Assembly: GCA_963675245.1 (NCBI GenBank)
Contig: OY775910.1
Location: forward strand, 800,001-864,000
DNA length: 64,000 nt
Origin: Acholeplasmataceae bacterium
Lineage (GTDB): Bacteria; Bacillota_I; Bacilli_A; Acholeplasmatales; Acholeplasmataceae
Reading direction: 5' to 3'
Both the position numbers and the translations under genes were made by a program. This document shows positions 1 through 64,000 of the stretch, one piece after another; positions within the stretch are counted from its first letter, which is position 1; every line of letters begins with the position of its first letter. The notes below the pieces were generated by a model that saw only the letters and a program-made list of their open reading frames with translations, searched no databases and had not been told where the DNA came from.

Positions 1-341
1 CTTCTGAAGTACCAGCCGCTATTAAAAAAGCGATTGAAGCTGCTAAAGCAAATCTCATCACAGTGCCTTCAGTTGGAACAACTATTCCACATGAAGTAAC
101 TGGTGTATATGGTGCTGGTAAAGTTTTCTTAAAACCCGCATCTGAAGGTACTGGTGTTATCGCTGGTGGCCCGGTTCGTGCTGTATTCGAGCTCGCTGGC
201 ATTAATGACATCTTATCTAAATCAATTGGAACAAGTACACCAATCAATATGATTCGTGCAACATTCCAAGGATTAAAATCACTTCGCACACCAGAAATGG
301 TTGCTGCGTTACGTGGTGTTGACGTTTCGGAGCTTTCATAA
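1..341 (+). CDS. rpsE: 30S ribosomal protein S5 (5' truncated by window)
   Basis: S5 C-terminal motifs [24 protein letters not shown]; lies before rpmD-rplO-secY. Confidence 0.97.
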
Positions 342-520
342 TGAAAAAGCTAGAAATTAAGTTAACAAGAAGCCTAATCGGCAGAAAACCTAATCAAGTT
401 AAAACAGCACACGCATTAGGTTTAAAAAAGATTAATCAAGTCGTTGTAAAAGAATCTAATGACGCAATTGATGGCATGGTAAAAACCATTGCTCATTTGA
501 TTGAAGTCAAGGAAGTATAA
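341..520 (+). CDS. rpmD: 50S ribosomal protein L30 (59 aa, absent from ORF track)
   Basis: Manual translation [36 protein letters not shown]...; TAATG overlap with rpsE. Confidence 0.95.
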
Positions 521-530
521 GGAGGCCTAC

Positions 531-968
531 ATGTTAAACGAATTAAAGCCTGTTGCAGGCGCTAGAAAAAATCGCAAGCGTGTTGGTAGAGGACCTGGTT
601 CAGGTATGGGTGGTACATCAACTAGAGGAGATAAAGGTCAACTTGCTCGCTCTGGTGGTAATCCTCGTCCTGGATTTGAAGGTGGACAAATTCCTTTCTT
701 CCAACGTCTTCCAAAGCGTGGATTCAAAAACTATACACGTAAGGAATACGCGATTGTCAATTTATCAGAGCTTGACAAATTTAATAACGGTGATGTTATT
801 ACACCAGACGTATTACTTTCAAACAACGTTATTAAAAAATTAAAGTCAGGCGTTAAAGTTCTTGCTAACGGTGAACTCACAAAGAAATTAACCGTTAAAG
901 CTAACGTCTTTTCAAAGGCTGCTGAAGCAGCAATTACAAAAGTCGGTGGAACAGTAGAGGTGATTTAA
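531..968 (+). CDS. rplO: 50S ribosomal protein L15
   Basis: [21 protein letters not shown] and GFEGGQ motifs; GGAGG RBS before ATG 531. Confidence 0.97.
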
Positions 969-970
969 AG

Positions 971-2293
971 ATGTGGTTACGTATTAAGAGAGTTCTAAGC
1001 AACAAAGACGTGATGCTACGTTTAGCATTCACATTGCTCATTCTATTAATGGTTAGAATCATCAGTTTTATTACGGTCCCACTCTTTAACACGCAAGCGA
1101 TCACAGATTTCATGAGATCAAGCGGAAGCTTTGTCGAAATCTTGAATAACTTCAGTGGTCGTTCATTACAGAACTTCTCCATCATGTCACTTGGTATTAC
1201 ACCATACATTACATCTAGTATTGTTGTACAGATGTTACAAATGGTTTTACCTAAGTTCAAAGAATGGAGTGAACAAGGCGAAGTAGGGAAACAAAACTTA
1301 ACTAGAGTAACGCGTTACCTTGCGATTGCATTAGCATTCTTCCAAGCGATGGCACTTATCTTAGGTGTTTCGCCATACGGTGGTGCTTTACTTCCAAGCT
1401 TAGAAGCTAGCCTCGTTTCAAATACATTTGCACGTTATATGCTTTATGTGTATATGGCCCTTGTTATGGCTGCTGGTACAGCAATTGCAATGTGGTTCTC
1501 CACACTCATCACCAAAAAAGGTGTTGGTAATGGAGCATCCATGTTAATCGTAGCTGGTATCGTAACCAGTTTGCCTGCAATGTGGACAACACTTTGGAGC
1601 AAATATATAACAAATAGTGTAAATGGTTGGTCATATGTATGGTTTATCTTCATCATTTTATTATACTTCGGTATTTTATTAGGTGTTGTATACATGCAGA
1701 TTGCACAAAGAAAACTACCTGTTCAATATGCAAATAGACAAGGTAAATCGGATTCGAACATTCCACTTAAGCTTAATGCTGGTGGCGTTATTCCAGTTAT
1801 CTTTGCGCAAACCATCATGAGTATTCCACTAACCATTATTGGGTTCTCTAACAGCACAAGCACTGCGACGGCATTCTTCACAGATATGTTTAGTTACCGT
1901 CAACCATTAGGATTTATTGTTTATGTGATGTTAATTGTCATATTCTCATTCTTCTATTCATTCGTACAAGTCAACCCAGAGAAGGTAGCGAATAACTTAT
2001 CACAGTCAAATGCTTATATTCCTGGTGTGAGACCTGGTATGGATACACAAGACTATGTCGCAAGTTTGTTATTTAAGATCACGGTCATTGGTACGGTATA
2101 TCTTGTCATTTTGGCAATCTTACCAGTTATCACAGCTGCAGTCTTTAACTTCACATCAACTGAAGCAAATGCAATCACATTAGGCGGTACAAGTTTATTG
2201 ATTATCGTTGGTGTTGCGATTGAAACAACAAAACAAGTTGAAACAGATGCAAGTCAAAAAGAATATGGCAGCATCCTTAATCCATTTAAGTGA
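971..2293 (+). CDS. secY: Preprotein translocase subunit SecY
   Basis: SLGITPYITSSI, GVGNGASMLI, IPGVRPG, LGGTSLLI motifs; multi-TM. Confidence 0.98.
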   Translation: MWLRIKRVLSNKDVMLRLAFTLLILLMVRIISFITVPLFNTQAITDFMRSSGSFVEILNNFSGRSLQNFSIMSLGITPYITSSIVVQMLQMVLPKFKEWSEQGEVGKQNLTRVTRYLAIALAFFQAMALILGVSPYGGALLPSLEASLVSNTFARYMLYVYMALVMAAGTAIAMWFSTLITKKGVGNGASMLIVAGIVTSLPAMWTTLWSKYITNSVNGWSYVWFIFIILLYFGILLGVVYMQIAQRKLPVQYANRQGKSDSNIPLKLNAGGVIPVIFAQTIMSIPLTIIGFSNSTSTATAFFTDMFSYRQPLGFIVYVMLIVIFSFFYSFVQVNPEKVANNLSQSNAYIPGVRPGMDTQDYVASLLFKITVIGTVYLVILAILPVITAAVFNFTSTEANAITLGGTSLLIIVGVAIETTKQVETDASQKEYGSILNPFK

Positions 2294-2317
2294 TGATCGG
2301 TCATAAGGAGTGAGAAA

Positions 2318-2968
2318 ATGCGTTTAATCCTATTAGGACCTCCTGGTGTCGGTAAAGGCACTGAGGCAGAAATATTAAAAAAGCATTATCAAATTCCGCA
2401 CATTTCTACTGGAAACATCTTTAGAGAGCTTTTCCATCAAGAAACAGAAATCGGAAAGATAGCCAAGTCTTATATTGACAAAGGACAATTAGTACCCGAT
2501 GATATTACAAATGAAATTGTTCGTCAAAGACTGTATCATGATGATGTAAAAGATGGATTTATGTTTGATGGATATCCACGTAACGTTGGACAAGCAGAAG
2601 CGTTTGATAAAGCACTAGATGAGCTTGGTGTTAAGCTTACAGCAGTGATTGATATCGAAGCAGATGATGATTTGATTCTTAATAGAATCAGTGGTCGTCG
2701 TGTTTGTGAGTCATGTGGCGCTGTATATCATACAGAAAACAAAAAACCAAAAGTTGATGGTATATGTGATCAATGTGGTGGAAAATTAATTCACCGTGAA
2801 GATGATCAACCTGAAACAGTGAAAAACCGTTTAAAAATCTATCATCAACAAACAGAACCAGTTATTGGTTATTATAAAGAAAAAGGTTTACTCATTTCAG
2901 TTGATGGATCAACATCCATTGAGTGGACCAATGAGCAGATCTTAAAAGCATTAGGTGAGCAAAAGTGA
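2318..2968 (+). CDS. adk: Adenylate kinase
   Basis: GPPGVGKGT P-loop, DGYPR, Zn-lid CxxC/CxxC. Confidence 0.98.
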   Translation: MRLILLGPPGVGKGTEAEILKKHYQIPHISTGNIFRELFHQETEIGKIAKSYIDKGQLVPDDITNEIVRQRLYHDDVKDGFMFDGYPRNVGQAEAFDKALDELGVKLTAVIDIEADDDLILNRISGRRVCESCGAVYHTENKKPKVDGICDQCGGKLIHREDDQPETVKNRLKIYHQQTEPVIGYYKEKGLLISVDGSTSIEWTNEQILKALGEQK

Positions 2969-3723
2969 TTCAGATTAAATCATCACGAGAAATTGAGCTG
3001 ATGCGTCAAGCAGGACGCATACTGGAAAGTACGCGTCAAATGGTTAGCACACATGTGAAACCAGGTGTCACGACATATCAGCTCGATCAGCTTGCTGAAG
3101 CACACATTATAAAGCTTGGTGGCATACCATCATTCAAGGGTTATCAAGGTTTTCCGGGATCCATTTGTACATCCGTAAATGAAGTCGTCGTACACGGCAT
3201 CCCATCAAAGAGTAAAATCTTAAAAGCCGGGGATATTATTACGTTAGATTTTGGTGTCAATTATAAAGGATATCATGCCGACTCAGCAACCACTTATCCG
3301 GTGGGTGAGATTAGTGATGACATCAAACAATTATTAAAGGTTACTGAAGAAGCACTTTACGAAGGGCTTAAATATGCAAAACCAGGACAACATGTCTCTG
3401 ACATATCACATGCAATTGAGGCTTATGTTAAACCATATGGTTATGGTATTGTAGAAGAATTTACAGGTCATGGCATTGGCCGTGAATTGCACGAAGATCC
3501 TTATGTCCCAAACTTTGGACAAGCTGGATTAGGTGCTGTACTTAAACCAGGTATGACCTTTTGTGTGGAACCCATGGTAAATCTTGGAACGAAGCACATT
3601 CGCATCTTAAGAGATAATTGGACAACCATTACATCTGATAAAAAACCAAGTGCCCATTTTGAGCACATGATTGTAATTACGGAAACAGGATATGACATCC
3701 TGACGGCAACCGAAAAGGAGTGA
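2965..3723 (+). CDS. map: Type I methionine aminopeptidase
   Basis: [27 protein letters not shown] motifs. Confidence 0.97.
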
Positions 3724-3727
3724 CGCT

Positions 3728-3949
3728 ATGGCAAGACAAGACCTAATTGAAGTAGAAGCAAAAGTTGTTGAGATACTACCAAATACAAAATTTAAGGTAG
3801 AATTATTACAGAACGGGCATACAGTGATCGCGCACGTGTCCGGTAAAATCCGCATGCATAACATACGCATTTTACCTGGTGATAGAGTAGTAGTAGAACT
3901 ATCACCATATGACTTAACCCGCGGAAGAATCACTTATCGCCGTAAATGA
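3728..3949 (+). CDS. infA: Translation initiation factor IF-1
   Basis: [18 protein letters not shown]...[10 protein letters not shown]. Confidence 0.98.
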
Positions 3950-3962
3950 GGAGGAACATTTT

Positions 3963-4079
3963 ATGAAAGTAAAAGCATCCGTTAAAAAACGTAGCGAAGA
4001 TGACATTATCGTAAGACGTAAGGGTCGCGTGTATGTGATCAATAAGAAAAATAGAAGACATAACCAGAGACAGGGTTAA
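3963..4079 (+). CDS. rpmJ: 50S ribosomal protein L36, cysteine-free form (38 aa, absent from ORF track)
   Basis: Manual translation [46 protein letters not shown]; between infA and rpsM. Confidence 0.95.
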
Positions 4080-4088
4080 GGAGGAATT

Positions 4089-4454
4089 ATGGCTAGAATT
4101 GCAGGTATAGACGTTCCACGCGAAAAGCGCGTTGTGGTTTCGTTAACATACATATATGGCATTGGACTAACAACGTCCAAACAAATTCTAAAGGACGCGA
4201 ACGTCAGTGAAGACACACGTGTTCATGCGCTTACAGAAGATGAGTTATCTCGTATTCGTACAGAAGTTGCAAACTATCAAACAGAAGGTGACCTTCGTAG
4301 AGAAGTCACTATGAATATTAAGAGACTTATGGAAATTGGTTCATACCGTGGTATGCGCCATCGTAGAAACTTACCAGTACGTGGTCAAAACACAAGAAAC
4401 AATGCACGTACACGTAAAGGCAAGCCAAAGGCTATTGCCGGTAAGAAAAAATAA
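4089..4454 (+). CDS. rpsM: 30S ribosomal protein S13
   Basis: [25 protein letters not shown]. Confidence 0.98.
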
Positions 4455-4468
4455 GGAGGGAATAAATC

Positions 4469-4855
4469 ATGGCTCGTAAAAAGACAACGAAACGTAAAGT
4501 TAAAAAGAATATTCCCCTTGGTGTTGCTCACATTCACACAACATTTAACAATACAATCGTAACGATTACTGATGTTGACGGTAATGCCGTTTCATGGGCA
4601 AGTGCTGGTGCACTAGGCTTCAAGGGTAGTCGTAAATCAACACCATATGCAGCACAAATGTCAGCTGAAGCAGCTGCTAAATCTGCTATGGATAATGGTA
4701 TGTTAAAAGTTGAAGTTTCAGTTAAAGGACCTGGTCCTGGTCGTGAAGCAGCGATTCGTTCGCTTCAGACAGCTGGCTTAGAAATTACTGCTATCAAGGA
4801 TGTAACGCCGGTCCCACATAATGGATGCAGACCGCCAAAACGTCCTCGCGGATAA
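4469..4855 (+). CDS. rpsK: 30S ribosomal protein S11
   Basis: [37 protein letters not shown]. Confidence 0.98.
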
Positions 4856-4874
4856 TGTGAAGGAGGGGTAACGA

Positions 4875-5864
4875 ATGAAAGAGTTAAAGTTTGAAAAACC
4901 GACTGCGGTTGAAGAGCTATCGGTCGATGGTAATAAAGGTCGTTTTGTGATTAAACCACTCGAACGTGGATACGGCATTACGCTCGGTAACGCACTTCGT
5001 CGCGTCTTGCTTTCGTCGCTTCCCGGCGCAGCAATCGTCAATATCAAAATTGATGAAGTAGAGCATGAATTTGCTACAATTGATGGCGTCTATGAAGATG
5101 TCATGGGTATTGTATTAAACTTAAAGAAAGTCATTTTCCAAGTAGAATCAAATGATCCAAACTTTGAACAAAAACTTGAATTATATGCATCTGGTGCTGG
5201 CGAAGTAACAGCTGCAGACTTCATTCACGTTGATGGCGTTGATGTGGTTAACCCTGATCAAGTGATTGCTCATCTTGAAGAAAATGGATCATTATCAATG
5301 GTCGTAACTGTTAGACGTGGTGTAGGCTATGTCAGTGCAGAAAAGAACAAAGCTTTCAGTAAAAATGAAAAGAGTGTTATTGCAATTGATTCAATTTATA
5401 CACCAGTAACTCGTGTGAGCTATCATGTTGAAAAAACAAGAGGCGACACAGATGAACTAACATTAGAAATTGAAACTAATGGTGCGATTGAAGCGAAAGA
5501 TGCTTTAGCACTTGCAAGTAAGATGTTAATTGATTATTTTCAAGTCATCGTAGAGATTAGTGAATCAGCACAAGATGCAGATTTCATTTATGAAGCAGAA
5601 GATGAACCAGTTAACAAGAAGCTTGAAATGAAGATTGAACAACTCGATCTTTCAGTCAGACTATTCAATAGTTTGAAACGTTCTGGTATTTATACCGTTG
5701 CACAAATCATTCGTTTAACGGAAGAGGATGTAATGCGCCTTAGAAGTCTTGGACGTAAATCGTTTAAGGAATTAAAGGAAAAACTTGCAGAACATGGCCT
5801 CGAATTTGAAAATTCGTCAAGTAAAGATTCAAATGTATTTGCTGACGATATAGACAAGGAGTAA
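4875..5864 (+). CDS. rpoA: RNA polymerase alpha subunit
   Basis: PLERGYGITLGNALRRVLLSSLPG; alpha-CTD LDLSVR. Confidence 0.98.
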   Translation: MKELKFEKPTAVEELSVDGNKGRFVIKPLERGYGITLGNALRRVLLSSLPGAAIVNIKIDEVEHEFATIDGVYEDVMGIVLNLKKVIFQVESNDPNFEQKLELYASGAGEVTAADFIHVDGVDVVNPDQVIAHLEENGSLSMVVTVRRGVGYVSAEKNKAFSKNEKSVIAIDSIYTPVTRVSYHVEKTRGDTDELTLEIETNGAIEAKDALALASKMLIDYFQVIVEISESAQDADFIYEAEDEPVNKKLEMKIEQLDLSVRLFNSLKRSGIYTVAQIIRLTEEDVMRLRSLGRKSFKELKEKLAEHGLEFENSSSKDSNVFADDIDKE

Positions 5865-5867
5865 ATC

Positions 5868-6224
5868 ATGGCATATTCTAGATTAAGACGTACAAGTGAT
5901 CAACGTAAAGCATTATTACGTGACCTTGTTACAGATATCATCATCAATGAACGCATTGTGACGACAGAATCAAAAGCAAAAGAACTTAAAAAATTAGCAG
6001 ACAAAATGGTAACACTAGCTAAAAATGGTTCACTAGCTGCAAGACGTCAAGCTGCTGAAACTGTTCGTTTTGAACAAGTAAGCGAAACACAAAATGCGCT
6101 TCAAAAATTGTTTGATGAAATCGGACCTCGTTATCAAGATCGCAATGGTGGATATACAAGAATCATCAAGACGGTACCTCGTCGTGGTGATGCTGCACCA
6201 ATGGCGATTATTGAATTTGTTTAA
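5868..6224 (+). CDS. rplQ: 50S ribosomal protein L17
   Basis: [10 protein letters not shown]...RRGDAAPMA. Confidence 0.98.
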
Positions 6225-6250
6225 AAACAAGCTTCGGCTTGTTTTTTTTC
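6223..6250 (+). terminator. Rho-independent terminator of the ribosomal operon
   Basis: AAAAACAAGC-TTCG-GCTTGTTTTT hairpin plus T run. Confidence 0.85.
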
Positions 6251-6308
6251 TTGAATAATTGACGTGTTAAGTTTACAATAAGAGTGGTTGAAAGAAAAGA
6301 GGACTATC

Positions 6309-8441
6309 ATGAAAAAAATACTACTATCAATGATGGCATTATTCACTGTCATTTTACTTGTCGCATGCGTAAACATACCAAAATATTCAATAGATGATAT
6401 TGAGAATGCGATTGAAATCACTTATGCAGTAGGCGATGATCAAGATCATGTTACTGAAGATATCATCTTGCCACGCACACACATATCATATGCAGAAGCA
6501 TTCATAACTTGGCAAAGTAATAATATCGATGTGATAACAAATAGCGGTGCAGTTACGAGAACATCTGTAGACGTTGAAGTAACTTTAATTTACTCAATAA
6601 GTTATAATGGTCAAGCAAGAGTAGGATCATTTACAGTCACAGTATTGTCTGAAAAACCTACCTTAGAAGAGATTGCTGCAGCGATTGAAATAGGATTTTC
6701 TGATGGTGATGATGCGGATCATGTGACACAGGATATTATACTACCTGAGGTTTCTGTTTTAGATGAAAATGCGATAATTACATGGAGTAGTTCAAATAGA
6801 GATATCATTAGTGGTAATGGAGTAGTTCATAGAGATGAAAATACACATTTAATTATTCTAAATTTTATCATTATATATGATAACAATTTGGCGAGTGGGT
6901 CTTTTGGATTAACAGTTTATCCTGAAGATGTCTACTATAGTGTTGTTTTTGATACAAATGGTGGCTCTTATATAGAAGATATATCGCAACTTGAAGGTAC
7001 AGCTGTTTCTGAACCTACTCAACCAACAAGAGAGGATTATACGTTTGTAGCTTGGTATATTGATGAGGCGTTAACAATACCATATGATTTTACTGAGGTT
7101 GTCTGGTCAGATATTACCCTTTACGCTAAATGGGATACTAATCTAACCTATCATACAATCACATTTGAAACAAATGGTGGTATTGATATCCCACCATTAC
7201 TTGCTTTAGATAATACAACAATATCTAGACCAACACCAGTAAGAGAAGGTTTTATTTTTAAAGGTTGGTATGCAAATGATTCATTAACAATTCCTTATAA
7301 TTTTTATGCACCTATTACATCAAATATAACCATATATGCTATGTGGACGGTATCTTACACAGTCACGTTTAATACAGTAGGTGGTTCATATGTGTCACCT
7401 ATAGAAGTTCAAGAAAATGAAAGTATCACACAACCGAGTGACCCAACAAGAAGTGGTTTCGTATTTGTTGGTTGGTTTACAGATCAAGCATATACAACGG
7501 AATTTAATTTTTATTCATCCATCACAGAAGATAAGATACTATATGCAAAATGGGAATCAACTGCAGTTTATTTCACTGTATCATTTGATACAAATGGTGG
7601 TACAAACATTCCATCTAACGAAGTCGCTGTTGGCACTACGTTAACAAGACCAAATGATCCATCAAAAAATGGATATGTATTTCTAGACTGGTACACAGAT
7701 GTTTCATTAACAACAGTCTATTCTTTCTCAAATATCGTAACTCAAGATATTATCTTATATGCTAAGTGGATTGAACCATCATCTACCGATTATACAGGTA
7801 TCTATGATGGGGCTGAAGGTCTTTATGGTTCAATGTTAATAGATTTTTTATATGATGTTGTGGTAGAAAATATCTCTGGTAAAGAGCAAGACTATGGTGA
7901 TGCAAGATACACACTTGATGAAGCAGACCGAGATCCAAATAATCCAAGTAATGTTATTTTAGTATACTTAGGAACGTCCGTAAGCGGTGTGTGGGATGGT
8001 GGTGCAACTTGGAATCGTGAACATGTATGGCCACAATCACTACTAGGTGTATCGGCGGATAACAGTACCGTTAATATGGCATCAGATTTACATAATCTAA
8101 AACCAGCAAATCCTTCAGAAAATAGTTCTAGAAGCAACAAATGGTTTGGTGATACGACGACAGCATATTCATACGCACCTAGAACGGATGTCAGAGGGGA
8201 TATTGCGAGAATTCTCTTCTATATGGCAATTAGATATAATGATACATTAACACTTATTAATATTACTTCTGGTGATCCGAGTGTTCATCAAATGGGTGAT
8301 TTGGCAACACTATTAAGATGGAATCTAGAAGATCCTGTTGATACATTTGAAATGAATCGTAATGATGTTATTGAAAGTTATCAAGGTAATAGAAATCCAT
8401 TTATTGATTATCCTGATTTTGCGTATCTTATTTGGAGTTAA
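6309..8441 (+). CDS. Surface lipoprotein nuclease: 2 Ig-like repeats, 4 Listeria-Bacteroides (InlB B-type) repeats, C-terminal endonuclease I domain
   Basis: Lipobox LVAC; repeated FDTNGG..PTR.GY.F.GWY..LYAKW units; NREHVWPQS, DLHNL, QGNRNPFIDYP. Confidence 0.85.
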   Translation: MKKILLSMMALFTVILLVACVNIPKYSIDDIENAIEITYAVGDDQDHVTEDIILPRTHISYAEAFITWQSNNIDVITNSGAVTRTSVDVEVTLIYSISYNGQARVGSFTVTVLSEKPTLEEIAAAIEIGFSDGDDADHVTQDIILPEVSVLDENAIITWSSSNRDIISGNGVVHRDENTHLIILNFIIIYDNNLASGSFGLTVYPEDVYYSVVFDTNGGSYIEDISQLEGTAVSEPTQPTREDYTFVAWYIDEALTIPYDFTEVVWSDITLYAKWDTNLTYHTITFETNGGIDIPPLLALDNTTISRPTPVREGFIFKGWYANDSLTIPYNFYAPITSNITIYAMWTVSYTVTFNTVGGSYVSPIEVQENESITQPSDPTRSGFVFVGWFTDQAYTTEFNFYSSITEDKILYAKWESTAVYFTVSFDTNGGTNIPSNEVAVGTTLTRPNDPSKNGYVFLDWYTDVSLTTVYSFSNIVTQDIILYAKWIEPSSTDYTGIYDGAEGLYGSMLIDFLYDVVVENISGKEQDYGDARYTLDEADRDPNNPSNVILVYLGTSVSGVWDGGATWNREHVWPQSLLGVSADNSTVNMASDLHNLKPANPSENSSRSNKWFGDTTTAYSYAPRTDVRGDIARILFYMAIRYNDTLTLINITSGDPSVHQMGDLATLLRWNLEDPVDTFEMNRNDVIESYQGNRNPFIDYPDFAYLIWS

Positions 8442-8461
8442 CACTTGAAGGGAGTGTGTGT

Positions 8462-9442
8462 ATGAAGTATAGAAAATTTGGTAAAACGGGTATTTCTGTT
8501 TCAGAAGTGTCTTTAGGCACATGGCAACTAGGCAGTAAATGGGGAGATCCATTTTCTGATGAGGTTGCGAAAGAAACATTAGAAGAAGCGACACGTCAGG
8601 GCATTAATTGTTATGACACAGCAGATGTTTATCAAGGTGGCGCAAGCGAAGTCGCTATTGGAAAATACATTAAAACGTTAGATCAAAAACCGTTTGTTAT
8701 TACCAAGACAGGTAGACAAATGGCACAAACCGTCGAGAATTATTCTGAAGAAAACATCAGAAAGTATATTGATGATAGTAGAGCAAGATTGGATGTGGAC
8801 AGATTAGATATGGTTTTACTTCATTGTCCACCTACGGAACTTTATCAACATCCTGAGGTTTTCAAGATTCTTGATCAATTAAAAGAAGAACATAAGATTA
8901 AACATTATGGTGTATCAATAGAGAAAATTGAAGAAGGCATCAAAGCCATGGATTATCCAGGCGTTGAAGCAATTGAAGTCATTTTTAATATGTTTAGATT
9001 ACGCCCTGCAGAAGAACTCTTTGAATTAGCTAAAAAGAGAAATGTCGCTATCATCGTTCGTGTACCTTTAGCAAGTGGTCTATTAACTGGTAAATATACA
9101 AAGAACACAACGTTTGGTGCTGAAGATCATCGTACCACCAACAGACATGGCGAACTTTTTGATAAAGGTGAAACATTCTCAGGTGTGGATTTTGACTTAG
9201 GTCTTCAAGCAGTTGAAGCGTTGAAAAAAGTATTTAATAAAGATAATTTAACGCAAATAGCGATTAGATGGGTGTTAATGTTTGATGCTGTGAGTACAGT
9301 CATTCCTGGAGCGAGTAAAGCATCATATGTTAAAGCGAATGCTGATGCGTGTGAACTGCCACCACTCTCAGATGAACAAATGAAACAAGTCAATGATATC
9401 TATGACAAATATATAAAACCATCTGTACATCATTTATGGTAA
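8462..9442 (+). CDS. Aldo/keto reductase
   Basis: SEVSLGTWQLG, DTADVY, LLH, PLASGLLTGKY, VIPGA. Confidence 0.9.
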   Translation: MKYRKFGKTGISVSEVSLGTWQLGSKWGDPFSDEVAKETLEEATRQGINCYDTADVYQGGASEVAIGKYIKTLDQKPFVITKTGRQMAQTVENYSEENIRKYIDDSRARLDVDRLDMVLLHCPPTELYQHPEVFKILDQLKEEHKIKHYGVSIEKIEEGIKAMDYPGVEAIEVIFNMFRLRPAEELFELAKKRNVAIIVRVPLASGLLTGKYTKNTTFGAEDHRTTNRHGELFDKGETFSGVDFDLGLQAVEALKKVFNKDNLTQIAIRWVLMFDAVSTVIPGASKASYVKANADACELPPLSDEQMKQVNDIYDKYIKPSVHHLW

Positions 9443-9451
9443 ATTACGTAT

Positions 9452-9475
9452 AAAGCGGTTATCAACCGCTTTTTA
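9452..9475 (+). terminator. Rho-independent terminator
   Basis: AAAGCGGTT-ATC-AACCGCTTT followed by Ts. Confidence 0.75.
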
Positions 9476-9528
9476 TATAATGTGACTAATGTCGCTTAAC
9501 ATGTTACAATCAAAGTGGAGGGTTTATC

Positions 9529-10161
9529 ATGATTAAAGCAGTTATATTTGATTTAGACGGTGTGATTGTGACAACCGATCACCTTCATTATCTCGCATGG
9601 AAGAAAATGGCAGATAAAGAAGGAATCTATTTTGATGAGAAGATCAATAATAGATTACGTGGTGTTTCACGCATGGCATCCTTAGAAATCATTTTAGAAA
9701 AAGCACATAAATCATACACAAATGAAGAGAAAAGTGCATTAGCCACATTCAAAAATGATGTGTATGTGTCATTACTGGAGGATTTAGATGAACAGGATAT
9801 TTTGCCTGATGTCATTGAGGTCATTGGAAAATTAAAAGAGCGTGATATAAAAGTCGCAATTGGTTCTAGTTCTAAAAACACACCGATCATATTAAAAAGA
9901 ATTGGATTAGATCATGCATTTGATGGTATATCTGACGGTAATAACATCACACATTCAAAGCCTAACCCTGAAGTCTTTTTAAAAGCCGCTCAGTATATAG
10001 GTGTAGCACCTGAAAATTGTATGGTTATTGAAGATGCAGAAGCAGGCATTGAAGCTGCTAAAGCCGCTCATATGTATGGGTTTGCTGTCGGGGATGCAAA
10101 AAAATCAGCCATTGCTGATTACAAGTCAGATCATTTATTGGACATACTTAAGGTCATTTAA
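9529..10161 (+). CDS. pgmB: Beta-phosphoglucomutase (HAD family)
   Basis: DLDGVI, LRGVSR, SSSKN, KPNPEVF, IEDA motifs. Confidence 0.88.
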   Translation: MIKAVIFDLDGVIVTTDHLHYLAWKKMADKEGIYFDEKINNRLRGVSRMASLEIILEKAHKSYTNEEKSALATFKNDVYVSLLEDLDEQDILPDVIEVIGKLKERDIKVAIGSSSKNTPIILKRIGLDHAFDGISDGNNITHSKPNPEVFLKAAQYIGVAPENCMVIEDAEAGIEAAKAAHMYGFAVGDAKKSAIADYKSDHLLDILKVI

Positions 10162-10188
10162 AAGGACGCTATCATAGCGTCCTTTTTG
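10161..10188. terminator. Bidirectional terminator between convergent genes
   Basis: AAAGGACGCTA-TCA-TAGCGTCCTTT. Confidence 0.8.
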
Positions 10189-10194
10189 ATGTGA

Positions 10195-11124
10195 TTATTT
10201 GTGAGAAAGATACTTTAATATATAATCATCAAAGTCTTCGATGTTAAAATCTCTAAATAAATAACTTTGATAGCGTTTGGTTTTAGATAAATCATTTTCA
10301 AATTGTAAAACATTATATAACCCAGAAAGCATGCTTGAAATCTGTTTGGGTTCATTTAAACGCTGATATGCCAACGCAGCAAACAAATAAAAATCTTCTA
10401 ATAAGTAGTGATATTTCAACTCTTTGCACGCTTGAATACCTTTAGATGCGAATTGTAGCATTGAGGAAGGATCACCATAACGTTTATGATAATCTGCTAG
10501 GCGATACAAGCATAACAACATGATTTTTTGATTATTTCCACTAATGATTGTGCTTTTATGATTCAAAGCATCAGATAGTACTTTTACAATTTTATCTTTT
10601 TCTTTGCATTCATCATAAACAAGTAGTGAAGAAAGAATGATAATTTCTGTTGATGAGAAGGCGTGGTGTTTTAGTATATTTGGGTAATTAAGTAAAGATT
10701 TAAGTTTTTCAATTAGCGTGATTTGCGCCATTTGATTTGAATTATAAGAAAATAGTGCTGTCGCGTATTCATATATTAAAAGATGATTGGGTTCTGTGAT
10801 TGTTTCAGGATTAAATTGTTTTTTTAAAGAAGTTACTTTTTCGACATTGTGATTAATAACTGCATTATGATAATCGTTCGCTAATTTTGATTCTCTAAAC
10901 GTATTCCCTCTAAATTCGAAAACTAAGTATTCAATATTTAAACCTAATCGTTCAGCAAATTGATCAAACACGTAAGGAGCAACATCAGATTCACCACGCA
11001 AATATCGTCTATATTGGCGCATTGAAACAATACCATTTGTAAAATCTTCTTGTGTCATATTCTTTTTGGTACGTAATGCATCTAGATAATTTGCAAGAGA
11101 TTGAGAAAAATTTAGATTTGCCAT
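10195..11124 (-). CDS. Rgg/RRNPP-like transcriptional regulator (N-terminal XRE HTH plus TPR-like helical domain)
   Basis: LRTKKNMTQEDF...SMRQYRRYLRGE HTH; ~300 aa helical C-terminus. Confidence 0.7.
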   Translation of the reverse strand: MANLNFSQSLANYLDALRTKKNMTQEDFTNGIVSMRQYRRYLRGESDVAPYVFDQFAERLGLNIEYLVFEFRGNTFRESKLANDYHNAVINHNVEKVTSLKKQFNPETITEPNHLLIYEYATALFSYNSNQMAQITLIEKLKSLLNYPNILKHHAFSSTEIIILSSLLVYDECKEKDKIVKVLSDALNHKSTIISGNNQKIMLLCLYRLADYHKRYGDPSSMLQFASKGIQACKELKYHYLLEDFYLFAALAYQRLNEPKQISSMLSGLYNVLQFENDLSKTKRYQSYLFRDFNIEDFDDYILKYLSHK

Positions 11125-11200
11125 AGTGCCTCCAAAATAAAAAATACTTCAATAATAATGAATAGTGATATATTATAGATATATGTGAAAGGGGTATTTC

Positions 11201-11353
11201 ATGTTTATACATTTAAAAAATATGCTTGGTTTATCTTTGAGTAAACCAGATTACAAGTCAGATAATGAGCGTGATGATCAACAACCAGAAATATCTGAAC
11301 TTTCTGCATTAAATGACATTGATGAAGAAAGAACAGATGTGCTATCAGACTAA
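11201..11353 (+). CDS. Small 50-aa ORF divergent from the Rgg-like regulator
   Basis: GAAAGGGG RBS; MFIHLKNMLGLSLSKPDYKSDNERDDQQPEISELSALNDIDEERTDVLSD; terminator follows. Confidence 0.55.
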   Translation: MFIHLKNMLGLSLSKPDYKSDNERDDQQPEISELSALNDIDEERTDVLSD

Positions 11354-11370
11354 TTGTAGCATATTTAAGT

Positions 11371-11407
11371 AAAGAAAAGCCTTGATTTATTCAAGGCTTT
11401 CTTTCTT
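11371..11407. terminator. Bidirectional terminator
   Basis: AAAGCCTTGA-TTTAT-TCAAGGCTTT with A/T flanks. Confidence 0.75.
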
Positions 11408-11410
11408 ATT

Positions 11411-12025
11411 TTATTCAAAATCCAGTTTATAATCAGAGTGATTAATATCGTATTCTGAATTTTTACCCCTAATATCTACATAGAAATTAGCGATAGCAGT
11501 GTTCACATAAGGAATAACGAAAAATATTCCAATACCAAATGTCAACGCTCCAAGGATGTACCAACCAATAAAACTAAAGAGTAAGCAAAATAGACGCCAC
11601 TTATTACCCTTCATGAGCTCTTGGCTCTTGTCTAATGCTTCAGTCGCCGTTAAGTCAGGATCTTCAGCGATGATATATTCCGTCATACTAAAAGCAAAAG
11701 CCTTAACAATACCGGGAATAATAAATAACAATGACCACAAGAAGATAAAAACAGCTTTTAAGATATAAGCAATAATCGCTGTTCCCAAACTGTTTTTAAA
11801 TCCATGAAATAATGTTTCCATGTTATCTGCATTATCAGAATCTTCAATATTGTTAATCAAATACATACTATAGCCTACCATCAACGGCCCTGTAATAATA
11901 ATCCCTACAAACATTGGAACACCTGCAGCACTCACTGCATAAACAATTAATGAAACAACAAAAACCATCCAATAATTCTTTTTTAATTGCTGCCAAGCAA
12001 GTCTTCTTATTTCGCCAGCTCTCAT
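11411..12025 (-). CDS. DUF975-like membrane protein
   Basis: LWSLLFIIPGIVKAFAFSM...AL.KS.ELMKGNKWRLF...PY..A.FY pattern; AAAGGGAG RBS. Confidence 0.8.
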   Translation of the reverse strand: MRAGEIRRLAWQQLKKNYWMVFVVSLIVYAVSAAGVPMFVGIIITGPLMVGYSMYLINNIEDSDNADNMETLFHGFKNSLGTAIIAYILKAVFIFLWSLLFIIPGIVKAFAFSMTEYIIAEDPDLTATEALDKSQELMKGNKWRLFCLLFSFIGWYILGALTFGIGIFFVIPYVNTAIANFYVDIRGKNSEYDINHSDYKLDFE

Positions 12026-12147
12026 AAATACACTCCCTTTCATTGGTATTATTATAACATTTATAAGGAGGTATTACATAAGTTTTACCAAACAAACGCA
12101 GTTTTGTTATGCTATAATAGTAGTAAATATTTCAAAGGAGTTAAATC

Positions 12148-13839
12148 ATGACATTTAGCGAATATCCATATCAAAGACCTGATCTTGAAAAACTCAAAAA
12201 AGATCTTGAAGAAAACATTGCTTTAGTCGGTGAAAACGAAAGTTTAGAAACAGAAATAAAAGCGATTAGACGTATGAATGAAATCGATGATGAAGTCGAT
12301 TCAATGTTTACCCTTGTTTCAATTAGAAACAGCTTAAACACAAAAGATGAATTTTATGAAAAAGAACAAGCATTCATTGATGAAAACGGACCCGTCTTAA
12401 GACAGTATAGTCACGCATTAATCCAAAAGATGCTTAATTCTAAAAATCGTGAAGGTTTAGAAAAAGAATTTGGTTCTTTATTATTTAAGCAAGCAGAAGT
12501 GCAACAAAAAACATTTAAACCTGAAATTATTGCTGACCTACAAAAAGAAAACAAATTATCAACAGAGTATTCTAAATTAACAGCAGGTGCACAAATCGAA
12601 TTTGATGGTGGTACATATAACCTCAGTCAAATGGCACCATTCTTAACGAATAAAGATCGTGATATTCGTCATCGTGCACAATTAGCCGTTTCTGGGTTCT
12701 TTAGTGAAAACGAGAAGGAAATTGATCGCATTTATGACGAAATGGTTAAAGTTAGAACAGAAATTGCACATAAGCTTGGTTATGAAAACTTTGTTCAACT
12801 GGGATATGACAGATTAGGTAGAACGGATTATGATTATAAAGATGTTAAAACATATCGTGATCAAATCTATAAAGATATCGTGCCTCTAGTGACTGACTTA
12901 ATAGCACGTAAAGCAAAACGACTCGGTATTGAAAACCCTAAATCATATGACCTAGCTTTATCTTTCTTATCAGGCAATCCAACACCTAAAGGTGGTCGTG
13001 AATGGATGGTCGAAAGAGCAACCAAGATGTATCATGAAATGTCAAAAGAAACAGGTGAGTTCTTTGATTTTATGGTAGAACATGAATTGTTAGAATTAGA
13101 TTCTAAGCCAGGTAAATCTGGTGGTGGATACTGTACATATATTCCAAAGTATCGTTCACCATTTATTTTCGCAAACTTTAATGGTACATCACATGACGCA
13201 GATGTTTTAACACATGAAGCAGGACATGCATTCCAAGTGTATTCAAGTCGTGATTTAGAGCCAGCCTATCGTTGGCCAACCATGGAAGCAGCAGAAATTC
13301 ATTCCATGAGTATGGAATTTCTTGCATGGCCATGGATTGATTCATTCTTTATAGAAGATACCGCTAAATACAAATTCAATCATTTAGCTGGTTCAGTTTC
13401 ATTCTTGCCATATGGTGTATTAGTAGATGAATATCAACATGAGGTTTATCTACATCCAGACATGTCACCAGATGAAAGAAAAAGAACCTGGAGAAGACTT
13501 GAAAAGAAATATCGTCCATCTCTAGATTATGGTGATGATGATTTCATGGAAAAAGGTACATATTGGTTCCGTCAAGGTCATATCTTTGGTGCACCATTCT
13601 ATTATATCGACTATACGTTGGCACAAGTATGCGCATTCCAATTCTGGGTAGCAAGCCAAGAAGATCACGCAAAAGCTTTTGAAAACTATTTAGCATTATG
13701 TAAGTTAGGTGGTTCAAAGAGTTTCTTAGGATTAGTCGAGGCAGCTAAACTTAAAAACCCATTTGTTGATGGCACAGTTGAAAAGATTGTTAAGCCTATC
13801 AGAGCATATCTCGATGGTGTAGATGATACAAAATTATAA
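12148..13839 (+). CDS. M3 family oligoendopeptidase
   Basis: HEAGH zinc motif, AEIHSMSME, PFYYIDY. Confidence 0.92.
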   Translation: MTFSEYPYQRPDLEKLKKDLEENIALVGENESLETEIKAIRRMNEIDDEVDSMFTLVSIRNSLNTKDEFYEKEQAFIDENGPVLRQYSHALIQKMLNSKNREGLEKEFGSLLFKQAEVQQKTFKPEIIADLQKENKLSTEYSKLTAGAQIEFDGGTYNLSQMAPFLTNKDRDIRHRAQLAVSGFFSENEKEIDRIYDEMVKVRTEIAHKLGYENFVQLGYDRLGRTDYDYKDVKTYRDQIYKDIVPLVTDLIARKAKRLGIENPKSYDLALSFLSGNPTPKGGREWMVERATKMYHEMSKETGEFFDFMVEHELLELDSKPGKSGGGYCTYIPKYRSPFIFANFNGTSHDADVLTHEAGHAFQVYSSRDLEPAYRWPTMEAAEIHSMSMEFLAWPWIDSFFIEDTAKYKFNHLAGSVSFLPYGVLVDEYQHEVYLHPDMSPDERKRTWRRLEKKYRPSLDYGDDDFMEKGTYWFRQGHIFGAPFYYIDYTLAQVCAFQFWVASQEDHAKAFENYLALCKLGGSKSFLGLVEAAKLKNPFVDGTVEKIVKPIRAYLDGVDDTKL

Positions 13840-13904
13840 TGATAACTAGATAAAGATATAAACATCGCGATATAGTATATATGGCGATGTTTTTGATTCA
13901 AACA

Positions 13905-13954
13905 ATAATAGCAACCATCCGTTGCTTGCTATTATATAGGTTTCATTTTACACT
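13905..13954 (+). promoter_or_regulatory. Sigma70 promoter overlapped by a palindromic operator (probable XRE autoregulation)
   Basis: TTGCTA-17 nt-TACACT; ATAATAGCAA/TTGCTATTAT inverted repeat and GCAAC-N5-GTTGC. Confidence 0.6.
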
Positions 13955-13975
13955 GGAGATATAAGGAGGTAGAAC

Positions 13976-14539
13976 ATGCTTAATTTGGGAATCATCGGTC
14001 AAAGAATTGCAACTCATAGAAGAGCACATGATATGAATCAAAATGATTTGGCTGAAGCACTTTTTGTTACAAGACAAGCTGTAAGCAAGTGGGAAATTGG
14101 GAAAGGCCTACCCAGTATTGAAATTTTGTTAGCGCTGACGAAATTATTCAATATCTCAATCGACAGTTTATTAGAGGCTTCGGATATAAACCAATATGAT
14201 TATAAAGATATGCTAGCTACATATCCAAGAGAATCTGTTGTTTATAAGTTTTTAGAATCTGATACGCCAGATCTACATGTGAAGGATATATTTTACCTCT
14301 TAACACCAACTGAGAGAATGCAAATGATTAATCAATCACTTAGCAATCGAATTAATCTATCGATTAAAACCATTTGGCCATATGCAAGTATAAGTGAAAG
14401 AAAATATATCTTGGGAAACATATTGTCTAAAGGATCAGTTGAAAGAGTTGAAGAGTTTTACCCAATGTTGACCGATGAAGAACGGGTGATGGTCTCTAAG
14501 ACACATCACATGCACACAGTTGTTTATCATCATAAATAA
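13976..14539 (+). CDS. XRE-family HTH regulator
   Basis: QNDLAEALFVTRQAVSKWEIGKGLP HTH. Confidence 0.85.
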   Translation: MLNLGIIGQRIATHRRAHDMNQNDLAEALFVTRQAVSKWEIGKGLPSIEILLALTKLFNISIDSLLEASDINQYDYKDMLATYPRESVVYKFLESDTPDLHVKDIFYLLTPTERMQMINQSLSNRINLSIKTIWPYASISERKYILGNILSKGSVERVEEFYPMLTDEERVMVSKTHHMHTVVYHHK

Positions 14540-14558
14540 TCGTAAAGGAGAAAAGAAA

Positions 14559-14933
14559 ATGAAATATACACATTTATTACCATTTATGGATAACGAAGAA
14601 TTAAAAGAAGTCGCTTTACAAGTGTTAAACGGAGAATTACAAGGCGTTAAATTAAATCGGTTTTTCCCATTTCTAAACAAAGAAGATTTAAATGAGATTG
14701 TTGATAAAATCATCGAAACAAAAAACACGAAATTGCTAAATCATGCGATTCCCTTCATGTCAAAACAAAAAATTGGAGAAATCTATGAAAAAGCAGAACG
14801 TGGAGACATTCCTGATTTCAACGCCGAAAAGTGTATTCCTTTCTTAGGTTCAGAAAAGATCAAAGAAATTTTTAAATCATTGATTAAAAAAGCATCTGAA
14901 GAACCTGATGAAGATGAAGAAAAAGAAGAATAA
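14559..14933 (+). CDS. Hypothetical helical-repeat protein
   Basis: AAGGAG RBS; four PF(M/L) repeats; acidic tail. Confidence 0.7.
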   Translation: MKYTHLLPFMDNEELKEVALQVLNGELQGVKLNRFFPFLNKEDLNEIVDKIIETKNTKLLNHAIPFMSKQKIGEIYEKAERGDIPDFNAEKCIPFLGSEKIKEIFKSLIKKASEEPDEDEEKEE

Positions 14934-14953
14934 AATTGTATAAAAAAAATCCC

Positions 14954-15832
14954 TTATTCAGAAGTAAGGGATTTTTTGTTATTGTTTAAACAGTTATAAA
15001 TCATTTCTGCAACCATCATGCCATCATAAACAGCTTTTGCTATTTGTAATTTTCCACCTATGATATCACCTGCTGCGAAGAGTCCTGGAATATTTGTTTC
15101 GTAGTTCTCGTCAACGACAATGTTTTGTTTATCCATGACGATGCCTAATGTTTGGGCAAACTCTAAAGCGCTAGGTGTGCCGATGGCAACAAATGCGCCA
15201 TCAAAAGGATAGACATTTTTTGTGGTGTGAATCTCTTGAAGCTTTTGTTTGCCAACAAAAGATTTAATCGGTTCAGTCACAACCGGATAACCTGTTTCTT
15301 CATTAAAAGGTTTACCATTCGTGAAAATGGTAATATCATCTGTGACACGTTTTAAGTGAGATAATTCTTGTAACATATACTTACCAGTTCCAATAATAGC
15401 AAGCTTCTTTTTACGATAGAAGAAGCCGTCACATGTCGCACACAAGCTGATACCTTTACCAATAAACTTTTTAAAACCAGGTTTATTTAAAGCTAATCGC
15501 CTTTTACCAGTTGCCAGTAATACTGCTTTTGTTTGATATTCATGATGCTCTGTTTTCACTATGAATCCAGATTCGATTTCTGATAAACCAATCACTGGTT
15601 CATTAGCAAGTTCAATACCTTGTCTTTTAGCTTGTTTTAAACCATTTTCTATAAGATCTTTCCCATTGATTGTTTCAGAGAATCCGTAATAGTTATCAAT
15701 ATCTTCTCTACCAGAAGAAAAAGATCCATGGTCTTTACCAATAACAAAAGGATCTATACCAGCGTGCTTTAGATAAAGAGCTGCTGAAATACCTGCAGGG
15801 CCATACCCTATAATAATGACTTGTTTCATCAT
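14954..15832 (-). CDS. Thioredoxin reductase-like flavoprotein
   Basis: GYGPAG FAD motif, CATCDG, GLFAAGD; adjacent to thioredoxin. Confidence 0.85.
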   Translation of the reverse strand: MMKQVIIIGYGPAGISAALYLKHAGIDPFVIGKDHGSFSSGREDIDNYYGFSETINGKDLIENGLKQAKRQGIELANEPVIGLSEIESGFIVKTEHHEYQTKAVLLATGKRRLALNKPGFKKFIGKGISLCATCDGFFYRKKKLAIIGTGKYMLQELSHLKRVTDDITIFTNGKPFNEETGYPVVTEPIKSFVGKQKLQEIHTTKNVYPFDGAFVAIGTPSALEFAQTLGIVMDKQNIVVDENYETNIPGLFAAGDIIGGKLQIAKAVYDGMMVAEMIYNCLNNNKKSLTSE

Positions 15833-16140
15833 AAACCAAGACGTTTTTTGAGCTCGTCTTTTGATTTAATCCCAACAAATGTATCGACAATTTCACCATT
15901 TTTGAAAATGATGGTTGTTGGGATACTTAGGATTTCATATTGATCTGCAATGTCAGATGCATTATCTACTTCGAGTTTAGCAATGATTGCTTCACCATTT
16001 AATTCTTCATCCAAAGCTTTGAGTATTGGTGTATATCTTAAGCATGGAGAACACCATTCTGCCCAGAAATCGACTAAGACTGGTTTGTCGCTTTCTTTAA
16101 TCGTTTTGTCAAATGTTTCATTCGTTAATTCTATAACCAT
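15829..16140 (-). CDS. trxA: Thioredoxin
   Basis: VDFWAEWCSPC, SIPT motifs. Confidence 0.88.
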   Translation of the reverse strand: MVIELTNETFDKTIKESDKPVLVDFWAEWCSPCLRYTPILKALDEELNGEAIIAKLEVDNASDIADQYEILSIPTTIIFKNGEIVDTFVGIKSKDELKKRLGL

Positions 16141-16297
16141 GTTAGCACCTCTCTTATGTTCATATATATTATAAGGAAAAGTAGTCGAAAATGAAAGTCA
16201 AACACGTTATTAAGTCACTAAAATTAATTATGAATAACGCTTTATTGATTGATAGATACATGATATAATACTTTCGTGAACGTAGGTGATGACACAG

Positions 16298-17101
16298 ATG
16301 ATTAAAATTAGCGATTTATGCTTTTCATATACAGGTAAAGATGATGCAATTAGTCATGTTGATTTAGCGATAGAGAAAGGATCTTGGGTGTCAATTTTAG
16401 GGCATAACGGGTCTGGTAAATCCACACTTGCTAAGTTAATGGTAGGCTTGCTTTCTCCTGCCTCAGGAACGATAGAAATTGATGGTATCCTTTTGACAGA
16501 AGAAAACTTATTAGAAATTAGAAAACGTATTGGTATTGTCTTTCAAAATCCAGATAACCAATTTGTCGGTGTCACAGTTAAACATGACATCGCTTTTGGT
16601 TTAGAAAATCAACAGTTACCTTATGAAGAGATGGTAAAAAAAATTCATTTGTACGCGACATTGGTTGGTATGGAAGAATTTTTAGATAAAGAACCACACA
16701 AACTTTCGGGTGGACAAAAACAAAGAGTTGCGATTGCTGGTGCACTAGCAATGGAACAAGATATTCTTATCTTGGATGAAGCAACCTCCATGCTAGATCC
16801 TGAAGGTACAGAAGAAATTATTACATTAATTAAAAAACTTAATAGAGAATATCATAAAACAATTATCACGATTACACACGATTTGGAATTTGCAAGTGAA
16901 GCAGATCACCTCGTCGTGTTAAAAGGTGGTAAGAAAATTCTAGAAGGAACGCCAGATGTTGTCTTCCGTGAAGAAGAACTTTTAGAGAGTTCGCATTTAG
17001 AATTACCTTTCGCATTAAAGTTATTTAATCAATTGGAAAAAGATGATACGATCAATAAAGACATAGCGGAGGCTGTATGGGCATTCAGTTCAAACAAGTA
17101 G
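16298..17101 (+). CDS. ecfA1: ECF transporter ATPase A1
   Basis: GHNGSGKST, FQNPDNQFVG, LSGGQKQR, LDEATSMLDP. Confidence 0.92.
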   Translation: MIKISDLCFSYTGKDDAISHVDLAIEKGSWVSILGHNGSGKSTLAKLMVGLLSPASGTIEIDGILLTEENLLEIRKRIGIVFQNPDNQFVGVTVKHDIAFGLENQQLPYEEMVKKIHLYATLVGMEEFLDKEPHKLSGGQKQRVAIAGALAMEQDILILDEATSMLDPEGTEEIITLIKKLNREYHKTIITITHDLEFASEADHLVVLKGGKKILEGTPDVVFREEELLESSHLELPFALKLFNQLEKDDTINKDIAEAVWAFSSNK

Positions 17102-17922
17102 GTTTCTCCTACCGCGGCCTTAAGAAAAGTTATGTCGCGTTAAAAGATATTAATATAAACATTGAAGAAGATGGTGAGTTTGTTGCGATTGTAGGTCATA
17201 CCGGATCCGGCAAATCGACACTTGTGCAACACATGAATGCATTGTTGCTTCCGACATCAGGAGAACTTAATGTGTTTGGTCAAAAACTACCACCTAATAA
17301 AAAAGAAAAGATTAACCACTTAAGAAAAAAGGTTGGTCTTGTTTTTCAATTTCCCGAATATCAATTATTTGAGGAAACGATCATTAAAGATATCATGTTT
17401 GGTCCTAAAAACTTTAAAATCAGTGATGAGGAAGCTAGGGCACATTCAGAGTACGCTGCCAAAATAGTGGGCATTCCAGAATCTTTATATGAGAAATCAC
17501 CATTTAGAATAAGTGGTGGACAAATGCGTCGTGTCGCGGTTGCCGGTATATTAGCGATGCAACCCAAAGTACTCGTATTAGATGAACCGACTAGAGGTTT
17601 GGATCCTAAAGGTCGTAAAGATTTAATGCAAGTCTTTATTGATCTTCATAAAACAGAAAACAAGAGTATCGTCTTAATTTCTCATGATATGGATATTGTT
17701 TCAAAATATGCAAAACGCGTGATTGTATTAGAGAAGGGTGAAGTTATTTTTGATGGCAAAAAAGAAGATTTATTTGTTCATCCTAACTTTGATTCATTCC
17801 ATCTGGAACTTCCTACGTCACTTAGAATTTTAAAACATCTTGAAAAGACTTTAGGTATACCATATGAACCCAAATATGATTATGAGAGTTTACTTGCTTA
17901 CCTCAAGGAGGTGAAGCGATGA
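17077..17922 (+). CDS. ecfA2: ECF transporter ATPase A2
   Basis: GHTGSGKST, FQFPEYQLFEET, SGGQMRR. Confidence 0.92.
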   Translation: MGIQFKQVGFSYRGLKKSYVALKDININIEEDGEFVAIVGHTGSGKSTLVQHMNALLLPTSGELNVFGQKLPPNKKEKINHLRKKVGLVFQFPEYQLFEETIIKDIMFGPKNFKISDEEARAHSEYAAKIVGIPESLYEKSPFRISGGQMRRVAVAGILAMQPKVLVLDEPTRGLDPKGRKDLMQVFIDLHKTENKSIVLISHDMDIVSKYAKRVIVLEKGEVIFDGKKEDLFVHPNFDSFHLELPTSLRILKHLEKTLGIPYEPKYDYESLLAYLKEVKR

Positions 17923-18902
17923 ATATCACCATTGGTCAATATATTCCTGGGAACTCATGGCTTCATCGATTAGACCCAAGATTCAAAGTGTTAAGTTTAC
18001 TTGTATTAATTGTCGCAACCTTTGTGATTCCTATCTCATCAGAGATCACGCCACTCATTATGATGGGGTCTTTATTTGTGGGTGCTATTCTTTTAACGGT
18101 ATCTTCTAGAATTCCGATTGGAAAAGTCATGCAAGGGTTAAGAGGTATTGTCTTCTTATTAACATTTACGTTTGTCCTTCAATTATTTTATATCCAAGAA
18201 GGACCATCTTTAACAGCAGAACCAATAACGATGTATATATCATTATCGAGTATCGCTGCAATCATCGTATTCATCTTTTTTTACAATTGGTCAAAGAAAT
18301 ATGTCAAATTCAGAACATTGTATTTCTTTATAGCTGTCGTTGCATTCTTTGCACTTCAAGCTGTATTACCTTATGTAAATTTCACATCTTATGAATTAAA
18401 CATCACTGAAGGTGGTCTGCTAAGAGCGGCATTCATCTTTGTTCGTTTAATCACGATTATTGTCATTACGTCACTATTAACATTTACAACGATGACAACC
18501 GATTTGAACTTTGCTATTGAATCACTTTTAAAACCTTTAAAAGTCATTAAATTCCCTGTTGATATGATCGCGATGTTATTATCTTTAACATTAAGATATA
18601 TTCCAACATTATTATCAGAAACAGAAAAAATTATGAAAGCACAAGCTTCTCGTGGTGTTGATTTTAAAGAATCAAAACTGAGAGAAAAAATTGTGCAAGT
18701 CATATCATTGTTATTACCTGTGTTTGTTATTTCTTTTAATCGCGCAGAAGATTTAGCAAACGCGATGGATGTTAGAGGATATGTGATTGGTGCACCGCGT
18801 ACAAAGATTGATCAATATCGCATTGGTTTCAAAGATATCTTTACACTGATCATGTCACTGATTATTTTAGCGGCTATCATATATGTGAAGGTGGTTATAT
18901 GA
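17919..18902 (+). CDS. ecfT: ECF transporter T component
   Basis: LHRLDPR, AQASRG, AMDVRGY motifs. Confidence 0.92.
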   Translation: MNITIGQYIPGNSWLHRLDPRFKVLSLLVLIVATFVIPISSEITPLIMMGSLFVGAILLTVSSRIPIGKVMQGLRGIVFLLTFTFVLQLFYIQEGPSLTAEPITMYISLSSIAAIIVFIFFYNWSKKYVKFRTLYFFIAVVAFFALQAVLPYVNFTSYELNITEGGLLRAAFIFVRLITIIVITSLLTFTTMTTDLNFAIESLLKPLKVIKFPVDMIAMLLSLTLRYIPTLLSETEKIMKAQASRGVDFKESKLREKIVQVISLLLPVFVISFNRAEDLANAMDVRGYVIGAPRTKIDQYRIGFKDIFTLIMSLIILAAIIYVKVVI

Positions 18903-19618
18903 GGTATTTAGCCACTGTAAGTTATGACGGGACACAATATGCAGGTTTTCAGAAACAAGAGAATGCGCTAGGTATACAGACGGTTATAGAGCGTGCTTTC
19001 CGTTTGATGACACAAACAGAAATAGCGATTCATGCTTCTGGCAGAACTGATAAGGGTGTTCATGCCCTTGCACAACGATTTCACTTTGATAGCAACTTAA
19101 ATTTAGATGATGAAACATGGCTACGTGTTAATGATCGTTTACCAATTGATATTCGTGTATTAAAAGTTAAACGTGTTGATGATGATTTTCATGCAAGACA
19201 TAGTGCAAAATCTAAGAAATACAAATATGTGATTGCTAAAACACCTAGTACAGTGTTTAAAGCGAACTATGAAGTATATATTAAAGATTTTAATATTGAG
19301 CCGGTGAAAAAAGCATTACTTTTGTTAGAAGGTACCCATAATTTCAAAGGGTTTTGTCAATATGTAGAAGGTAAAAACCCTATACGTACGATTTACTCAG
19401 CAAACGTGAAAGAAACTAAAACACATTATATATTTACGTTCCATGCCAATGCATTTTTGAAATATATGGTTCGTTCTATCATGGGAACACTTATTGAAAT
19501 AGGGACAGGCAAACTTGATGCAACAATCATCACTAAAATTTTAGAAACAAAAAACCGAAAATTAGCTGGTAAAACAGCTGAATCTAGAGGCTTGTATTTA
19601 GAACATGTTTACTATTAA
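18899..19618 (+). CDS. truA: tRNA pseudouridine(38-40) synthase
   Basis: YDGT, SGRTDKGVHA, FHAR, FLKYMVR. Confidence 0.95.
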   Translation: MRYLATVSYDGTQYAGFQKQENALGIQTVIERAFRLMTQTEIAIHASGRTDKGVHALAQRFHFDSNLNLDDETWLRVNDRLPIDIRVLKVKRVDDDFHARHSAKSKKYKYVIAKTPSTVFKANYEVYIKDFNIEPVKKALLLLEGTHNFKGFCQYVEGKNPIRTIYSANVKETKTHYIFTFHANAFLKYMVRSIMGTLIEIGTGKLDATIITKILETKNRKLAGKTAESRGLYLEHVYY

Positions 19619-19654
19619 AATGTTATAATATATGAAAAGAGAGGAGTTGAGGAT

Positions 19655-20257
19655 ATGTTCATCTCATTTGAAGGTGGAGACGGTACTGGCAAAACGACAC
19701 TGATTAAACGTCTTTATGATGCACTAAAGAAAGAGTATAACGTTATTGTTACAAGAGAACCAGGTGGATCACCCATAGCTGAAATTATTCGTGATGTTGT
19801 CCTCAATCCAACATATAAAGGTATTACCGCACGAACTGAAGCGCTATTGATTGCTGCTTCACGTGCACAGCATTTAGATGATACAATTTTACCTGCATTA
19901 AACGAAAACAAAATCGTTTTATGCGATCGTTATATTGATAGTTCACTAGCATATCAAGCAGTGGCAAGAGATTTAGGATTTGATTATGTCTTAGCTATTA
20001 ATCAATATGCGACTGAACATATGCCAGATTTAACATTTTATATTGACTTAGAGCCGGAAGTCGGTATTTCAAGAGTGGTTAATCGGAAGAAATATGATCG
20101 CCTTGATCAAGAAACGATTAAATATCATCATCTCGTTAGAAAAGGATATTTTGAAGTCGTAAAACATTATGCTAATCGAGTGATGGTCATTGATGGATCA
20201 AACACACTTGATGAAATGTATGAAGAGATATTACAAGTCATTAAACAAAAACTATGA
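19655..20257 (+). CDS. tmk: Thymidylate kinase
   Basis: FEGGDGTGKTT, TREPGG, DRYIDSSLAYQ. Confidence 0.95.
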   Translation: MFISFEGGDGTGKTTLIKRLYDALKKEYNVIVTREPGGSPIAEIIRDVVLNPTYKGITARTEALLIAASRAQHLDDTILPALNENKIVLCDRYIDSSLAYQAVARDLGFDYVLAINQYATEHMPDLTFYIDLEPEVGISRVVNRKKYDRLDQETIKYHHLVRKGYFEVVKHYANRVMVIDGSNTLDEMYEEILQVIKQKL

Positions 20258-21198
20258 ATCAAGCACTTCATTTTTTCAAACAAACGATTAAAAAAAATCG
20301 GCTCTCACATCTTTATTTAATCAGTGGACCTAAAGGTTCTGGTAAAAGTGATTTGGTAGAGGAAATCATCTTTCTATTATTAACGAAAGATAAAACACCA
20401 TCCGCTCACCTGAAAGTCCAAATAAAACAACATACCTTAACGAATGTCATGATCATTGAACCTGATGGGCAAATGATTAAAAAAGAACAGATTCTCGAAT
20501 TACAACGAGAATTTTCTAAGACTGCGTTAGTGAGTGGTCCACGTATTTATGTCATAAAGAATGTTGAGAAGATGAATCAGAGTGCAGCAAACTCACTGCT
20601 TAAATTTATGGAAGAGCCATTAAGTGAAGGTGTGTTTGGTTTTCTCTTAACTGAAAATATTGATCGTATGATTAGAACGATCTTATCAAGATCACAAGTC
20701 ATTCATATGAATAATAGGAATGAAGAAGATTTAGAACATGAGTTATTAGCATTAGGTGTAGATGAAAGAATTTCTATTTTAGCACCTTATTTAACGAAAG
20801 ATATTGATGAAGCTACGTTACTCGCAGATGATCCAAATTTTATTGCAGTCATTGATTTCATCGAAGAGATTGCTATTCAGTGGCAAAATAAAGAAGTATC
20901 GTTTCCATTGTATTTTTCAGCAGAAGGAAACTTCTTATTACAAGATAGGGAATTCTTTAAGAATTTTCTAGAATTATTGTTATTATACTTTGTGGATTTG
21001 ATTCACTATCGTGCCAACCAACCGATTGTTTATCATTTTTTGAAAGAACAAATTCAGGCACAAAGTGACGCAATGAAAACTTTTGAAATAAACGAGTTGA
21101 TCACATCGATTCAAGAAATCTTGAAACGACAAACATATTTTATTAATTTAGAATTAGCATTGGATCAACTTGCCATACTACTAGAAAAGAAGAGGTGA
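20254..21198 (+). CDS. holB: DNA polymerase III delta' subunit
   Basis: AANSLLKFMEEP, TILSR; follows tmk. Confidence 0.88.
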   Translation: MNQALHFFKQTIKKNRLSHLYLISGPKGSGKSDLVEEIIFLLLTKDKTPSAHLKVQIKQHTLTNVMIIEPDGQMIKKEQILELQREFSKTALVSGPRIYVIKNVEKMNQSAANSLLKFMEEPLSEGVFGFLLTENIDRMIRTILSRSQVIHMNNRNEEDLEHELLALGVDERISILAPYLTKDIDEATLLADDPNFIAVIDFIEEIAIQWQNKEVSFPLYFSAEGNFLLQDREFFKNFLELLLLYFVDLIHYRANQPIVYHFLKEQIQAQSDAMKTFEINELITSIQEILKRQTYFINLELALDQLAILLEKKR

Positions 21199-21202
21199 TG
21201 GT

Positions 21203-22006
21203 ATGCAGGTTTCACTCATTAAGTTTAAGGAAGCCGGTAAGAAGTATTATTTCTCGTATGAGGGATTAGATATAAAATTAAATGACAAGGTCGTTGTCGA
21301 AACAGCTAGAGGGTTAGAAATAGGATCGGTTTATCTATTCAAAGAAATAGAAGAATCTGATTTAACAAGTGAGCTAAAACCTGTTTTACGTTTAGCGACA
21401 CCTGAGGATCTTGAAGATGATCGTTATAACCAAGAAGCAGAAATGAGTGTCATTGAACAAACCAAGCAACTTGTTAAACAGAATGAACTAGATATGAAGG
21501 TTTTAGGTGCTGAATATACACTTGACCGTAAACGTCTACTGATTTATTTTGAAGCTGAAGGTAGAGTTGATTTCAGACAACTTGTTCGTGATCTATCAGA
21601 AGTTTATCACACACGTATTGAACTACGTCAAATCGGACCGAGAGATGCTGCTAAGATGATTGGTGGTATTGGTCCATGTGGTTTGATATTATGTTGTACG
21701 AGTTTTATTGGTGAGTTTGAGACAGTTTCTATTCGAATGGCTAAAAATCAAAATCTCGCATTAAACCCTCAAAAGATATCAGGTGTTTGTGGTAAGTTAT
21801 TATGCTGCATTCGCTATGAAGATGAAGCATATACAGAGTTAAAGAAAGTATTACCAGATATACATGAATATGTTCAGACCGAAAGAGGAAAAGCATTTGT
21901 ACTTGATATCAATATTTTAGGACAGAAAATTAAAGTTAAATATACTGATAATGATGAATCGGGTATTGAATGGTTAGGGAAAGATGCTTTTGAAAGGATG
22001 AATTAA
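21203..22006 (+). CDS. ricT: RicT/YaaT (PSP1 family) protein
   Basis: GRVDFR, RIELRQIG, GPCG..CC, SGVCGKLLCC. Confidence 0.88.
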   Translation: MQVSLIKFKEAGKKYYFSYEGLDIKLNDKVVVETARGLEIGSVYLFKEIEESDLTSELKPVLRLATPEDLEDDRYNQEAEMSVIEQTKQLVKQNELDMKVLGAEYTLDRKRLLIYFEAEGRVDFRQLVRDLSEVYHTRIELRQIGPRDAAKMIGGIGPCGLILCCTSFIGEFETVSIRMAKNQNLALNPQKISGVCGKLLCCIRYEDEAYTELKKVLPDIHEYVQTERGKAFVLDINILGQKIKVKYTDNDESGIEWLGKDAFERMN

Positions 22007-22705
22007 GTGATTCGAAAACTCATTGGATCAAATCGACAAATTGAGCAAACGAGAAAGAACGCATTTAATCTAGACACGATCCTTTTAGCGCATTTTGTTA
22101 AAATTCCTTATCGCGCAAAAACGGTAATTGATGTGGGAACCGGTAACGGTGTTTTAATGCTTTATCTAGCTGACCAAACTAAAGCGCAAATCATCGGTGT
22201 GGAAATTCAAGAAGAACGCGCAGATCTAGCAAAGAAGAATATTGTATTAAATGGCCTGAAAGACCGTTTATCCGTCATAACCGATGACATAAAAAATGTT
22301 GAACTCAAAGGGGTAGACTGTGTGGTCTGTAATCCCCCTTTTTTCAAAGTGAATGAACTCACAAAAAGAAACATTGATCCTGCAATCGCTGTTGCGAGAC
22401 ATGAAGTTAAATTAACATTAGAAGAACTTGTGATATCAGTGAGTAAGATGTTAAAGCAAGGTGGATATTTTTTTGTCATTCATAGACCGGATCGCATTAG
22501 TGAAATTATCGCGACGTTAGAAAAATATCACTTAACCGTTAAGCGCATGCAATTCGTACATCCTTATATAGGAAGTGAAGCGAACCATGTTTTAATCGCC
22601 GCGATGAAGTATGGCGATTTTGGGACACGACTTGAAAAACCGCTTATCTTATATAAAGATAAACATGTCTATTCGGATGAACTTAAAAAATTGATGGAGG
22701 AATAA
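22007..22705 (+). CDS. tRNA1(Val) A37 N6-methyltransferase (YabB/TrmN6-like)
   Basis: DVGTGNG SAM motif, NPPFF, ARHE. Confidence 0.85.
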   Translation: MIRKLIGSNRQIEQTRKNAFNLDTILLAHFVKIPYRAKTVIDVGTGNGVLMLYLADQTKAQIIGVEIQEERADLAKKNIVLNGLKDRLSVITDDIKNVELKGVDCVVCNPPFFKVNELTKRNIDPAIAVARHEVKLTLEELVISVSKMLKQGGYFFVIHRPDRISEIIATLEKYHLTVKRMQFVHPYIGSEANHVLIAAMKYGDFGTRLEKPLILYKDKHVYSDELKKLMEE

Positions 22706-22708
22706 TGG

Positions 22709-23542
22709 ATGCAAGTTAGTTTTAAAGATCATAAACCAACTTTATATGTTGTAGCAACACCCATTGGTAATCTATCTGATATGACATTTCGTGCGGTTGA
22801 AATTTTAAAATCCGTCGATATGATACTTGCAGAAGATACACGTAACTCTGGGAAACTACTAAAACACTTTGAGATTGATAAACCGTTAATGAGTTATCAT
22901 GATTTTAGCGATGATGTTAAAGAAAATAGAATTTTAGACTTATTAAAAGAAGGTCAACATATAGCACTCATTAGTGATGCGGGTACCCCAGGTATTAGTG
23001 ATCCAGGTTATGGTATTATCACAAAAGTGATTAAAGCTGGTTATCATGTCGTTTCTATCCCAGGTGCGAGTGCAATCCTTACGGCGTTAGTCGCTTCTGG
23101 GTTAGTCATGCAGCCATTTACATTTATCGGTTTTTTACCACGCAAACAAAGCGAAAGAAATAGTTTACTACAAATGTATCAAGACAGATCAGAAACACTA
23201 GTCATTTATGAATCACCTCTACGAGTTAAAAAAACGATTGAGGATTTGTATGCATCATTTGGTAACAGAGATGTCTCATTATGTCGAGAATTAACAAAAA
23301 CATTTGAAACAATTATTAGAACTGATTTGTCAAATGCTATTCAATTAGAACATAACACGAAAGGTGAATATGTTATCGTGGTGAGTGGTGCATTACCTAT
23401 TTCCTATGAAGATATTGATCTATCAAAACATGTTCAAATGTTAATAGATGAAGGTTACAATGAGAAAGACGCGATGAAAGAGGTAGCTAAACGTCATCAC
23501 GTATCAAAGTCTGTTGTGTATAAAGCATACAAAATTGATTAA
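22709..23542 (+). CDS. rsmI: 16S rRNA C1402 2'-O-methyltransferase
   Basis: ATPIGNL, AEDTR, SDAGTPGISDPG, RELTK. Confidence 0.95.
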   Translation: MQVSFKDHKPTLYVVATPIGNLSDMTFRAVEILKSVDMILAEDTRNSGKLLKHFEIDKPLMSYHDFSDDVKENRILDLLKEGQHIALISDAGTPGISDPGYGIITKVIKAGYHVVSIPGASAILTALVASGLVMQPFTFIGFLPRKQSERNSLLQMYQDRSETLVIYESPLRVKKTIEDLYASFGNRDVSLCRELTKTFETIIRTDLSNAIQLEHNTKGEYVIVVSGALPISYEDIDLSKHVQMLIDEGYNEKDAMKEVAKRHHVSKSVVYKAYKID

Positions 23543-23589
23543 TCTTAGTTGCAAATATTCACGTTTATCGTTATAATAATAGATGTTAA

Positions 23590-23815
23590 TAAAGCGTTGA
23601 TAAAGAGAGTAACTTAGTGTAGTCGTAAATAGAGAATTCGCGGTTGGTGAAAGCGAATCGAACATGAAGTGAACATGACTTTTGAGCTTTTTAGTCGATA
23701 AGTAGACTAGAACGTATCTCTGCGTTAAAGAGTTGAGTGCTAGAAAGCAATTTCTAGAATTAAGGTGGTACCGCGATTATTCGTCCTTATTGATTTTTGA
23801 GGACGATTTTATTTT
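23590..23815 (+). promoter_or_regulatory. T-box riboswitch (Met specifier) controlling metG
   Basis: AGTA/AGAGA/GGTGA stem I motifs; GAAC-ATG specifier at 23675; AAGGTGGTACCGCG T-box; terminator TCGTCCTT/GAGGACGA plus Ts. Confidence 0.9.
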
Positions 23816-23832
23816 TGATTGGAGAGATGATT

Positions 23833-25401
23833 ATGGAAAAGAAACCTTTTTATTTAACAACCGCGATTGCATATAGTTCTGCAATTCCACACATTGGGAA
23901 TGTCTATGAGGCAATCTTGGCTGATGCGATGTGCCGCTTTAAACGAGCATTAGGATACGATGTGCGTTTTCAAACGGGTACAGATGAACACGGACAAAAA
24001 ATAGAAAATAAAGCGAAAGATAATAACTTAACACCACAGGTTTATGCGGATACAATATCTAATGAGATTCGTCGTATTTATGATCTTGTTGATGTCAAGT
24101 ATGATAAGTTTATTCGTACAACAGATGAAGATCATGTAAAAGCCGTTCAAGCTATTTTTAAAAAGCTTTATGATCAAGGTGATATTTATTTAGGTAAATA
24201 TGAAGGATGGTATTCTGTCTCAGAAGAATCTTTCATTCTTGAAAAAGATATTGTTGATGGTAAAGGACCAGCAGGTGATGTACCTGTTTGGACATCTGAA
24301 GATGCCTATTTTTTCAGAATGTCTAAATACCAAGAACGCTTATTAAAACATATTGAAGACAACCCGAGTTTCATTTCACCTGAATCACGTAAAAATGAAA
24401 TGATTCAAAACTTTTTAAAAGAGCCACTTCCTGATTTATCTGTTTCTAGAACCTCATTCAAATGGGGTGTACCTGTAACTTTTAATGAGGACCACGTCAT
24501 TTATGTTTGGATTGATGCGTTAATCAACTATATTACTGGATTAGGTTATCATCCCGATCAAGAACCAACCGAACTCTTTCACACATACTGGCCAGCAGAT
24601 GTCCATTTAATTGGTAAAGATATTTTAAGATTCCATACCATTTATTGGCCAATCATTTTAATGGCATTAAATGTCGAATTACCAAAACAAATCTTTGGAC
24701 ACCCATGGGTATTAGTGGATAAGAGTAAAATGTCAAAGTCAATCGGTAATACGATGTATACGGATGACTTGGTTAAATATTTTGGAATCGATGTTGTTCG
24801 TTATTATGTGTTACATGAAATACCTTACGCATCAGATGGTAATATCACATATGAATTAATCATTGAAAGAAATAACTCTGATTTGGCCAATACGATTGGT
24901 AATCTTGTCAATAGAACCATAGGTATGGCAAATAAATACAGAGAAGGGTTTGTTAAGAAGGTTGTTATTGATGAACCTTTTGAATACAATTTAAAAGATA
25001 AAGCATTAGAAACATTACCTCGCATGATTACATTGATAGATGATTTTAGAGTTGCAGACGCACTAGAAGAAATTGTTGTTTTAGCTAGAGCTGCGAATAA
25101 ATATATTGATCTTTCTACACCATGGGTATTATTTAAAGATCCAGAAAGACAAGAAGAACTTGATTATGTGCTTTACCAATTATTAGAAACAGTTCGTTTT
25201 GTTGGTGTATTATTAAAACCGTTTATTCCTAAAACATCAAAACGCATTTTAGATCAAATTGGTGTCACTGATGATTCATTTGAATCACTTGAATCTTTTG
25301 GTGCTTATAAGGATCAAAAACTTGGCAAAGGTGAAGTGTTATTCGAACGCTATGATGCCAATAAGAAATTACAGGAGATTTTAGACGATCGACATGAATA
25401 A
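23833..25401 (+). CDS. metG: Methionine-tRNA ligase (short form without C-terminal tRNA-binding domain)
   Basis: PHIGN, GTDEHGQK, YVWIDAL, GKDILRFH, KMSKS. Confidence 0.96.
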   Translation: MEKKPFYLTTAIAYSSAIPHIGNVYEAILADAMCRFKRALGYDVRFQTGTDEHGQKIENKAKDNNLTPQVYADTISNEIRRIYDLVDVKYDKFIRTTDEDHVKAVQAIFKKLYDQGDIYLGKYEGWYSVSEESFILEKDIVDGKGPAGDVPVWTSEDAYFFRMSKYQERLLKHIEDNPSFISPESRKNEMIQNFLKEPLPDLSVSRTSFKWGVPVTFNEDHVIYVWIDALINYITGLGYHPDQEPTELFHTYWPADVHLIGKDILRFHTIYWPIILMALNVELPKQIFGHPWVLVDKSKMSKSIGNTMYTDDLVKYFGIDVVRYYVLHEIPYASDGNITYELIIERNNSDLANTIGNLVNRTIGMANKYREGFVKKVVIDEPFEYNLKDKALETLPRMITLIDDFRVADALEEIVVLARAANKYIDLSTPWVLFKDPERQEELDYVLYQLLETVRFVGVLLKPFIPKTSKRILDQIGVTDDSFESLESFGAYKDQKLGKGEVLFERYDANKKLQEILDDRHE

Positions 25402-26353
25402 GTTATTTGTTAGGCTTCAAGATGAAGCCTTCAAGTCTCGCTTATGGCAAGAAACAAAACGTATTTTAGTTGTTGTTGGCTTCACCTTTATTTATGGTAT
25501 TGGTGTTTCTTGGTTTTTAGAAGCGTCCATCGTACCACTTTATACAGGTGGTATTCCAGGTATTGGACAGCTGATTCGAGACATTATTCAAATTATTTTT
25601 AGAATTCAATTAGGAGATAACTTCCTAGGGATCTTCATTTTTATAGCGAATATCCCATTACTCTTTTTAGGATGGTTTGGCGTCTCTCATCGATTTACGA
25701 TTTACAGTTTAATATCTGTTCTCATTCAATCCTTACTTCTTAGTTATATCCCTGTATTTGATATGGGATTATCATCAGAAGTACATGCTTTGGCAAGTGC
25801 AGTATTAGGTGGATTATTAATCGGTGTTGGTGCCGGTGGTGCACTTCGTTATGGTACATCTACAGGTGGTCTTGATATAGTTGCACAATATTTAGCGTTT
25901 AAAAAAGGTCAAAGTGTTGGTTTCTTTTCAATGGCTATGAATGTTGCTATTGCTATTTTAGGGGGTATCATCATTGGTGGTAGAGCTAATTTAAGTGGCG
26001 TCGTGATTTCTGGTGGTGTGATTGCTTCTTATACGATTATACGTATTATTATCTCAACCATCATGACCGATCGAATGCATACGGCATATCAATATTTATC
26101 TGTGAATATTATTACGATTAATCCAAATGAGTTGGTGGATGCAATATTAACAAAACTATATCGTGGTGTCACACTCATCAATGTTCAAGGTGCGTATTCA
26201 CATCATGATAAAACTATGGTGTATGTCATTATATCGGCCTATGAACTTCACGCATTAATCCAGATGATTAAACAACAAGATGATAAGGCGTTTGTCACAA
26301 CAACACCTGTTAAAAATGTATTTGGTAATTTCAAACGAAAAACAATTGCATAA
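25394..26353 (+). CDS. YitT family membrane protein
   Basis: GG.PG, NIPL, STGGLDIVA, RGVT, D..AF motifs. Confidence 0.85.
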   Translation: MNKLFVRLQDEAFKSRLWQETKRILVVVGFTFIYGIGVSWFLEASIVPLYTGGIPGIGQLIRDIIQIIFRIQLGDNFLGIFIFIANIPLLFLGWFGVSHRFTIYSLISVLIQSLLLSYIPVFDMGLSSEVHALASAVLGGLLIGVGAGGALRYGTSTGGLDIVAQYLAFKKGQSVGFFSMAMNVAIAILGGIIIGGRANLSGVVISGGVIASYTIIRIIISTIMTDRMHTAYQYLSVNIITINPNELVDAILTKLYRGVTLINVQGAYSHHDKTMVYVIISAYELHALIQMIKQQDDKAFVTTTPVKNVFGNFKRKTIA

Positions 26354-26385
26354 AAAAAGCCTGAATCGAATTCAGGCTTTTCTTT

Positions 26386-27069
26386 TTATTCAGCTTTAGG
26401 TTTTTTAAATAGTTCTATATGAACAAACGCAGCTAACATACCACCAACAAGCGGACCGACGATATAAAGCCATAAGTTTGTTAAGGCAGAACCACCTTGT
26501 AAGATAGCTGGTGCGATTGAACGTGCAGGATTAAAACCAGCACCTGTATAACCTATACCTGCAAAAATTAGTGCAGTTAATGCTAAACCAATGACGAGGC
26601 CAACGACATTTGAATACTTTTCGTTTGCTGTAACAGCGAGAATCACTGTGACAAATAAGAAAGTAAGAATAACTTCAACAAGTAAACCAACAAGTACGGC
26701 TGGATCAGCAAGTGATGCAGATAAATCAGTCGCAGCCAAGTTTGAGAAACTACCGATAAAGATACCTAAGAATAAGGAAGCGATGAAAGCACCAAATAAT
26801 TGAAAGACGACATAGAATCCAAAATCTTTCCAACTTAAGTCTTTTCTAATCACCATAGCAAGTGATACAGCGGGGTTGAAGTGACCACCTGAAATATGTC
26901 CTACGGCATAAATCATGACCATCACGATTAAACCAGTAGCGAGTGCGGTTGCTACAGGATTGACAACACCAAGCACTGATGTAAGAATAGGTGTACTTGT
27001 TCCGACAAATACGAGGGCAAACGTACCTAGCGCTTCAGCAAAGTAAGCACGCAATTTTAAATTTTTCAT
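26386..27069 (-). CDS. MIP/aquaporin channel
   Basis: Two NPA motifs (SGGHFNPAV, FNPARS). Confidence 0.92.
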   Translation of the reverse strand: MKNLKLRAYFAEALGTFALVFVGTSTPILTSVLGVVNPVATALATGLIVMVMIYAVGHISGGHFNPAVSLAMVIRKDLSWKDFGFYVVFQLFGAFIASLFLGIFIGSFSNLAATDLSASLADPAVLVGLLVEVILTFLFVTVILAVTANEKYSNVVGLVIGLALTALIFAGIGYTGAGFNPARSIAPAILQGGSALTNLWLYIVGPLVGGMLAAFVHIELFKKPKAE

Positions 27070-27142
27070 ATCTAAATCTCCTTGTGTACATAGTCTATCT
27101 TTATTATAGTTAATATTAAAAAAAAGAGGTGCAATATGCACC

Positions 27143-27655
27143 TCAACTCATACGATTTAGTTCAAATATATACTTAATAAATGACATACTGTAAATAGGA
27201 AGAAATTGTTTTTTATGAATCAACAATAGAATTTCATCTTCACTAGCCCATTTAGCATCACAGACTTCATGATCAACAAATGATATTTGATCAATCGCGA
27301 TATTTTTTCTAGCAATATATATATCGTCAAATCCTCTTTCGAAGGTTAGGGTCAGTCGTGGTAACTGATTGGAAAAATCATGTTTGATACCTAACTCCTC
27401 ATAAGACTCCCTGGAAGCGGCATGTTGTGATGTCTCACCAGATTTTACTGCGCCACCCACTGAGATATCCCAAAGACCTGGCCATCCTTCTTTATTAAGT
27501 GATCTCTTTTGGATAAGCATTTGGTTTTGTTGATTAAAAAAGCAGACATGAATGACCAGATGATATTGTCCAGGTTTTAATGATTTACCTCTTTCAACGA
27601 TATTGTTTGTTTTTTGTCTACTGGCATCATAGACATCCCATAGTTCTTTTTCCAT
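27143..27655 (-). CDS. NUDIX hydrolase (Idi-like)
   Basis: QKRS..K..WPGLWD, GGAVKSGE...ASRESYEELG. Confidence 0.85.
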   Translation of the reverse strand: MEKELWDVYDASRQKTNNIVERGKSLKPGQYHLVIHVCFFNQQNQMLIQKRSLNKEGWPGLWDISVGGAVKSGETSQHAASRESYEELGIKHDFSNQLPRLTLTFERGFDDIYIARKNIAIDQISFVDHEVCDAKWASEDEILLLIHKKQFLPIYSMSFIKYIFELNRMS

Positions 27656-27798
27656 TGTTCTCCTGCTTAATTGATTTATAATAATTATAGATGATTTATA
27701 TTCATCATAACATAATAAGAATTTTATTGACATAGTGAAAGAAACGGTTTAAAAAAGAGCAATTAATTGCTATAATTAACATAGAGCGATATAAGGAG

Positions 27799-28692
27799 AT
27801 GAAAATCATGATCTATACTTTTACAGCAAACCCAGCGGTCGATTATCATATCTATTCTGAATCAACAGATAGTGATCACGTTAACCGCGTACATAAATCA
27901 TATTTTGAACTTGGTGGTAAAGGCATTAATGTTTCAAAAGTGTTATGCCGGTTAGGTGTACCATCAGTTTGCTTAACATTTTTTGATGATATGTTTTGGT
28001 CAATGTTTAGAGGTGCAATGGAAAGTTATAAACTAGTCACATTCCGTCCCGTACACTTTGACGGACAAATGAGAGAAAATGTTAAAATTCACAGTAAGGA
28101 ACTTTATGAGTTCAATAGTGAACCTAAAGGTGTTACTGAAGAAAACGTTGAAGAGTTACTAGCAAGCACTGATCGTATTACAGAAGATGATTATTTAATC
28201 ATCAGTGGTAGTGGTTTACGTGACTTCCCGGATTTATATGATAAACTCGTGAAACGTATAGCTAAGCAAAAACCAAGCGTTATTGTCGATACACCATGTA
28301 AGTACTATGATAAATTTTGGGAAACAAAACCTATTTTATTAAAACCAAACAAAAATGAACTTGAAAATTATTTTGATACTAAAATCAAAGATGAAGAAAT
28401 TGTTGGTTATGCAAAACAACTACTTGCAAAAGGTGCTCAAAACGTTTTAGTATCTGATGGAAGATCAGGTTCATACTTCGTAACAAAATCAGGTAATTAC
28501 CGTATCAAAGCAGTTGAAAAAGACTATGATAATACAGTGGGTGCAGGCGATTCACAAGTGGCCGGATTTATGTCTAACTACGCGATCACACATGATGGTT
28601 TAGAAGCATATAAGGCAGCACATGAAGCGGCACTCGCTTTCTTAGAACAAGATTATAAAGGATCTCATAAATTCGAAATTGAGGAACTATGA
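27799..28692 (+). CDS. fruK: 1-phosphofructokinase (PfkB family)
   Basis: NPAVDY, GGKGINVS, KPNKNE, TVGAGDS; upstream of fructose PTS. Confidence 0.85.
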   Translation: MKIMIYTFTANPAVDYHIYSESTDSDHVNRVHKSYFELGGKGINVSKVLCRLGVPSVCLTFFDDMFWSMFRGAMESYKLVTFRPVHFDGQMRENVKIHSKELYEFNSEPKGVTEENVEELLASTDRITEDDYLIISGSGLRDFPDLYDKLVKRIAKQKPSVIVDTPCKYYDKFWETKPILLKPNKNELENYFDTKIKDEEIVGYAKQLLAKGAQNVLVSDGRSGSYFVTKSGNYRIKAVEKDYDNTVGAGDSQVAGFMSNYAITHDGLEAYKAAHEAALAFLEQDYKGSHKFEIEEL

Positions 28693-29144
28693 TGAAAATT
28701 GATGAATTCATGAATGAAAGTTATATCAAATTAAATCTTGAAGGACAGACAAAAGAAGAAGTGATTCGTGAACTCGTTCAAGTATTGGATGATGCAGGTG
28801 TTGTCAATGATTATGAGTTACTAGTTGATGATGTACTCGTAAGAGAAAAATTATCATCTACAGGTATTGGACTAAGAATTGGTTTACCTCATGCAAAATC
28901 ACGTCATATTTTAAAACCTTCGATTGCTTTTGGTGTTTCTAAACAAGGTGTCGATTTCGACAGTATGGATCAAGATAAAGCCCATATTTTCTTTTTGATT
29001 TGTATGCCAGAAGAAGGATTTAACCTACATTTAAAAGTATTAGCAATGTTATCAAGAAGTTTGATTAATCCATCCTTTAGAGAAGCACTTGAAGTAGCTG
29101 AATCAACAGAACAAGTCATGCAACTCTTAAGCCAGGTTGAATAA
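28689..29144 (+). CDS. PTS fructose-family IIA
   Basis: RE..STGIG..LPHAK, HLKVLAMLSR. Confidence 0.88.
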   Translation: MMKIDEFMNESYIKLNLEGQTKEEVIRELVQVLDDAGVVNDYELLVDDVLVREKLSSTGIGLRIGLPHAKSRHILKPSIAFGVSKQGVDFDSMDQDKAHIFFLICMPEEGFNLHLKVLAMLSRSLINPSFREALEVAESTEQVMQLLSQVE

Positions 29145-29440
29145 TGAAAATTATTGCTGTATCAGCTTGCCCATCAGGATTAATGCATACATATATGGCT
29201 GCTGAAAGTCTACAACAAGCAGCACTTAAACGTGGTATTGATATTAAAATTGAAACGCATGGTGCCATTGGTGTAGAAAACGTATTAACAAAACAAGATA
29301 TTGACGAAAGTGACTATGTTATTTTAATGGTTGATATTACTTTTGATGAATCACGTTTTCAAGGAAAACCAATGATAACCGTGAGTACCGCTTATGCTGT
29401 ACGGCATGCTGATGAATTACTTAGTCAGATTGGAGCATAA
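29144..29440 (+). CDS. PTS fructose-family IIB
   Basis: ACPSGLMHTYMAAE, KIETHGAIG. Confidence 0.9.
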   Translation: MKIIAVSACPSGLMHTYMAAESLQQAALKRGIDIKIETHGAIGVENVLTKQDIDESDYVILMVDITFDESRFQGKPMITVSTAYAVRHADELLSQIGA

Positions 29441-29443
29441 TTT

Positions 29444-30445
29444 GTGAATAATGGTATTTACAAAAAATTAACTTATAGTCTTGCATATATCTTACCGATT
29501 TTGGTCGTCTCTGGCGTACTGTTTTCAATCGGTTTTTTATTTGAGCCACCATTTCAATCCTTTCTATTTGAAGTTGGTCTTAATACTTATTACTTAAGTT
29601 ATGCTGTATTAGCTGCAGCGATTGCTTACGCGATTGGTGATAGAGTTGCTATCGTTCCAGCACTCATTGGTGGTTACTTATTAAAAGATGGCTCAGTCGG
29701 ACTATTAGGTGCTGTGGTTATTGGCTTTTTTGTAGGTTATTTGACAAAAGCGTTCATGAGTTTATTTAGTGGTGTACCTCGAACACTAAGTGGCATATTA
29801 CCTATATTCATTTATCCTGTAATCATCACATTGATGACATTAGGTTTATCGTATTTAATGAATCAATATCTAAGTGATCCACTTACAGAAGTGTATGCAT
29901 TCTTATTTTACGATTATCACTGGTTAGTGATTGTACTAAGTGTTGTACTGTCATCTCTTATGGCATTTGATTTAGGCGGACCTGTGAATAAAATGGCATA
30001 TTTGATTGCTATTGTATCATTGGCTGATGGATTAACATCAACTATTATGGCGGCGGTGATCGCAGGCGGTATGGTGCCACCGTTAGTCGTATCCGTGATT
30101 CAAATGTTTAGTCAAGATGAAAATGAGCGTCATTACTGGTGGAAGACAGGTATTCTAGGATTATCATTTATGTCGGAAGGTGCAATTAACTTTGTAGAAA
30201 GAGATAAAAATACGATTAGACCTCTCATGATGATTGGTAGTGGTGTAAGTGGTGGTGTGGTTGGTTGGTTTTCACTTTCCACGAGATTACCACACGGTGG
30301 TATCTTGATTTCACTGTTTATGAATGAGTGGTATTATTTCCTTTTAGCACTTGTTATTGGCATGGTTGTCACATCCATCTTATTAGCAATTTTTTCATCT
30401 AAAATCAAACGTAAAAAAACTAAAAAAACACCTTTACAAGCATAG
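29444..30445 (+). CDS. PTS fructose-family IIC
   Basis: FDLGGPVNK, GGMVPPL, SEGAI, PHGG. Confidence 0.88.
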   Translation: MNNGIYKKLTYSLAYILPILVVSGVLFSIGFLFEPPFQSFLFEVGLNTYYLSYAVLAAAIAYAIGDRVAIVPALIGGYLLKDGSVGLLGAVVIGFFVGYLTKAFMSLFSGVPRTLSGILPIFIYPVIITLMTLGLSYLMNQYLSDPLTEVYAFLFYDYHWLVIVLSVVLSSLMAFDLGGPVNKMAYLIAIVSLADGLTSTIMAAVIAGGMVPPLVVSVIQMFSQDENERHYWWKTGILGLSFMSEGAINFVERDKNTIRPLMMIGSGVSGGVVGWFSLSTRLPHGGILISLFMNEWYYFLLALVIGMVVTSILLAIFSSKIKRKKTKKTPLQA

Positions 30446-30477
30446 GTGGCTTTGATATAATTATTAAGTATTCAATC

Positions 30478-30548
30478 TATCGTATAATCGACCTAATGTG
30501 GTGGTCAAGTTTCTACCGCTCAACCGTAAATCTGAGCGACTACGATGT
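30478..30548 (+). promoter_or_regulatory. Purine (guanine-type) riboswitch
   Basis: ATCGTATAAT...ATGTGG...GTTTCTACC...CCGTAAA...GACTACGAT; C at the discriminator position; terminator AAACCAC/GTGGTTT at ~30584-30610. Confidence 0.92.
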
Positions 30549-30662
30549 GAAAACACTTTTTTCTGATGTTTTCATAATGTAGAGAAACCACATTCAGTGG
30601 TTTTTTTGTTTTTTGATTGCATATGTTTGAATACAACAAAACAGAAAAAAGGAGATTTTAAA

Positions 30663-32027
30663 ATGGGATTTATCAAAAAGTTCTTCAAGCTTGAAGAACG
30701 TGGTACGAACGTTCGTACTGAAGTCGTCGGGGGACTTGTAACATTCTTAGCTATGGTTTACATCGTTGGTGTTAACCCTAGTATTCTTAGTGGTGGTGGA
30801 TTCCCTGCTGGTGGTGTATTCTTTGGTACTGCTTTAGCAGCTGGTGTCGCGACTATCTTAATGGGTTTAATAGCAAATTACCCAATCGCGCTTGCTCCTG
30901 GTATGGGCGTTAATGCTGTTGTTGCATTCACATTAACATATAGCATGGGCTTCACATGGCAAGAAGCATTAGCAGTTGTCTTAGTGTCTGGTATTATCTT
31001 CTTAATCATTTCACTTACACCTGTTAGAACATGGATTATCAATGCTGTTCCAAGAAGCTTGAAAAAAGCAATTGGTGCTGCAATTGGTTTCTTCATCGCA
31101 TTTATCGGTTTACAAAATGCTGGCATTATCATGGATGACGCGAATACTCTAGTTAAACTTGGTCATTTCGATGATCCAACAGTATTACTTGCATTATTCG
31201 GAATCGTTGTTGTTTTCGTATTATACTCATTAAGAAATAAAATTTCTAAATTTGCATTAATTATTTCTATGTTAGCTACAGCAGTTGTTGGTGTAGTTCT
31301 TGGCTTAGTTGGTGTTGCAGGTATGCCAGCATTTGATTCATTCAACTATAGTTTATTATCAGAAGTTCCTGAAACAATGGGTGGTGTTTGGGTTGGTATT
31401 AGTACGATTTGGACAAATCCACAACTAGCTTTTGCATTATTCACTTTATTATATATTGACATTTTCGATACAGCTGGTACACTTATCGCTGTTTCTGAAC
31501 CTGCTGGCTTATTAAATGAAAAAGGTGAATTAGAAAACGTTAATAAAGCAATGTTAGTTGATGCTATTGGTACAACATTCGGTGCATTAGTTGGTACTTC
31601 TACAGTAACATCTTATATTGAATCTAGTGCTGGTATCGAATATGGTGCTAGAACTGGTTTATCATCAGTTGTTGTTGGTCTACTTTTCTTAGTCACAATC
31701 GCATTATTCCCAATCTTCAATATTTTTATTAACTACTCAGCTTTGACTTCAATGGCATTAGTCCTTGTTGGTGTTCTTATGTTCTCACAAATTAAAGACA
31801 TTGACTGGAAAGATACACCTATCTTACTTTCAGCTTTCGTTACAATCATCATGACTATGTTAACTTATAAGATTGGTGAAGGGATTGCTTTCGGATTCAT
31901 CACATACGTTGTTTCAATGGTTGCTCAAAAACGTTTCAAAGAAGTTAGCCCAATGATGTATGCTTTATCAGTTGTATTCTTAGTATACTTCGTTTTATAT
32001 GCTTTCTTATTAGCACCAAACTTATAA
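30663..32027 (+). CDS. NCS2/AzgA-type guanine-hypoxanthine permease (PbuG-like)
   Basis: TFLAMVYI, LAPGMG, DIFDTAGT, YIESSAG..GARTGL; downstream of purine riboswitch. Confidence 0.9.
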   Translation: MGFIKKFFKLEERGTNVRTEVVGGLVTFLAMVYIVGVNPSILSGGGFPAGGVFFGTALAAGVATILMGLIANYPIALAPGMGVNAVVAFTLTYSMGFTWQEALAVVLVSGIIFLIISLTPVRTWIINAVPRSLKKAIGAAIGFFIAFIGLQNAGIIMDDANTLVKLGHFDDPTVLLALFGIVVVFVLYSLRNKISKFALIISMLATAVVGVVLGLVGVAGMPAFDSFNYSLLSEVPETMGGVWVGISTIWTNPQLAFALFTLLYIDIFDTAGTLIAVSEPAGLLNEKGELENVNKAMLVDAIGTTFGALVGTSTVTSYIESSAGIEYGARTGLSSVVVGLLFLVTIALFPIFNIFINYSALTSMALVLVGVLMFSQIKDIDWKDTPILLSAFVTIIMTMLTYKIGEGIAFGFITYVVSMVAQKRFKEVSPMMYALSVVFLVYFVLYAFLLAPNL

Positions 32028-32047
32028 TCAATAAATAATATAATAAA

Positions 32048-33511
32048 GGTTCTCTGTCAAGGATAGGGGTACCGAATAAGTAAATCAATGAAAAGCGTAT
32101 TTTTAGGTGATTCATCTAAATGCGTTTTTTCATTATGCACTTAATGTGTAATCTTTGTTGTAAAGAAAGAGAATTCTAGATCTGAACCTGTTGAAATCAG
32201 TAAATCCATAAGCTGTTCTTTTAATGACTTTAATAAAGTTATTAATACCTTCGACAATGCCATTCGTCATCTTTTTACGTGTTTCAGGATGAAGGTCAAA
32301 TGATTGAACGATTTCTTGACGCCAATTGATAAATGTTTTCTTAATATCTCTAAATTCTTTGGTGGTTGCGTGTCTGAGTAGATCAATGAATTGATTGATA
32401 AAAGCCGGTGCCTCTTCATAAGATAATGTTTCTATGCTGGTTTGAAAGAGATCTTTAAGATGAAAAGCTTCTTTTAAATCCGGGTGAAGATTCGCTGCGA
32501 TATCATGTATGACATAATCATTGACGTTTTGTTCTAAGAGATGATGGTAGTAATAAGTGTCATTCAAGTCGCTCGGTGACTTCATCAAGAGCTTCCAATG
32601 CTTCTTTAATATCTTATAGTTGATAGAATCCTCATCAAATGTTTTCATAATGCGTATTCTTACGGCGTTGAATGACCAATAGATATATCTTAAGAAGTGG
32701 AATGTGTCTGCGATAATGCGCGCATGAGGTAAATAAGCTTTCACGATATTCCGGTACGGTGCCCATAGGTCCATAATGACGTTTTTAACGTTGCTGCGCT
32801 CTTCATAAGGTATTTGACTGAAGTAATTCTTTAACCAGTCTGTCCGTCTGTTTCTCATCACGTCTATCACTTTCTTGTTGATGGGATCACAGATGACAAA
32901 GGCGTATTTGCCATAGCCGAGGTTGCGCTTTTTAAATTCATCAATACTGATCGTTTCAGATAGTTTTAACCTGCTCGGTTGGATGTGTTTATCGATATGT
33001 CTCATCGCTGTTGGCACAGAGACATTCAAACGTTTCGCGATGGCTGTATAGCTTTGGACATATTCAGCTTCCCTTAAGATGTGATGCTTCGTGACATTGG
33101 ATATCTTATTGAAACGCTCAACGAACTGATTAGGTTCTGGGAACCGCTTGTGGCAGTGTTTACAGACATACCGTCTTCGTCTGTATTTTAAATACACATG
33201 GTAGCCATTGATGACACCATGCTTAATGACTCTATCTCTATAGTCGTGAACTTTAGAAGTGTAACTCCCACAATGTGGACATAATTGATAGCCTTGTGTG
33301 AATCTCAAATGGACATGCATATCATTCTCAATGGTCTCTATTTGCTTAATCTTTAAGTGCTCGTCTTCAATTCTTAGTACTTTCTTGATATAATTGTCTT
33401 GCATAAGTAAACTCCTTATCTAAAGTGTGTGGTTACCTTTATTATAAGATTTACTTATGCTTTTTTATATCCCTTTATAAAATCATCCACCCCTAACATA
33501 ATTATAGAGCC
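32048..33511 (-). mobile_element. ISL3-family insertion sequence with 8-bp target duplication
   Basis: Ends GGTTCT...TAGGGGT and (rc) GGCTCT...TAGGGGT; ATAATAAA at 32040-32047 and 33512-33519. Confidence 0.9.
32133..33404 (-). CDS. ISL3-family transposase
   Basis: Zn finger CPHC/CKHC, SIDEF, MDLW.PY, DTFH, NGIVEGINN. Confidence 0.93.
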   Translation of the reverse strand: MQDNYIKKVLRIEDEHLKIKQIETIENDMHVHLRFTQGYQLCPHCGSYTSKVHDYRDRVIKHGVINGYHVYLKYRRRRYVCKHCHKRFPEPNQFVERFNKISNVTKHHILREAEYVQSYTAIAKRLNVSVPTAMRHIDKHIQPSRLKLSETISIDEFKKRNLGYGKYAFVICDPINKKVIDVMRNRRTDWLKNYFSQIPYEERSNVKNVIMDLWAPYRNIVKAYLPHARIIADTFHFLRYIYWSFNAVRIRIMKTFDEDSINYKILKKHWKLLMKSPSDLNDTYYYHHLLEQNVNDYVIHDIAANLHPDLKEAFHLKDLFQTSIETLSYEEAPAFINQFIDLLRHATTKEFRDIKKTFINWRQEIVQSFDLHPETRKKMTNGIVEGINNFIKVIKRTAYGFTDFNRFRSRILFLYNKDYTLSA

Positions 33512-33565
33512 ATAATAAAAAGGACTACCTTTTATGGTATGTCCTTTTTTGTTTGGTTTATTTAA

Positions 33566-33808
33566 TTAACCAACTAATACTGTAACTTTCTTGTTGACTA
33601 ATACTGTAATCAAATCAATTATCCAGAAGATTGCAAATCCAAGAACACCCCAAAGAATACCAACGATAATTTGGAACATATCTTTTTTAATTATTCCTTT
33701 TGGTAAACGGTATAACAGTCCATAAACAATACCGTCAATTCCAGGAAGTGCGAAGATGATCTTAACGATCCAAGGCATGCCATCAATAGCTTTAACTAAA
33801 TCTTTCAT
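33566..33808 (-). CDS. Small hypothetical membrane protein
   Basis: AGGAGG RBS; hydrophobic segments; ends at a shared terminator. Confidence 0.7.
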   Translation of the reverse strand: MKDLVKAIDGMPWIVKIIFALPGIDGIVYGLLYRLPKGIIKKDMFQIIVGILWGVLGFAIFWIIDLITVLVNKKVTVLVG

Positions 33809-33986
33809 GTAAATCCTCCTATGTAACTCTTTTGTCTATAGTATAGCACAATAATAATGGCATGTAATAAAGAAACCCTTAGCAAAGAGGTTGTTGCAAT
33901 TTTTTAATAAAATCATGGTATAATATGTGTAACTGCGATAGCAGTTTTTAGGGAAAATAAACATAAGATAGAAAGATGGATTCAAT

Positions 33987-35117
33987 ATGAATGTCGTGCA
34001 GAACAATCTGATATCCATTGTTATTTTATTTATCCTTTTTTTGGGGATATATAAACAGGTAAATCACAAAGATCCGATTTTTCGGTCATTTTTGATTTTG
34101 CTTGGTATTAATGCAATGATGTTGATATTAGAAGTTGTCATTTATCTTCTTGTAGGCACAGGTGGATCATTCGTTTATGTTATGATTGTTGCTGCAACAA
34201 TCTTATATCATACATCTATTCCTGTGATGTTGTTTATCACGTTTTTGTTTTATGATTTTCACTTTAATGTGATTTCACAGCGGACAATTAAGTTCTTTAT
34301 TGCCTTTATTGTCATATTCATTGTTAATTTAGTGTTTGTTATTCTGAGTTTATCAAATGGTTATATATATCAGATAAGCGGTAGCAATTTGTATGAACCA
34401 GGTCTTTACTATGTCTATTATGAATTAGTTATATACCTAGTCTTTGTATCCATATTTATGTATTCAGTCACGCAACGAATGAAAATTGATCATAGCACAT
34501 TTATTCCACTTAGTTTATTCATAATACCTTTAACTGTCACAATCATATTAACTGTATTCGCAGGTTTCGTTTATGTGACTTGGAATGCGTTTATGATCTC
34601 GATGTTAATCATTTATATTTTCATGCAGTTGCAAATTACATCAACGGATTATTTAACGGGTTTACAAAATAGAAGAGGTTATGAATACTTACTATTTAAT
34701 TTAAATAAATCTAAAGTTCAAAACGAAACGATCATCGGTATCATGATGGATATTGATAATTTTAAAACAATAAACGATGAATTTGGGCATCATGTTGGTG
34801 ATGAAGCATTAAAAGCATTTGGTATAATGCTCAAGAAAGCTGTCAGAAAGAATGACTTTGTCAGTCGCACAGGTGGTGATGAATTTGCCATCGTTATTCA
34901 ATCAAATGAACCAAATGTCGATCAAATTGTCATTGATAGAATCAATAAACAATTGAAGGCGTTTAATAATGAAATGCCATTTGGATTTAAGTTACATGTG
35001 TCTATTGGTAGCGATACTTATGATGAAGAAAAGCATCAATCAATATCAAGTTTCTTTGCATATCTTGATAAAGAAATGTATAAAGATAAACGAGAGAGCG
35101 AACGAATAAGAATATGA
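33987..35117 (+). CDS. Membrane-bound diguanylate cyclase (GGDEF)
   Basis: ~7 TM N-terminus; DYLTGLQNRR, DIDNFK.IND..GH..GD, RKND I-site, GGDEF. Confidence 0.9.
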   Translation: MNVVQNNLISIVILFILFLGIYKQVNHKDPIFRSFLILLGINAMMLILEVVIYLLVGTGGSFVYVMIVAATILYHTSIPVMLFITFLFYDFHFNVISQRTIKFFIAFIVIFIVNLVFVILSLSNGYIYQISGSNLYEPGLYYVYYELVIYLVFVSIFMYSVTQRMKIDHSTFIPLSLFIIPLTVTIILTVFAGFVYVTWNAFMISMLIIYIFMQLQITSTDYLTGLQNRRGYEYLLFNLNKSKVQNETIIGIMMDIDNFKTINDEFGHHVGDEALKAFGIMLKKAVRKNDFVSRTGGDEFAIVIQSNEPNVDQIVIDRINKQLKAFNNEMPFGFKLHVSIGSDTYDEEKHQSISSFFAYLDKEMYKDKRESERIRI

Positions 35118-35245
35118 TTTAATAACCGGCTTAAATGGCCGGTTTTTTCTTGTTTATAGTACTATTTATAATGTTTACAGTATCATTTGATTTTTAAGTG
35201 GTAGACTTTTATAATTTAGAAGTAAACCATAAGTGGGTGAATTTA

Positions 35246-35512
35246 ATGGCAAAAAAGAAATATCATTTAATGGGTCAAACAGTCAGTTTAGATAAACTAC
35301 CTAAAGGGTATATCGGTAAAGTGATACAAATAGCAACCCCTGATCAAAAATTAAAACGTCGTTTGATGGATATGGGTATTACTGAAGGTGTTCAAGTGTC
35401 GATTAAGAAGATTGCTCCTTTAGGAGATCCAATTGATATTACACTCCGAGGTTATGAACTTTGTCTTAGAAAAGTTGATTTATCATTTATAGATGTTGAG
35501 GTTATCCGATGA
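35246..35512 (+). CDS. feoA: Ferrous iron transport protein A
   Basis: RRLMDMGIT.G, APLGDPI..LRGY.L.LR. Confidence 0.92.
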   Translation: MAKKKYHLMGQTVSLDKLPKGYIGKVIQIATPDQKLKRRLMDMGITEGVQVSIKKIAPLGDPIDITLRGYELCLRKVDLSFIDVEVIR

Positions 35513-37491
35513 AAGTTGCACTCGTTGGTAATCAAAATTCGGGGAAAACAACCCTTTTTAATTTGCTTACCGGATCGCATCAAAAGATAGGTAATTGGGC
35601 AGGTGTGACCATTGAAAAAAAAGAAGGCACGATTCGCACAACGGATTTTGACTTAATTGATTTACCGGGTCTATATTCTCTTAATCCCTATACAAAAGAA
35701 GAGGAAGTCTCTTTTGATTACTTATTACATGAACAAGTAGATCTTATTTTAAATATCATTGACGCGACTCAATTGGAACGCAGTCTTTATTTAACGACGC
35801 AATTATTAGAATTAGATATTCCGCTTGTGATTGCGTTAAACATGAAAGATTTAGCAGATATCAGAGGTATTAAAATTGATTATAACCTCATTGAAGAAAA
35901 ACTTAACACGACGATTATTTCGATCTCAGCATTAAAGAAAACAGGTGTGTTTGATTTAATTCAAGCCATTAAGCAGAAATCTTATAAAAATAATCAATAT
36001 AGTCATATCTATGATCATGATTTTGAAGATGTGTTAGCGGATGTGACTAAACATTTAAACATACCTCATCAACGATTTATCGGTACTAAAATTCTTGAAG
36101 GTGACGAACGTTTTGAATCTTTAGTAAATACTGAAATGGCTAAAGAAAGAGAAAAATTGCATCAAAACTACAATCGAGAACTTGATCAAGTAATTACCGA
36201 TGAGAGATATCGATATATTGAGTTATTAAGAGATAGTGCTGTCAAGAGTTACATCAAGCATAAGAGTTGGACAGATCGTATTGATGATGTCTTATTAAAT
36301 AAATATTTAGCACTCCCTATATTCGCGTTAATTATGTTTGGCATTTACTATTTAGCTGCAGGTCCATTTGGTAGTTTAACTGTTGACTTTGTCGGTGATA
36401 TCATTTCTGATTTTTCGATGTGGTTAGAAGCTAGACTTGTGGTTTGGAACGCTTCCGCTTGGTCTCAAAGTTTAGTCGTCAACGGGATTATTGCTGGGGT
36501 TGGAGCCGTTTTAAACTTTGTCCCACAATTGATTATATTGTTTACATTGATTGCATTATTAGAAACGACTGGTTATATGTCAAGAATCGCGTTTTTCTTG
36601 GATCGTATGTTTCAAAAGGTAGGGTTATCTGGAAAATCACTTATTCCATTTATTATTGGTAGTGGATGTAGTGTACCTGCAATCATGTCAGCACGAACGA
36701 TTAACGATGAAACAGAAAAACGAATGACGATTATGTTAACACCGTTTATTCCTTGTAGTGCAAAACTTCCGATTATCACGTTGTTTGCTGGATATTTCTT
36801 TAGTGATCGCACCGGTATTGTCAGTGCATCATTATACTTTTTTGCGATTACGATTATTATCTTATCAGCTTTTATCATGAAAAAGTTCTTTTTTAAAGGG
36901 AGTATCTCAAGCTTCATTATGGAATTACCAGAATATAAAGTACCTAGCGCAAGATATATTATAAGAGATGTTTATTTAAAAGTGAAAGCATTTATGACGG
37001 AAGCCGGATCTATTATATTAATGGCTTCAATCGTGATTTGGTTCTTGATTAGTTTCTCATTTAGGTTTGAATATGGTGTCCTTCCGGATCAAAGTATCTT
37101 ATCCTATATTGGTAGAGTATTCAGTTTTATCTTTTATCCATTTTTAGGTAATTTATCTTGGGCAGCATCTGTATCAGCGATTCAAGGATTAGTTGCTAAA
37201 GAACAAGTCGTATCATCGATGGCAATCATCGCGAACTTCTCAAGTGAAGTGAATACAGGATCATTGATATTCAATAGTCAAGTTTTTCAATTCTTCACAC
37301 CTGCATCCGCGTACGCATTCATGGTTTTTAATTTGTTTTCAGCACCATGTTTTGGTGCGATAGGTGCGATGAAAAAAGAGTTAGGTTTAACATCTAACAT
37401 GTGGAAAGCAGTATTTTTCCAGACGGGAATCGCCTGGGTCTTAGCAACGCTTGTTTATCAAATAAGTACGTTGATTGGAGGGTTATTATGA
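35509..37491 (+). CDS. feoB: Ferrous iron transport protein B
   Basis: GNQNSGKTT, GNWAGVT, DLPGLYS, GCSVPA, PCSAK. Confidence 0.95.
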   Translation: MKVALVGNQNSGKTTLFNLLTGSHQKIGNWAGVTIEKKEGTIRTTDFDLIDLPGLYSLNPYTKEEEVSFDYLLHEQVDLILNIIDATQLERSLYLTTQLLELDIPLVIALNMKDLADIRGIKIDYNLIEEKLNTTIISISALKKTGVFDLIQAIKQKSYKNNQYSHIYDHDFEDVLADVTKHLNIPHQRFIGTKILEGDERFESLVNTEMAKEREKLHQNYNRELDQVITDERYRYIELLRDSAVKSYIKHKSWTDRIDDVLLNKYLALPIFALIMFGIYYLAAGPFGSLTVDFVGDIISDFSMWLEARLVVWNASAWSQSLVVNGIIAGVGAVLNFVPQLIILFTLIALLETTGYMSRIAFFLDRMFQKVGLSGKSLIPFIIGSGCSVPAIMSARTINDETEKRMTIMLTPFIPCSAKLPIITLFAGYFFSDRTGIVSASLYFFAITIIILSAFIMKKFFFKGSISSFIMELPEYKVPSARYIIRDVYLKVKAFMTEAGSIILMASIVIWFLISFSFRFEYGVLPDQSILSYIGRVFSFIFYPFLGNLSWAASVSAIQGLVAKEQVVSSMAIIANFSSEVNTGSLIFNSQVFQFFTPASAYAFMVFNLFSAPCFGAIGAMKKELGLTSNMWKAVFFQTGIAWVLATLVYQISTLIGGLL

Positions 37492-37622
37492 CATTAGCAG
37501 ATGGTATTATTTTAGTTGTTTTAGTGATCATTGTTGGTGGTATATTATATAGTAAATTAAAAAACAGAAAACAAACATCTTGTTCAGCTTGTGCTTATGC
37601 TGTCAAAAAAGCTAGAAAATAG
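37488..37622 (+). CDS. FeoB-associated Cys-rich small membrane protein
   Basis: GGAGG RBS; MTLADGIILVV...CSACAY; overlaps feoB stop. Confidence 0.75.
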   Translation: MTLADGIILVVLVIIVGGILYSKLKNRKQTSCSACAYAVKKARK

Positions 37623-37633
37623 AGGTTTGTTAG

Positions 37634-37930
37634 ATGAAAACTTATATGTATAAACTAACACTAGTTGAAAGATTATTTGAAGATGATGCATGGACAGAAG
37701 AAGATAACAAATGGGTTAATGATCATTTTCTTAGATTAAAAAAAGATTATGAATTAGGCAAAGTAATTCACGTAGGAAGAACCGAAGATCCTAAAGGTGA
37801 AGGATTTGGTTTAGTCATCTTTATGGCAGAGAATAATGAAGACGCATTACGTTATATGCAAGAAGATCCTGCAGTAAAACATGGTCAAATGACAGCGATG
37901 GTTATGCCTTATAAAGTGGTATTTAATTAA
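37634..37930 (+). CDS. YciI-like protein
   Basis: H..RL..G...GR....FGLVIF.A...DPAV..G pattern. Confidence 0.7.
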   Translation: MKTYMYKLTLVERLFEDDAWTEEDNKWVNDHFLRLKKDYELGKVIHVGRTEDPKGEGFGLVIFMAENNEDALRYMQEDPAVKHGQMTAMVMPYKVVFN

Positions 37931-37964
37931 AATGAAAAGGAACTGCATTTCGCAGTTCCTAATT

Positions 37965-39200
37965 TTATTTTTTCATTGATTTACTTGGTCTTTTCGGTGC
38001 GGGTGAAGATGCTACTTTTTTCCTTACAACTTTTGAAGGAGCACCCGTTGTTTTCTTTTTGGTAGGCATCTTTGTTGTTGATTTAATCGTTGAACTTTTC
38101 ACTGTCTTAGGTGATTTGGTAGCGGTGGAACGAGAAACAGTAGTTGTTGTTTTTTTCTTAGGTGTAGGTTTTGCTTCGTGGACAACGACTTGTGGGAATG
38201 GGATTTCAATATTATGTTTATCAAGGGTTGCTTTTATGAAGGCACGAAGTTGTCTTTCAATGTTGAAGTGTTGATTCGTTAATGTACGCGCAATAACTCT
38301 AATATTGACACTACTACCAGCAAGCTCTACAACACCTAGAATTTCTGGATCTTCAATGATTTCTGGATAACTTTTAGTGAATTTAGGTAATTCTTTTTTA
38401 AGGATGTTAGTTGTTTTTTCAACATCTTCAGCGTAAGCAATTCCGAAATCAACAATCGCTAATGAAGGATTTTTAGAATAGTTAATCGTATCTGAAATAG
38501 AACCGTTTGCGAGAATTTTAACTTCGCCTTTCCAGTTTTTGATTCGGGTTGTTTTTAAACCAATATCAATGACTTCACCTTTGAATCCATTTGACTCGAT
38601 GATATCACCAACATCGTAATGTTGTTCAAAGATAATAAATAGACCACTGATTAAATCATTAATGAACTTTTGGGCACCAAGACCAATAACTAATCCTAAG
38701 ATCCCAAGACCAGCAAGGGCAGGACCGATGTTAATTCCCCATATTGCTAGAATAACAAGAAGTGCGATAATCCATCCAAGATAACGGATAATACTTAATG
38801 TCAGTTTAGCAAGTGTACGTCTTCTACGATATATTGAACCAGGTTTCTTTCCGACATTGGAAATTGTCACTTTAGAAATTTTTAAGATGAATAATGTGAT
38901 GAATAACGTAAATACCGTTGATATAATTTTTACGATAAAGACCTCATCACTAATTGTAATTCTTATCGAGTCATAAATATCAATAAATTGCTGGAAATCA
39001 TAACCCCATAACCAAGCAATATATAATGCTGCACCAATAAAAGCGGCGAAATCAAATAAATATCCTACGAGATAAATCCATCTCTTTAAATTATCACCAC
39101 GTTTATTTGCTATACGAATAGAAACGATAAATATTAATAACAGAAACAATACTGTTCCGGTGGTAATAAACGCTTTTATATATTCTTCAAATCCAGGCAT
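37965..39200 (-). CDS. MscS small-conductance mechanosensitive channel with basic low-complexity tail
   Basis: GLGAQ..D.ISG, VGDII, GEV..IGL.TT, IPFPQ; AAAGGAG RBS before 39200. Confidence 0.9.
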   Translation of the reverse strand: MPGFEEYIKAFITTGTVLFLLLIFIVSIRIANKRGDNLKRWIYLVGYLFDFAAFIGAALYIAWLWGYDFQQFIDIYDSIRITISDEVFIVKIISTVFTLFITLFILKISKVTISNVGKKPGSIYRRRRTLAKLTLSIIRYLGWIIALLVILAIWGINIGPALAGLGILGLVIGLGAQKFINDLISGLFIIFEQHYDVGDIIESNGFKGEVIDIGLKTTRIKNWKGEVKILANGSISDTINYSKNPSLAIVDFGIAYAEDVEKTTNILKKELPKFTKSYPEIIEDPEILGVVELAGSSVNIRVIARTLTNQHFNIERQLRAFIKATLDKHNIEIPFPQVVVHEAKPTPKKKTTTTVSRSTATKSPKTVKSSTIKSTTKMPTKKKTTGAPSKVVRKKVASSPAPKRPSKSMKK

Positions 39201-39310
39201 ACAAATCACTCCTTTGCTCTCTATAATTATGATATCATAATCTATCAAAAATATATGAAATGTAGGAAAAAAGTGGTAGAATAGTGTCGGTTCATAAAAG
39301 GAGGTCAGCA

Positions 39311-40801
39311 ATGGTTAAAGATCAAAGTAAAACACCATTTTTAACAAAACTTATCGAATATGCAAACAGCGATGTTATTTCACATGATGTGCCAGGACAT
39401 AAGTTAGGTAATATAGGTAACGATCTTGAATCAGTTATCGGAAAAGAAACATTTCGCTTAGATGCGAATGCACCAAGAGGATTAGATAACTTAAGCAGGC
39501 CAACTGGGGTTATAAAAGAAGCTTCAGAACTTATGGCAGACGCTTTCGGAGCTGAACAGGCTTATTTTTTAACAGGTGGGACGACTTTAGGTATTTTAGC
39601 AATGATTATGTCTACGGTTAGAGCAAAAGAAAAAATCATTATGCCAAGAAATGTCCATAAATCAGCCATCAACGCCCTTATTTTTAGTGGAGCCGTACCT
39701 ATTTTCGTACAACCACATATTGACCCAGAATTAGGGATTGCAAATCATCTAGAAATTAATGCTGTTAAAAAAGCGATTAAAGCACATCCTGATGCGAAAT
39801 GTGTATTCGCGATTAATCCCACTTATTTCGGTGCAATTTCAGATTTACAAGCCATTGTTGAAGTCGCACATGAACACGATATGATTGTGATGTGTGATGA
39901 AGCACATGGTTCGCATTTAGGCTTTTCAGATAAATTACCATTATCTGCGATGCAAGCAGGAGCAGACTTATCATCTTGTTCACTTCATAAGACATTAGGA
40001 TCGCTCACGCAAAGTTCTGTTTTACTCGTAAATAGCGAAAGGGTCGATCACTTAAGATTAAGATCCACGATTAATATGCTACAATCGACTTCGCCATCAA
40101 GTTTATTAATGGCGAGTTTGGATGCGAGCAGAAAAACGTTTAGCACAGAAGGGGCTCAACGCCTATCAACATTAATCGATATGGCGAATGATACAAGAGC
40201 TAGAATTAACAAGATCCCTAATCTTAAAGCGTTAGATAAAGAGTATTTTGTGTCAAGAGGATCTTTTGGTTACGATGAAACGAAACTGATTATTAAAGTA
40301 TCTAAATTAGGTATTAATGGGTTTGAAGCGTATAGAGAGCTTGCTGATATTCATCATGTTCAAATGGAGTTAGCAGAAACGCATTTAATACTAGCGGTAT
40401 TATCAATAGGGACAACCCAAAAAGATTTAGACGCATTAGTCGAGGCATTACAAGCCATCAGTTATAAATATAGTAGTCAAAAATTACCAACGATAAAACC
40501 AAAGGTCAGATATTCGTTTCCTGATGTCTTTACAAGACCTCGTGAAGCTTATCATGCACCTAAAAAATATATACCACTAGCGGATGCTGCTGGTGAAATA
40601 GCAGGTGAATCAGTCATGATTTATCCACCAGGTATTCCAATTGTGATTCCTGGAGAAATTATATCAGAAGATATTATTAATGATCTTGATTTTTATAAGA
40701 AGAATGGATCGACCATTCTATCAGATACAGAATCAGGCTTTATGAAAGTCATCGATAAATCCGAATGGATCAAATGGGAGAAAATATATGAAGATGAATA
40801 A
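39311..40801 (+). CDS. speA: Arginine (Orn/Lys/Arg family) decarboxylase
   Basis: VPGHK, RNVHKS, DEAHG, SLHK (PLP lysine), STSPS, YPPGIP; next to agmatinase. Confidence 0.85.
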   Translation: MVKDQSKTPFLTKLIEYANSDVISHDVPGHKLGNIGNDLESVIGKETFRLDANAPRGLDNLSRPTGVIKEASELMADAFGAEQAYFLTGGTTLGILAMIMSTVRAKEKIIMPRNVHKSAINALIFSGAVPIFVQPHIDPELGIANHLEINAVKKAIKAHPDAKCVFAINPTYFGAISDLQAIVEVAHEHDMIVMCDEAHGSHLGFSDKLPLSAMQAGADLSSCSLHKTLGSLTQSSVLLVNSERVDHLRLRSTINMLQSTSPSSLLMASLDASRKTFSTEGAQRLSTLIDMANDTRARINKIPNLKALDKEYFVSRGSFGYDETKLIIKVSKLGINGFEAYRELADIHHVQMELAETHLILAVLSIGTTQKDLDALVEALQAISYKYSSQKLPTIKPKVRYSFPDVFTRPREAYHAPKKYIPLADAAGEIAGESVMIYPPGIPIVIPGEIISEDIINDLDFYKKNGSTILSDTESGFMKVIDKSEWIKWEKIYEDE

Positions 40802-41660
40802 GGTGGACTTATCATTTCAAAGTTGTAAAGCAGAGTATGATGAAGCCGATGTTGTAATCTATAGCGTACCGATGGACGCGACAACATCATTTAGACCTGG
40901 AACAAGATTTGCTGGAAACGCAATTCGTGTTGATTCATTTGGGGTAGAATGGTATTCACCATACCGAGAAGCAGATTTAAACGATTATCAGACGTGTGAT
41001 ATTGGTGATCTTGACCTACCAATTGGTGCAGTAGAAGATGCCTTAGCTATTGTGAATGAAACGACGCGACAAATTTTAAAAGATGGTAAAACACCGATGA
41101 TGGTGGGTGGCGAGCATTTAGTGAGCCTTCCAGTGATAGAAGCTGTTTTTGAGAAGTATCCAGATCTTCACCTCATTCATTTAGATGCACATACTGATTT
41201 ACGAGAACACTTCTTTGGTAGAGAATTATCACATGCGACTTTCATGAGAAAGGTTCATGGATTTGTGGGTGATGGTAAGATTTATCAGTTTGGTATTAGA
41301 AGTGGTGAAAAACCAGAATTTGATTGGGCAAAAGCGGGACATGTTCACCAACGTAAATTCGATTTTGAAGGATTAGATAAAGTCGTTGAAATACTTAAGG
41401 ATAAACCTGTTTATATCACAATTGATTTAGATGTGTTAGATCCAGCGGTCTTTCCTGGTACTGGAACCCCTGAACCAGGTGGTATGATGTATAAAGATTT
41501 ACTGTGGGCATTTGATCAATTTGAGAAGTTAAATCATATGGTTGGTGCTGATATAGTTGAACTCTCACCGATGTTAGATCCAAGTGGTGCATCTACAGCG
41601 GTCGCAGCTAAATCATTAAGAGAATTAGTATTACTACTTCATAAAAATAGACAAAAATAA
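40788..41660 (+). CDS. speB: Agmatinase
   Basis: GGEH, DAHTD, SHAT, DLDVLDP, GTGTPEPGG. Confidence 0.92.
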   Translation: MKMNKVDLSFQSCKAEYDEADVVIYSVPMDATTSFRPGTRFAGNAIRVDSFGVEWYSPYREADLNDYQTCDIGDLDLPIGAVEDALAIVNETTRQILKDGKTPMMVGGEHLVSLPVIEAVFEKYPDLHLIHLDAHTDLREHFFGRELSHATFMRKVHGFVGDGKIYQFGIRSGEKPEFDWAKAGHVHQRKFDFEGLDKVVEILKDKPVYITIDLDVLDPAVFPGTGTPEPGGMMYKDLLWAFDQFEKLNHMVGADIVELSPMLDPSGASTAVAAKSLRELVLLLHKNRQK

Positions 41661-41838
41661 GTTTAAAACAAAGTCATACTTCGGTATGGCTTTTTATTTA
41701 GAAATCGCGATTTTCTAACATAATATACGTTAATCGAAAAATATTTATAAAAATTATGTTAAAAACGCCAAATTAAGCATAACTTTTGAATAAGAATACC
41801 CTGTAAAGTATAATGAATGTGCAATGAAGGAGGTCATT

Positions 41839-42927
41839 ATGACACTATTTAAAACATATGATCCGCTTAAGAAAAAGCAATTACAAATTCTTGATCCAAA
41901 AGGCAAGATTATTAATCCTGATCTTGAGCCATCTATCGATGATAAAACATTATTAAAACTTTATGACACTATGGTATTAGGACGTATTGCAGACATTAAA
42001 GCAATGCAATATCAACGTCAAGGACGCATGCTTACCTATGCCCCAAACCGTGGGCAAGAAGCCGCACAACTAGGTGCAGTCGCAGCCATGGAAAAACAAG
42101 ACTGGTTAGTCCCAGCTTTCCGTGAATTAAACGCGATGATTTATCGTGGCGTACCACTAGAAAAGATGTATCTATATTGGTATGGTAATGAATGGGGCTC
42201 ACATTTTGATGAAGATGTTCGTGTTCTACCAATTGATATCATTATTGGTTCACAAGTAAACCATGCTGCAGGTATCGCTTATGCAAGTAAAATTCAAAAG
42301 AAAAATGAAGTCGCATTAACATTTATTGGTGATGGTGGTACATCACATGGTGAATTTTATGAAGGCTTAAACTTTGGTGCGACATTTGATGTACCAATGG
42401 TTATTGTTATACAAAATAACCAATATGCCATTTCAACACCAAGACATAAAGCAACCAAAGCTGAAACATTAGCACAAAAAGCGATTGCTGCCGGTATTGA
42501 AGGTATTCAAGTCGATGGTAATGATATTTTAGCGATGTATGTGGCGACTAAATACGCGATTGACCACGCAAGAGCTGGTAAAGGTCCAGTCTTGATTGAA
42601 GCGGTCACGTATCGTTTAGGACCACACACAACGTCAGATGACCCTACGATTTATCGTAAGGATGAAGAAGTAGCTGAATGGGAAGCGAAAGATCCACTTC
42701 CACGCTTTAAAAAATATTTGATGGATAAGAAATTGTGGACAGAAGCGAAAGATAAGAAGTTACATGAAGAAAAAGCAGAATATGTGGGTGAAACATTTAG
42801 GAAGGTTGAAGCAAGTGGTCCATCAGAATTACTTGATATCTTCCAATATACTTATGCAGAAATGACACCACAATTAAAAGAACAATACGAAACACATAAG
42901 AAGTATTTAGAAGAAGGAGGTAAGTAA
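41839..42927 (+). CDS. pdhA: Pyruvate dehydrogenase E1 alpha
   Basis: GQEA, GDGGTS..F.EG.N, NNQYAIS, HTTSDDP. Confidence 0.93.
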   Translation: MTLFKTYDPLKKKQLQILDPKGKIINPDLEPSIDDKTLLKLYDTMVLGRIADIKAMQYQRQGRMLTYAPNRGQEAAQLGAVAAMEKQDWLVPAFRELNAMIYRGVPLEKMYLYWYGNEWGSHFDEDVRVLPIDIIIGSQVNHAAGIAYASKIQKKNEVALTFIGDGGTSHGEFYEGLNFGATFDVPMVIVIQNNQYAISTPRHKATKAETLAQKAIAAGIEGIQVDGNDILAMYVATKYAIDHARAGKGPVLIEAVTYRLGPHTTSDDPTIYRKDEEVAEWEAKDPLPRFKKYLMDKKLWTEAKDKKLHEEKAEYVGETFRKVEASGPSELLDIFQYTYAEMTPQLKEQYETHKKYLEEGGK

Positions 42928-42929
42928 TC

Positions 42930-43907
42930 ATGGCAGTTATTAATTTGTTAAAAGCTATCAATGAAGCACTTGACCTCAAATTAGCAGATGATCCTACAGT
43001 CGTCGTTTTTGGTGAAGATACCGGCTTTGAAGGTGGTGTTTTCCGTGTGACTGCAGGTCTACAAAAGAAATATGGTGAAGATCGTGTATTTGATACGCCA
43101 ATCGCTGAAGCAGCGATTACAGGTAGCGCGATTGGAATGGCTATTAACGGTTTAAAGCCGGTTGCTGAAATCCAATTTGATGGATTCGTATTCCCGGGGT
43201 ATACTGAAATTGTCACCCACATGGCGAGATATAGAAATCGTTCTCGTGGTCGTTATGGATTACCGATCGTTGTCAGATTCCCTGTTGGTGGTGGCATTAG
43301 AGCATTAGAACACCACTCAGAATCTATTGAAACATTATTGGGACATATTCCGGGATTAAAAGTTGTTTTCCCTTCAACACCATATGATGCGAAAGGGTTA
43401 ATGATCTCAGCGATTGAAGATCCAGATCCAGTCATTTTCATGGAACCAAAACGTATCTATCGTTCAGGTAAACAAGAAGTACCTGCAGGGATGTATCGTA
43501 TTCCAATCGGTAAAGCAAAAGTCGTTCAAAAAGGTGATGACATTACAGTCGTTGCTTGGGGTGCGATGATGCGTGAAGCCGAAAAAGCGATTAAGCTTTT
43601 AGAGGGAGATGGGATCAGCGTTGAATTAATTGATCTTAGAACAATTAGTCCAATTGACGAAGAAACCATTATTGAATCAGTGAAGAAGACCGGACGTTTC
43701 TTAGTCGTTCAAGAAGCGGTCAAGACGTATGGTCCAGGCGCTGAACTCATTTCTCTTGTAAATGAAAAAGCATTCTTGCATCTAGAAGCTGCACCAGCAC
43801 GTGTTACTGGATTTGATATTACGGTTCCACTCGCACGTGGTGAAATGTATCATTTTGTGCAACCAGAAAGGATTGCGGCTGAAATCAAAAAAGTCGTAAA
43901 CTTTTAG
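42930..43907 (+). CDS. pdhB: Pyruvate dehydrogenase E1 beta
   Basis: GED, GGVFRVT, DTPIAE, EHHSE. Confidence 0.93.
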   Translation: MAVINLLKAINEALDLKLADDPTVVVFGEDTGFEGGVFRVTAGLQKKYGEDRVFDTPIAEAAITGSAIGMAINGLKPVAEIQFDGFVFPGYTEIVTHMARYRNRSRGRYGLPIVVRFPVGGGIRALEHHSESIETLLGHIPGLKVVFPSTPYDAKGLMISAIEDPDPVIFMEPKRIYRSGKQEVPAGMYRIPIGKAKVVQKGDDITVVAWGAMMREAEKAIKLLEGDGISVELIDLRTISPIDEETIIESVKKTGRFLVVQEAVKTYGPGAELISLVNEKAFLHLEAAPARVTGFDITVPLARGEMYHFVQPERIAAEIKKVVNF

Positions 43908-43918
43908 GGGGTAATGTT

Positions 43919-45502
43919 ATGTATGAATTTAAATTTGCGGATATCGGTGAAGGTATCCATGAAGGTAATATCTTAGAATGGAAATTCAAAGAAGGCGACG
44001 CTGTCAATGAAGGCGATACATTAGTGATCGTTGAAACAGATAAGGTCAATGCAGAAATTCCATCACCAGTCAACGGTAAGGTCCACCAAATCAATTTTAA
44101 GGTTGGAGAAACGGTTCATGTTGGTGAAGTGCTTGTCGTATTAGATGACGGTACTGCTGAACCAGCACCAAAGAAAGAACCACAAAAAGAAGTATCTAAA
44201 AAAGAAGAACCTAAAAAAGAATCTAAAGCACCAGAAGTCACGGGTGGATTTGAGTTTAAGTTTGCTGACATTGGTGAAGGGATTCATGAGGGTAATATTT
44301 TAGAGTGGAAATATAAGGAAGGTGACGATGTTAAAGAAGGCGAAACATTAGTCATCGTTGAAACAGATAAAGTCAATGCTGAACTTCCATCACCAGTTGA
44401 GGGTAAGATTTCTAAAATTAATTTTAAAGCTGGTGAAACCGTTCATGTCGGTGAAGTATTAGTCGTTATCGGTGGTAATGCTAAACCACAAGAAGAGAAA
44501 GCACCATTAAGCGAAGGCGATGATGAAAAAGCAGCAGGCGTTATTGGTGAAATCGAAGTTTCCCATGATGTGATGGCTTCGAGCACAGAACATGAAGAAG
44601 AAAAACCTACAAAAAAATCAATGGGTAAGGTGTTAGCTACACCAGTCGCTAGAAAATTAGCAAAAGATTTAGGTGTTGACATTCAAACCGTTAAAGGTAC
44701 GGGTGAGAATGGTCGCGTCATGAAAGATGACATCAAAAAAGCAGCTAATAAACCTCAAGGGGCAACACATGTCAGTTCACCTAAAGTGAGTGTATCAACA
44801 CAAGGTGATGTTGAACTTGTGAAGATCACAAACCTTAGAAAAGCTATTGTTAAAGCTATGACGTTATCTAAACAAGTCATTCCTCATACGGTTTTACTTG
44901 ATGAAGTCAACGTCGATAAATTAGTTGATTTAAGAAAACAAGTGAAAGCACAAGCGGCTGCACAAGACATCAAGTTAACATATATGGCATTCATTATGAA
45001 GGCTGTTGTTTTAGCTCTTCAAAAATTCCCTTGGTTTAACGCAAGCTTTGACCAAGAAAACGAACAAATGGTATTAAAGAAATTCTATAACATTGGTATG
45101 GCGGTTGATACACCTGATGGTTTAATCGTTCCTAATATTAAAGATGCCAATCAAAAGAGCATCTTAGAATTAGCGAAAGACATTCAAACTGTTGGTGATT
45201 TAACTAAATCAAGAAAGATTCAACTCTCTGCGTTACAGAATTCAACCTTTAGTATAACGAACTTTGGTGCTGCAGGTATCGCTGCAGGTACTCCAATCAT
45301 TAATCATCCAGAAGTTGGTATTCTAGGTGTTGGTAAGATTGAGCAAAAAGCTGTTGTTATTGATGGCGAAATTAAAGCTGCTTACACCCTACCATTATCA
45401 TTAGCAGTCGATCACCGTGTGATTGATGGCGCTGATGCTGGAAGATTCTTAAACTATCTCAAGACGTTGCTTAGTGATCCGCTCTTGTTATTGTTAAATT
45501 GA
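43919..45502 (+). CDS. pdhC: Dihydrolipoamide acetyltransferase E2 with two lipoyl domains
   Basis: Duplicated FKFADIGEG...ETDKV; ATPVARKLA; DHRVIDG. Confidence 0.94.
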   Translation: MYEFKFADIGEGIHEGNILEWKFKEGDAVNEGDTLVIVETDKVNAEIPSPVNGKVHQINFKVGETVHVGEVLVVLDDGTAEPAPKKEPQKEVSKKEEPKKESKAPEVTGGFEFKFADIGEGIHEGNILEWKYKEGDDVKEGETLVIVETDKVNAELPSPVEGKISKINFKAGETVHVGEVLVVIGGNAKPQEEKAPLSEGDDEKAAGVIGEIEVSHDVMASSTEHEEEKPTKKSMGKVLATPVARKLAKDLGVDIQTVKGTGENGRVMKDDIKKAANKPQGATHVSSPKVSVSTQGDVELVKITNLRKAIVKAMTLSKQVIPHTVLLDEVNVDKLVDLRKQVKAQAAAQDIKLTYMAFIMKAVVLALQKFPWFNASFDQENEQMVLKKFYNIGMAVDTPDGLIVPNIKDANQKSILELAKDIQTVGDLTKSRKIQLSALQNSTFSITNFGAAGIAAGTPIINHPEVGILGVGKIEQKAVVIDGEIKAAYTLPLSLAVDHRVIDGADAGRFLNYLKTLLSDPLLLLLN

Positions 45503-45633
45503 GGTGACTAACTATTAAAAGTCAAGTACTTTTAGTAGATAAACTGTAAAAACCTCCAATAGCCATAATTTTTAGAGGTTAGCCATATAACTGGATGATT
45601 TTATGACTTAACCGCCACAGTTTAAGTAATCAA

Positions 45634-46794
45634 TTATTGTAGTTTAGAGGAATCAAAATCTTCCTGATGTGTTTCGAGATGATGAATGACTCTAATGAGT
45701 TTTTTTGAAAGATGAACCAGTGCGACACGATGATGTTTACCCTCTTGTTTCTTCTTGGTGTAGTAGTCGTAGAAGACGGGGTTATAGATCATAACCATCA
45801 TTGAGATATTGATGAGTGTTGCTCTTAGGTACTTGCTGCCACGTTTAACCAGTTTACCTGTTGAAGACATGGTGCCAGACTGTCTGATGGTTGAATCCAG
45901 ACCTGCATAGGATAACATTTCAGCGGGATTGGAGAAAAGTGAAATATCACCATATTCTGAAACGATGACAGCTGCTGAAATGATTCCGATACCTTTAATG
46001 GTTTGAATCTTAGTTGGATATCGATGCATTAAAGAAATGATCTGTTTCTCAGTTTCTTCGATATCTTGATTGAGTTTCTCAACATAAGAAATTGAAGTCT
46101 TAAGTTTGAATAGTTGATGATCTTGTGTCACACCAATGGTTGATTTTGCGAGTTCCTTCAGTTTAACAAACTTCGGATAATTGAATTTACCCATCGATCG
46201 TTTACGAAGCTTATCGAAGTGGTCATCAGTCATCCTTGCTATTTTATCCGGTGATGAAAAGCGCTTCAAGATGTATAAAGATGTATCACTATAGCCTTGT
46301 TCTTGCATAAAAGGTTTGAATTCAGGAAAGATGACATCTAAGACCTTGGTCATCATATTGTAGTGTTTCGTCCGAATTGAGATGAGTTTAAAACGTAACC
46401 TGGTCAGTGATTTTAAAGCACTTATATGATAAGATTGATGATGATAGGCTTTGTAGTCTACAGATCTCATATAAGTTGAAATCATTTGTGCATCTTTCTT
46501 ATCCGTCTTTGTTTTTCTCAGTGAATGGGCTTCTCCAAACTTCTTCACGAGAAAAGGATTAATCTCCATGAATGAATATCCATGGAGGATAAGAAATGAC
46601 TTAAGGTTTTCTCCATAATGACCTGTGGCCTCTAAGCCTATTATCATTTCTTGCTTGACTAAAGAGTTAAAGTATCCTAATAGTTCTTTAAACCCAGACT
46701 GACTGTTCTCAAATGAGAACTGATGGCTAACTGTTTCGGTGGCGATGAAACAGTCATGCTTGTACTTTGAAATATCGATGCCGATATAGATCAT
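45634..46794 (-). CDS. IS110 DEDD recombinase/transposase
   Basis: GIDISK, LEATGHY, KTDKKDA (RuvC-like DEDD); YAGL...QSG Tnp domain; GGAGGT RBS. Confidence 0.95.
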   Translation of the reverse strand: MIYIGIDISKYKHDCFIATETVSHQFSFENSQSGFKELLGYFNSLVKQEMIIGLEATGHYGENLKSFLILHGYSFMEINPFLVKKFGEAHSLRKTKTDKKDAQMISTYMRSVDYKAYHHQSYHISALKSLTRLRFKLISIRTKHYNMMTKVLDVIFPEFKPFMQEQGYSDTSLYILKRFSSPDKIARMTDDHFDKLRKRSMGKFNYPKFVKLKELAKSTIGVTQDHQLFKLKTSISYVEKLNQDIEETEKQIISLMHRYPTKIQTIKGIGIISAAVIVSEYGDISLFSNPAEMLSYAGLDSTIRQSGTMSSTGKLVKRGSKYLRATLINISMMVMIYNPVFYDYYTKKKQEGKHHRVALVHLSKKLIRVIHHLETHQEDFDSSKLQ

Positions 46795-46819
46795 AAGTAC
46801 ACCTCCAAGAATTAAATTT

Positions 46820-47040
46820 GTACGTGTGGTAAGTCCAGCAGCGTCTTTATCTCATAATCATGTAAAAAGCGTCTTCCGCTAACTAACTATTGCTGATTAA
46901 AATAAAGACCGTGGTAAGCGTCACCTCAAAATAGTCTAGGTTATAAAAATATGACACAGATCCACAGTACATTATTAGTATATTAAATTAGAACGAAAGG
47001 AGTAAAGATTTAAAGACTTAAGTAACTAACTTAATACACT
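46820..47040 (-). ncRNA. Putative IS110 bridge RNA (target-binding loop ~46909-46967, donor-binding loop ~46843-46909)
   Basis: Four guide segments match the flanking target and the IS ends, enclosed by stems CTGTGG/CCACGG and GTCTTTAT/ATAAAGAC; boundaries approximate. Confidence 0.8.
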
Positions 47041-47059
47041 TTAAATCTTACATGATTAT

Positions 47060-48430
47060 ATGGCAACTTATGATGTATTAATATTAGGTGGCGGTCCAGG
47101 TGGTTATGTCGCCGCGATTAAAGCTGCTCAAAATGGATTAAAAACAGCACTGATTGAAAAAGAAGTAGTTGGAGGTATATGTTTAAATCACGGATGTATC
47201 CCAACAAAAGCATTATTGAAAAGTGCTAAAGTATATAAACAATTTAAACACGCGTCTGATTATGGTATCACGCTAAAAGGTGAGGTTGATTATGATTGGA
47301 CGAGTATGCTTAAAAGAAAAGATAAAGTCGTTAAGCAACTAACAGGCGGTGTTGCGGGATTACTTAAGAAGAATGGTGTTGATGTTTTTAACGGTTTTGG
47401 TGAAGTAGTATCTTCAACGAAAGTTAAGGTTAATGATCAAACACTTGAAACAAAAAATCTCATATTAGCAACAGGTGCCTCACCTGTCATTCCACCCATC
47501 CCTGGATTAAAAGAAGCATATGTAAAAGGGGTTGTTGTAACATCAAGAGAATTACTCCAAATTAAAGAAGCACCAACATCACTTGTCATTATTGGCGGTG
47601 GTGTCATTGGCGTAGAATTCGCAACCATCTTTAATGCACTTGGTTCTAAAATTACAATTATTGAAATGCAACCTGGCATTCTTCCACCAATGGATGATGC
47701 GATACGCACGCAATATACAAAACTTCTTAAAAAAGAAGGCATTGAGATTTTAACAAGTGCTGAAGTGAAAAAGGTTGATGATGGTACAGTTTATTATGAA
47801 CTCGATGGTAAACAACATCAAATCACAGGTGATACGGTCTTAGTCGCGGTTGGTATGCGTGCTAATTCTAAAGGTCTTGAGACGTTAAATCTTAAGATGA
47901 ACCGTGCAGCTGTAGACACAAACGATAAGCTTGAAACAAGTGTACCTCATGTGTACGCAATAGGTGATTTGAATGGGAAGTATATGCTCGCACATGTGGC
48001 ATCTCATGAAGGTGTGATCGCGATTGAAAATATTCTTGGACACGATAAGTCTATGAATTATGATCGCGTGCCTAACGCTGTTTATGGCTCACCAGAAATC
48101 GCGATGATTGGTAAAACCGAACGTGAACTAAAAGAACAAAATATTCCTTATAAAGCATCAACGTTCCCACTTATTGGTAATGGTAAATCTTTAGCAGACG
48201 GACAAAGCGAAGGGTTTATTAAATTATTAGTCAGTGAAAAGTATAAAGAAATATTAGGTGCACACATCTTGGCGTATAACGCATCTGATTTGATTGCTGA
48301 ATTAGGTGTTACGATGGAACTTGAAGGTACTGCTTATGAAATAGCGAATACCATTCACCCACACCCAACGCTATCAGAAATTGTGATGGAAGCGGCAGAA
48401 GGCGCAATCGGTAAACCTATTCATATTTAA
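47060..48430 (+). CDS. pdhD: Dihydrolipoamide dehydrogenase E3
   Basis: GGGPGGY, GGICLNHGCIPTK, GGGVIG.E, HPHPTLSE. Confidence 0.95.
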   Translation: MATYDVLILGGGPGGYVAAIKAAQNGLKTALIEKEVVGGICLNHGCIPTKALLKSAKVYKQFKHASDYGITLKGEVDYDWTSMLKRKDKVVKQLTGGVAGLLKKNGVDVFNGFGEVVSSTKVKVNDQTLETKNLILATGASPVIPPIPGLKEAYVKGVVVTSRELLQIKEAPTSLVIIGGGVIGVEFATIFNALGSKITIIEMQPGILPPMDDAIRTQYTKLLKKEGIEILTSAEVKKVDDGTVYYELDGKQHQITGDTVLVAVGMRANSKGLETLNLKMNRAAVDTNDKLETSVPHVYAIGDLNGKYMLAHVASHEGVIAIENILGHDKSMNYDRVPNAVYGSPEIAMIGKTERELKEQNIPYKASTFPLIGNGKSLADGQSEGFIKLLVSEKYKEILGAHILAYNASDLIAELGVTMELEGTAYEIANTIHPHPTLSEIVMEAAEGAIGKPIHI

Positions 48431-48465
48431 GAAAAAGGTTCCAGAGCATCTGGAACTTTTTCTTT
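48431..48465 (+). terminator. Terminator of pdh operon
   Basis: GTTCCAGA-GCA-TCTGGAAC hairpin plus T run. Confidence 0.8.
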
Positions 48466-48511
48466 ATGTTTGAGTGTCAACATGCTAAAATATGTCTAGA
48501 GGTGGGGAAAA

Positions 48512-49411
48512 TTGAAATATTTACTGATGTATAATCCAGTGAGTGGTCGACAAATTTTCAAAAAGAGATTACCAATGATTCAACGCTTTTTTGATAAAAC
48601 CGATCATGAATTAGATATTTACGAATCAAAAAAAGAAAACGACTTGATGCATAAAGCAGAAATTGTTGCGCCAGATTATGACGTGTTTTTAGTTGCTGGT
48701 GGCGATGGTACTGTTAATGAAGTCATCAATGGCATGATGAAAGCAGATAAAAAACCAACACTAGGTATTCTACCTTGTGGTACAGCAAATGACACAGCTG
48801 CAATGCTTGGCATACCTAGAAATATAAAACGTGCCTTAAAGATGTTTATGTCACATCAATCTGTATTAATTGATATTAATCAGATGAATGATCGTTATTT
48901 TATCTATACAGCAGCAAGCGGTATTCTATCTAGAATCAGTTATGATATCTCAAGAAGACATCTTAGAAAATATGGCTATCTCGCCTACGTGATAGAGGCA
49001 ATGAAGGACTTAACAATTGATTATCGATATCCTTTATCGATTACTTTTAACGGTGAAACCATAGATATTGAAGGCATGATGGTATTAGGTTTGGCATCTA
49101 TTCGCGTTGGTGGTGTATGGCTATTTAACTTTAGTACTTCTAAATTAAATGACGGCTTATTTGAATTAAGAATCTTTGAAAGACAAAGAAATTTTAGAAT
49201 ATTTAGATTAGTATACTTCTTTATTAGAGGTGGTGCTAAGTTAAAAGAAGACTATCATTTGGTCTCTAATGAATTTGATATTAAAACGAATGAAGATGTG
49301 AAATGGAACGCAGATGGTGAGTATTCGATGCAGGGATCTGTACATATTAAAGTTCATCAAGAAGCTATTCCGATTTACGTTTCTAAACGTGTCAAGAAGA
49401 GATTCTTTTAG
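48512..49411 (+). CDS. Diacylglycerol/lipid kinase family protein
   Basis: YNPVSG, GGDGTVNE, PCGTAND, ADGE; TTG start. Confidence 0.88.
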   Translation: MKYLLMYNPVSGRQIFKKRLPMIQRFFDKTDHELDIYESKKENDLMHKAEIVAPDYDVFLVAGGDGTVNEVINGMMKADKKPTLGILPCGTANDTAAMLGIPRNIKRALKMFMSHQSVLIDINQMNDRYFIYTAASGILSRISYDISRRHLRKYGYLAYVIEAMKDLTIDYRYPLSITFNGETIDIEGMMVLGLASIRVGGVWLFNFSTSKLNDGLFELRIFERQRNFRIFRLVYFFIRGGAKLKEDYHLVSNEFDIKTNEDVKWNADGEYSMQGSVHIKVHQEAIPIYVSKRVKKRFF

Positions 49412-49463
49412 TAGATATATGTAGTAGCAAATTAATGATTGACATGCTATAATATCAATGCGT

Positions 49464-49539
49464 GCCGAAATAGCTCAGGTGGTAGAGCAGCTGTCTCGTA
49501 ATCAGCAGGTCGTAGGTTCGAGTCCTATTTTCGGCACCA
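49464..49539 (+). tRNA. tRNA-Thr (anticodon CGT)
   Basis: 76-nt cloverleaf GCCGAAA/TTTCGGC, TAGCTCAG..GGTAGAGC, CT-CGT-AA loop, GGTTCGAGTCC, encoded CCA; TGCTATAAT promoter upstream. Confidence 0.95.
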
Positions 49540-49613
49540 TAAACTAAATTTATTATTTCTTAGAAGTTCATATACAATTGTAAAAAAAGTCAACCATAAA
49601 GGTTGATTTTTGT
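49526..49613 (+). repeat. att-like repeat copy 1 (tRNA 3' end, arm and terminator)
   Basis: TATTTTCGGCACCATAA + GAAGTTCATATA + AAAAGTCAACC/GGTTGATTTT. Confidence 0.85.
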
Positions 49614-49851
49614 CTTAGTAAAGCCAGTGTATATTAGAAAAATTAATCAGTACAAAAACTAAACATATGGAAGTTCAATTAGTGGGTTTAAAATGTGTCG
49701 TAGGATAGATGAAAGACATTATATTTCTACTATTGTATGATTTAATGAATATACATTTGTTTAGTTTTTTCATTGAATGTTTTTGAGACCTATGAATTTC
49801 TAGTCTTCCAGTGATATAATTAAAATAAATACGACTTATTGGGGGATCTGA

Positions 49852-51183
49852 ATGACAGAAATTGCTTTTTTAAATGTAATTGAAAAAATTAAAAACAAAG
49901 TAATAACATATGAGAATTTTTTTAATGACGAAGATTGGAACACGTATACAGAAATTTTTGCCAAAAAGTTAAAAGATTACGAGTATTATATATTTGATGG
50001 AAGATTCGAAGATGAGCTATACAGATATACATTAGCATTAAGTAATCAAAATCTAAATGAGATAATTTTAGAAACTTTAGTAAAAGATTTCTCAGTTATA
50101 CTGAAAGAAATATACACTGTAACAAATGTTATTGTTTTGCCTTTAAACCATCTGAATATAGAATATCTTGGTCTAGAAGTACTACTTGATGAAAATATTC
50201 GTGTGTTTTCTATGGTTGAATCACAAAAAGATATAAAAAATGATAAAACATTTATATCAAAATATATTGAACAAGAATTAAATGACAGACTGAATGCACA
50301 TCATATACTTGTTACTAAAGATCCATATTTTTTTAATTATCCTATCATGACTATAAAAATTCGACATGTTGATTATAGAGTTATACATGAATCTCCTAAA
50401 ATTGTTGAGTCAGTTTATGGATTAATGAGATTAATGGATATGTTTTCAAGTAGAGAGCCAACAGATTGCGGTTGGGGTGTAAAACATAGGGATAGAAAGC
50501 AAGAAGCTTACACTTATACAGTATATTACAACTTACATAAAACCAGTAATGAAGAAGGGCTTTATGGGTATTCATTTAGGTTTAAATTTTCACCTATACT
50601 AGATATTAACACAAAAGAATTAATTGAACATAAAGATAGATTCACTGTTTTATTGAATCAAGTAATCGATTTTACATTTCTTAGTGAAAATTCTACAGAT
50701 AAAAAAGAGTATCAAATTAAGAAAAAATGGGTAAATGCCATACTATTATTTAACACTGCTTATGAGTTTGCTTCAATAGGAAAATATGATTCAGCGCTAG
50801 TATTGTTTATAATAATCATAGAATCACTTATGTTTCAAATCGATGAATACAATACGAAAAAAGATTTAATTAACAAATTATGCAAGTATTTTTCAGGGAA
50901 TGAAGTTCAGAGTATTGACATAAAAAAAACAATATTAGATATTTATGAGTATAGAAGATTTTTTGTCCATCAAGGCGTAGGATTAGAAAGATTCACGACT
51001 TATAGAAGTCTTCATGATAGGGAAGGTATTGTAAAGGGTCAAAAGCCTTTTATTTATTCAATGGGATATCCTATGCCAGAAAAAGAATTTAATAATTATA
51101 TAAATTTCATTAAATTAATACAAATAATGCTAACAAATCCCATAGAAAAATTGCTAATAGACAATAAAGTTTCAGTTAAGTAG
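49852..51183 (+). CDS. Putative ApeA-like HEPN-domain defence protein
   Basis: C-terminal IESLM...IYEYRRFFVHQG (R-x4-H in Apea/HEPN-like context); AT-rich; first gene after the tRNA. Confidence 0.6.
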   Translation: MTEIAFLNVIEKIKNKVITYENFFNDEDWNTYTEIFAKKLKDYEYYIFDGRFEDELYRYTLALSNQNLNEIILETLVKDFSVILKEIYTVTNVIVLPLNHLNIEYLGLEVLLDENIRVFSMVESQKDIKNDKTFISKYIEQELNDRLNAHHILVTKDPYFFNYPIMTIKIRHVDYRVIHESPKIVESVYGLMRLMDMFSSREPTDCGWGVKHRDRKQEAYTYTVYYNLHKTSNEEGLYGYSFRFKFSPILDINTKELIEHKDRFTVLLNQVIDFTFLSENSTDKKEYQIKKKWVNAILLFNTAYEFASIGKYDSALVLFIIIIESLMFQIDEYNTKKDLINKLCKYFSGNEVQSIDIKKTILDIYEYRRFFVHQGVGLERFTTYRSLHDREGIVKGQKPFIYSMGYPMPEKEFNNYINFIKLIQIMLTNPIEKLLIDNKVSVK

Positions 51184-51431
51184 AGTAAATATTTAATCTA
51201 TTCGACACCTATTTTTTAAATTAGTTATTGTTATCTATAATCAAGTTAAATACACACATATAACATATATAAATTAGTGTAGTGCAATCAAAATTTAATG
51301 TAAAAAAGAGATAAAGTAAATGTAGAGCACAACATTTCATTAGAATACAACGAAGTAATGATATAATAAAATAAAACAACGATTATTTATACAGATTATA
51401 TATAAAACTGTATAAAATTAGGGAGGAAAAT

Positions 51432-52352
51432 ATGAGTATAAGTTTGAGTCAAATATATGACGAAATAAAAGTTGGATTGAAGCAAGACGATAAAGAAAGC
51501 AAAATACTTCGATCAAAGCAAGAAAAAATAAGAGAGATTCTTAGCAAGAAATCAGCGATTTATGAGAACGAAATGTTGGAACTTTCAGAATCAAACATGT
51601 TTATCCAAGGTAGTTATGGAATCGATACGGCAATTAAACATCCACTATATGATGTGGATGCAGATTTAGGATTGATAGTTGCTAATGAATATAACTTTGA
51701 TTTAAGAAGAAGAATATTCAATCAACTAAATAAAGAGTTAACATTACAAAAGGCTATCGTCAAGCTAAAAAAACCTTGCATTAATATTGATTTTAAAGAT
51801 GGTTATAATGTTGATGTAGCTATTTACGTAAAAAAAGGAAGCAATCTATATTTTAGAAATTCTATCAACGGAACAGAAACAGAAATTTTAGCTAAGCCAA
51901 TAGAATTAGTCACAGATTTTAAAGAAAGATTAGCAATAGATACACATAAACGAAAAATCATCAGACTTTTAAAACATTTTAATAATATAGCTAAAGATAA
52001 GTTATCAATAAGCGAAAAGAATTATATTCCTAGTATTTCGTTTACTATTTTTATTTTAAATCAAAATATTCAATCAGGGAACTTAGATGATATGATGTTA
52101 GAAAGTATACAAAAATTCAAAAAATTTGTTTTACTTAACACATATAATGGTCCTAAATATGATAGATTTTTAGTTGGCAATACATTCTACAAAGTTAATA
52201 ATATTAGCGAAGTTCACAAAGCAATTGACTATATCAAACTTAATTTAGAAAATAAACACTATTCTCAATTAACTTCAGATAGAATTATTGAAAACATAAA
52301 CAAAAAAAACGCTAAGGTAAATACATCATTAGTTGGTACTTTAGGTGATTAG
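51432..52352 (+). CDS. CBASS cyclic oligonucleotide synthase (CD-NTase)
   Basis: FIQGSY...DVDAD, KPCINI, YNVDVAIY, IRLLK motifs; operon with E2-E1, JAB and SAVED. Confidence 0.88.
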   Translation: MSISLSQIYDEIKVGLKQDDKESKILRSKQEKIREILSKKSAIYENEMLELSESNMFIQGSYGIDTAIKHPLYDVDADLGLIVANEYNFDLRRRIFNQLNKELTLQKAIVKLKKPCINIDFKDGYNVDVAIYVKKGSNLYFRNSINGTETEILAKPIELVTDFKERLAIDTHKRKIIRLLKHFNNIAKDKLSISEKNYIPSISFTIFILNQNIQSGNLDDMMLESIQKFKKFVLLNTYNGPKYDRFLVGNTFYKVNNISEVHKAIDYIKLNLENKHYSQLTSDRIIENINKKNAKVNTSLVGTLGD

Positions 52353-53532
52353 AGATATTTTAAAAGAACTAGGTATAGAATTCAGAGAAAATCAAGAACG
52401 TATAACATTTAACATATTAAGTTTAGATGTTTTTTATGACTTTAAAACTAAAAAATTATATATTGATAAGGAGTATTTTTCCAAAATTCCTCATATAAAT
52501 AGAGATGGTAGTATATGTTTATATGGGAATGTTGATTTAGTACTTAAAGAATTAGATGATCATGATGTAATAAAAAAAACATTGGATACATATTTACCGT
52601 GGTTAATTTCAATGTCTCCAGAATTAAAAGTTGCAGAATTTTTAGGTGAGATAAATTTTTTTACACAATATCATCTACATTATAATTATGTAAAAGAAAG
52701 TAAACCAGTTGGTGATTTTAGAATAGTTCACATATCTACTCCTGATGAGCTTTGGGAAACTATTGAAAATCTCAATAATGGAATGAAATATATACTCACT
52801 CCTGATGGATTTGAGAATATTATGGTTTACATACAAAAAAAAGGTGAAGATACATTGATACATTATGATTATCCTTATATAAATTCTTCAAAAAGAGTGA
52901 GTGGAAATAGTTTTGGATTTAAAAATGAATCTATAGGTTTAATTGGTTTAGGATCAGTAAATTCATATTGTCTAAAAATACTTTTATCTAAAGGATACAC
53001 TAAGTTTACATTAGTTGATGATGATATGGTAGAAATAGGTAATATGTTTAGATTTGCATTTCCTTATATTGGTGAAACAAAAATATCTGCAGCCGAAAAA
53101 TTCATCCAAAGTTTAGAAATTGTTGATAATGTTATTCAAAAACAAGAAACAAAAATAAAACTTGATTCTCCTAATTATTTCAATGACTCAGCTCTAATTT
53201 ATGTTTCGGTAGATAATTATGTATCCTGGATAAACATTAACAAATATTTGATTAACAACCAGTTATACAAGAAAAAAGTAGTATTTTTAGGTATAGATGT
53301 ATACGGAAACTATGGGAAATTCATTATGATTGATGTTGATAATCCTATAAAATTTAATCAATTATTTTATGATTTTTTACTATTTAATAGCTCTGAGGAT
53401 CAAAGACATGAAATGGTTGCAAATGGCTGTGGTAATTCTCTAGCAATTTATGGTGAAGGCGATATATTAGAATTGATTAATGAGGTATTAAAAAATGATA
53501 AAAAAAATATGGTTTTCAAAATCGATTTTTGA
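52345..53532 (+). CDS. cap2: CBASS Cap2 (E2-like plus ThiF/E1)
   Basis: PHINRDGSICLY E2-like; GLGSVNS, DDDMVEIGN.FR ThiF-like; NGC near C-terminus. Confidence 0.85.
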   Translation: MIRDILKELGIEFRENQERITFNILSLDVFYDFKTKKLYIDKEYFSKIPHINRDGSICLYGNVDLVLKELDDHDVIKKTLDTYLPWLISMSPELKVAEFLGEINFFTQYHLHYNYVKESKPVGDFRIVHISTPDELWETIENLNNGMKYILTPDGFENIMVYIQKKGEDTLIHYDYPYINSSKRVSGNSFGFKNESIGLIGLGSVNSYCLKILLSKGYTKFTLVDDDMVEIGNMFRFAFPYIGETKISAAEKFIQSLEIVDNVIQKQETKIKLDSPNYFNDSALIYVSVDNYVSWININKYLINNQLYKKKVVFLGIDVYGNYGKFIMIDVDNPIKFNQLFYDFLLFNSSEDQRHEMVANGCGNSLAIYGEGDILELINEVLKNDKKNMVFKIDF

Positions 53533-53908
53533 TTTTGATTTTAATAAACAAGTGTATGATTTACTAGCATTGTATTCAAAAGAAAATACAGAAATGGGTG
53601 GAATGCTCTTTTTAAATAATAAAGAAATTATAGGGATTTCATGTATTAGAGGAAAAAAATATAGTATTTCATTTTTAACTGACAATCCTTCTCTTTTTAT
53701 AGGACCACGTAATGGAATAATTGTTGGAACTTGGCATTCACATCCAGGTGATAATTCCCCATCAATTACTGATTTAGATCAATGGGAAAAATGGGGCAAA
53801 AAGTATATTCACATTATTATAAATACCTTATCGATAAAAGTATATAATTGGAAAGGTAAAGTATTGAAAGACATTGAAATTATAGGTGAAACAAATGAAA
53901 AAAAGTAA
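53495..53908 (+). CDS. cap3: CBASS Cap3 JAB peptidase
   Basis: EMGG, GTWHSHP...PSITD JAMM motif. Confidence 0.88.
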   Translation: MIKKIWFSKSIFDFDFNKQVYDLLALYSKENTEMGGMLFLNNKEIIGISCIRGKKYSISFLTDNPSLFIGPRNGIIVGTWHSHPGDNSPSITDLDQWEKWGKKYIHIIINTLSIKVYNWKGKVLKDIEIIGETNEKK

Positions 53909-54800
53909 CATTTTAATCGATTGGTTTAAAGTTTGTGAAATAGAATTGTTTCATGTTGCTCCAGGGTATTTTGCCATTGCACTTATATTAAATTTAAGCT
54001 TATATTTATATATGTTGACAATTAACTTATGGTTTCTCAGCTCTATCGTTATATACCCTATATTTTATATATTTTTATTAGCAATATATAATTATAGAAA
54101 TAGACTTATTATTAGTGCTGAAGGAACAAGAAAAGAAAAGCATACTTTAAGAAATAAAGCACATTTTCCGTTAGAGAAGATTATAGGGTCTAGAAAAATA
54201 AAATTTGTTTATGATGCTAAATTAAATATTGATGAAAATATAAAAAATATCATGGTTTTAAAAGAAAAAATTAAACCAAATGATGAAATTATCTATTTTG
54301 GTATAGTAAGTGTTCCATATAATGCATTATTGGGCTATATAATAGGTAGTGAACAAGAATACCATATCTATAACTACGATAGAACTCGTTCAATATGGGA
54401 AGATATTACAAGCTTCGATGAAAAACCGGATGTTGTAATGAAGAAGACCATTTATAAATCAAGTACAAAAGTAAATGCATTAATCTCTCTATCATTCAAT
54501 ATTAATCACAATAGCGTGTTTGATAATAAGAGAGATTTAGTGGAATTTAGTATTGAGGATTATAAACTTGATAAAAAAATTGATTATCCACATGTTATTG
54601 ATTTTGTTTTAAAAAATCTTGTTAATTATGAAGAAATTGATTTTTATATAGCTGCAAACAATGGCGTTGTGTTTTATCTTGGGACAAGATTAAGTGATTC
54701 TAATATTCCAGAAACTAGAGTTTTTGAATATAGTGGAAATGCAAGTAAGGGTTATGATTTTTGTATAAATTTGAAAACAAGAGATTCATTTGAACTATGA
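53895..54800 (+). CDS. CBASS 2TM-SAVED effector
   Basis: Two N-terminal TM helices; SAVED-like YFGIVSVP..LLGY, ISLS, FYIAA...FYLG...P...FEY. Confidence 0.8.
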   Translation: MKKSNILIDWFKVCEIELFHVAPGYFAIALILNLSLYLYMLTINLWFLSSIVIYPIFYIFLLAIYNYRNRLIISAEGTRKEKHTLRNKAHFPLEKIIGSRKIKFVYDAKLNIDENIKNIMVLKEKIKPNDEIIYFGIVSVPYNALLGYIIGSEQEYHIYNYDRTRSIWEDITSFDEKPDVVMKKTIYKSSTKVNALISLSFNINHNSVFDNKRDLVEFSIEDYKLDKKIDYPHVIDFVLKNLVNYEEIDFYIAANNGVVFYLGTRLSDSNIPETRVFEYSGNASKGYDFCINLKTRDSFEL

Positions 54801-54814
54801 TAGAGTGTGCAAAG

Positions 54815-54887
54815 AAAGTAAATTGGTTAACTTCATAACTAATTTTAAACACCATAATCTAGAACAACTTTATTTCGAAGTCCATAT
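54815..54887 (+). repeat. att-like repeat, decayed copy
   Basis: Aligns with 55965-56038 (offset 1150): AAAGTAA, AACTTCAT, CACCATAATCTA, TATTT.GAAGT.CATAT. Confidence 0.75.
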
Positions 54888-55091
54888 GTACATGTTAAAA
54901 ATTGATCTAAAAAAGTGTATTGTAGTATAGTAAAATCACTTTGTATTGTTGAAAATTTGTGATTGTATAAATATACTTATGTTTAGTTTGTGAAATAAAA
55001 AGATTTTAGATTTATTAGATTACATAGTTTGAATGGCTTGAAAAATAGAATATGAATCTTATCGGCAATTAATTACAAAGGAGTTAAATTA

Positions 55092-55901
55092 ATGGATGAA
55101 AGAAATGGAAAGTATTATCATGTTGCAATTGAAAGAAAAAATAAAAATAATAAATATGATACTGGTATAATTTCAGAATTAAATATTTTAGATTATGATG
55201 AAGTCAAAAATGATTATGTAATCCCGTATGTTAATAATAAATTGTTTTATATACAAGGGACACAAGTGAGTAAAGATGATATAGTATATTTTAAGGTGTC
55301 TGAAACCAACTTGAAAGCAGAAATTATTTCTAAACAAATAAATCAAAATAACCTTGATCAACGCATTTTCTTAACGTTCACCGATACAGAAGCAGTAATG
55401 ACAAGAAAATATGATATTACATCGAAAATTATAAAAGATTCATTAAAGGAATCTAATATAGAAAATGAAATAAATTTTGAACGTGAGTTAATGTCACACT
55501 TACACGATAGAATATTACAAGTTTCTTATAAAAAATTTTGCGATCTTCATTATGCTGATTCGGTCGAGAGTGCTTTTAAAGAAATTAATTCCAGATTAAA
55601 AAAAATATATAAGAGTAAAACTGGCCTTGAAAAAGATGGTAGAGATTTAATGGCTCATATATTTTCAGATACTAGTCCAATACTACAGTTATCGAGTGAT
55701 TTAGGTTCGATTAAGGGTAGAAATGTTCAAGAAGGTTATAGATTTATTTTTATGGGAGTTATAATTGCTATAAGAAATCCTAAAGCACACGAAAATCAAA
55801 ATATTTCGAAAGACACAGCATATGATAGATTAATATTGGCAAGTTTGTTGATGAAAAAGATTGATGAGGCTATTATCTATAGTAATATTATTGAGCATTG
55901 A
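55092..55901 (+). CDS. TIGR02391-like (HEPN-related) protein with distinct N-terminal domain
   Basis: YADSVESAFKEIN, DGRDLM..F, QEGY...G...IRNPKAH. Confidence 0.75.
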   Translation: MDERNGKYYHVAIERKNKNNKYDTGIISELNILDYDEVKNDYVIPYVNNKLFYIQGTQVSKDDIVYFKVSETNLKAEIISKQINQNNLDQRIFLTFTDTEAVMTRKYDITSKIIKDSLKESNIENEINFERELMSHLHDRILQVSYKKFCDLHYADSVESAFKEINSRLKKIYKSKTGLEKDGRDLMAHIFSDTSPILQLSSDLGSIKGRNVQEGYRFIFMGVIIAIRNPKAHENQNISKDTAYDRLILASLLMKKIDEAIIYSNIIEH

Positions 55902-55964
55902 AATTTGATTTAGATAATAAAGGTACTATTTTTACAACAATTCAATGAGTTCAACACTAATAAT

Positions 55965-56076
55965 AAAGTAAGTGGGTAAACTTCATGGCGTATTTTCGGC
56001 ACCATAATCTAAATTAATAGTATTTTGGAAGTTCATATAGATAGCAAAAAAGTCAACCAAAACGGTTGATTTTTGT
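55965..56076 (+). repeat. att-like repeat, conserved copy of tRNA-Thr 3' end
   Basis: 17-bp identity TATTTTCGGCACCATAA (55991-56007); GAAGTTCATATA at the same +37 offset; same terminator. Confidence 0.9.
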
Positions 56077-56453
56077 TTAAATTAAATTGCTTTTAAGACA
56101 TCAAGTATTACAATATAGATGCTAAGTATGTAGAGGATCAACTACTTAGTTCTCTTTATTATGTAACAGATTAAAATATTGAACGATATAAGTGAGATAT
56201 GAAGATATATAAACGATGGTATATATTTTATATTGATAATTTTTGTAATTAATAAAATTTTTAGGATATAATAGGGTTAATATTAGAAACTAATCGTATA
56301 AATGCATACACCAATTCAAGTATATACATTTATTTTTTATGGGGAGATTAAAGATGCTTTTGGTTAAAAAGGGAAACTTAAATGAATTCTCTTCCTTTTA
56401 TGCGAGATCATACAAAAACAATAAATATATGTTTGTAAAGAGAGGCGATTGAT

Positions 56454-56948
56454 TTGGATGAAATTAAGATTAATACTGATTCTAGTTTAGATGATTATGT
56501 TAAGTTTAATCTGTTTGCTTTAGAAAAATATCATAAGATATCACTGCAATACAATTTATTAATCATTACGTGTATTTTATCATTTGGTATAGCCTTTATC
56601 ATAGAAGAGAAAGTACTTTTCATGTTGTTAGGAACGTTTTCTCTTGCTTATAGAATTTTTCACCCCATTTTTGTTAAGAGATTGATTAAGAAACAAGTAA
56701 AAGATTCACCATCTATAATTAGCAGTAGTGAATTAACAATCAACGAAGATGAAATAATGGAAGTATCAGAAACCACAACAACAAAAGTTAAATGGAAGAA
56801 TATATTTTCATTTGATGAAGATAATGAATTGATATATATTTTTCACACAAAGATACAAGCATTCATAATACAAAAAAGAAATCTTAATGATCAGGCATTA
56901 TATCATTTGCAAAAATGGTCTAAAGCAGAGAAAAACGACAGTCAATAG
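56454..56948 (+). CDS. YcxB-like membrane protein
   Basis: Two TM helices, then KW..I...E.....YIF....AFII.KR; GAGG RBS with TTG start. Confidence 0.7.
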   Translation: MDEIKINTDSSLDDYVKFNLFALEKYHKISLQYNLLIITCILSFGIAFIIEEKVLFMLLGTFSLAYRIFHPIFVKRLIKKQVKDSPSIISSSELTINEDEIMEVSETTTTKVKWKNIFSFDEDNELIYIFHTKIQAFIIQKRNLNDQALYHLQKWSKAEKNDSQ

Positions 56949-56958
56949 AGGTAATTTA

Positions 56959-58248
56959 ATGATTAATAAACCAATTGTTGTGTTCGGTTCAGTTGCGCTT
57001 TCTAACATATATATTGAGGAAGAATTTAATGAGTTCATAAAAATTGAACAGATAACGAACACATTACAAAATGATTTAAGATTTGATTGGGATTTTGAAA
57101 TCAATAACACACCTTATATGGAAGCTTTTTCACGCTCTAAAAGTTCCTACCAAAGAATTACGTTTAGAGAAATTATTGCTGCTGTTAGAATAAATGAAGA
57201 CTACATCAAAGAATTGAATGGCAATAATGAAGAAATGAGCATACAAAAAAACGCTAAAGTTTATTTTTTTAGAAATGGTAATGTAGTATTGTTGACAAAA
57301 TATGAATTCGAAGAATCTTTTCAAACGATAAAATCATATGAAGATACTATTAATACTTTACATAAAAATATTCCAATGTATCTCAAAAAAATATTTTGGG
57401 AATGCGTAGATTTATACCGACAAACAATTCTGAAGTGCAATTATAGACATATATTTACGTTCAATGAGAAAATATATGAGAACAACATTGATGAACGCAC
57501 AATGAGATTTTCAATAGTCAATCATTTCTTCAATCATTCAATTGATCAAATCAATCAATTTTTTGAAAGTTGTGAAACAATCCACACGAATGAAGTAATT
57601 ACTAACGATAAGATGACTATTAGATTAGGATGGACACATTCTATTTTTATGTCAAAAGATAAAATATTTGAAGATGTTTATAATGTTAACCTCTATTCAA
57701 TGTACTTATTAATCATCTTAGCTAATTGGGCTGGATTGGACTGTCTACGCTTCAATTTACTTAATATAGAAAAATATTATAATTGTAATATATTTAATAA
57801 AAAAGTTCCCTTTAGAGAAATAACGAAAATCAAAGACGTATTGAACAGGTATGTTTTCAAGATAAAAGAAGTATTCAACACCCTAGATAGTTATCAATCA
57901 ACAAACCATCCAAAATCAAAGTATATTCTAAATATGTATCAAAAGGTGTTTGAGGAGAAAGAAGCAGCTCAAAGTGTTAATAATAAAATAGACTTATTGA
58001 TGCAAAAAATAAATTACTTACACGACAATCAAAAGGGTAGTTTAAACAATTCAATGAATATGATTTTATTCATATTGGCTACGATTTCGGTGATATCTAC
58101 TGTCGATTTAATATATAAGATAATTTCTGATTATCCTATCGTTTCTAGTATAATCATATTTGCTGTATCTATAGTCTCGTTATTTGTTATATTTATTTTA
58201 GTTTTTAAACATAGATTAGGTATTTTTGATTCTATTAAAAATAAGTAA
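56959..58248 (+). CDS. Hypothetical protein with C-terminal coiled coil and 2 TM helices (CorA-like tail)
   Basis: GAGG RBS; long soluble region, then NNSMNMILFILATISVI...IIIFAVSIVSLFVIFILVF. Confidence 0.6.
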   Translation: MINKPIVVFGSVALSNIYIEEEFNEFIKIEQITNTLQNDLRFDWDFEINNTPYMEAFSRSKSSYQRITFREIIAAVRINEDYIKELNGNNEEMSIQKNAKVYFFRNGNVVLLTKYEFEESFQTIKSYEDTINTLHKNIPMYLKKIFWECVDLYRQTILKCNYRHIFTFNEKIYENNIDERTMRFSIVNHFFNHSIDQINQFFESCETIHTNEVITNDKMTIRLGWTHSIFMSKDKIFEDVYNVNLYSMYLLIILANWAGLDCLRFNLLNIEKYYNCNIFNKKVPFREITKIKDVLNRYVFKIKEVFNTLDSYQSTNHPKSKYILNMYQKVFEEKEAAQSVNNKIDLLMQKINYLHDNQKGSLNNSMNMILFILATISVISTVDLIYKIISDYPIVSSIIIFAVSIVSLFVIFILVFKHRLGIFDSIKNK

Positions 58249-58410
58249 TTCGGAGAAATTCATGTAATTATTCTCTAATAGAAAAACAGTAAATGGGTTT
58301 CACAACATATTAGGATTTGATTTTTATATAAAAAATCATATGATATAATAAAAAAAACAAACGTTTCAAAAAGAGATATTAGGAACGTATTAAAGCAAGG
58401 AGGGGTTTAT

Positions 58411-59283
58411 ATGCCATCAGGTTCACATGGTGGAGGAGGCGGAAGCCACGGAGGTGGTGGTTTCGGGGGTTCTGGATTTAGGGGATCACACACACCAAGA
58501 CAATCATATGTTCATCGACATAATGTTTTTCATCCACCACACAGATATTATTTTTTCGGAAGAGTGTATTCTGTCGGTTCTTATAGATACTATACAATGT
58601 CAAAAATAAGCACGTGGATATTCTTTGCTTTTGTAGCGGTGCTTGTATGTGGTGTTTTCTTTTTTCAACAACAATCCGCGATTAACCAAGTTAAATCAGA
58701 TCAGGCTTATTATTTCAACATGATTGAAAATGCGGATTCAGATCAATATATGACTGCTGTTGTAAGAAATCAATATGAAGGTGATGGTGGGAAGTATTAT
58801 ATCACCTATAATTTAGTAGTTAATAACAACTATCTTTGGGCTGAAGATGGATATACATATTCTATATACACCATGGAAGAAGCATCCGCTATATTTCAAG
58901 CAGGTGAAATCGACATTGTTGTTGATAGACTTCCTTTAACTATCAACACCGATTCAATCAATGCTGATTATATGGATTATAGTCTATCAGATGATGGTTA
59001 TTATAGTCATGCTGTACTCATGAGAACTATTATCATCATTGCAGGTAGTGTTGCTGTGATAGCGGTACTTGGCTTTGCATCATACTATTTCAAAATGATG
59101 TTCTCATATCAATTAACCGGAGAAGAAAAAACAAATTTATTCAGTGAAAAGAAGGATGAAAATCCAAATGAAAAAACAGAATATTGTTTGTATTGTGGAT
59201 CAGTAATGTCTAAAGATGATGATAAGTGTCCGAAATGTGGATCAGCAAGATCATATACATCAGATGATTATGTGGATGTATAA
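58411..59283 (+). CDS. Hypothetical membrane protein with Gly-rich N-terminus and C-terminal zinc ribbon
   Basis: AGGAGG RBS; GSHGGGG repeats; 2 TM; CLYC...CPKC. Confidence 0.75.
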   Translation: MPSGSHGGGGGSHGGGGFGGSGFRGSHTPRQSYVHRHNVFHPPHRYYFFGRVYSVGSYRYYTMSKISTWIFFAFVAVLVCGVFFFQQQSAINQVKSDQAYYFNMIENADSDQYMTAVVRNQYEGDGGKYYITYNLVVNNNYLWAEDGYTYSIYTMEEASAIFQAGEIDIVVDRLPLTINTDSINADYMDYSLSDDGYYSHAVLMRTIIIIAGSVAVIAVLGFASYYFKMMFSYQLTGEEKTNLFSEKKDENPNEKTEYCLYCGSVMSKDDDKCPKCGSARSYTSDDYVDV

Positions 59284-59472
59284 GCATACAGACGAAAAGC
59301 GATGTTATAAATCGCTTTTTCTTTTAAATAGAAGTGATGCTTATGTAGTGTAGATGAAGGGAAATTTATGTGATAAAATCATAAATTAATAGATTTTCTT
59401 TGAAAATCATATTTAAATTATGCAAACAGTATTGTATAATAAACTAAAATAACGTTTAATTGGGGAGATAAA

Positions 59473-59928
59473 ATGGAAAAAACAGTCAGTAATTCAAGTG
59501 GTAATTCATTTCAGATCATTGAGAGTGTATGGACGGGGAAATCGAAAATTTTAGTGGATGGTAATCCAACAAAAAAACTAAATAGGAAATCATTTAGTTA
59601 TGAGTCAGATGATCAAACCTATTCAATCAAGTTGACAGGTAATTCACTTTTTGGTATGTCCTTAGATGTTAATGGAGAGACAATTGAGGTGCTTAAAAAA
59701 CTTCATCCACTAGAAATTATCGTTTCTTTAATACCAGTCATTTTAGTATTCTTAGGTGGTGCACTTGGCGGTTTAATAGGAGCTGGTGCTATCATTATCA
59801 ATTTATCTGTTATGAGGAATACAGATAAAATTCTAATTAAAATTATTGAACCTCTCGCTGTCAGTGTTGCTGCATATTATTTATACTTATTAATCGCAAC
59901 CTATATTTGGTCAGCAATCAATTTATAG
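59473..59928 (+). CDS. Hypothetical membrane protein
   Basis: GGGGAG RBS; GGALGGLIG TM hairpin. Confidence 0.7.
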   Translation: MEKTVSNSSGNSFQIIESVWTGKSKILVDGNPTKKLNRKSFSYESDDQTYSIKLTGNSLFGMSLDVNGETIEVLKKLHPLEIIVSLIPVILVFLGGALGGLIGAGAIIINLSVMRNTDKILIKIIEPLAVSVAAYYLYLLIATYIWSAINL

Positions 59929-60023
59929 AATAGTGTTTTAACTTTATTTAATAAAATAATGAAGATTTCATGATCACAAAAAGATAAAAAAATCACTTTT
60001 CAAAAAGTGATTTTTCTTTTGAT

Positions 60024-62051
60024 TTAAATTTTAAGTAATCTAGCATTAATAGCAACAATGATTGTGCTTAATGACATTAGGATTGCACCAATGGCAGGAC
60101 TTAAGATAATACCTATACCACTTAATACACCAGCAGCAAGCGGTAAAGCAATTAAATTATAACCTGTCGCCCATGCTAAATTTTGAATCATCTTTCTATA
60201 GGTTGCTTTTGATAATTTAATGATATTGGTGACATCTAATGGATTGCTTTTAACGAGTATGACATCAGCTGTTTCTATTGCGACATCTGTGCCAACACCA
60301 ATGGCTATACCCAAGTGTGCTTTAGCCAGTGCGGGGGCATCATTAATACCATCACCAGTCATCGCAACCCGTTTTCCAGATTTAACCAATTCATCAATCT
60401 TGTCTGCTTTTTCATCTGGTAAAACTTCAGCAATCACTTTATCAATACCTATTTGATCAGCGATTGATTGTGCGATTTCTTTGTTATCACCAGTGAGCAT
60501 GATGGATTCAATACCCATATCTTTCAACATGGAAACTGCTTCTCTAGAGGTTTCTCTGACAACATCACTTAGTGCGATAAAACCGATTAGTTCATCATTT
60601 TTAATCACAGAAACAATCGTTTGTTTTTGTTTACTTAAATCTTTTAAGATTCCTTCATCAAATTTAATCTTTTGTTTCTTTAAATAATTTGGACTAACTA
60701 ATTCAATTTTATCTTTACCAATATAACCAAATAATCCATGTCCAGGGTTTGCTTTCACATCTTTTGCATTAACTAATTTTAGCTTTCTTTTTTCAGCTTC
60801 TTGAACTATACCTTTTGCGATGGGATGTTCTGATTTACTCTCCAAAGCGTAAGCAAGACTTAATACATCATCTTCATCATTGTCGATTGTAACGATTTGA
60901 CTGACTTCAAATTCACCTTTAGTGAGTGTACCAGTCTTATCAAATACAACGGTATCTATATGTCTAGCTTGTTCGAAGTGTGATTGATTTCTTATTAGGA
61001 CGCCATGTTTTGCACCTAAGCTGGATGACATAGCATTAACTAATGGTGTAGCTAGTCCTAAAGCGTGAGGACAAGCAATAATAATGACAGTCACAGCTCT
61101 TTCGATAGCATTATCAAGATTGAAGTCTAAGAAATACCAAACCAAGAAAGTTGATAGTCCAGCGATGATTGCTATATAAAATAAGTACTTAGCTGCGGTA
61201 TCCGCTAATCTTTGCGTTTTAGAACGTTTACTTTGAGCATCTCTTACCATGGTTACGACTTTTGATAAGAATGTATCATCACCGATATGACTTACTTGAT
61301 ATTTAAATGAACCTGATGAATTAATTGATCCCCCAATAACTTCATCACTTTCATCTTTATCAACTGGCATAGACTCACCTGTTAACATTGACTCATCAAT
61401 CGAAGTAGAACCTTCAGTAATGGTACCATCAAGTGGAATCTTTTCACCAGGTTTGACTAATAATATCATACCTACTTCAATATCATCAATAGAGATATCA
61501 TCTACATGATCATCATGTACGACATGTGCCGTATCTGGCATCAGCTTTAATAATGATTCCAAAGCTCTTGATGCACCTAAAACAGATTTCATTTCAATCC
61601 AATGTCCTAATAACATAATTGAAATCAAAGAAGATAATTCCCAGAAGAAATCAGTTCCTGTTTGCATGATGGTGGTATAGACACTATAAATGTAAGAAAC
61701 GGATATAGCGAGTGCGATTAAGGACATCATTGCAGGTGCTTTTTCTTTAAGTTCATCAACGGTCCCTTTGAAGAAAGGTTTACCACCGTAAATAAATAAG
61801 ATTGAACTTAAGACGAGTAAGATAATATAATCACCTAAAAAATCTATTGAATAGTTAAAAAATGTTTGAATCATAGGCGATAAAACAAGAATAGGAATTA
61901 AAAGAATAATTGAAATAAAAAACCTTTTTTTAAAATCATTCACCATCATCATGTGATGGTCTTGGTGGTCATGATGATCATGATGCTCTGTGTGATGTTG
62001 ATGTTCGTGACTTTTCATGTCTTGATGATGCATTGAGTCATGATTTTCCAT
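60024..62051 (-). CDS. copB: Copper-exporting P1B-type ATPase (CopB-like, His-rich N-terminus)
   Basis: His-rich N-terminus, TGES, CPHALG, DKTGT, HP, GDGIND, YN...MSLST. Confidence 0.9.
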   Translation of the reverse strand: MENHDSMHHQDMKSHEHQHHTEHHDHHDHQDHHMMMVNDFKKRFFISIILLIPILVLSPMIQTFFNYSIDFLGDYIILLVLSSILFIYGGKPFFKGTVDELKEKAPAMMSLIALAISVSYIYSVYTTIMQTGTDFFWELSSLISIMLLGHWIEMKSVLGASRALESLLKLMPDTAHVVHDDHVDDISIDDIEVGMILLVKPGEKIPLDGTITEGSTSIDESMLTGESMPVDKDESDEVIGGSINSSGSFKYQVSHIGDDTFLSKVVTMVRDAQSKRSKTQRLADTAAKYLFYIAIIAGLSTFLVWYFLDFNLDNAIERAVTVIIIACPHALGLATPLVNAMSSSLGAKHGVLIRNQSHFEQARHIDTVVFDKTGTLTKGEFEVSQIVTIDNDEDDVLSLAYALESKSEHPIAKGIVQEAEKRKLKLVNAKDVKANPGHGLFGYIGKDKIELVSPNYLKKQKIKFDEGILKDLSKQKQTIVSVIKNDELIGFIALSDVVRETSREAVSMLKDMGIESIMLTGDNKEIAQSIADQIGIDKVIAEVLPDEKADKIDELVKSGKRVAMTGDGINDAPALAKAHLGIAIGVGTDVAIETADVILVKSNPLDVTNIIKLSKATYRKMIQNLAWATGYNLIALPLAAGVLSGIGIILSPAIGAILMSLSTIIVAINARLLKI

Positions 62052-62180
62052 ACTGTACCTCCTTTAAAAACAATCATGCATTCACAATGACTGCTGACAA
62101 TGTTAATTAAATCACAGTAAAATGGCTGTGTTTTCACTTTGAGTTTAACACTCAGAAAGTTTTGATGCAAGAAATACAGT

Positions 62181-62213
62181 ATTCATAATTCATTCACATT
62201 TATTTGTTATGAT
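62181..62213 (+). promoter_or_regulatory. Putative OmpR-type direct-repeat operator plus extended -10
   Basis: ATTCATAAT-N2-ATTCACATT followed by TGTTATGAT. Confidence 0.5.
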
Positions 62214-62231
62214 GAATGTGAGGTGGAACAA

Positions 62232-62570
62232 ATGAAAAAAAGAAATATCATTATTTTTGTTATCATTATGTCAGTTTTAGTGACAGCAACAGTTTTAATG
62301 TGGGTATTTGGTCCACGTTTACTACCTGATTGGGAATATACAATGTATGGTCATATGATGGGAGGTTGGGTTATGCCATTTGGTATGTTAGGTGTTGGTT
62401 TATTTTGGTTAGTTGTAATTTATGTCGTTATTCGCGGTTTTGATCATAATGGATTTATAGGTAACAAGCAACAAAATTCAATCGATATATTAAATAAACG
62501 ATTAGCAAACGGTGAAATAACAGTTCAAGAATACGAAGAAATTAAAAGAAAACTTAAAGGTGAGTCATAA
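62232..62570 (+). CDS. SHOCT-domain membrane protein
   Basis: GHMMGG, 2 TM, ILNKRLANGEITVQEYEE. Confidence 0.8.
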   Translation: MKKRNIIIFVIIMSVLVTATVLMWVFGPRLLPDWEYTMYGHMMGGWVMPFGMLGVGLFWLVVIYVVIRGFDHNGFIGNKQQNSIDILNKRLANGEITVQEYEEIKRKLKGES

Positions 62571-62571
62571 T

Positions 62572-63129
62572 ATGAAAAAGATATTTATTGTAATAGGTAT
62601 CGTAATTGCTATTACGTTTACGATGACATTGATTATTAATGTAACAGCGTTATCTCGTATATTTCCTGATAACAACGATAATCAGTATCGCATGTATGAG
62701 AATATCGATACCTTTGAGTTTTCCTATTTACATTTAAGTGATGCAGAACAAACCATCATCGATCAAAATTTTGCTCAGTACTTAATTGATTCAAGTTTTG
62801 ACACAGTATCTTCATCTGAAGGTTTGATAATCATTAATGCGTTTAAAACCAATTTATTAGACGATGAGGAATTCACATATGAATCATATTATTATGGTGG
62901 TATGATGGGCAGAAGATATGACATGTGTGATGATGATTTTGATGCATACGCATCATATGAATGGCGATATGTCCATTTAGATAATGAGAGCCGAAATCTC
63001 GTTGATCAGACATATGTAGCACAGTTAATGACGATTGATTTCACAGCGTTAACTTTAACTGAAGTTGTATCAGAAATAGACGCTGTTAAAACGTATATGG
63101 TGACATATATCGAATCTTTAAATATTTAA
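62572..63129 (+). CDS. Hypothetical membrane-anchored protein with internal duplication
   Basis: N-terminal TM; YLHLS..Q..IDQ and YVHLD..R..VDQ repeats around GGMMG. Confidence 0.7.
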   Translation: MKKIFIVIGIVIAITFTMTLIINVTALSRIFPDNNDNQYRMYENIDTFEFSYLHLSDAEQTIIDQNFAQYLIDSSFDTVSSSEGLIIINAFKTNLLDDEEFTYESYYYGGMMGRRYDMCDDDFDAYASYEWRYVHLDNESRNLVDQTYVAQLMTIDFTALTLTEVVSEIDAVKTYMVTYIESLNI

Positions 63130-63202
63130 CTGGATTAAGTGAGCAGTGTGAATACACATACTCACTTTTTATTTATTGTATAATAAGATTGGAAGTGAAA
63201 AT

Positions 63203-63886
63203 ATGACTATTTTAATCGTTGAAGACTATTTAAAAATTAACCAACTAATCGCCAGGTTTGCAAGAGATGAGGGTTTTGACGTTTCTCAAGCGTTTAATGC
63301 TGAAGATGCGTTTAAGTTATTAAATAAAGAAAAATTTGATGTCATCATTCTAGACTTGATGTTACCAAACATGCAAGGAGAAACATTTATTAAACGCGTC
63401 AGAGAAGTGAGTGATATTTATATCATGGTTTTGTCTGCCAAAGTTGAGGTTTCTGGTCGTATTGATGTATTGTCAATGGGGGCTGACGATTATATGACAA
63501 AACCTTTTTCAATTGAAGAAATTATAGCGAAACTTAAAAATATCGAAAAACGTCTTGTGATCAATTCAGCTACGATTCTCTCATTTAATCAAGAAGATTT
63601 AGAAATCCATCCATTGAGTAGAGAGGTCTTTTTTCGAAAACAAGTTATAAGTTTCACAGCATATGAATATAATATTTTATATTATCTATCTAGTCATCCT
63701 AATACAGTGTTTACGAGAGATCAAATTATCGAAAATTGCTTTGATGATAGTGATGCATTTGATCGTGTCGTTGATGTGTTTATTAAAAATATTAGAAAAA
63801 AAATTAGTCCAGAAAACGAAGATTTCGATTATATAAAAACACAATATGGTGTTGGATACAAATTTGTAGGTATCAAAGATGAGTAG
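63203..63886 (+). CDS. OmpR-family response regulator
   Basis: VED, LDLMLP, GADDYMTKPF, winged helix VDV.IKNIRKK..T.YGVGYK. Confidence 0.93.
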   Translation: MTILIVEDYLKINQLIARFARDEGFDVSQAFNAEDAFKLLNKEKFDVIILDLMLPNMQGETFIKRVREVSDIYIMVLSAKVEVSGRIDVLSMGADDYMTKPFSIEEIIAKLKNIEKRLVINSATILSFNQEDLEIHPLSREVFFRKQVISFTAYEYNILYYLSSHPNTVFTRDQIIENCFDDSDAFDRVVDVFIKNIRKKISPENEDFDYIKTQYGVGYKFVGIKDE

Positions 63887-64000
63887 CATAAAAAAGTTAT
63901 TAGCATACAATGTATTTAAATATGTCTTATCCATATTTTTAACCATGATTTTATTGTTAAATGTTTCTTTTTATATTTATGTCAGTGTCCAATACAGAAC
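63879..64000 (+). CDS. Probable sensor histidine kinase, N-terminus only (truncated by window)
   Basis: Overlaps regulator stop; MSSIKKLL followed by a TM helix; kinase identity inferred from position. Confidence 0.55.
   Translation, partial: MSSIKKLLAYNVFKYVLSIFLTMILLLNVSFYIYVSVQYR

Follow-up and report, generated by a model that had tools for sequence, protein, structure and literature searches.

A four-copy IS110-group element with a probable bridge RNA in a small, low-GC Acholeplasmataceae genome

The stretch 45505..47054 of the window (the whole stretch of DNA analysed, 64,000 nucleotides) is an ordinary IS110 mobile element, one of a known family, with a bridge RNA legible from its sequence (Table 1). 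The host genome (1.63 Mb, 34% GC) carries four copies of this ~1.55-kb insertion sequence (IS), which are ~100% identical and have different flanks. Comparison of the copies within the genome shows that positions 45507-47052 are common to all four and that the sequence diverges beyond them, while the elements of relatives have the ends TTAGT-CA and CA-TGTAAG in common. The closest relatives of the element lie in records labelled Acholeplasmataceae or Mycoplasmatota. The recombinase ORF matches both IS110 transposase domains, PF01548 (3.2e-36) and PF02371 (4.7e-22), and contains the motifs IGIDIS at residue 4, LEATG at 54, KTDKKDA at 96 and RQSGT at 304. Its sequence matches in the PDB include ISCro4 (9t56, 1e-16) and IS621 (8wt6, 1.7e-15). 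As part of our best explanation, graded jointly, the product is very likely a DEDD/serine bridge recombinase encoded on the minus strand. The 258-nt left end, upstream of this gene, contains the putative bridge RNA.

Table 1 Features of the IS110-group element and its insertion site (window coordinates; RNA features predicted).
Feature	Coordinates	Strand	Remarks
Insertion sequence, incl. both core dinucleotide copies	45505..47054	-	core TG on + strand, CA in element orientation
Unique part of the IS	45507..47052	-	~1,548 bp with one core
Recombinase/transposase, 386 aa	45634..46794	-	DEDD RuvC-like domain + Tnp domain; PF01548, PF02371
Right target half, TTGAGG + core TG	45499..45506	+	Shine-Dalgarno of lpd; overlaps pdhC stop codon
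Left target half, ATTATATGGCA	47055..47065	+	spacer + ATG of lpd
Predicted -35 hexamer TTGACT	45520..45525	-	right end, outward-facing; functional solely in circular form; CTTGAC conserved in relatives
Predicted -10 hexamer TAAGAT	47045..47050	-	left end; TATAAT at the same place in distant relatives
Bridge RNA structured core	46819..46971	-	outer helix 5' strand 46968-46971 to 3' strand 46819-46822; encloses both binding loops
Target-binding loop	46909..46967	-	stem CUGUGG (46962-46967)/CCACGG (46909-46914)
Left target guide (LTG), UGUCAUAUUUU + core-binding UA	46944..46956	-	same sense as left target TGCCATATAAT-CA; register by covariation, 48 loci
Target-loop inner hairpin	46931..46944	-	compensatory changes in 4/4 pairs; AUAG/CUAU, ACAG/CUGU, ACAA/UUGU seen
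Right target guide (RTG)	46920..46929	-	UUGAGG 46924-46929, core-binding UG 46922-46923, handshake AC 46920-46921; exact complement of flank
Donor-binding loop	46843..46909	-	stem GUCUUUAU (46902-46909)/AUAAAGAC (46843-46850)
Left donor guide (LDG), AAUAGUUAGU + core-binding UA	46880..46891	-	equals element's right end AATAGTTAGT-CA
Donor-loop inner hairpin AGCG/CGCU	46868..46880	-	compensatory changes in 3/4 pairs; 99.6% of cells paired
Right donor guide (RDG)	46855..46865	-	UUACA 46861-46865, core-binding UG 46859-46860, handshake AUUA 46855-46858

The original prediction had read four guides, two stems and an AGCG/CGCT hairpin from this left end, and all of them lie where it placed them. 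A covariance model (R1) built on the left end and run against 80 sources matched 80 places. Specifically, the matches are complete in 60 of the 64 distant sources (47-63% protein identity) and weak or incomplete in the other four (L070, L079, L086 and L096); 14 further matches fall in close relatives and the genome's own copies, and partial ones at L030 and L032. Across 72 distinct sequences, 93.4% of cells pair in the two-loop fold, 18 of 25 pairs show compensatory changes and 200 cells are changed on both sides versus 52 in shuffles, although the wide alignment (A2) was fitted to an IS621-like model, so its pair counts are biased toward that model. Compensatory changes occur in 4/4 pairs of the outer helix and, within the 72 sequences, in 6/7 counted pairs of the donor-loop stem. 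The target-loop stem is paired in 100% of cells in 13 close relatives and in 97.9% in the 72 sequences, and this near-invariance leaves it without covariation support. Searched against Rfam 15 with E values up to 1 allowed, the sequence matched no bridge RNA. One RNA-library contig, from a relative, spans 46775-46927 and could be of DNA origin.

For the 13 close relatives, RNAalifold favours a different fold. In it, the 5' strand CUGUGG is bound to a downstream CCACACG, which precedes the ribosome-binding site of the recombinase by ~30 nt, and GGUCU is bound to GGACU. Such a structure would suit a left-end RNA whose main role is in cis, as a leader of the recombinase mRNA that controls translation or stability, with the guide-like matches secondary or the two folds alternating as a switch. 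It pairs 98.7% of cells in these relatives, versus 97.2% for the IS621-like fold, so that the two fit equally well; the segment GCUGGACUUACCAC is strongly conserved there, and the covarying outer helix is common to both. However, distant relatives do not preserve the extension UGUGG/CCACA and can form only the CUGU/ACAG pairing (rows read by eye), the donor-loop stem that covaries belongs to the IS621-like fold, and a leader leaves unexplained why loop sequences covary with flanking host DNA. We consider a leader role very unlikely.

The sequence matches on which the bridge RNA was originally proposed are all present. In the target loop, 46920-46929 (GTCACCTCAA) is the exact reverse complement of 45499-45508 (TTGAGGTGAC), and 46949-46956 (ATATGACA) matches 47058-47065 (ATATGGCA) at 7/8 positions, the mismatch being an rU:dG wobble when the RNA pairs with the plus strand. 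In the donor loop, 46884-46891 (TAACTATT) is identical to 45509-45516, and 46855-46865 (TAATCATGTAA) is the reverse complement of 47048-47058. Read along the minus strand, the guides come in the order LTG, RTG, LDG, RDG; this order and the strand sense of each guide agree with the relevant parts of Durrant et al. 2024 (PMC11208160). The matches were compared with 2,000 dinucleotide-preserving shuffles of the left end, scored by the longest exact match to the 20-nt ends and flanks. A 10-nt match was reached in 13 shuffles and an 11-nt match in 2, whereas 467 shuffles had a match as long as the 8-nt TAACTATT one, which is thus not significant alone; it lengthens to 10 nt (ACTAACTATT, 46882-46891 = 45507-45516) past the boundary drawn originally. 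For the flank of the 7/8 match, where exact matches alone were scored, none was conspicuous: the best were of 5 nt, attained in 1,901 of the shuffles, and of 6 nt, attained in 1,441.

What establishes all four matches is not these counts but the covariation of the guides with their own flanks in relatives, which had been suggested as a check. With flank, guide, core, handshake and donor-end boundaries set by analyst-chosen motif anchors, the RTG matches the right flank at 4.60/6 positions for cognate versus 2.63 for non-cognate pairs (63 loci, 24 distinct guides), and none of 10,000 permutations was as good, a result that holds with one locus per guide. The LTG matches the left flank at 4.27/7 versus 3.28 (48 loci, 26 guides; 0/10,000 permutations). 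Under the same anchors, the core-binding nucleotides of the RTG complement the core in 63/63 loci (UG-CA in 45, AG-CT in 18), and in 63/63 the handshake nucleotides likewise complement the donor end (AC-GT in 44, GC-GC in 17, UC-GA in 2). The 8 nt of the LDG adjoining the core are the same as the element's right end in 36/64 loci (mean 7.36/8), with covarying variants TAGTTTGT (5), TAGCTAGT (1) and TAGTTGGT (1), and TTACATG of the RDG is kept in 13/13 close loci. In one relative (L092) both target guides have changed, and the left flank, which alone was recovered, follows the new LTG. The four matches might otherwise have been ascribed to chance, or to end repeats and target duplication, with the left end a promoter plus untranslated leader and the protein alone picking the target. 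The sequence is AT-rich, the Shine-Dalgarno motif common to the targets is generic, with many similar sequences, and the 8-nt and 7/8 matches are individually not significant. But the rarity of the 10- and 11-nt matches in shuffles, the cognate matching of both target guides beyond every permutation, the complementarity of core and handshake across variants and the behaviour of L092 all speak against such an origin, which is already contradicted by the covariation and which we regard as extremely improbable. These data support the view that the element belongs to the IS110 group and that its left end carries a bispecific bridge RNA like that of IS621; this RNA is very probably genuine, with its guides in the order LTG, RTG, LDG, RDG.

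The comparison also revises the guide anatomy. A TA core had been proposed, but the left-end junction has no TA in two of the four genomic copies, the RTG is followed by GC and not UA, and in 63/63 relatives the dinucleotide with which it pairs lies two positions further in than the proposed boundary and is CA or, in a sister group, CT. The crossover falls within a repeated TCA, with CA most likely the core; the core could be TC instead, since TCA is common to both junctions. In the left guides it is UA that binds the core, with a G:U wobble. The right guides of 10-11 nt turn out to be composites: the RTG comprises 6 nt, 2 nt of core and 2 nt of handshake pairing with the donor end, and the RDG 5 nt, 2 nt of core and up to 4 nt pairing with the left half of the target. 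The RDG handshake, AUUA, has as its partner the end of the left target, whose final two bases are AT in 23/48 loci. Including the core, the LTG (~13 nt) and LDG (12 nt) are longer than originally thought.

The flanks indicate that the element's clade targets Shine-Dalgarno/start-codon junctions: in 38/48 loci a start codon lies 4-6 nt from the crossover and opens an ORF directed away from the element. The target would be a translation-initiation region, of which the RTG reads the Shine-Dalgarno and the LTG the spacer and start codon, which would place the inserted element antisense to the gene, downstream of its ribosome-binding site and upstream of its ATG. Because the LTG is identical in sense to the left target, it would pair with the bottom strand, the one that carries the gene in sense orientation, ATG included. 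The high specificity suggested for long guides is not borne out, as the LTG matches only 6-8 of the 12 positions compared at the element's four own sites, and 43 of the 113 GAGGTGA sites in the genome are of the candidate type, with an ATG 3-6 nt downstream.

A mechanism can be proposed by analogy with IS621. The element would be excised as a circle, whose joined ends form a promoter (TTGACT-17 nt-TAAGAT) driving the RNA and the recombinase; the spacing, counted from the coordinates with the ends joined through one core, is 17 nt (13 + 2 + 2). The donor loop would hold the joined ends, AATAGTTAGT-CA-TGTAA, and the target loop a chromosomal site that reads TTGAGG-TG-A-N3-6-ATG along the strand of the gene. 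Recombination would take place at CA (TG on the plus strand), the dinucleotide that both share, and the two nucleotides 3' of each right guide would act as handshake guides that, once the first strands have been exchanged, pair with the opposite partner.

It may be asked whether a genuine bridge-RNA element survives here only as fixed relics that are no longer mobile, with an RNA of no present function in this genome. Dozens of candidate sites are still unoccupied, and the assembled contigs of two genome runs contain neither a circle joint nor an empty-site joint, although rare circles are invisible in contigs. The four copies, however, differ at no more than 5 of 1,550 positions, mostly at the junction and only at 46037 inside the ORF, which argues for recent spread, and the window's copy retains an intact ORF. 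We judge the relic state unlikely. Taken together, sequence anatomy, copy number, fold covariation and the covariation of guides with flanks, core and handshake lead us, with high confidence, to read the whole as a four-copy IS110-group element with a bridge recombinase, a left-end bridge RNA and an IS621-like mechanism, in which transcription, circle formation and recombination activity are inferred by analogy.

Among known systems, IS621 of Escherichia coli shares, in the parts of its descriptions that bear on this (Durrant et al. 2024, PMC11208160; Hiraizumi et al. 2024, PMC11208158), the same two protein domains with significant similarity, an RNA in a long left end upstream of the gene with the target loop first and the donor loop second, and a promoter split across the joined ends. 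As laid out in the corresponding part of PMC11208160, its 5' guides read the bottom strand, its 3' guides the top strand, and the core is part of each guide. Handshake guides 3' of the right guides are a further likeness. The protein similarity to IS621 is mainly in the N-terminal domain (residues 3-148); the ISCro4 transposase (PDB 9t56, E 1e-16) is the best solved relative, with both domains aligned (residues 3-157 and 222-383), albeit distantly. Unlike the IS621 RNA, with a CT core and left guides of 8-9 nt, the RNA described here uses CA (or TC), has the longer left guides given above, which bind the core as UA through the wobble, possibly has a donor-loop handshake of up to 4 nt, and has an outer helix around both loops. 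IS621 targets REP elements, in contrast to the Shine-Dalgarno/start-codon junction used here. IS110 members of the IS900/IS901/IS902/IS116 type, from actinobacteria, insert in one orientation between ribosome-binding site and start codon, by general description the same target class in a different phylum. The complementary-strand ORF of IS900 (hed), described in part of PMC8141618 as lacking its own ribosome-binding site and start, has no counterpart in the element, whose longest plus-strand ORF is 51 aa. The seekRNA of IS1111/IS110-type elements is the bridge RNA concept under another name; according to the portions of Siddiquee et al. 2024 (PMC11187229) concerned, this non-coding-region RNA matches both target strands, lies upstream of the gene in the IS110 type, is naturally reprogrammed among relatives, and suffices in a shorter 70-100 nt form with the target-recognition regions. 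Finally, a survey of long-guide variants at 32,190 loci already lists bridge RNAs that exceed IS621 in programmable nucleotides, with a range of 12-40 (median 25, 19% >28; bioRxiv 10.64898/2026.10.21.760802), and the element would sit in the upper part of that range.

The element between pdhC and lpd, antisense to both genes, very probably carries a genuine and complete bridge RNA of the IS110 group. The original prediction had recognised such an RNA, and the covariation of its fold, of its guides with their flanks, of its core and of its handshake nucleotides agrees with that recognition. The 1.63 Mb genome holds four copies of the element with ~100% identity. Its sole long ORF encodes a protein with the N-terminal DEDD RuvC-like domain (DEDD_Tnp_IS110, PF01548, 3.2e-36, profile positions 1–155 of 155) and the C-terminal Tnp domain (Transposase_20, PF02371, 4.7e-22), and the solved transposases ISCro4 (1e-16) and IS621 (1.7e-15) match this recombinase. 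Specifically, the motifs IGIDIS, LEATG and KTDKKDA line up with their ISCro4 counterparts, and the conserved SG (RQSGT at 304) aligns with the ESG of ISCro4. This SG may hold the catalytic serine (S241 in IS621). The long non-coding left end 5' of the gene and the shorter right end conform to the IS110-group architecture described in the available part of PMC11208160, and the ends, TGTAAG... and ...TTAGT, read by eye, show no inverted repeat between them. Past the stop codon of the recombinase, a hairpin leads into a T run; it is kept in relatives and is probably the terminator.

All strings and coordinates of the original prediction, both stems and the AGCG/CGCT hairpin included, stand on reading of 45300–47300. 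These comprise a 10-nt reverse-complement match to the left flank, a 7-of-8 match to the right flank with an rU:dG wobble as its mismatch, an 8-nt identity with one element end and an 11-nt reverse complement of the other end. When the left end was shuffled 2,000 times with dinucleotides preserved, the match length was reached by 13 shuffles for the 10-nt match, by 2 for the 11-nt match and by 467 for the 8-nt match, while no exact match to the right flank stood out, the test scoring exact matches only and the 7-of-8 match lying outside it. Since two of the four matches are individually unremarkable, the case rests on context and relatives. We re-read the guides with the geometry given in the available part of PMC11208160, counting the core within each guide, and the sequence agrees with the definition of IS621-type guides found there. 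All four guides carry core-binding nucleotides, the right guides placing UG opposite CA and the left guides UA opposite CA with one G:U wobble. The left guides are thus present as predicted but had been given too short, and the supposed right guides of 10–11 nt are actually composed of guide, core and handshake nucleotides. Additionally, the left donor guide (LDG) tracks rare donor variants, namely TAGTTTGT in 5/5 cases, as well as TAGCTAGT and TAGTTGGT.

Features of the element and its bridge RNA (window coordinates)
Feature	Position	Strand	Sequence	Remark
Left target guide (LTG)	46944-46956	-	UGUCAUAUUUU + UA	pairs with TGCCATATAAT-CA
Right target guide (RTG)	46920-46929	-	UUGAGG + UG + AC	pairs with right target, core, donor end
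Left donor guide (LDG)	46880-46891	-	AAUAGUUAGU + UA	pairs with element's right end and core
Right donor guide (RDG)	46855-46865	-	UUACA + UG + AUUA	pairs with element's left end, core, target's left half
Core, most likely position	45505-45506 and 47053-47054	+	TG	CA in element orientation
Recombinase ORF	45634-46794	-		386 aa
Left end, non-coding	46795-47052			258 nt
Right end	45507-45633			127 nt
pdhC stop codon	45500-45502
lpd start codon	47060		ATG
Target-loop stem, 5' strand	within 46962-46971		CUGUGG
Alternative partner of this strand	within 46815-46830		CCACACG
5' hairpin of single-sequence fold	46983-47039	-	GUGUAUUAAGUUAG...CUAAUUUAAUAUAC
Probable terminator	about 45549-45581	-	AACCTC...GGAGGTT, then T run
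Promoter-like hexamer, right end	45525-45520		TTGACT	consensus match only
Promoter-like hexamer, left end	47050-47045		TAAGAT	consensus match only

The fold was examined with a covariance model built on an IS621-like fold from 13 aligned close left ends, and 80 sources, comprising the four own copies and relatives, were searched. The model matched in 80/80 sources, mostly just 5' of the ORF. The 64 distant sources (47–63% protein identity) gave 60 complete matches and 4 weak or incomplete ones, of which L096 is truncated 5', L086 reaches 29.5 bits only, and L070 and L079 are either misaligned or incomplete on the 3' side; the close relatives and own copies gave 14 model matches and 2 partial ones, L030 and L032. 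In 72 distinct sequences, with an alignment fitted to the IS621-like model, the proportion of paired cells is 93.4%; shuffles give 81.2%, and slid partners no more than 61%. Compensatory changes occur in 18 of the 25 pairs, and cells changed on both sides number 200 compared with 52 in shuffles. The compensatory pairs include those of the donor-loop stem (6/7), the inner hairpins (4/4 and 3/4) and the outer helix round both loops (4/4), and the target-loop stem is nearly invariant. The RNA shows two loops in series, each with a closing stem and an inner hairpin, as in IS621-type bridge RNAs.

An alternative pairing fits the 13 close relatives equally well. Here CUGUGG, on the 5' side of the target-loop stem, pairs with CCACACG, which precedes the recombinase ribosome-binding site by ~30 nt, and judged from the sequence this pairing is a possible switch between two folds. 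The segment CUUACCAC is present twice in the bridge RNA. A single-sequence fold of the 264-nt left end (z −2.67) was uninformative, its minimum-energy structure pairing the guides together and with the element's end; the same fold contains a long 5' hairpin, located after the predicted transcription start and ahead of the target loop. The IS621 RNA is also said to start with a stem-loop. An Rfam 15 scan of 45400–47200 with E up to 1 returned a chance snoRNA match only, from a release that may hold no bridge RNA model. The partial match L032 (1370–1500) is a truncated element; its target loop and some of its donor loop have given way to what look by eye like two tRNA genes, directly next to the ...TTTTTACATGATTA... 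segment that remains.

Covariation across relatives with differing targets, which had been suggested as a check, was observed for both target guides, with locus boundaries set by end motifs. The RTG matches its cognate right flank at 4.60 of 6 variable positions, compared with 2.63 for non-cognate flanks (63 loci, 24 distinct guides), and 0/10,000 permutations reach the cognate score, also with one locus per guide. The LTG matches its left flank at 4.27 of the seven positions beside the core, compared with 3.28 for non-cognate flanks (48 loci, 26 guides), and again the cognate score was reached in 0/10,000 permutations. Representative RTG-flank pairs are GGGGUG-CACCCC, GGAGUU-AACTCC, GGAGAU-ATCTCC and AGAAAG-CTTTCT. 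At one relative's locus, L092, both target guides are changed (RTG GGUAAUGAC, LTG CUGUUCUUGUC), and the left flank tracks the new LTG (CTGTCTTGT-C) and lacks a start codon, which looks like a natural case of retargeting to places other than gene starts.

The guides also reveal a class of target. The RTG is Shine-Dalgarno-like, its 24 variants including GAGGUG, GGGGUG, GGAGUU, GGAGAU and AGAAAG, and the right target half is the Shine-Dalgarno complement in essentially all relatives. At 38 of 48 loci, a start codon 4–6 nt from the crossover opens an ORF pointing away from the element, several of the other 10 having very short flanks. Together, these start codons and right halves indicate that the clade inserts between the ribosome-binding site and the start codon, antisense to the gene. 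IS900-type family members are said to share this habit. All four own copies, in the window and at L002–L004, lie between a GAGGTGA ribosome-binding site and a gene's ATG. Specifically, the window copy parts lpd (E3) from its GAGGTGA inside the pyruvate dehydrogenase operon, and by eye no replacement ribosome-binding site for lpd was seen in the element's end. In another, far more GC-rich-coding genome, a related element (L027, 84% protein identity) separates the GTG start of an lpd-like gene from the Shine-Dalgarno sequence; the site may have been hit independently, or the insertion may be old. In the literature searched, bridge RNA, Shine-Dalgarno and IS110 were found together in one unrelated preprint only.

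We tentatively propose, as a reading somewhat short of probable, that the bridge-RNA elements of a whole clade, from Mollicutes-like bacteria and other low-GC Bacillota, have a target loop dedicated to translation-initiation regions, and that re-pairing of the target-loop stem may couple bridge-RNA folding with recombinase translation. The RTG would drift with local Shine-Dalgarno variants, the LTG would read the spacer and start codon, and the alternative pairing of the target-loop stem 5' strand might tie bridge-RNA folding to translation of the recombinase. If so, any gene start would be a potential landing site, loosely specified, and insertion would separate a gene from its own ribosome-binding site.

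High specificity had been expected from the long guides, but the LTG tolerates many mismatches and the RTG motif precedes many genes. The four native sites match 8, 7, 8 and 6 of the 12 LTG positions compared, and the two outer RTG positions match variably among them. The genome contains 113 GAGGTGA sites, and in 43 cases an ATG follows 3–6 nt downstream; sites already occupied (four) and motif copies within the element itself are part of this count. Because of the partial LTG matches, the varying outer RTG positions and the many GAGGTGA sites, we regard the left-side specification of the native system as loose. Bridge RNAs with long guides are already catalogued, at 32,190 loci with 12–40 programmable nucleotides in total, according to the available part of bioRxiv 10.64898/2026.10.21.760802.

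Joining the ends through one core would place TTGACT 17 nt from TAAGAT. Both hexamers are conserved in relatives, and distant relatives have TATAAT at the −10 place. A promoter split across joined ends is known for the IS110 family from the available parts of PMC11208160 and PMC11187229. The circle junction would read ...AATAGTTAGT-CA-TGTAAGATT... Four public runs contain this stretch, all as assembled contigs. No joint, circle or empty site was found in X1, X4, X19 or X20, X19 yielding nothing at all and contigs being unable to show rare circles. The metatranscriptome run X20 yielded two contigs from a relative, one spanning 46775–46927, which are no evidence of transcription.

The position of the core was derived from the junctions. 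Written on the + strand, one side of the element is ...GAGGTGAC|TAACTATT... in all four copies. The opposite side is invariant as far as CTTACATG; ATTA, ACTG, ACTA or TTAT comes next, and then TATG(G/A), where the following gene begins. The predicted TA core was not borne out, since TA is absent at the CTTACATG-side junction in 2/4 copies and is therefore not repeated. In element orientation, the left junction reads left target-TCA-TGTAAG... and the right junction ...AATAGTTAG-TCA-CCTC. TCA occurs at both junctions in 3/4 copies, the left junction of L004 being ACA, and among copies and relatives it occurs at 33/48 left and 44/64 right junctions, with CCT in a sister group and with the relatives' right-end boundaries set by a fixed right-end motif (at most 4 mismatches). 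The junction T common to both sides means that the core could be TC instead of CA. The two RTG nucleotides opposite the bases after ...TTAGT are complementary to them in 63/63 loci, in two variants (UG-CA 45, AG-CT 18), and on this ground we place the core at CA, the most likely assignment from the sequences. Reconstruction of the empty site was also attempted with the nearest genome (83% identity), where the pdhC-lpd junction reads ...TTGAGGTGAATGAAATGGCAA, but the spacer there is too diverged to fix the crossover base. Boundary and core are thus moved by two to three bases, which is relevant to any reprogramming of the element.

Handshake guides, located 3' of the right guides and complementary to the non-cognate partner, are defined for IS621 in the available part of PMC11208158. 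The present RNA has this IS621 arrangement: AC at the 3' end of the RTG pairs with GT, the two bases that close the donor's left half, and AUUA at the 3' end of the RDG pairs with TAAT, which closes the left half of the target. In 63/63 loci, the handshake guide of the target loop is complementary to the donor's left half at its last two nucleotides, with three variants (AC-GT, GC-GC and UC-GA), which gives handshake pairing natural covariation support from this clade; for the donor loop, a loose check found AT ending 23/48 left targets. A sister subgroup (L054, L056–L060, L065, L067, L079, L084 and others) has the core CT, the handshake guide GC, the donor end ...TTAGC and a ~12-nt insertion, GGTTCAGCGAGG, in the RDG region, and its RTGs read AGAAAG or GGAGG-type ribosome-binding sites.

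Given several copies and relatives, the whole bridge RNA is readable from raw sequence, down to its core-binding and handshake nucleotides. In a widespread low-GC clade, the RNA guide is aimed between ribosome-binding site and start codon, here including the gap before lpd, and we consider this targeting, together with the natural handshake covariation, to be of modest interest. The core differs from that of IS621, being CA in the present group and CT in the sister group.

Follow-up and report, generated by a model that had tools for sequence, protein, structure and literature searches.

The insertion of a mobile element between a Shine-Dalgarno (SD) sequence and a start codon is already published for IS900 and IS901, and in this family it was recognized as early as the 1990s. 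In Mycobacterium avium, both elements target the gap between the SD and the start codon and insert in a single orientation, as stated in the accessible part of PMC2942039, which cites Doran 1997 and Inglis 2003. The element described here shares this orientation-specific insertion site, and the IS900 target motif CATGNNNNNNTCTCCTT, as excerpted in PMC8141618, has the same layout as CAT-N5-CA-CCTC here. However, IS900 has a long antisense ORF (hed), which is said to use host signals, whereas no (+) strand ORF of at least 60 aa, antisense to the transposase, is found within 45507-47052. Unlike IS900, the elements considered here have low-GC hosts from the Mycoplasmatota and Bacillota. A literature search found no description of an outward-facing SD with a hairpin in IS900.

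The excerpted text of PMC11208160 describes IS621 with a DEDD recombinase and an upstream RNA with target-binding and donor-binding loops, whose left guide has the sequence of the top strand and whose right guide is complementary to it, with the core lying within the guides. These features are shared by the element described here. IS621 (Durrant 2024, Hiraizumi 2024) targets REP elements and has a CT core, whereas here the core on the element strand is CA. The right target guide is also longer here (8-10 nt), the 5' guides have UA at the core position, and a hairpin precedes the RNA, which begins about 85-110 nt in from the left end.

IS492 of Pseudoalteromonas atlantica, also of the IS110 family, forms a circle when it excises, according to titles in the reference list of PMC11187229. 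It interrupts and inactivates a coding sequence, whereas the element here breaks no ORF and essential genes tolerate its insertion. Excision of IS492 is reportedly precise, restoring the gene and acting as a phase-variation switch. In phage T4 genes 38 and 25, a distant SD is brought to the AUG by an intervening stem-loop. The SD and hairpin described below would differ from this arrangement in being mobile, donated to the gene before which the element has landed.

The pdhC-pdhD locus

The window is the whole 64,000-nucleotide stretch of contig OY775910.1 (Acholeplasmataceae bacterium) that was analyzed, and all coordinates refer to it. At pdhC-pdhD, an insertion sequence has split pdhD from an SD that overlaps the pdhC stop codon. 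The locus is arranged as follows:

45500..45502 (+): stop codon TGA of pdhC (E2); overlaps the pdhD SD and sits inside TTGAGGTG
45501..45506 (+): original pdhD SD, GAGGTG; uninterrupted arrangement in relatives
45505-45506 (+): left core copy TG, the last two bases of the original SD
45507..47052 (-): body of the IS110-family insertion sequence (1,546 bp), present in the genome as four near-identical copies
47053..47054 (+): right core copy TG
47055..47062 (+): original 5-nt spacer ATTAT and pdhD start codon ATG (ATG at 47060)
47060..48430 (+): pdhD / lpdA, dihydrolipoyl dehydrogenase (E3); intact reading frame, matching TIGR01350 and Pfam

The pdhC gene is ORF 43919-45502, with 2-oxoacid_dh, lipoyl and E3-binding domains, and pdhD scores 557 bits against TIGR01350 (cut-off 409). 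In 17 of 18 relatives, the pdhC stop and SD are followed after 5-11 nt by the pdhD start without an element. A sequence-only reading of this DNA had placed an IS110 at 45499..47065, between pdhD and its own RBS. The family and the separation of pdhD from its SD are borne out, and the ends are corrected to 45507-47052. Its observation that pdhD lacks an SD near its ATG in the occupied state also holds, as the 20 nt upstream contain no GGAG, GAGG or AGGA.

The same reading proposed a TA core and an empty site of GAGGTGACTATATG. Both are 4 nt off: the exchanged core is TG and the empty site is GAGG-TG-ATTAT-ATG. This follows from three results. The four copies in the genome are identical through ...ACA-TG and then diverge at once (ATTAT, ACTGT, ACTAT, TTATT). 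The unoccupied glnS site of the closest relative (G006), GAGGTGTTATT-ATG, equals both flanks of copy L004 joined at TG. Finally, subfamilies with a CT rather than a CA core have AG instead of TG in the right target guide as well as in the right donor guide. The 14-mer of the sequence-only reading has no exact match elsewhere in the genome and one site with 1 mismatch.

The element and its family

The following features belong to the element itself:

45634..46794 (-): transposase / bridge recombinase ORF, 386 aa; PF01548, PF02371 and PDB matches
45520..45525 (-): TTGACT at the right end, candidate -35 box of a circle-junction promoter, from sequence
45551..45580 (-): hairpin followed by a T run, 3' of the transposase stop, read from sequence

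A Pfam search with the 386-aa ORF gives PF01548 (E=3e-36, 125 bits) and PF02371 (E=5e-22, 79 bits), and a sequence search of the PDB matches ISCro4 (E=1e-16) and IS621 (chain 8wt6, E=1.7e-15). The transposase has the DEDD RuvC-like N-terminal domain and the Tnp C-terminal domain of the IS110 family. The element lacks terminal inverted repeats and has one core copy at each junction, without a longer duplication. A repeat contig from the public runs spans 45501-47054. Among the 40 clade copies for which both junctions were cleanly read, 39 have an identical core dinucleotide at both (CA/CA or CT/CT); the exception is copy L031, with a left core of CT and a right core of CA.

When the ends are joined, TTGACT is followed after 17 nt by TAAGAT in the left end (TATACT or TATAAT in relatives). 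TTGACT is kept in all the relatives listed, and together with the left-end -10 it would form a circle-junction promoter. No circle-junction contig was found among the contigs of 4 runs from 2 samples, in which rare variants are lost. The 45551..45580 hairpin is terminator-like on the element strand only and was not called by a consensus scan.

Bridge RNA and guides

Between the transposase and the gene-side end, the element has the following features:

46820..46970 (-): bridge RNA, two stem / internal-loop / stem modules (RNAalifold)
46945..46956 (-): left target guide, RNA UGUCAUAUUUUU; contains CAU, the start codon complement
46922..46930 (-): right target guide, RNA UUUGAGGUG; reads as the SD itself together with the core complement
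46881..46891 (-): left donor guide AAUAGUUAGUU; matches the element right end
46858..46865 (-): right donor guide UUACAUGA; complementary to the core and element left end
46977..47006 (-): promoter-like TTTACT-18-TATACT upstream of the bridge RNA; 9/12 in a consensus scan, by sequence resemblance

An RNAalifold consensus of 33 relatives has 23 pairs, 12 of them with compensatory changes; both inner stems are among the parts supported in this way, as is the donor module's outer stem. A search of Rfam 15, which may hold no bridge-RNA model, gave nothing relevant at E<=1 and a single chance snoRNA match (E=0.45). The element ends are matched by donor guides AAUAGUUAGU and UUACAUG. The guide strings named in the sequence-only reading are found in this non-coding region upstream of the transposase: GTCACCTCAA at 46920-46929 (+) is UUGAGGUGAC in the RNA, and TATGACA at 46950-46956 lies within the left target guide.

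A total of 62 guides were extracted from 80 loci in Acholeplasmataceae, Izemoplasmatales, Erysipelotrichaceae, Bacilli and Clostridia records. A G-rich SD core (GGAG, GAGG or AGGA) occurs in 48 of the 62 right target guides, and the other 14 have weaker G-rich variants. The right target guide scores 6.89/9 against its own target, compared with 5.31 +/- 0.15 and a maximum of 5.89 in 2,000 permutations, and it covaries with the local SD variant. The left target guide has a mean of 7.35 against its own target (permuted 6.47 +/- 0.18, maximum 7.02), and CAT is present in 26 of 31 distinct left target guides. The UA of the 5' guides at the core corresponds to a U-G wobble.

The matches of the left target guide are modest, and much of their signal is the common T-rich/CAT consensus.

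Target sites across copies

All four copies in the genome sit between ..GAGG-TG and a 5-nt spacer plus ATG, so that each lies 5 nt upstream of a start codon, and the ORFs opened downstream range from 109 to at least 501 aa. The wider clade comprises 47 junction-defined copies with transposases that are 35-100% identical. In 44 of the 47, a start codon 0-10 nt from the core opens a long ORF (at 5-6 nt in 34 of the 44), compared with 1,939 of 20,000 random positions (9.7%) that have a qualifying start codon, although copies from related genomes are not statistically independent events. The remaining three have an ATG at 4-6 nt that opens a short ORF.

These sites, together with the covariation of guide and target, support the earlier proposal that translation-initiation regions are targeted. 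The element is very probably an RNA-guided IS110-family insertion sequence with a bridge RNA hard-wired to bacterial translation-initiation sites. The SD-like right target guide (3' side of the target-binding loop) pairs with the complementary strand of the SD, and the left target guide (5' side) corresponds to the complement of the spacer and start codon. Strand exchange occurs at the 2-nt core formed by the last two SD bases, TG here and AG in sister subfamilies. Insertion is therefore always in a single orientation, 5-6 nt upstream of the start codon, with the transposase directed away from the gene. Landing between the SD and the start codon leaves the reading frames whole, as the sequence-only reading had suggested in describing a motif that avoids breaking ORFs.

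Tolerance by host genes

One insertion precedes glnS, the sole GlnRS gene, in a 99.96%-complete single-contig genome in which GatB was not found. Another such element is at glnS in a second species (G009). Target genes in relatives include trpS, gltX, truB, a ribonucleotide reductase subunit and NAPRTase (twice), and pdhD is likewise a target in relative G019. Since glnS, trpS and gltX are occupied, the insertion cannot simply switch a gene off. The host gene presumably remains expressed after insertion, because the same insertion is tolerated before genes that must be made.

The sequence-only reading suggested that loss of the SD silences pdhD and that scarless excision restores it, so that E3 and pyruvate dehydrogenase would be switched reversibly. 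The 20 nt upstream of the pdhD start codon do lack an SD in the occupied state. IS110-family elements have one core copy on either side, so precise excision would restore the site, and a title in the reference list of PMC11187229 records such excision, accompanied by circle formation, for IS492. However, the occupied sole glnS without GatB, the glnS of the second species, and trpS and gltX of relatives all speak against a switch. The genome also has a second dihydrolipoyl dehydrogenase gene in another 2-oxoacid dehydrogenase operon (42% identical; TIGR01350 486 bits). The IS-pdhD junction is present in runs from both samples, and no contig joining across the element, as expected from an empty pdhC-pdhD site, occurs in the contigs of 4 runs from 2 samples, which drop rare variants. 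In addition, excision of IS621 is less efficient than insertion in the available part of PMC13626964, and is mainly a single-strand copy-out that leaves the donor intact in the excerpt of a preprint. The reversible switch is therefore unsupported and highly improbable.

Outward-facing SD and terminal hairpin

The gene-side end of the element has two further features:

46996..47002 (+): outward-facing SD-like AAAGGAG, directed at pdhD, within the element
47002..47051 (+): terminal hairpin between the outward SD and the element end; MFE -13.0 kcal/mol

Of all sites within the element's terminal 110 nt, the AAAGGAG-type motif gives the strongest anti-SD duplex in every one of 48 copies (dG -5.9 to -9.3), compared with a median of -3.1 on the opposite strand and -4.3 in shuffles. 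The hairpin is at the gene-side end in every subfamily, with a different sequence in each, and the outward SD also occurs in 27 relatives of other classes. When folded, the hairpin would leave about 11-13 nt between the outward SD and the host ATG. This collapsed spacing exceeds the usual 7-9 nt of the genome, in which 127 of 607 natural SD matches are at 10-13 nt. The outward SD and hairpin may explain continued expression of the host gene by replacing the lost SD, a proposal drawn from sequence that we consider quite possible but somewhat short of probable.

The insertion may instead lower or abolish PdhD and be tolerated only through the second E3, as a mildly harmful insertion that does not switch. 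The second 2-oxoacid dehydrogenase operon does have its own dihydrolipoyl dehydrogenase, and an effective spacing of about 12 nt is suboptimal. However, cover by a second E3 does not explain the insertions at glnS, trpS and gltX, and the pdhD site is occupied in another genus too, so this explanation is unlikely.

It is also conceivable, though we are rather doubtful, that targeting occurs as described and that the outward AAAGGAG and hairpin serve the element itself, with host translation being SD-independent or weak. They might provide a -35 box or upstream region for bridge-RNA transcription or the -10 box for transcription from the circle junction, might act on the element strand as a weak insulating terminator, or might help a single-stranded circle to fold. 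For the subfamily found in the window, the -35-like box of TTTACT-18-TATACT and the motif's pyrimidine complement overlap, and the candidate junction -10 (TAAGAT, TATACT or TATAAT) lies within a hairpin arm. The gene-sense strand forms the more stable hairpin in 10 of 31 subfamily ends, and the element-sense strand folds at least equally well in the other 21; on the element strand, the hairpin is followed by a pyrimidine tract, like the U-tract of a terminator. However, the bridge-RNA promoter of CT-core subfamilies is of the extended -10 type (TGTTATAAT); there the motif lies 12 nt upstream of this -10 rather than at -35, yet it is conserved. No start codon occurs between the motif and the element end; therefore, the host gene is the only thing that the outward SD can serve. 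Wobble cells in the base stem also lean toward the gene sense, with G-U in 5 against 1 in the element sense, although these numbers are small.

Significance

The bridge RNAs of this clade are aimed at a signal that precedes many genes of an SD-using genome, and a target this common provides many landing sites without ORF damage. The result explains at the RNA level the site preference long known from IS900/IS901, and shows it in a wide range of low-GC bacteria as well. It also defines a guide layout with a long right target guide, a TG/AG core inside the SD and a U-G wobble in the 5' guides, and adds natural variants for bridge-recombinase engineering. Annotators may expect genes with an SD 1.5 kb upstream.

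Should the SD relay prove real, it would represent a novel route for a mobile element to neutralize its own insertion damage, and a portable hairpin-bridged translation-initiation module. The clade would then be a 'stealth' parasite that cuts a gene from its SD, donates a hairpin-bridged AAAGGAG in its place and cheaply colonizes the 5' ends of even essential genes; we put this forward tentatively, as a possibility that falls below an even chance. If true, the 5' ends of glnS, trpS, gltX and pdhD would have been colonized across Mycoplasmatota and Bacillota at small cost, and the occupied genes may come under structure-dependent translational control.

Insertion at the pdhC-pdhD junction

The minus-strand IS110-family element lies in the pdhA-pdhB-pdhC-pdhD operon, which has the following features (coordinates are those of the window):

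41824-42927, E1 alpha (pdhA)
42930-43907, E1 beta (pdhB)
43919-45502, E2 (pdhC)
45634-46794, minus strand, IS110-family transposase ORF of 386 aa (PF01548 and PF02371), between pdhC and pdhD
47060-48430, E3 (pdhD)

The nearest solved relatives of the 386-aa ORF are the ISCro4 and IS621 transposases. The pdhC stop TGA (45500-45502) is contained in TTGAGGTG. Inspection of the sequence found no SD-like tetramer within 20 nt upstream of the pdhD ATG, which confirms an earlier, sequence-only reading that the occupied pdhD has no Shine-Dalgarno sequence (SD) near its start. The loci of 17 of 18 relatives have an uninterrupted pdhC stop/SD, then 5-11 nt and the pdhD start, with no insert; the 18th, in a genome of another genus (G019), carries an element of 84% identity between pdhC and pdhD. 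Independent hits on orthologous genes, by separate subfamilies in separate genera, are seen at pdhD (L001 in the present genome, G000; L034 in G019) and at the NAPRTase gene (L066 in G001; L067 in G045).

Element copies, ends and crossover core

The genome is a single 1.63-Mb contig with four copies of the element, which differ at two positions within it. Each copy has a ..GAGG-TG flank on one side and, on the other, ..ACA-TG followed by ATTAT, ACTGT, ACTAT or TTATT and then ATG. All four copies are located between an SD and an ATG with a 5-nt spacer, and so pass the check that the sequence-only reading had proposed. Sequence identity among the copies runs through the second TG and is lost directly beyond it, which is most simply read as TG being the exchanged core, with the element spanning 45507-47052 (1,546 bp).

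The core had previously been placed at TA, which is wrong by 4 nt. The unoccupied glnS site of the closest relative reads ..AACTGTGAGGTGTTATT-ATGG, which is the two flanks of the glnS copy (L004) joined at TG. Sister subfamilies with CT rather than CA junctions on the element strand have AG in place of TG in both the right target and the right donor guides. In one copy, L031 (G117:C79), the left junction is CT, where the right junction and every sister copy have CA; a mismatch within the core would produce such a disparity. These three observations support TG over TA. The L031 junctions suggest insertion into a GAGGAG-type site, after which a mismatched core was resolved on one side. The pdhC-pdhD junctions of relatives were also considered for locating the core, but their spacers are too divergent to decide and the glnS site decided instead. 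The pdhD empty site is accordingly reconstructed as GAGG-TG-ATTAT-ATG with an SD-to-start spacing of 7 nt, which agrees with the 7-9 nt usual in this genome. The 14-mer proposed earlier as the empty site has no exact match in the genome and its junction is wrong. With the core and the empty site corrected, the earlier observation is real. Directly past the right end of one copy in a related genome, L028 (G008:C1:1129234-1133391), is a decayed second IS110 transposase gene (74% identical, six stop codons).

Bridge RNA and guides

The region from the left end to the transposase gene was aligned for 33 relatives and folded with RNAalifold. The bridge RNA has two stem / internal-loop / stem modules with compensatory changes in 12 of 23 pairs; an Rfam search with it gave no relevant family match. 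Durrant et al. (2024, PMC11208160) describe bottom-strand pairing for the left target guide and top-strand pairing for the right one, with the core being part of what is paired. The guides of the element are:

46922-46930 (plus-strand coordinates), right target guide UUUGAGGUG, reads as SD plus core complement
46945-46956, left target guide UGUCAUAUUUUU, contains the start-codon complement
46881-46891, donor guide AAUAGUUAGUU, matches the right end of the element
46858-46865, donor guide UUACAUGA, matches the left end of the element

The guide strings picked out earlier are genuine guide segments in which the core carried the same 4-nt displacement.

Targeting of translation-initiation sites

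Targeting of the SD-to-start interval by IS110-family elements is already in print: for IS900 and IS901, Plague (2010, PMC2942039) cites Doran 1997 and Inglis 2003. The IS900 motif is given as CATGNNNNNNTCTCCTT and its insertion has been termed 'stealthy' (Conde et al. 2021, PMC8141618). No bridge-RNA-level account of SD targeting was found in the library searched by full text, where the one paper combining IS110, SD and bridge RNA mentions the SD in an unrelated context; the supplements of bridge-RNA papers may list such targets.

Related elements were gathered from the same order, where 91 out of 307 genomes encode a related transposase (E<=1e-20), and extra copies cut from complete genomes were added. 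Scoring covered the 47 copies whose left junction was defined, with transposase identities of 35-100%. A start codon was counted when an ATG or GTG at a distance of 0-10 nt from the core began an ORF that was 50 codons or longer or ran off the locus. This was the case for 44 of the 47 copies, with the start at 5-6 nt in 34 of them, and for 9.7% of 20,000 random genome positions. The remaining three copies have an ATG at 4-6 nt with ORFs of 7-21 codons. The right target guide matches its own target at 6.89 of 9 positions, compared with 5.31 +/- 0.15 (maximum 5.89; 2,000 permutations) when guides are swapped between types, and the left target guide scores 7.35 against a permuted 6.47 +/- 0.18 (maximum 7.02); because the copies are kin, the clade statistics overstate independence. 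The guide variants GAGGUG, GGAGUUG, GGGAGUG, AGGGGUG, GAAGGUG and AGGAG each adjoin a matching SD variant. The proposal that the element targets translation-initiation regions is correct and general.

Scanning a single genome for each species added 80 loci from records titled Acholeplasmataceae, Izemoplasmatales, Erysipelotrichaceae, Bacilli, Clostridia and others, and the RNA anchor was located in 63 of these. Among the 62 right target guides that were extracted, 48 contain GGAG, GAGG or AGGA and the remaining 14 have weaker G-rich variants. A gene start on the opposite strand lies 75-115 nt from the anchor in 34 of 48, by a rough test that may pick alternative starts inside the element. The left target guide in bridge RNAs from other classes (L113-L176) mostly contains CTAT (38/49) and seldom CAT (3/49); therefore, the start-codon portion of the guide may be read there with a bulge or in a different register. 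A distant IS110 group of the same order (L078-L085, 25-28% identical) appears to be a different target class. Its right ends finish ..ATCTAATTTTTT / ..TTGACTTCCTTTATCTAATTTTTT with non-SD flanks, and its left ends are more than 420 nt out, the upstream non-coding region being longer than 420 nt.

Host genes and excision

The sequence-only reading had also suggested that scarless excision could make the insertion a reversible switch for E3 and pyruvate dehydrogenase, which is not supported. The genes behind the four insertions encode PdhD, a GDSL hydrolase, a small secreted-looking protein and GlnS. The glnS gene is the sole GlnRS gene, and a search for GatB in the 99.96%-complete genome was negative (the control search was positive in 12 of 14 reference genomes); therefore, the supply of Gln-tRNA should depend on the element-fronted glnS. 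An intact GAGGTG-N5-ATG is found upstream of glnS in eight of nine other species of the genus, and the ninth, G009 (L093, G009:C23), has a different clade member between the glnS SD and ATG. The G009 contig ends inside this element, and the order-wide protein search had scored the genome without a transposase match. Elsewhere in the clade, insertions precede trpS, gltX, truB, a ribonucleotide-reductase subunit gene, rlmN and the genes for chorismate synthase and NAPRTase (two genomes). The nature of these genes disfavours a simple off state. Excision of IS621 is also reported to be less efficient than insertion (PMC13626964), and a preprint on IS621 describes mainly copy-out of a single strand, with the donor site staying intact.

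A second dihydrolipoyl dehydrogenase (456 aa, 42% identical to PdhD) is encoded in another 2-oxoacid dehydrogenase operon and is a possible back-up for PdhD. That operon (L086, G000:C1:894000-902000) is outside the window and has a fused E1 alpha-beta (822 aa) and an E2 (408 aa).

Public runs were searched as Logan contigs (four runs, two samples, one study; the other 20 runs listed have small shares), which break at the repeat and hide rare forms. The IS-pdhD junction is present in runs from both samples. No empty site or circle joint was found in these contigs, which are uninformative on rare excision. Joining the element ends would place TTGACT (45520-45525) 17 nt from TAAGAT (47045-47050), a candidate circle-junction promoter; all sister subfamilies inspected have the same geometry with TATACT or TATAAT.

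Outward SD and terminal hairpin

In gene sense, the last ~55 nt of the element consist of AAAGGAG (46996-47002), a hairpin (47002-47051, -13 kcal/mol) and an A, followed by the core TG, the 5-nt spacer and ATG. The best anti-SD match is at this outward motif in 48 of 48 copies examined (dG -5.9 to -9.3; medians of -3.1 for the opposite strand and -4.3 for shuffles). The motif is 43-61 nt from the host start codon in linear sequence and 8-15 nt with the hairpin closed (11-13 nt in 41/48 copies). The stretch from the motif to the end of the element contains no start codon, so the host gene is the only gene that the outward SD could serve. Drawn near the host ATG by the closed hairpin, this SD might replace the one lost on insertion. 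The hairpin sequence is wholly different between subfamilies, and within subfamilies 3 of 13 base-stem pairs have compensatory changes. An equivalent layout, GAAAGGAG or GAAAGGGA plus a hairpin, recurs in 27 relatives belonging to other classes. In the library searched by full text, no paper was found to describe a replacement SD carried by a mobile element.

Three observations count against a replacement SD. The closed-hairpin spacing exceeds the genomic mode, and the hairpin energy has no gene-sense preference (gene-sense strand favoured in 10 of 31 subfamily ends). The complement of the motif also shares bases with a -35-like box (TTTACT-18-TATACT) in the subfamily to which the window's element belongs; however, CT-core subfamilies have an extended -10 bridge-RNA promoter with the motif away from the -35. 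Pairing of the motif's pyrimidine complement with the right target guide or the transposase SD was rejected, since it misfits the window's guide (GAGG vs CUCC) and would oppose a junction promoter.

In CA-core subfamilies the terminal A of the element and the core TG form an ATG (window 47052-47081 at pdhD). At the right junctions of copies L002 and L003, the ORF that starts there has 3 codons and its stop TGA shares bases with the host ATG (ATGA); at pdhD the ORF is out of frame and 9 codons long. Such a mini-ORF was rejected as a general mechanism since core-AG subfamilies have no such ATG.

While SD-to-start targeting itself is known, the conserved outward SD and hairpin are the one lead with real novelty, and may explain how the host genes tolerate the insertion.

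Follow-up and report, generated by a model that had tools for sequence, protein, structure and literature searches.

Repeated tRNA-Thr(CGT) ends delimit recombinase-less units with predicted defence genes in an Acholeplasmataceae genome

Genes and features of the locus

The window analysed here is a stretch of 64,000 nucleotides from an Acholeplasmataceae bacterium (GCA_963675245.1, contig OY775910.1, positions 800,001 to 864,000, forward strand). Coordinates refer to the window except where genome positions are named. The features of interest are as follows.

49464..49539, +: tRNA-Thr(CGT), the anchor on the attB side (ARAGORN; Rfam tRNA, 68.8 bits)
49526..49542, +: core copy 1 (attL), TATTTTCGGCACCATAA, made up of the final 14 nt of the tRNA and 3 more
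49543..49625, +: downstream (D) arm with a bidirectional terminator hairpin at 49590-49606
49626..49851, +: leader of the first unit
49852..51183, +: 443-aa ORF, family unassigned (no Pfam, PADLOC or NCBIfam match)
51432..52352, +: CBASS CD-NTase, the cyclase (PADLOC Cyclase, E 6.1e-22; PF21654)
52345..53532, +: CBASS Cap2-like E1/E2 protein (PADLOC E1-E2, E 1.8e-19; ThiF)
53495..53908, +: CBASS Cap3-like JAB peptidase (PADLOC JAB, E 1.5e-7; Prok-JAB)
53886..54800, +: CBASS effector with SAVED sensor domain (PF18145, E 1.4e-17; NF033611; PADLOC SAVED_TM/2TM)
54812..54887, +: decayed junction, with upstream arm, core changed at 4 of 14 positions, and the start of a D arm
55092..55901, +: 269-aa Hypoth_Ymh/TIGR02391 protein (HEPN-type), a single-gene unit (PF09509, E 3.1e-26; TIGR02391)
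55962..56085, +: intact junction, with upstream arm 55965-55985, core copy 2 at 55991-56007, D arm, and terminator 56048-56074
56454..56948, +: 164-aa YcxB-like protein (PF14317, E 9.2e-10)
56887..58248, +: 453-aa ORF, family unassigned (no Pfam, PADLOC or NCBIfam match; unnamed clusters only in the Atlas)
58285..58315, +: possible decayed terminal junction, borderline
58411..59283, +: 290-aa zinc-ribbon protein
59376..59412, +: D-arm-like piece, 30 of 36 positions matching, after a terminator at 59294-59320

Four overlapping or adjacent genes at 51432-54800 supply a CD-NTase, a Cap2 E1/E2 protein, a Cap3 JAB peptidase and a sensor-bearing effector, and so make up a type II CBASS in one operon, the cargo of the first unit. 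The 269-aa Ymh protein is also matched by the PADLOC models PD-Lambda-3_B (E 1.2e-12) and Aga_HEPN. Judged by these homologies, at least two window units, the one with the type II CBASS and the one with the Ymh/HEPN protein, carry defence genes. The 443-aa ORF, labelled HEPN by the first-pass annotation, possibly contains an ApeA-like HEPN domain; Atlas scores of 0.88-0.89 to HEPN_Apea clusters and an RRFFVH motif make the label a lead only, with Pfam, PADLOC and NCBIfam all empty.

The region is AT-richer than its surroundings, as had been noticed by inspection, with a GC content of 0.23-0.30 across 49500-58499 against 0.33-0.43 upstream. The zinc-ribbon gene, homologues of which lie behind the arrays of two sister species (G006 and G002, with two in G002), is either flank or one more unit, and the array may extend to about 60.0 kb, where GC rises.

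Build of the junctions

The 17-bp core TATTTTCGGCACCATAA, in which the 3' end of the tRNA is repeated exactly, occurs at 49526-49542 and at 55991-56007 and is mismatched on either side of both copies. The two good copies also share the downstream arm and terminator (58 nt at 81%, 40 nt at 85%); in a comparison with the whole genome, the repeat of this arm of about 80 nt reaches 83% over 86-88 nt (E 2.3e-19). The D arm at 49543..49625 contains an inverted copy of motif ATGAAYTTCTAR at 49560-49571, and the leader of the first unit has the forward motif ATGAATTTCTAG at 49792-49803. Unit leaders measure 230-450 nt, the terminator being carried in the D arm, and a search for known RNA families in the leaders returned none but the tRNA itself.

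The decayed copy at 54812-54887 is upheld by alignment (64 nt at 73%; genome-wide, 74% over 77 nt, E 2.5e-6), by comparison with 300 shuffles (z = 15), and by a repeat profile built without it, in which it ranks third in the 1.63-Mb genome. Its resemblance to the intact junction includes the upstream arm, which has two window matches at no more than 3 mismatches where 0.02 are expected; none of 100 shuffles reaches two. By eye this arm might pass for a diverged tRNA 3' half, an idea that gained no support when five arms were compared with the pre-core tRNA (z 0.5-1.5, p 0.11-0.38).

Two weaker remnants proposed by the first-pass annotation fared less well. The one at about 51182-51222 scores z -0.6 to 0.7 against five reference junctions in local alignment and is absent from the profile matches, so that a division of the 443-aa ORF and the CBASS into distinct units is unsupported. 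Repeats fall between functional units at 54812-54887 and 55962-56085, where the junctions are real, while the boundary drawn between HEPN gene and CBASS is unsupported. The remnant near 58.29 kb is borderline: it reaches z 3.5 (p about 0.003) against the terminal copy in G003, a sister species, but of three control spacers one reaches z 3.8, and the profile gives no match.

The hexamers AACTTC and GAAGTT, described as inverted arms around the core, are present, but as single-stranded DNA the junctions fold no better than shuffles; DNA folding of four junction strands, each compared with 200 shuffles, gave no attC-like structure (z -0.91 to +0.73). Promoters of the form TGnTATAAT, credited to several units, find no support either: 80 promoter-like sites stand against 85.6 expected from shuffles.

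With one internal junction intact, the 1150-bp unit has on one side a core changed at 4 of 14 positions, and its own excision is unlikely today. Since the only intact cores are those of the tRNA and of 55991-56007, the excisable piece would be a 6.45-kb composite rather than the 1.15-kb unit. The window array is largely fossil.

Recombinase genes

The statement that the array lacks an integrase holds: the stretch from 47 to 62 kb contains no recombinase ORF. In a Pfam search of all ORFs from 45.6 to 62 kb, the upstream matches were limited to lpd, DAGK and an IS110 DEDD transposase, and intI was absent. The IS110 element (45634-46794) was considered as the recombinase and rejected, being missing beside the syntenic tRNA in seven annotated related loci. 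This genome encodes six tyrosine recombinases, none of them in the window and the closest some 130 kb away, and no serine recombinase; tblastn with the six found nothing in the window locus, and no cognate integrase for the tRNA-Thr site was located in this genome. Relaxase, coupling-protein and T4SS domains are absent from the window array and from seven related arrays.

The same tRNA locus in relatives

At the syntenic lpd-DAGK-tRNA locus, junctions of the same build surround quite different cargo in five of the six sister species whose locus is assembled (G001, G002, G003, G006 and G007); G008 has no repeat at tRNA-Thr. The same build recurs in 10 of 20 loci fetched from other genera, and one metagenome contig has at least eight junctions over 25 kb. 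The upstream arm, conserved across two genera, is identical over 27 nt in five junctions of one contig that enclose unrelated cargo; in a sixth, one position differs. The last junction of G007 has upstream arm and core without a D arm, consistent with the D arm being part of the unit and host flank following at the end. A resemblance of about 35 nt, seen by eye, between G008 and the flank of this last junction would have made G008 an empty site; blastn at E 1e-3 did not recover it, and we set it aside.

Among the relatives, the cargo includes Pycsar, an OLD/AriA-like ATPase, PDC-M11 with Shedu, NsnA-like GmrSD, a KAP NTPase, a Mokosh-like helicase, RelB-Fic and SoFic. Surface proteins, permeases and a radical-SAM/ABC cluster are present as well. 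Content behind the same junctions is entirely different in this comparison between species, so the identical content that would speak against modular gain and loss is not what is found. Contigs from four public runs of one study span the locus without any difference, although contigs cannot reveal rare forms; the second sample shows an unchanged sequence in short contigs of low depth. Neither excision products nor polymorphism among strains came to light. The one joint listed in these runs (one contig, 22-nt side) is not credible. A search for a free attP gave 0 matches in viral contigs, and the genome and metagenome collections yielded array copies only. A lone Capnocytophaga contig in the genome-collection scan is probably a chance match.

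Some of these comparisons could be explained by homologous recombination, in which junction modules of 100-500 bp would serve as portable homology for RecA-dependent deletion, insertion and swapping of cargo after DNA uptake and a site-specific step would have done no more than seed the repeats. Between species, junctions and their leaders show 80-88% identity over 370-860 bp, with different genes behind them; from the tRNA through D arm and leader, the window and G006 agree at 84% over 392 bp, again with a different gene behind in G006. Homology between a unit of G108 and one of the metagenome contig spans junction, leader and the first 75 or so codons of an HTH gene, then ends, and between G003 and G001 the DUF2130 genes reach 88.6% identity against 73.7% for the flanking DAGK. 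These patterns fit such exchange, but the explanation does not account for the start of the repeat at the tRNA core or for the missing D arm in the terminal junction of G007, and the good window copies share just about 100 nt at 81-85%, a poor RecA substrate. We regard it as quite unlikely.

L2-type integrases at tRNA genes

When the six recombinases of this genome were compared by tblastn with 28 loci, a single locus, that of G117, gave an integrase; with the match confined to G117, no integrase remnants are found in the arrays. G117 belongs to another genus and has at tRNA-Thr(CGT) a 15.7-kb element with a 312-aa integrase and homologues of ORF1, ORF3 and the envelope ORF13 of Plasmavirus L2. 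Plasmavirus L2 of Acholeplasma laidlawii is said in PMC7466169 to integrate at tRNA genes. The L2 integrase (NC_001447) is the best phage match both to the integrase of the G117 provirus and to that of the tRNA-Lys element in this genome, with 32-35% identity across 93-98% of the length (E about 1e-41). At E <= 1e-25, this family of small tyrosine integrases is present in 24 of 172 genomes of the bacterial family. A scan of 11 homologue loci for tRNAs placed it next to tRNA-Arg, Val, Lys and Cys in 5 of them.

At its end, the provirus of G117 has a true tRNA 3' half and not the conserved upstream arm, and the cassette sites are therefore only putative substrates of its integrase. A suspected likeness between its left end and the 1.1-kb first unit of G108 came down to the tRNA half alone and was dropped. 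Among the other genomes that have the upstream arm, none encodes a protein with more than 45% identity to the G117 integrase, and G007 lacks any homologue at E <= 1e-25. The window array differs from L2 itself in having no L2 gene, and the annotated L2 attP (5029-5053) has no obvious likeness, by eye, to the junctions.

An L2-like provirus at this tRNA raises an explanation by deletion, in which the units would be strict CIMEs: complete integrase-bearing proviruses or islands that lost all but cargo and ends, with no movement of small cassettes. Passages of the review PMC5704250 give decay to a CIME as the standard route, and several window junctions are decayed. At tRNA-Lys of the present genome, four integrase-less units lie behind a 17.3-kb element that has an integrase and L2 ORF1, and three of the four start with the arm and Xre gene of that element. 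Deletion nevertheless sits poorly with 27 of 28 loci, some 30 units, in which tblastn detects no integrase fragment, and with the 13 L2 proteins, which match this genome at 128-131 kb (the tRNA-Lys element) but nowhere at genome positions 849-860 kb. Units down to 1.2 kb retain both ends, and an arm identical over 27 nt around unrelated cargo, conserved in two genera, is hard to obtain by independent random deletions. The two or three decayed window junctions fit old remnants and mobile units equally well. On balance we hold wholesale deletion to be unlikely.

Repeated tRNA ends elsewhere in this genome

Repeated tRNA ends lie behind five tRNAs of the 1.6-Mb genome. L2-type integrases are present at two of the five sites, in the tRNA-Lys and tRNA-Gln elements, and cores and arms of the five arrays are unrelated to one another. 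Arrays at five tRNAs, three without an element-borne integrase, might suggest a dedicated integron-like system, in which a chromosomal host recombinase, for instance a conserved Xer-like enzyme, captures and reshuffles cassettes at tRNA ends; two Xer-like recombinases are indeed conserved in 10 of 10 genomes of the genus. Against this, such unrelated cores and arms should not suit one site-specific enzyme, no recombinase gene is linked to the tRNA-Thr array, no attC-like fold was found, and G008 has the conserved recombinases yet no repeat at tRNA-Thr. A host system of this kind is highly improbable.

A proposed origin of the array

The reading we lean towards, with somewhat better than even confidence, is that of an additive, accretion-type island at the 3' end of tRNA-Thr(CGT), extending from 49.5 to at least 58.3 kb and built by site-specific integration of non-autonomous units with a recombinase supplied in trans. 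Circular units with an attachment site would integrate serially, the site consisting of the conserved upstream arm of about 21 nt, the tRNA core, the downstream arm with its terminator and a leader of 0.2-0.5 kb; a tyrosine recombinase would make the crossover within the 14-17-bp core. Each integration would keep the tRNA intact, supply a new terminator and displace older units outward. The repeats, the missing recombinase, the conserved junctions around differing cargo in relatives and the L2-like provirus with an integrase at the same tRNA in another genus are observed; that crossover falls within the core, that the enzyme acts in trans and that units travel as circles is inferred. The recombinase would come from resident or infecting elements with small L2-type integrases, and this part of the first-pass proposal is plausible, given L2-type integrases at tRNA genes family-wide and a provirus at this very tRNA in another genus. 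Serial integration of small cassettes stands as far as att-bounded units without a recombinase go, but the 1.15-kb unit is unlikely to excise alone.

A bolder version, possible but doubtful, makes the units non-autonomous mobile cassettes that are satellites of plasmavirus-like elements, excised by L2-type helpers and perhaps also taken by them from cell to cell in pleomorphic enveloped virions. Each cassette would then combine an attachment module (arm, tRNA core, terminator and a leader "head") with one to five cargo genes. With the junction defined (arm of about 21 nt, 14-17-bp core, terminator head) and a candidate integrase named, the accretion reading is directly testable in vitro.

Comparison with known systems

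To our knowledge, Acholeplasmataceae have small genomes with few known mobile elements, and plasmaviruses, as a virus family, have barely been studied. If the units do move, these bacteria would swap individual defence systems, among them CBASS, Pycsar, Shedu and Fic, by means of tiny recombinase-less cassettes, and defence-gene exchange would be tied to plasmaviruses. If the satellite version is true, wall-less bacteria would have a tRNA-anchored exchange of defence genes that works in an integron-like manner. Should the units be fossils, what remains is an ordinary tRNA defence hotspot.

Integrons consist of IntI, attI and attC cassettes that are mostly promoterless and read from a common promoter. 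Like them, the array is ordered and built at one site from small units of one to a few genes, with content that differs in relatives. Unlike them, it has no adjacent intI, no folded attC and units with their own long leader and terminator, and its att sites are derived from a tRNA end and of double-strand type. Membership of the integrons is not supported; the array is integron-like in outcome only.

The kind of locus is already known, from CIMEs, additive tRNA islands and tycheposon islands. The primary papers on streptococcal accretion and CIMEs are reportedly Pavlovic 2004 and Bellanger 2011. A review of streptococcal ICE and IME att sites (PMC5704250) describes how site-specific accretion stacks units in tandem at the 3' end of a gene, for instance a tRNA gene. 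The cis-mobilizable elements (CIMEs) among them are flanked by attL and attR and lack integration and transfer genes, but a related element's integrase can act on them. The window units share this build, being bounded by att copies (the exact 17-bp core twice and the decayed copy) and having no integration or transfer genes. They differ from CIMEs in the absence of conjugation genes or remnants, in sizes down to 1.2 kb, in a non-tRNA upstream arm common to two genera, and in candidate helpers that are plasmavirus-like proviruses rather than ICEs.

As in the additive flexible islands at tRNA genes of Alteromonas (PMC4898812), content is unrelated to phylogeny: one tRNA site holds differing cassette sets in relatives, with partial tRNA direct repeats, here between species only, where the Alteromonas pattern is one among strains. 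Beyond that work, the present analysis defines how the junctions are built and identifies a candidate integrase family. Tycheposons of Prochlorococcus, as the preprint describes them (bioRxiv 10.1101/2020.12.28.424599), are tyrosine-recombinase elements at tRNA genes that push older elements into the island, and their islands likewise hold scattered partial tRNAs, degenerate remnants and defence genes among the cargo. Tycheposons carry their own integrase and often replication genes, whereas 27 of 28 loci here have no integrase and the family concerned is that of Plasmavirus L2. If the units move, the present array would add a well-defined case to a pattern that recurs in the literature, in CIMEs, additive islands and tycheposons alike.

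Junctions behind tRNA-Thr(CGT)

The window holds one tRNA, tRNA-Thr(CGT), identified by ARAGORN. Its last 14 bases and the next three form a 17-bp core, TATTTTCGGCACCATAA, which recurs exactly once downstream, as the first-pass annotation had noticed, together with a downstream (D) arm of about 80 nt that has a terminator hairpin at its end. The 17-bp identity is bounded by mismatches at both flanks. The D arms of the two copies align over 58 nt with 81% identity and over 40 nt with 85%; searched against the entire 1.63-Mb genome, the D-arm match is 83%, with an E value of 2.3e-19. An upstream arm of 21 nt, AAAGTAAGTGGGTAAACTTCA, precedes the second core copy and is absent from the tRNA. A third, decayed copy, also picked out in the first pass for its upstream arm, shows that arm with three mismatches, a core changed at 4 of 14 positions, and the start of the D arm. 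Its alignment covers 64 nt at 73%; the copy also reaches E 2.5e-6 genome-wide and z = 15 against shuffles, and it ranks third among genome matches to a profile built without it. The upstream-arm pattern occurs twice in the window, where 0.02 occurrences would be expected. Upstream arm, core and D arm together are termed a junction, and the cargo between two junctions a unit.

Features of the tRNA-Thr(CGT) locus (window coordinates)
45634-46794 (-): IS110-family transposase (DEDD_Tnp_IS110 and Transposase_20)
49464-49539: tRNA-Thr(CGT)
49526-49542: core, first copy
49543 to ~54860: unit A, 443-aa ORF without family assignment and full type II CBASS operon
49560-49571 (-): motif ATGAAYTTCTAR
49792-49803 (+): motif ATGAAYTTCTAR
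54812-54887: decayed junction copy
~54861-56007: unit B, 1.15 kb, one Hypoth_Ymh/TIGR02391 HEPN-type gene
55991-56007: core, second exact copy
56008 to ~58315: unit C, YcxB-like gene and 453-aa gene of no assigned family
56025-56036 (-): motif ATGAAYTTCTAR, one mismatch
59376-59412: D-arm-like piece

Two weaker remnants had been proposed. The one near 51.2 kb scores no better than chance. The one near 58.29 kb is borderline: it reaches z 3.5 against a sister species' terminal copy, while one of three control spacers scores equally high. That spacer contains the D-arm-like piece, and the array may therefore extend to about 60.0 kb, where GC climbs again. The region is AT-richer, as first described, with GC of 0.23-0.30 over 49.5-58.5 kb; the genome as a whole has 0.339. 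The 1150-bp unit proposed in the first pass would probably no longer excise: the window has only two intact cores, so that what could still leave is a 6.45-kb composite.

Of six exact matches to the motif ATGAAYTTCTAR in the 1.63-Mb genome, two fall within the first leader. Similar motifs recur in unit leaders of Mariniplasma and of two sister species (G001 and G002). The motif may be a site bound by a regulator or a recombination protein. The IS110 transposase lies 2.7 kb upstream of the tRNA; in the relatives annotated, the syntenic tRNA has no such neighbour.

The CBASS operon of unit A, with cyclase, E1/E2, JAB and SAVED effector, is a defence system. An ApeA-type HEPN identity for the 443-aa ORF is a weak lead. 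The gene in unit B, which PADLOC matches to PD-Lambda-3_B and Aga_HEPN, is plausibly defensive.

The same site in relatives

Synteny of the left flank, lpd-DAGK-tRNA-Thr(CGT), holds across genera. Seven assembled loci of the genus were compared, our own genome included; G005 (contig break 225 bp past the tRNA), G009 (DAGK at the contig start) and G004 were left out, the latter two giving no tRNA match. Additional core copies with arms occur in six of the seven, sister species G008 being the exception. G006 has two internal junctions, G003 a single decayed one, and G001 and G002 one apiece with arms of a second family. The order in G007 is tRNA core and D arm; arm, core and D arm; then arm and core followed by a different flank. 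The tRNA was matched in 49 genomes of the family Acholeplasmataceae, to which our genome belongs; from these, 20 loci were picked for long contigs; at least one further core copy is present in 10 of these. Among 172 family genomes, 5 contain the strict upstream-arm pattern; the reversed pattern, used as control, matches none. On a Mariniplasma-like metagenome contig, the tRNA is followed by at least eight junctions across 25 kb, with units of 1.2-10 kb.

We lean towards a history of serial integration, in which units would enter one after another by crossover inside the 14-17-bp core, TATTTTCGGCACCA, each incoming unit bringing its D arm, with integrases supplied in trans. The last G007 junction would then lack a D arm because that arm belongs to the incoming unit. 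The first-pass annotation had named identical content in relatives as what would refute its reading, and this is clearly not what is seen: cargo differs at every related locus. It includes Pycsar, an OLD/AriA-like ATPase, PDC-M11 with Shedu, a GmrSD/NsnA-like gene, a KAP NTPase, a Mokosh-like helicase, RelB-Fic and SoFic. Among the non-defence cargo are large surface proteins, permeases, an ankyrin protein and a radical-SAM/PqqD/ABC cluster.

A few modules recur amid different neighbours, among them an approximately 800-aa ATPase with an approximately 100-aa partner (three species) and PycC-PycTM (two species). Another such module encodes DUF2130 proteins, which are 88.6% identical between G003 and G001 against 73.7% for the flanking DAGK proteins; this suggests recent transfer between the two arrays. 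Across species, junction and leader are kept over 370-860 bp although different genes follow, and amount to a "head" for each unit. Such heads could allow cargo to be exchanged by homologous recombination. As the account of the arrays this is quite improbable, although the process may well act on top of either serial integration or decay.

Two HTH membrane proteins, encoded in units of different species, have near-identical first residues (about 75) and a common upstream junction and leader, with unrelated remainders: a mosaic break within a gene. A sequence end, ATGAAATGACTCC..TTGGAG hairpin, lies 5-10 nt past the core at five places in five species, followed in G003 by an IS3-type rve gene. 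It may be an insertion sequence with the attachment site as its target.

Features of related loci
L041 (G003) 8466-9752, reverse-complement coordinates: DUF2130 gene
L044 (G001) 4316-5602: DUF2130 gene
L117 8616-9881: HTH membrane protein
L107 11308-12513 (-): HTH membrane protein
L041 (G003), L110 (G099), L119 (G097), L121 (G114): ATGAAATGACTCC end directly behind tRNA core
L039 (G006) 4854-4900: ATGAAATGACTCC end at internal junction

Recombinases and other arrays

The array was first described as integrase-less, and indeed no recombinase gene occurs at 47-62 kb of the window. The genome encodes six tyrosine recombinases, all outside the window, and no serine recombinase. Two of the former (323 and 318 aa) are adjacent at 1130589-1134732 (L103), flanked by a PRiA4_ORF3-like gene and an AAA_21 ATPase; a similar pair occurs in G008. 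By tblastn, the six matched only one of 28 loci (7 genus, 20 family, 1 metagenome contig), that of G117, from another genus. There, a 15.7-kb element bounded by the tRNA and by a true copy of its 3' half has an Xre regulator beside attL, a 312-aa tyrosine integrase, and homologues of L2 ORF1, ORF3 and the envelope protein ORF13. It is a provirus like Plasmavirus L2 of Acholeplasma laidlawii, which integrates at tRNA genes according to a review (PMC7466169).

A script took the last 16 nt of all 42 tRNAs of our own genome and found repeated ends behind five of them.

Extra 3'-end copies behind tRNAs (own-genome coordinates; all but Thr outside the window)
Lys(ctt), 121853-151810 (L098, L099): five
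Phe(gaa), 772658-778420 (L100): five, units 0.7-1.5 kb
Arg(tct), 311100-312724 (L101): two, bounding units of 0.7-0.9 kb
Gln(ttg), 990416-995299 (L102): one, 4.8-kb element encoding a 293-aa L2-type integrase of its own, plus a Phage_rep_org_N gene
Thr(cgt): one exact

The Lys, Phe and Arg repeats comprise the entire tRNA 3' half from the anticodon loop on, plus the terminator arm. The first tRNA-Lys element (17.3 kb) encodes an L2-type integrase, an L2 ORF1 homologue, a rolling-circle Rep (Rep_trans), GmrSD and a D12 methyltransferase. Four units without integrase (2.3-4.6 kb) come after it, three of which open with an identical arm and a 79-aa Xre gene, as the 17.3-kb element does. Such a layout is that of a textbook accretion array whose helper is resident, and it lends credibility to action in trans at tRNA-Thr. 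The tRNA-Phe array contains no recombinase, its units encoding small proteins such as a lipoprotein and a WapI-like protein.

The integrases of the tRNA-Lys and tRNA-Gln elements belong to the same family as that of G117 and have 35% identity between them; the tRNA-Lys integrase is 35% identical to the L2 integrase over 98% of its length. Of 172 family genomes, 24 contain homologues (E <= 1e-25), and 5 of the 11 homologue loci scanned for tRNAs adjoin tRNA-Arg(tct), Val(gac), Lys(ctt) or Cys. Together with the G117 provirus, this shows small tRNA-targeting integrases of one family to be common in the lineage, with one member using tRNA-Thr(CGT). A simple link from integrase to array is opposed by three observations: the G117 provirus ends in a true tRNA half rather than the conserved upstream arm, no genome bearing that arm has a close homologue of the G117 integrase, and G007 has two good junctions yet no integrase homologue at E <= 1e-25.

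The main rival to serial integration holds that the units are strictly decay remnants of full proviruses. Decay explains the decayed junctions, but does not readily account for about 30 units lacking any integrase fragment, or for an upstream arm that five junctions of one contig share unchanged and that is conserved between genera; we regard it as unlikely.

Comparison with known systems

The first-pass annotation had called the array integron-like. The likeness is in outcome only, as neither of two defining integron features examined was found, and a dedicated integron-like host enzyme is very improbable. The tRNA-Thr locus works like three known kinds of locus: CIME/accretion arrays (PMC5704250), additive tRNA islands (PMC4898812) and tycheposon-built islands (bioRxiv 10.1101/2020.12.28.424599). 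Among the papers listed by a literature search for defence hotspots without integrases, none came closer. General reviews on Acholeplasma and other Mollicutes do not describe such arrays in the portions available. The kind of locus is already known; the novelty lies in the lineage, in a non-tRNA arm and head that are now defined, in the density of five arrays in 1.6 Mb, and in the tie to L2-type integrases.
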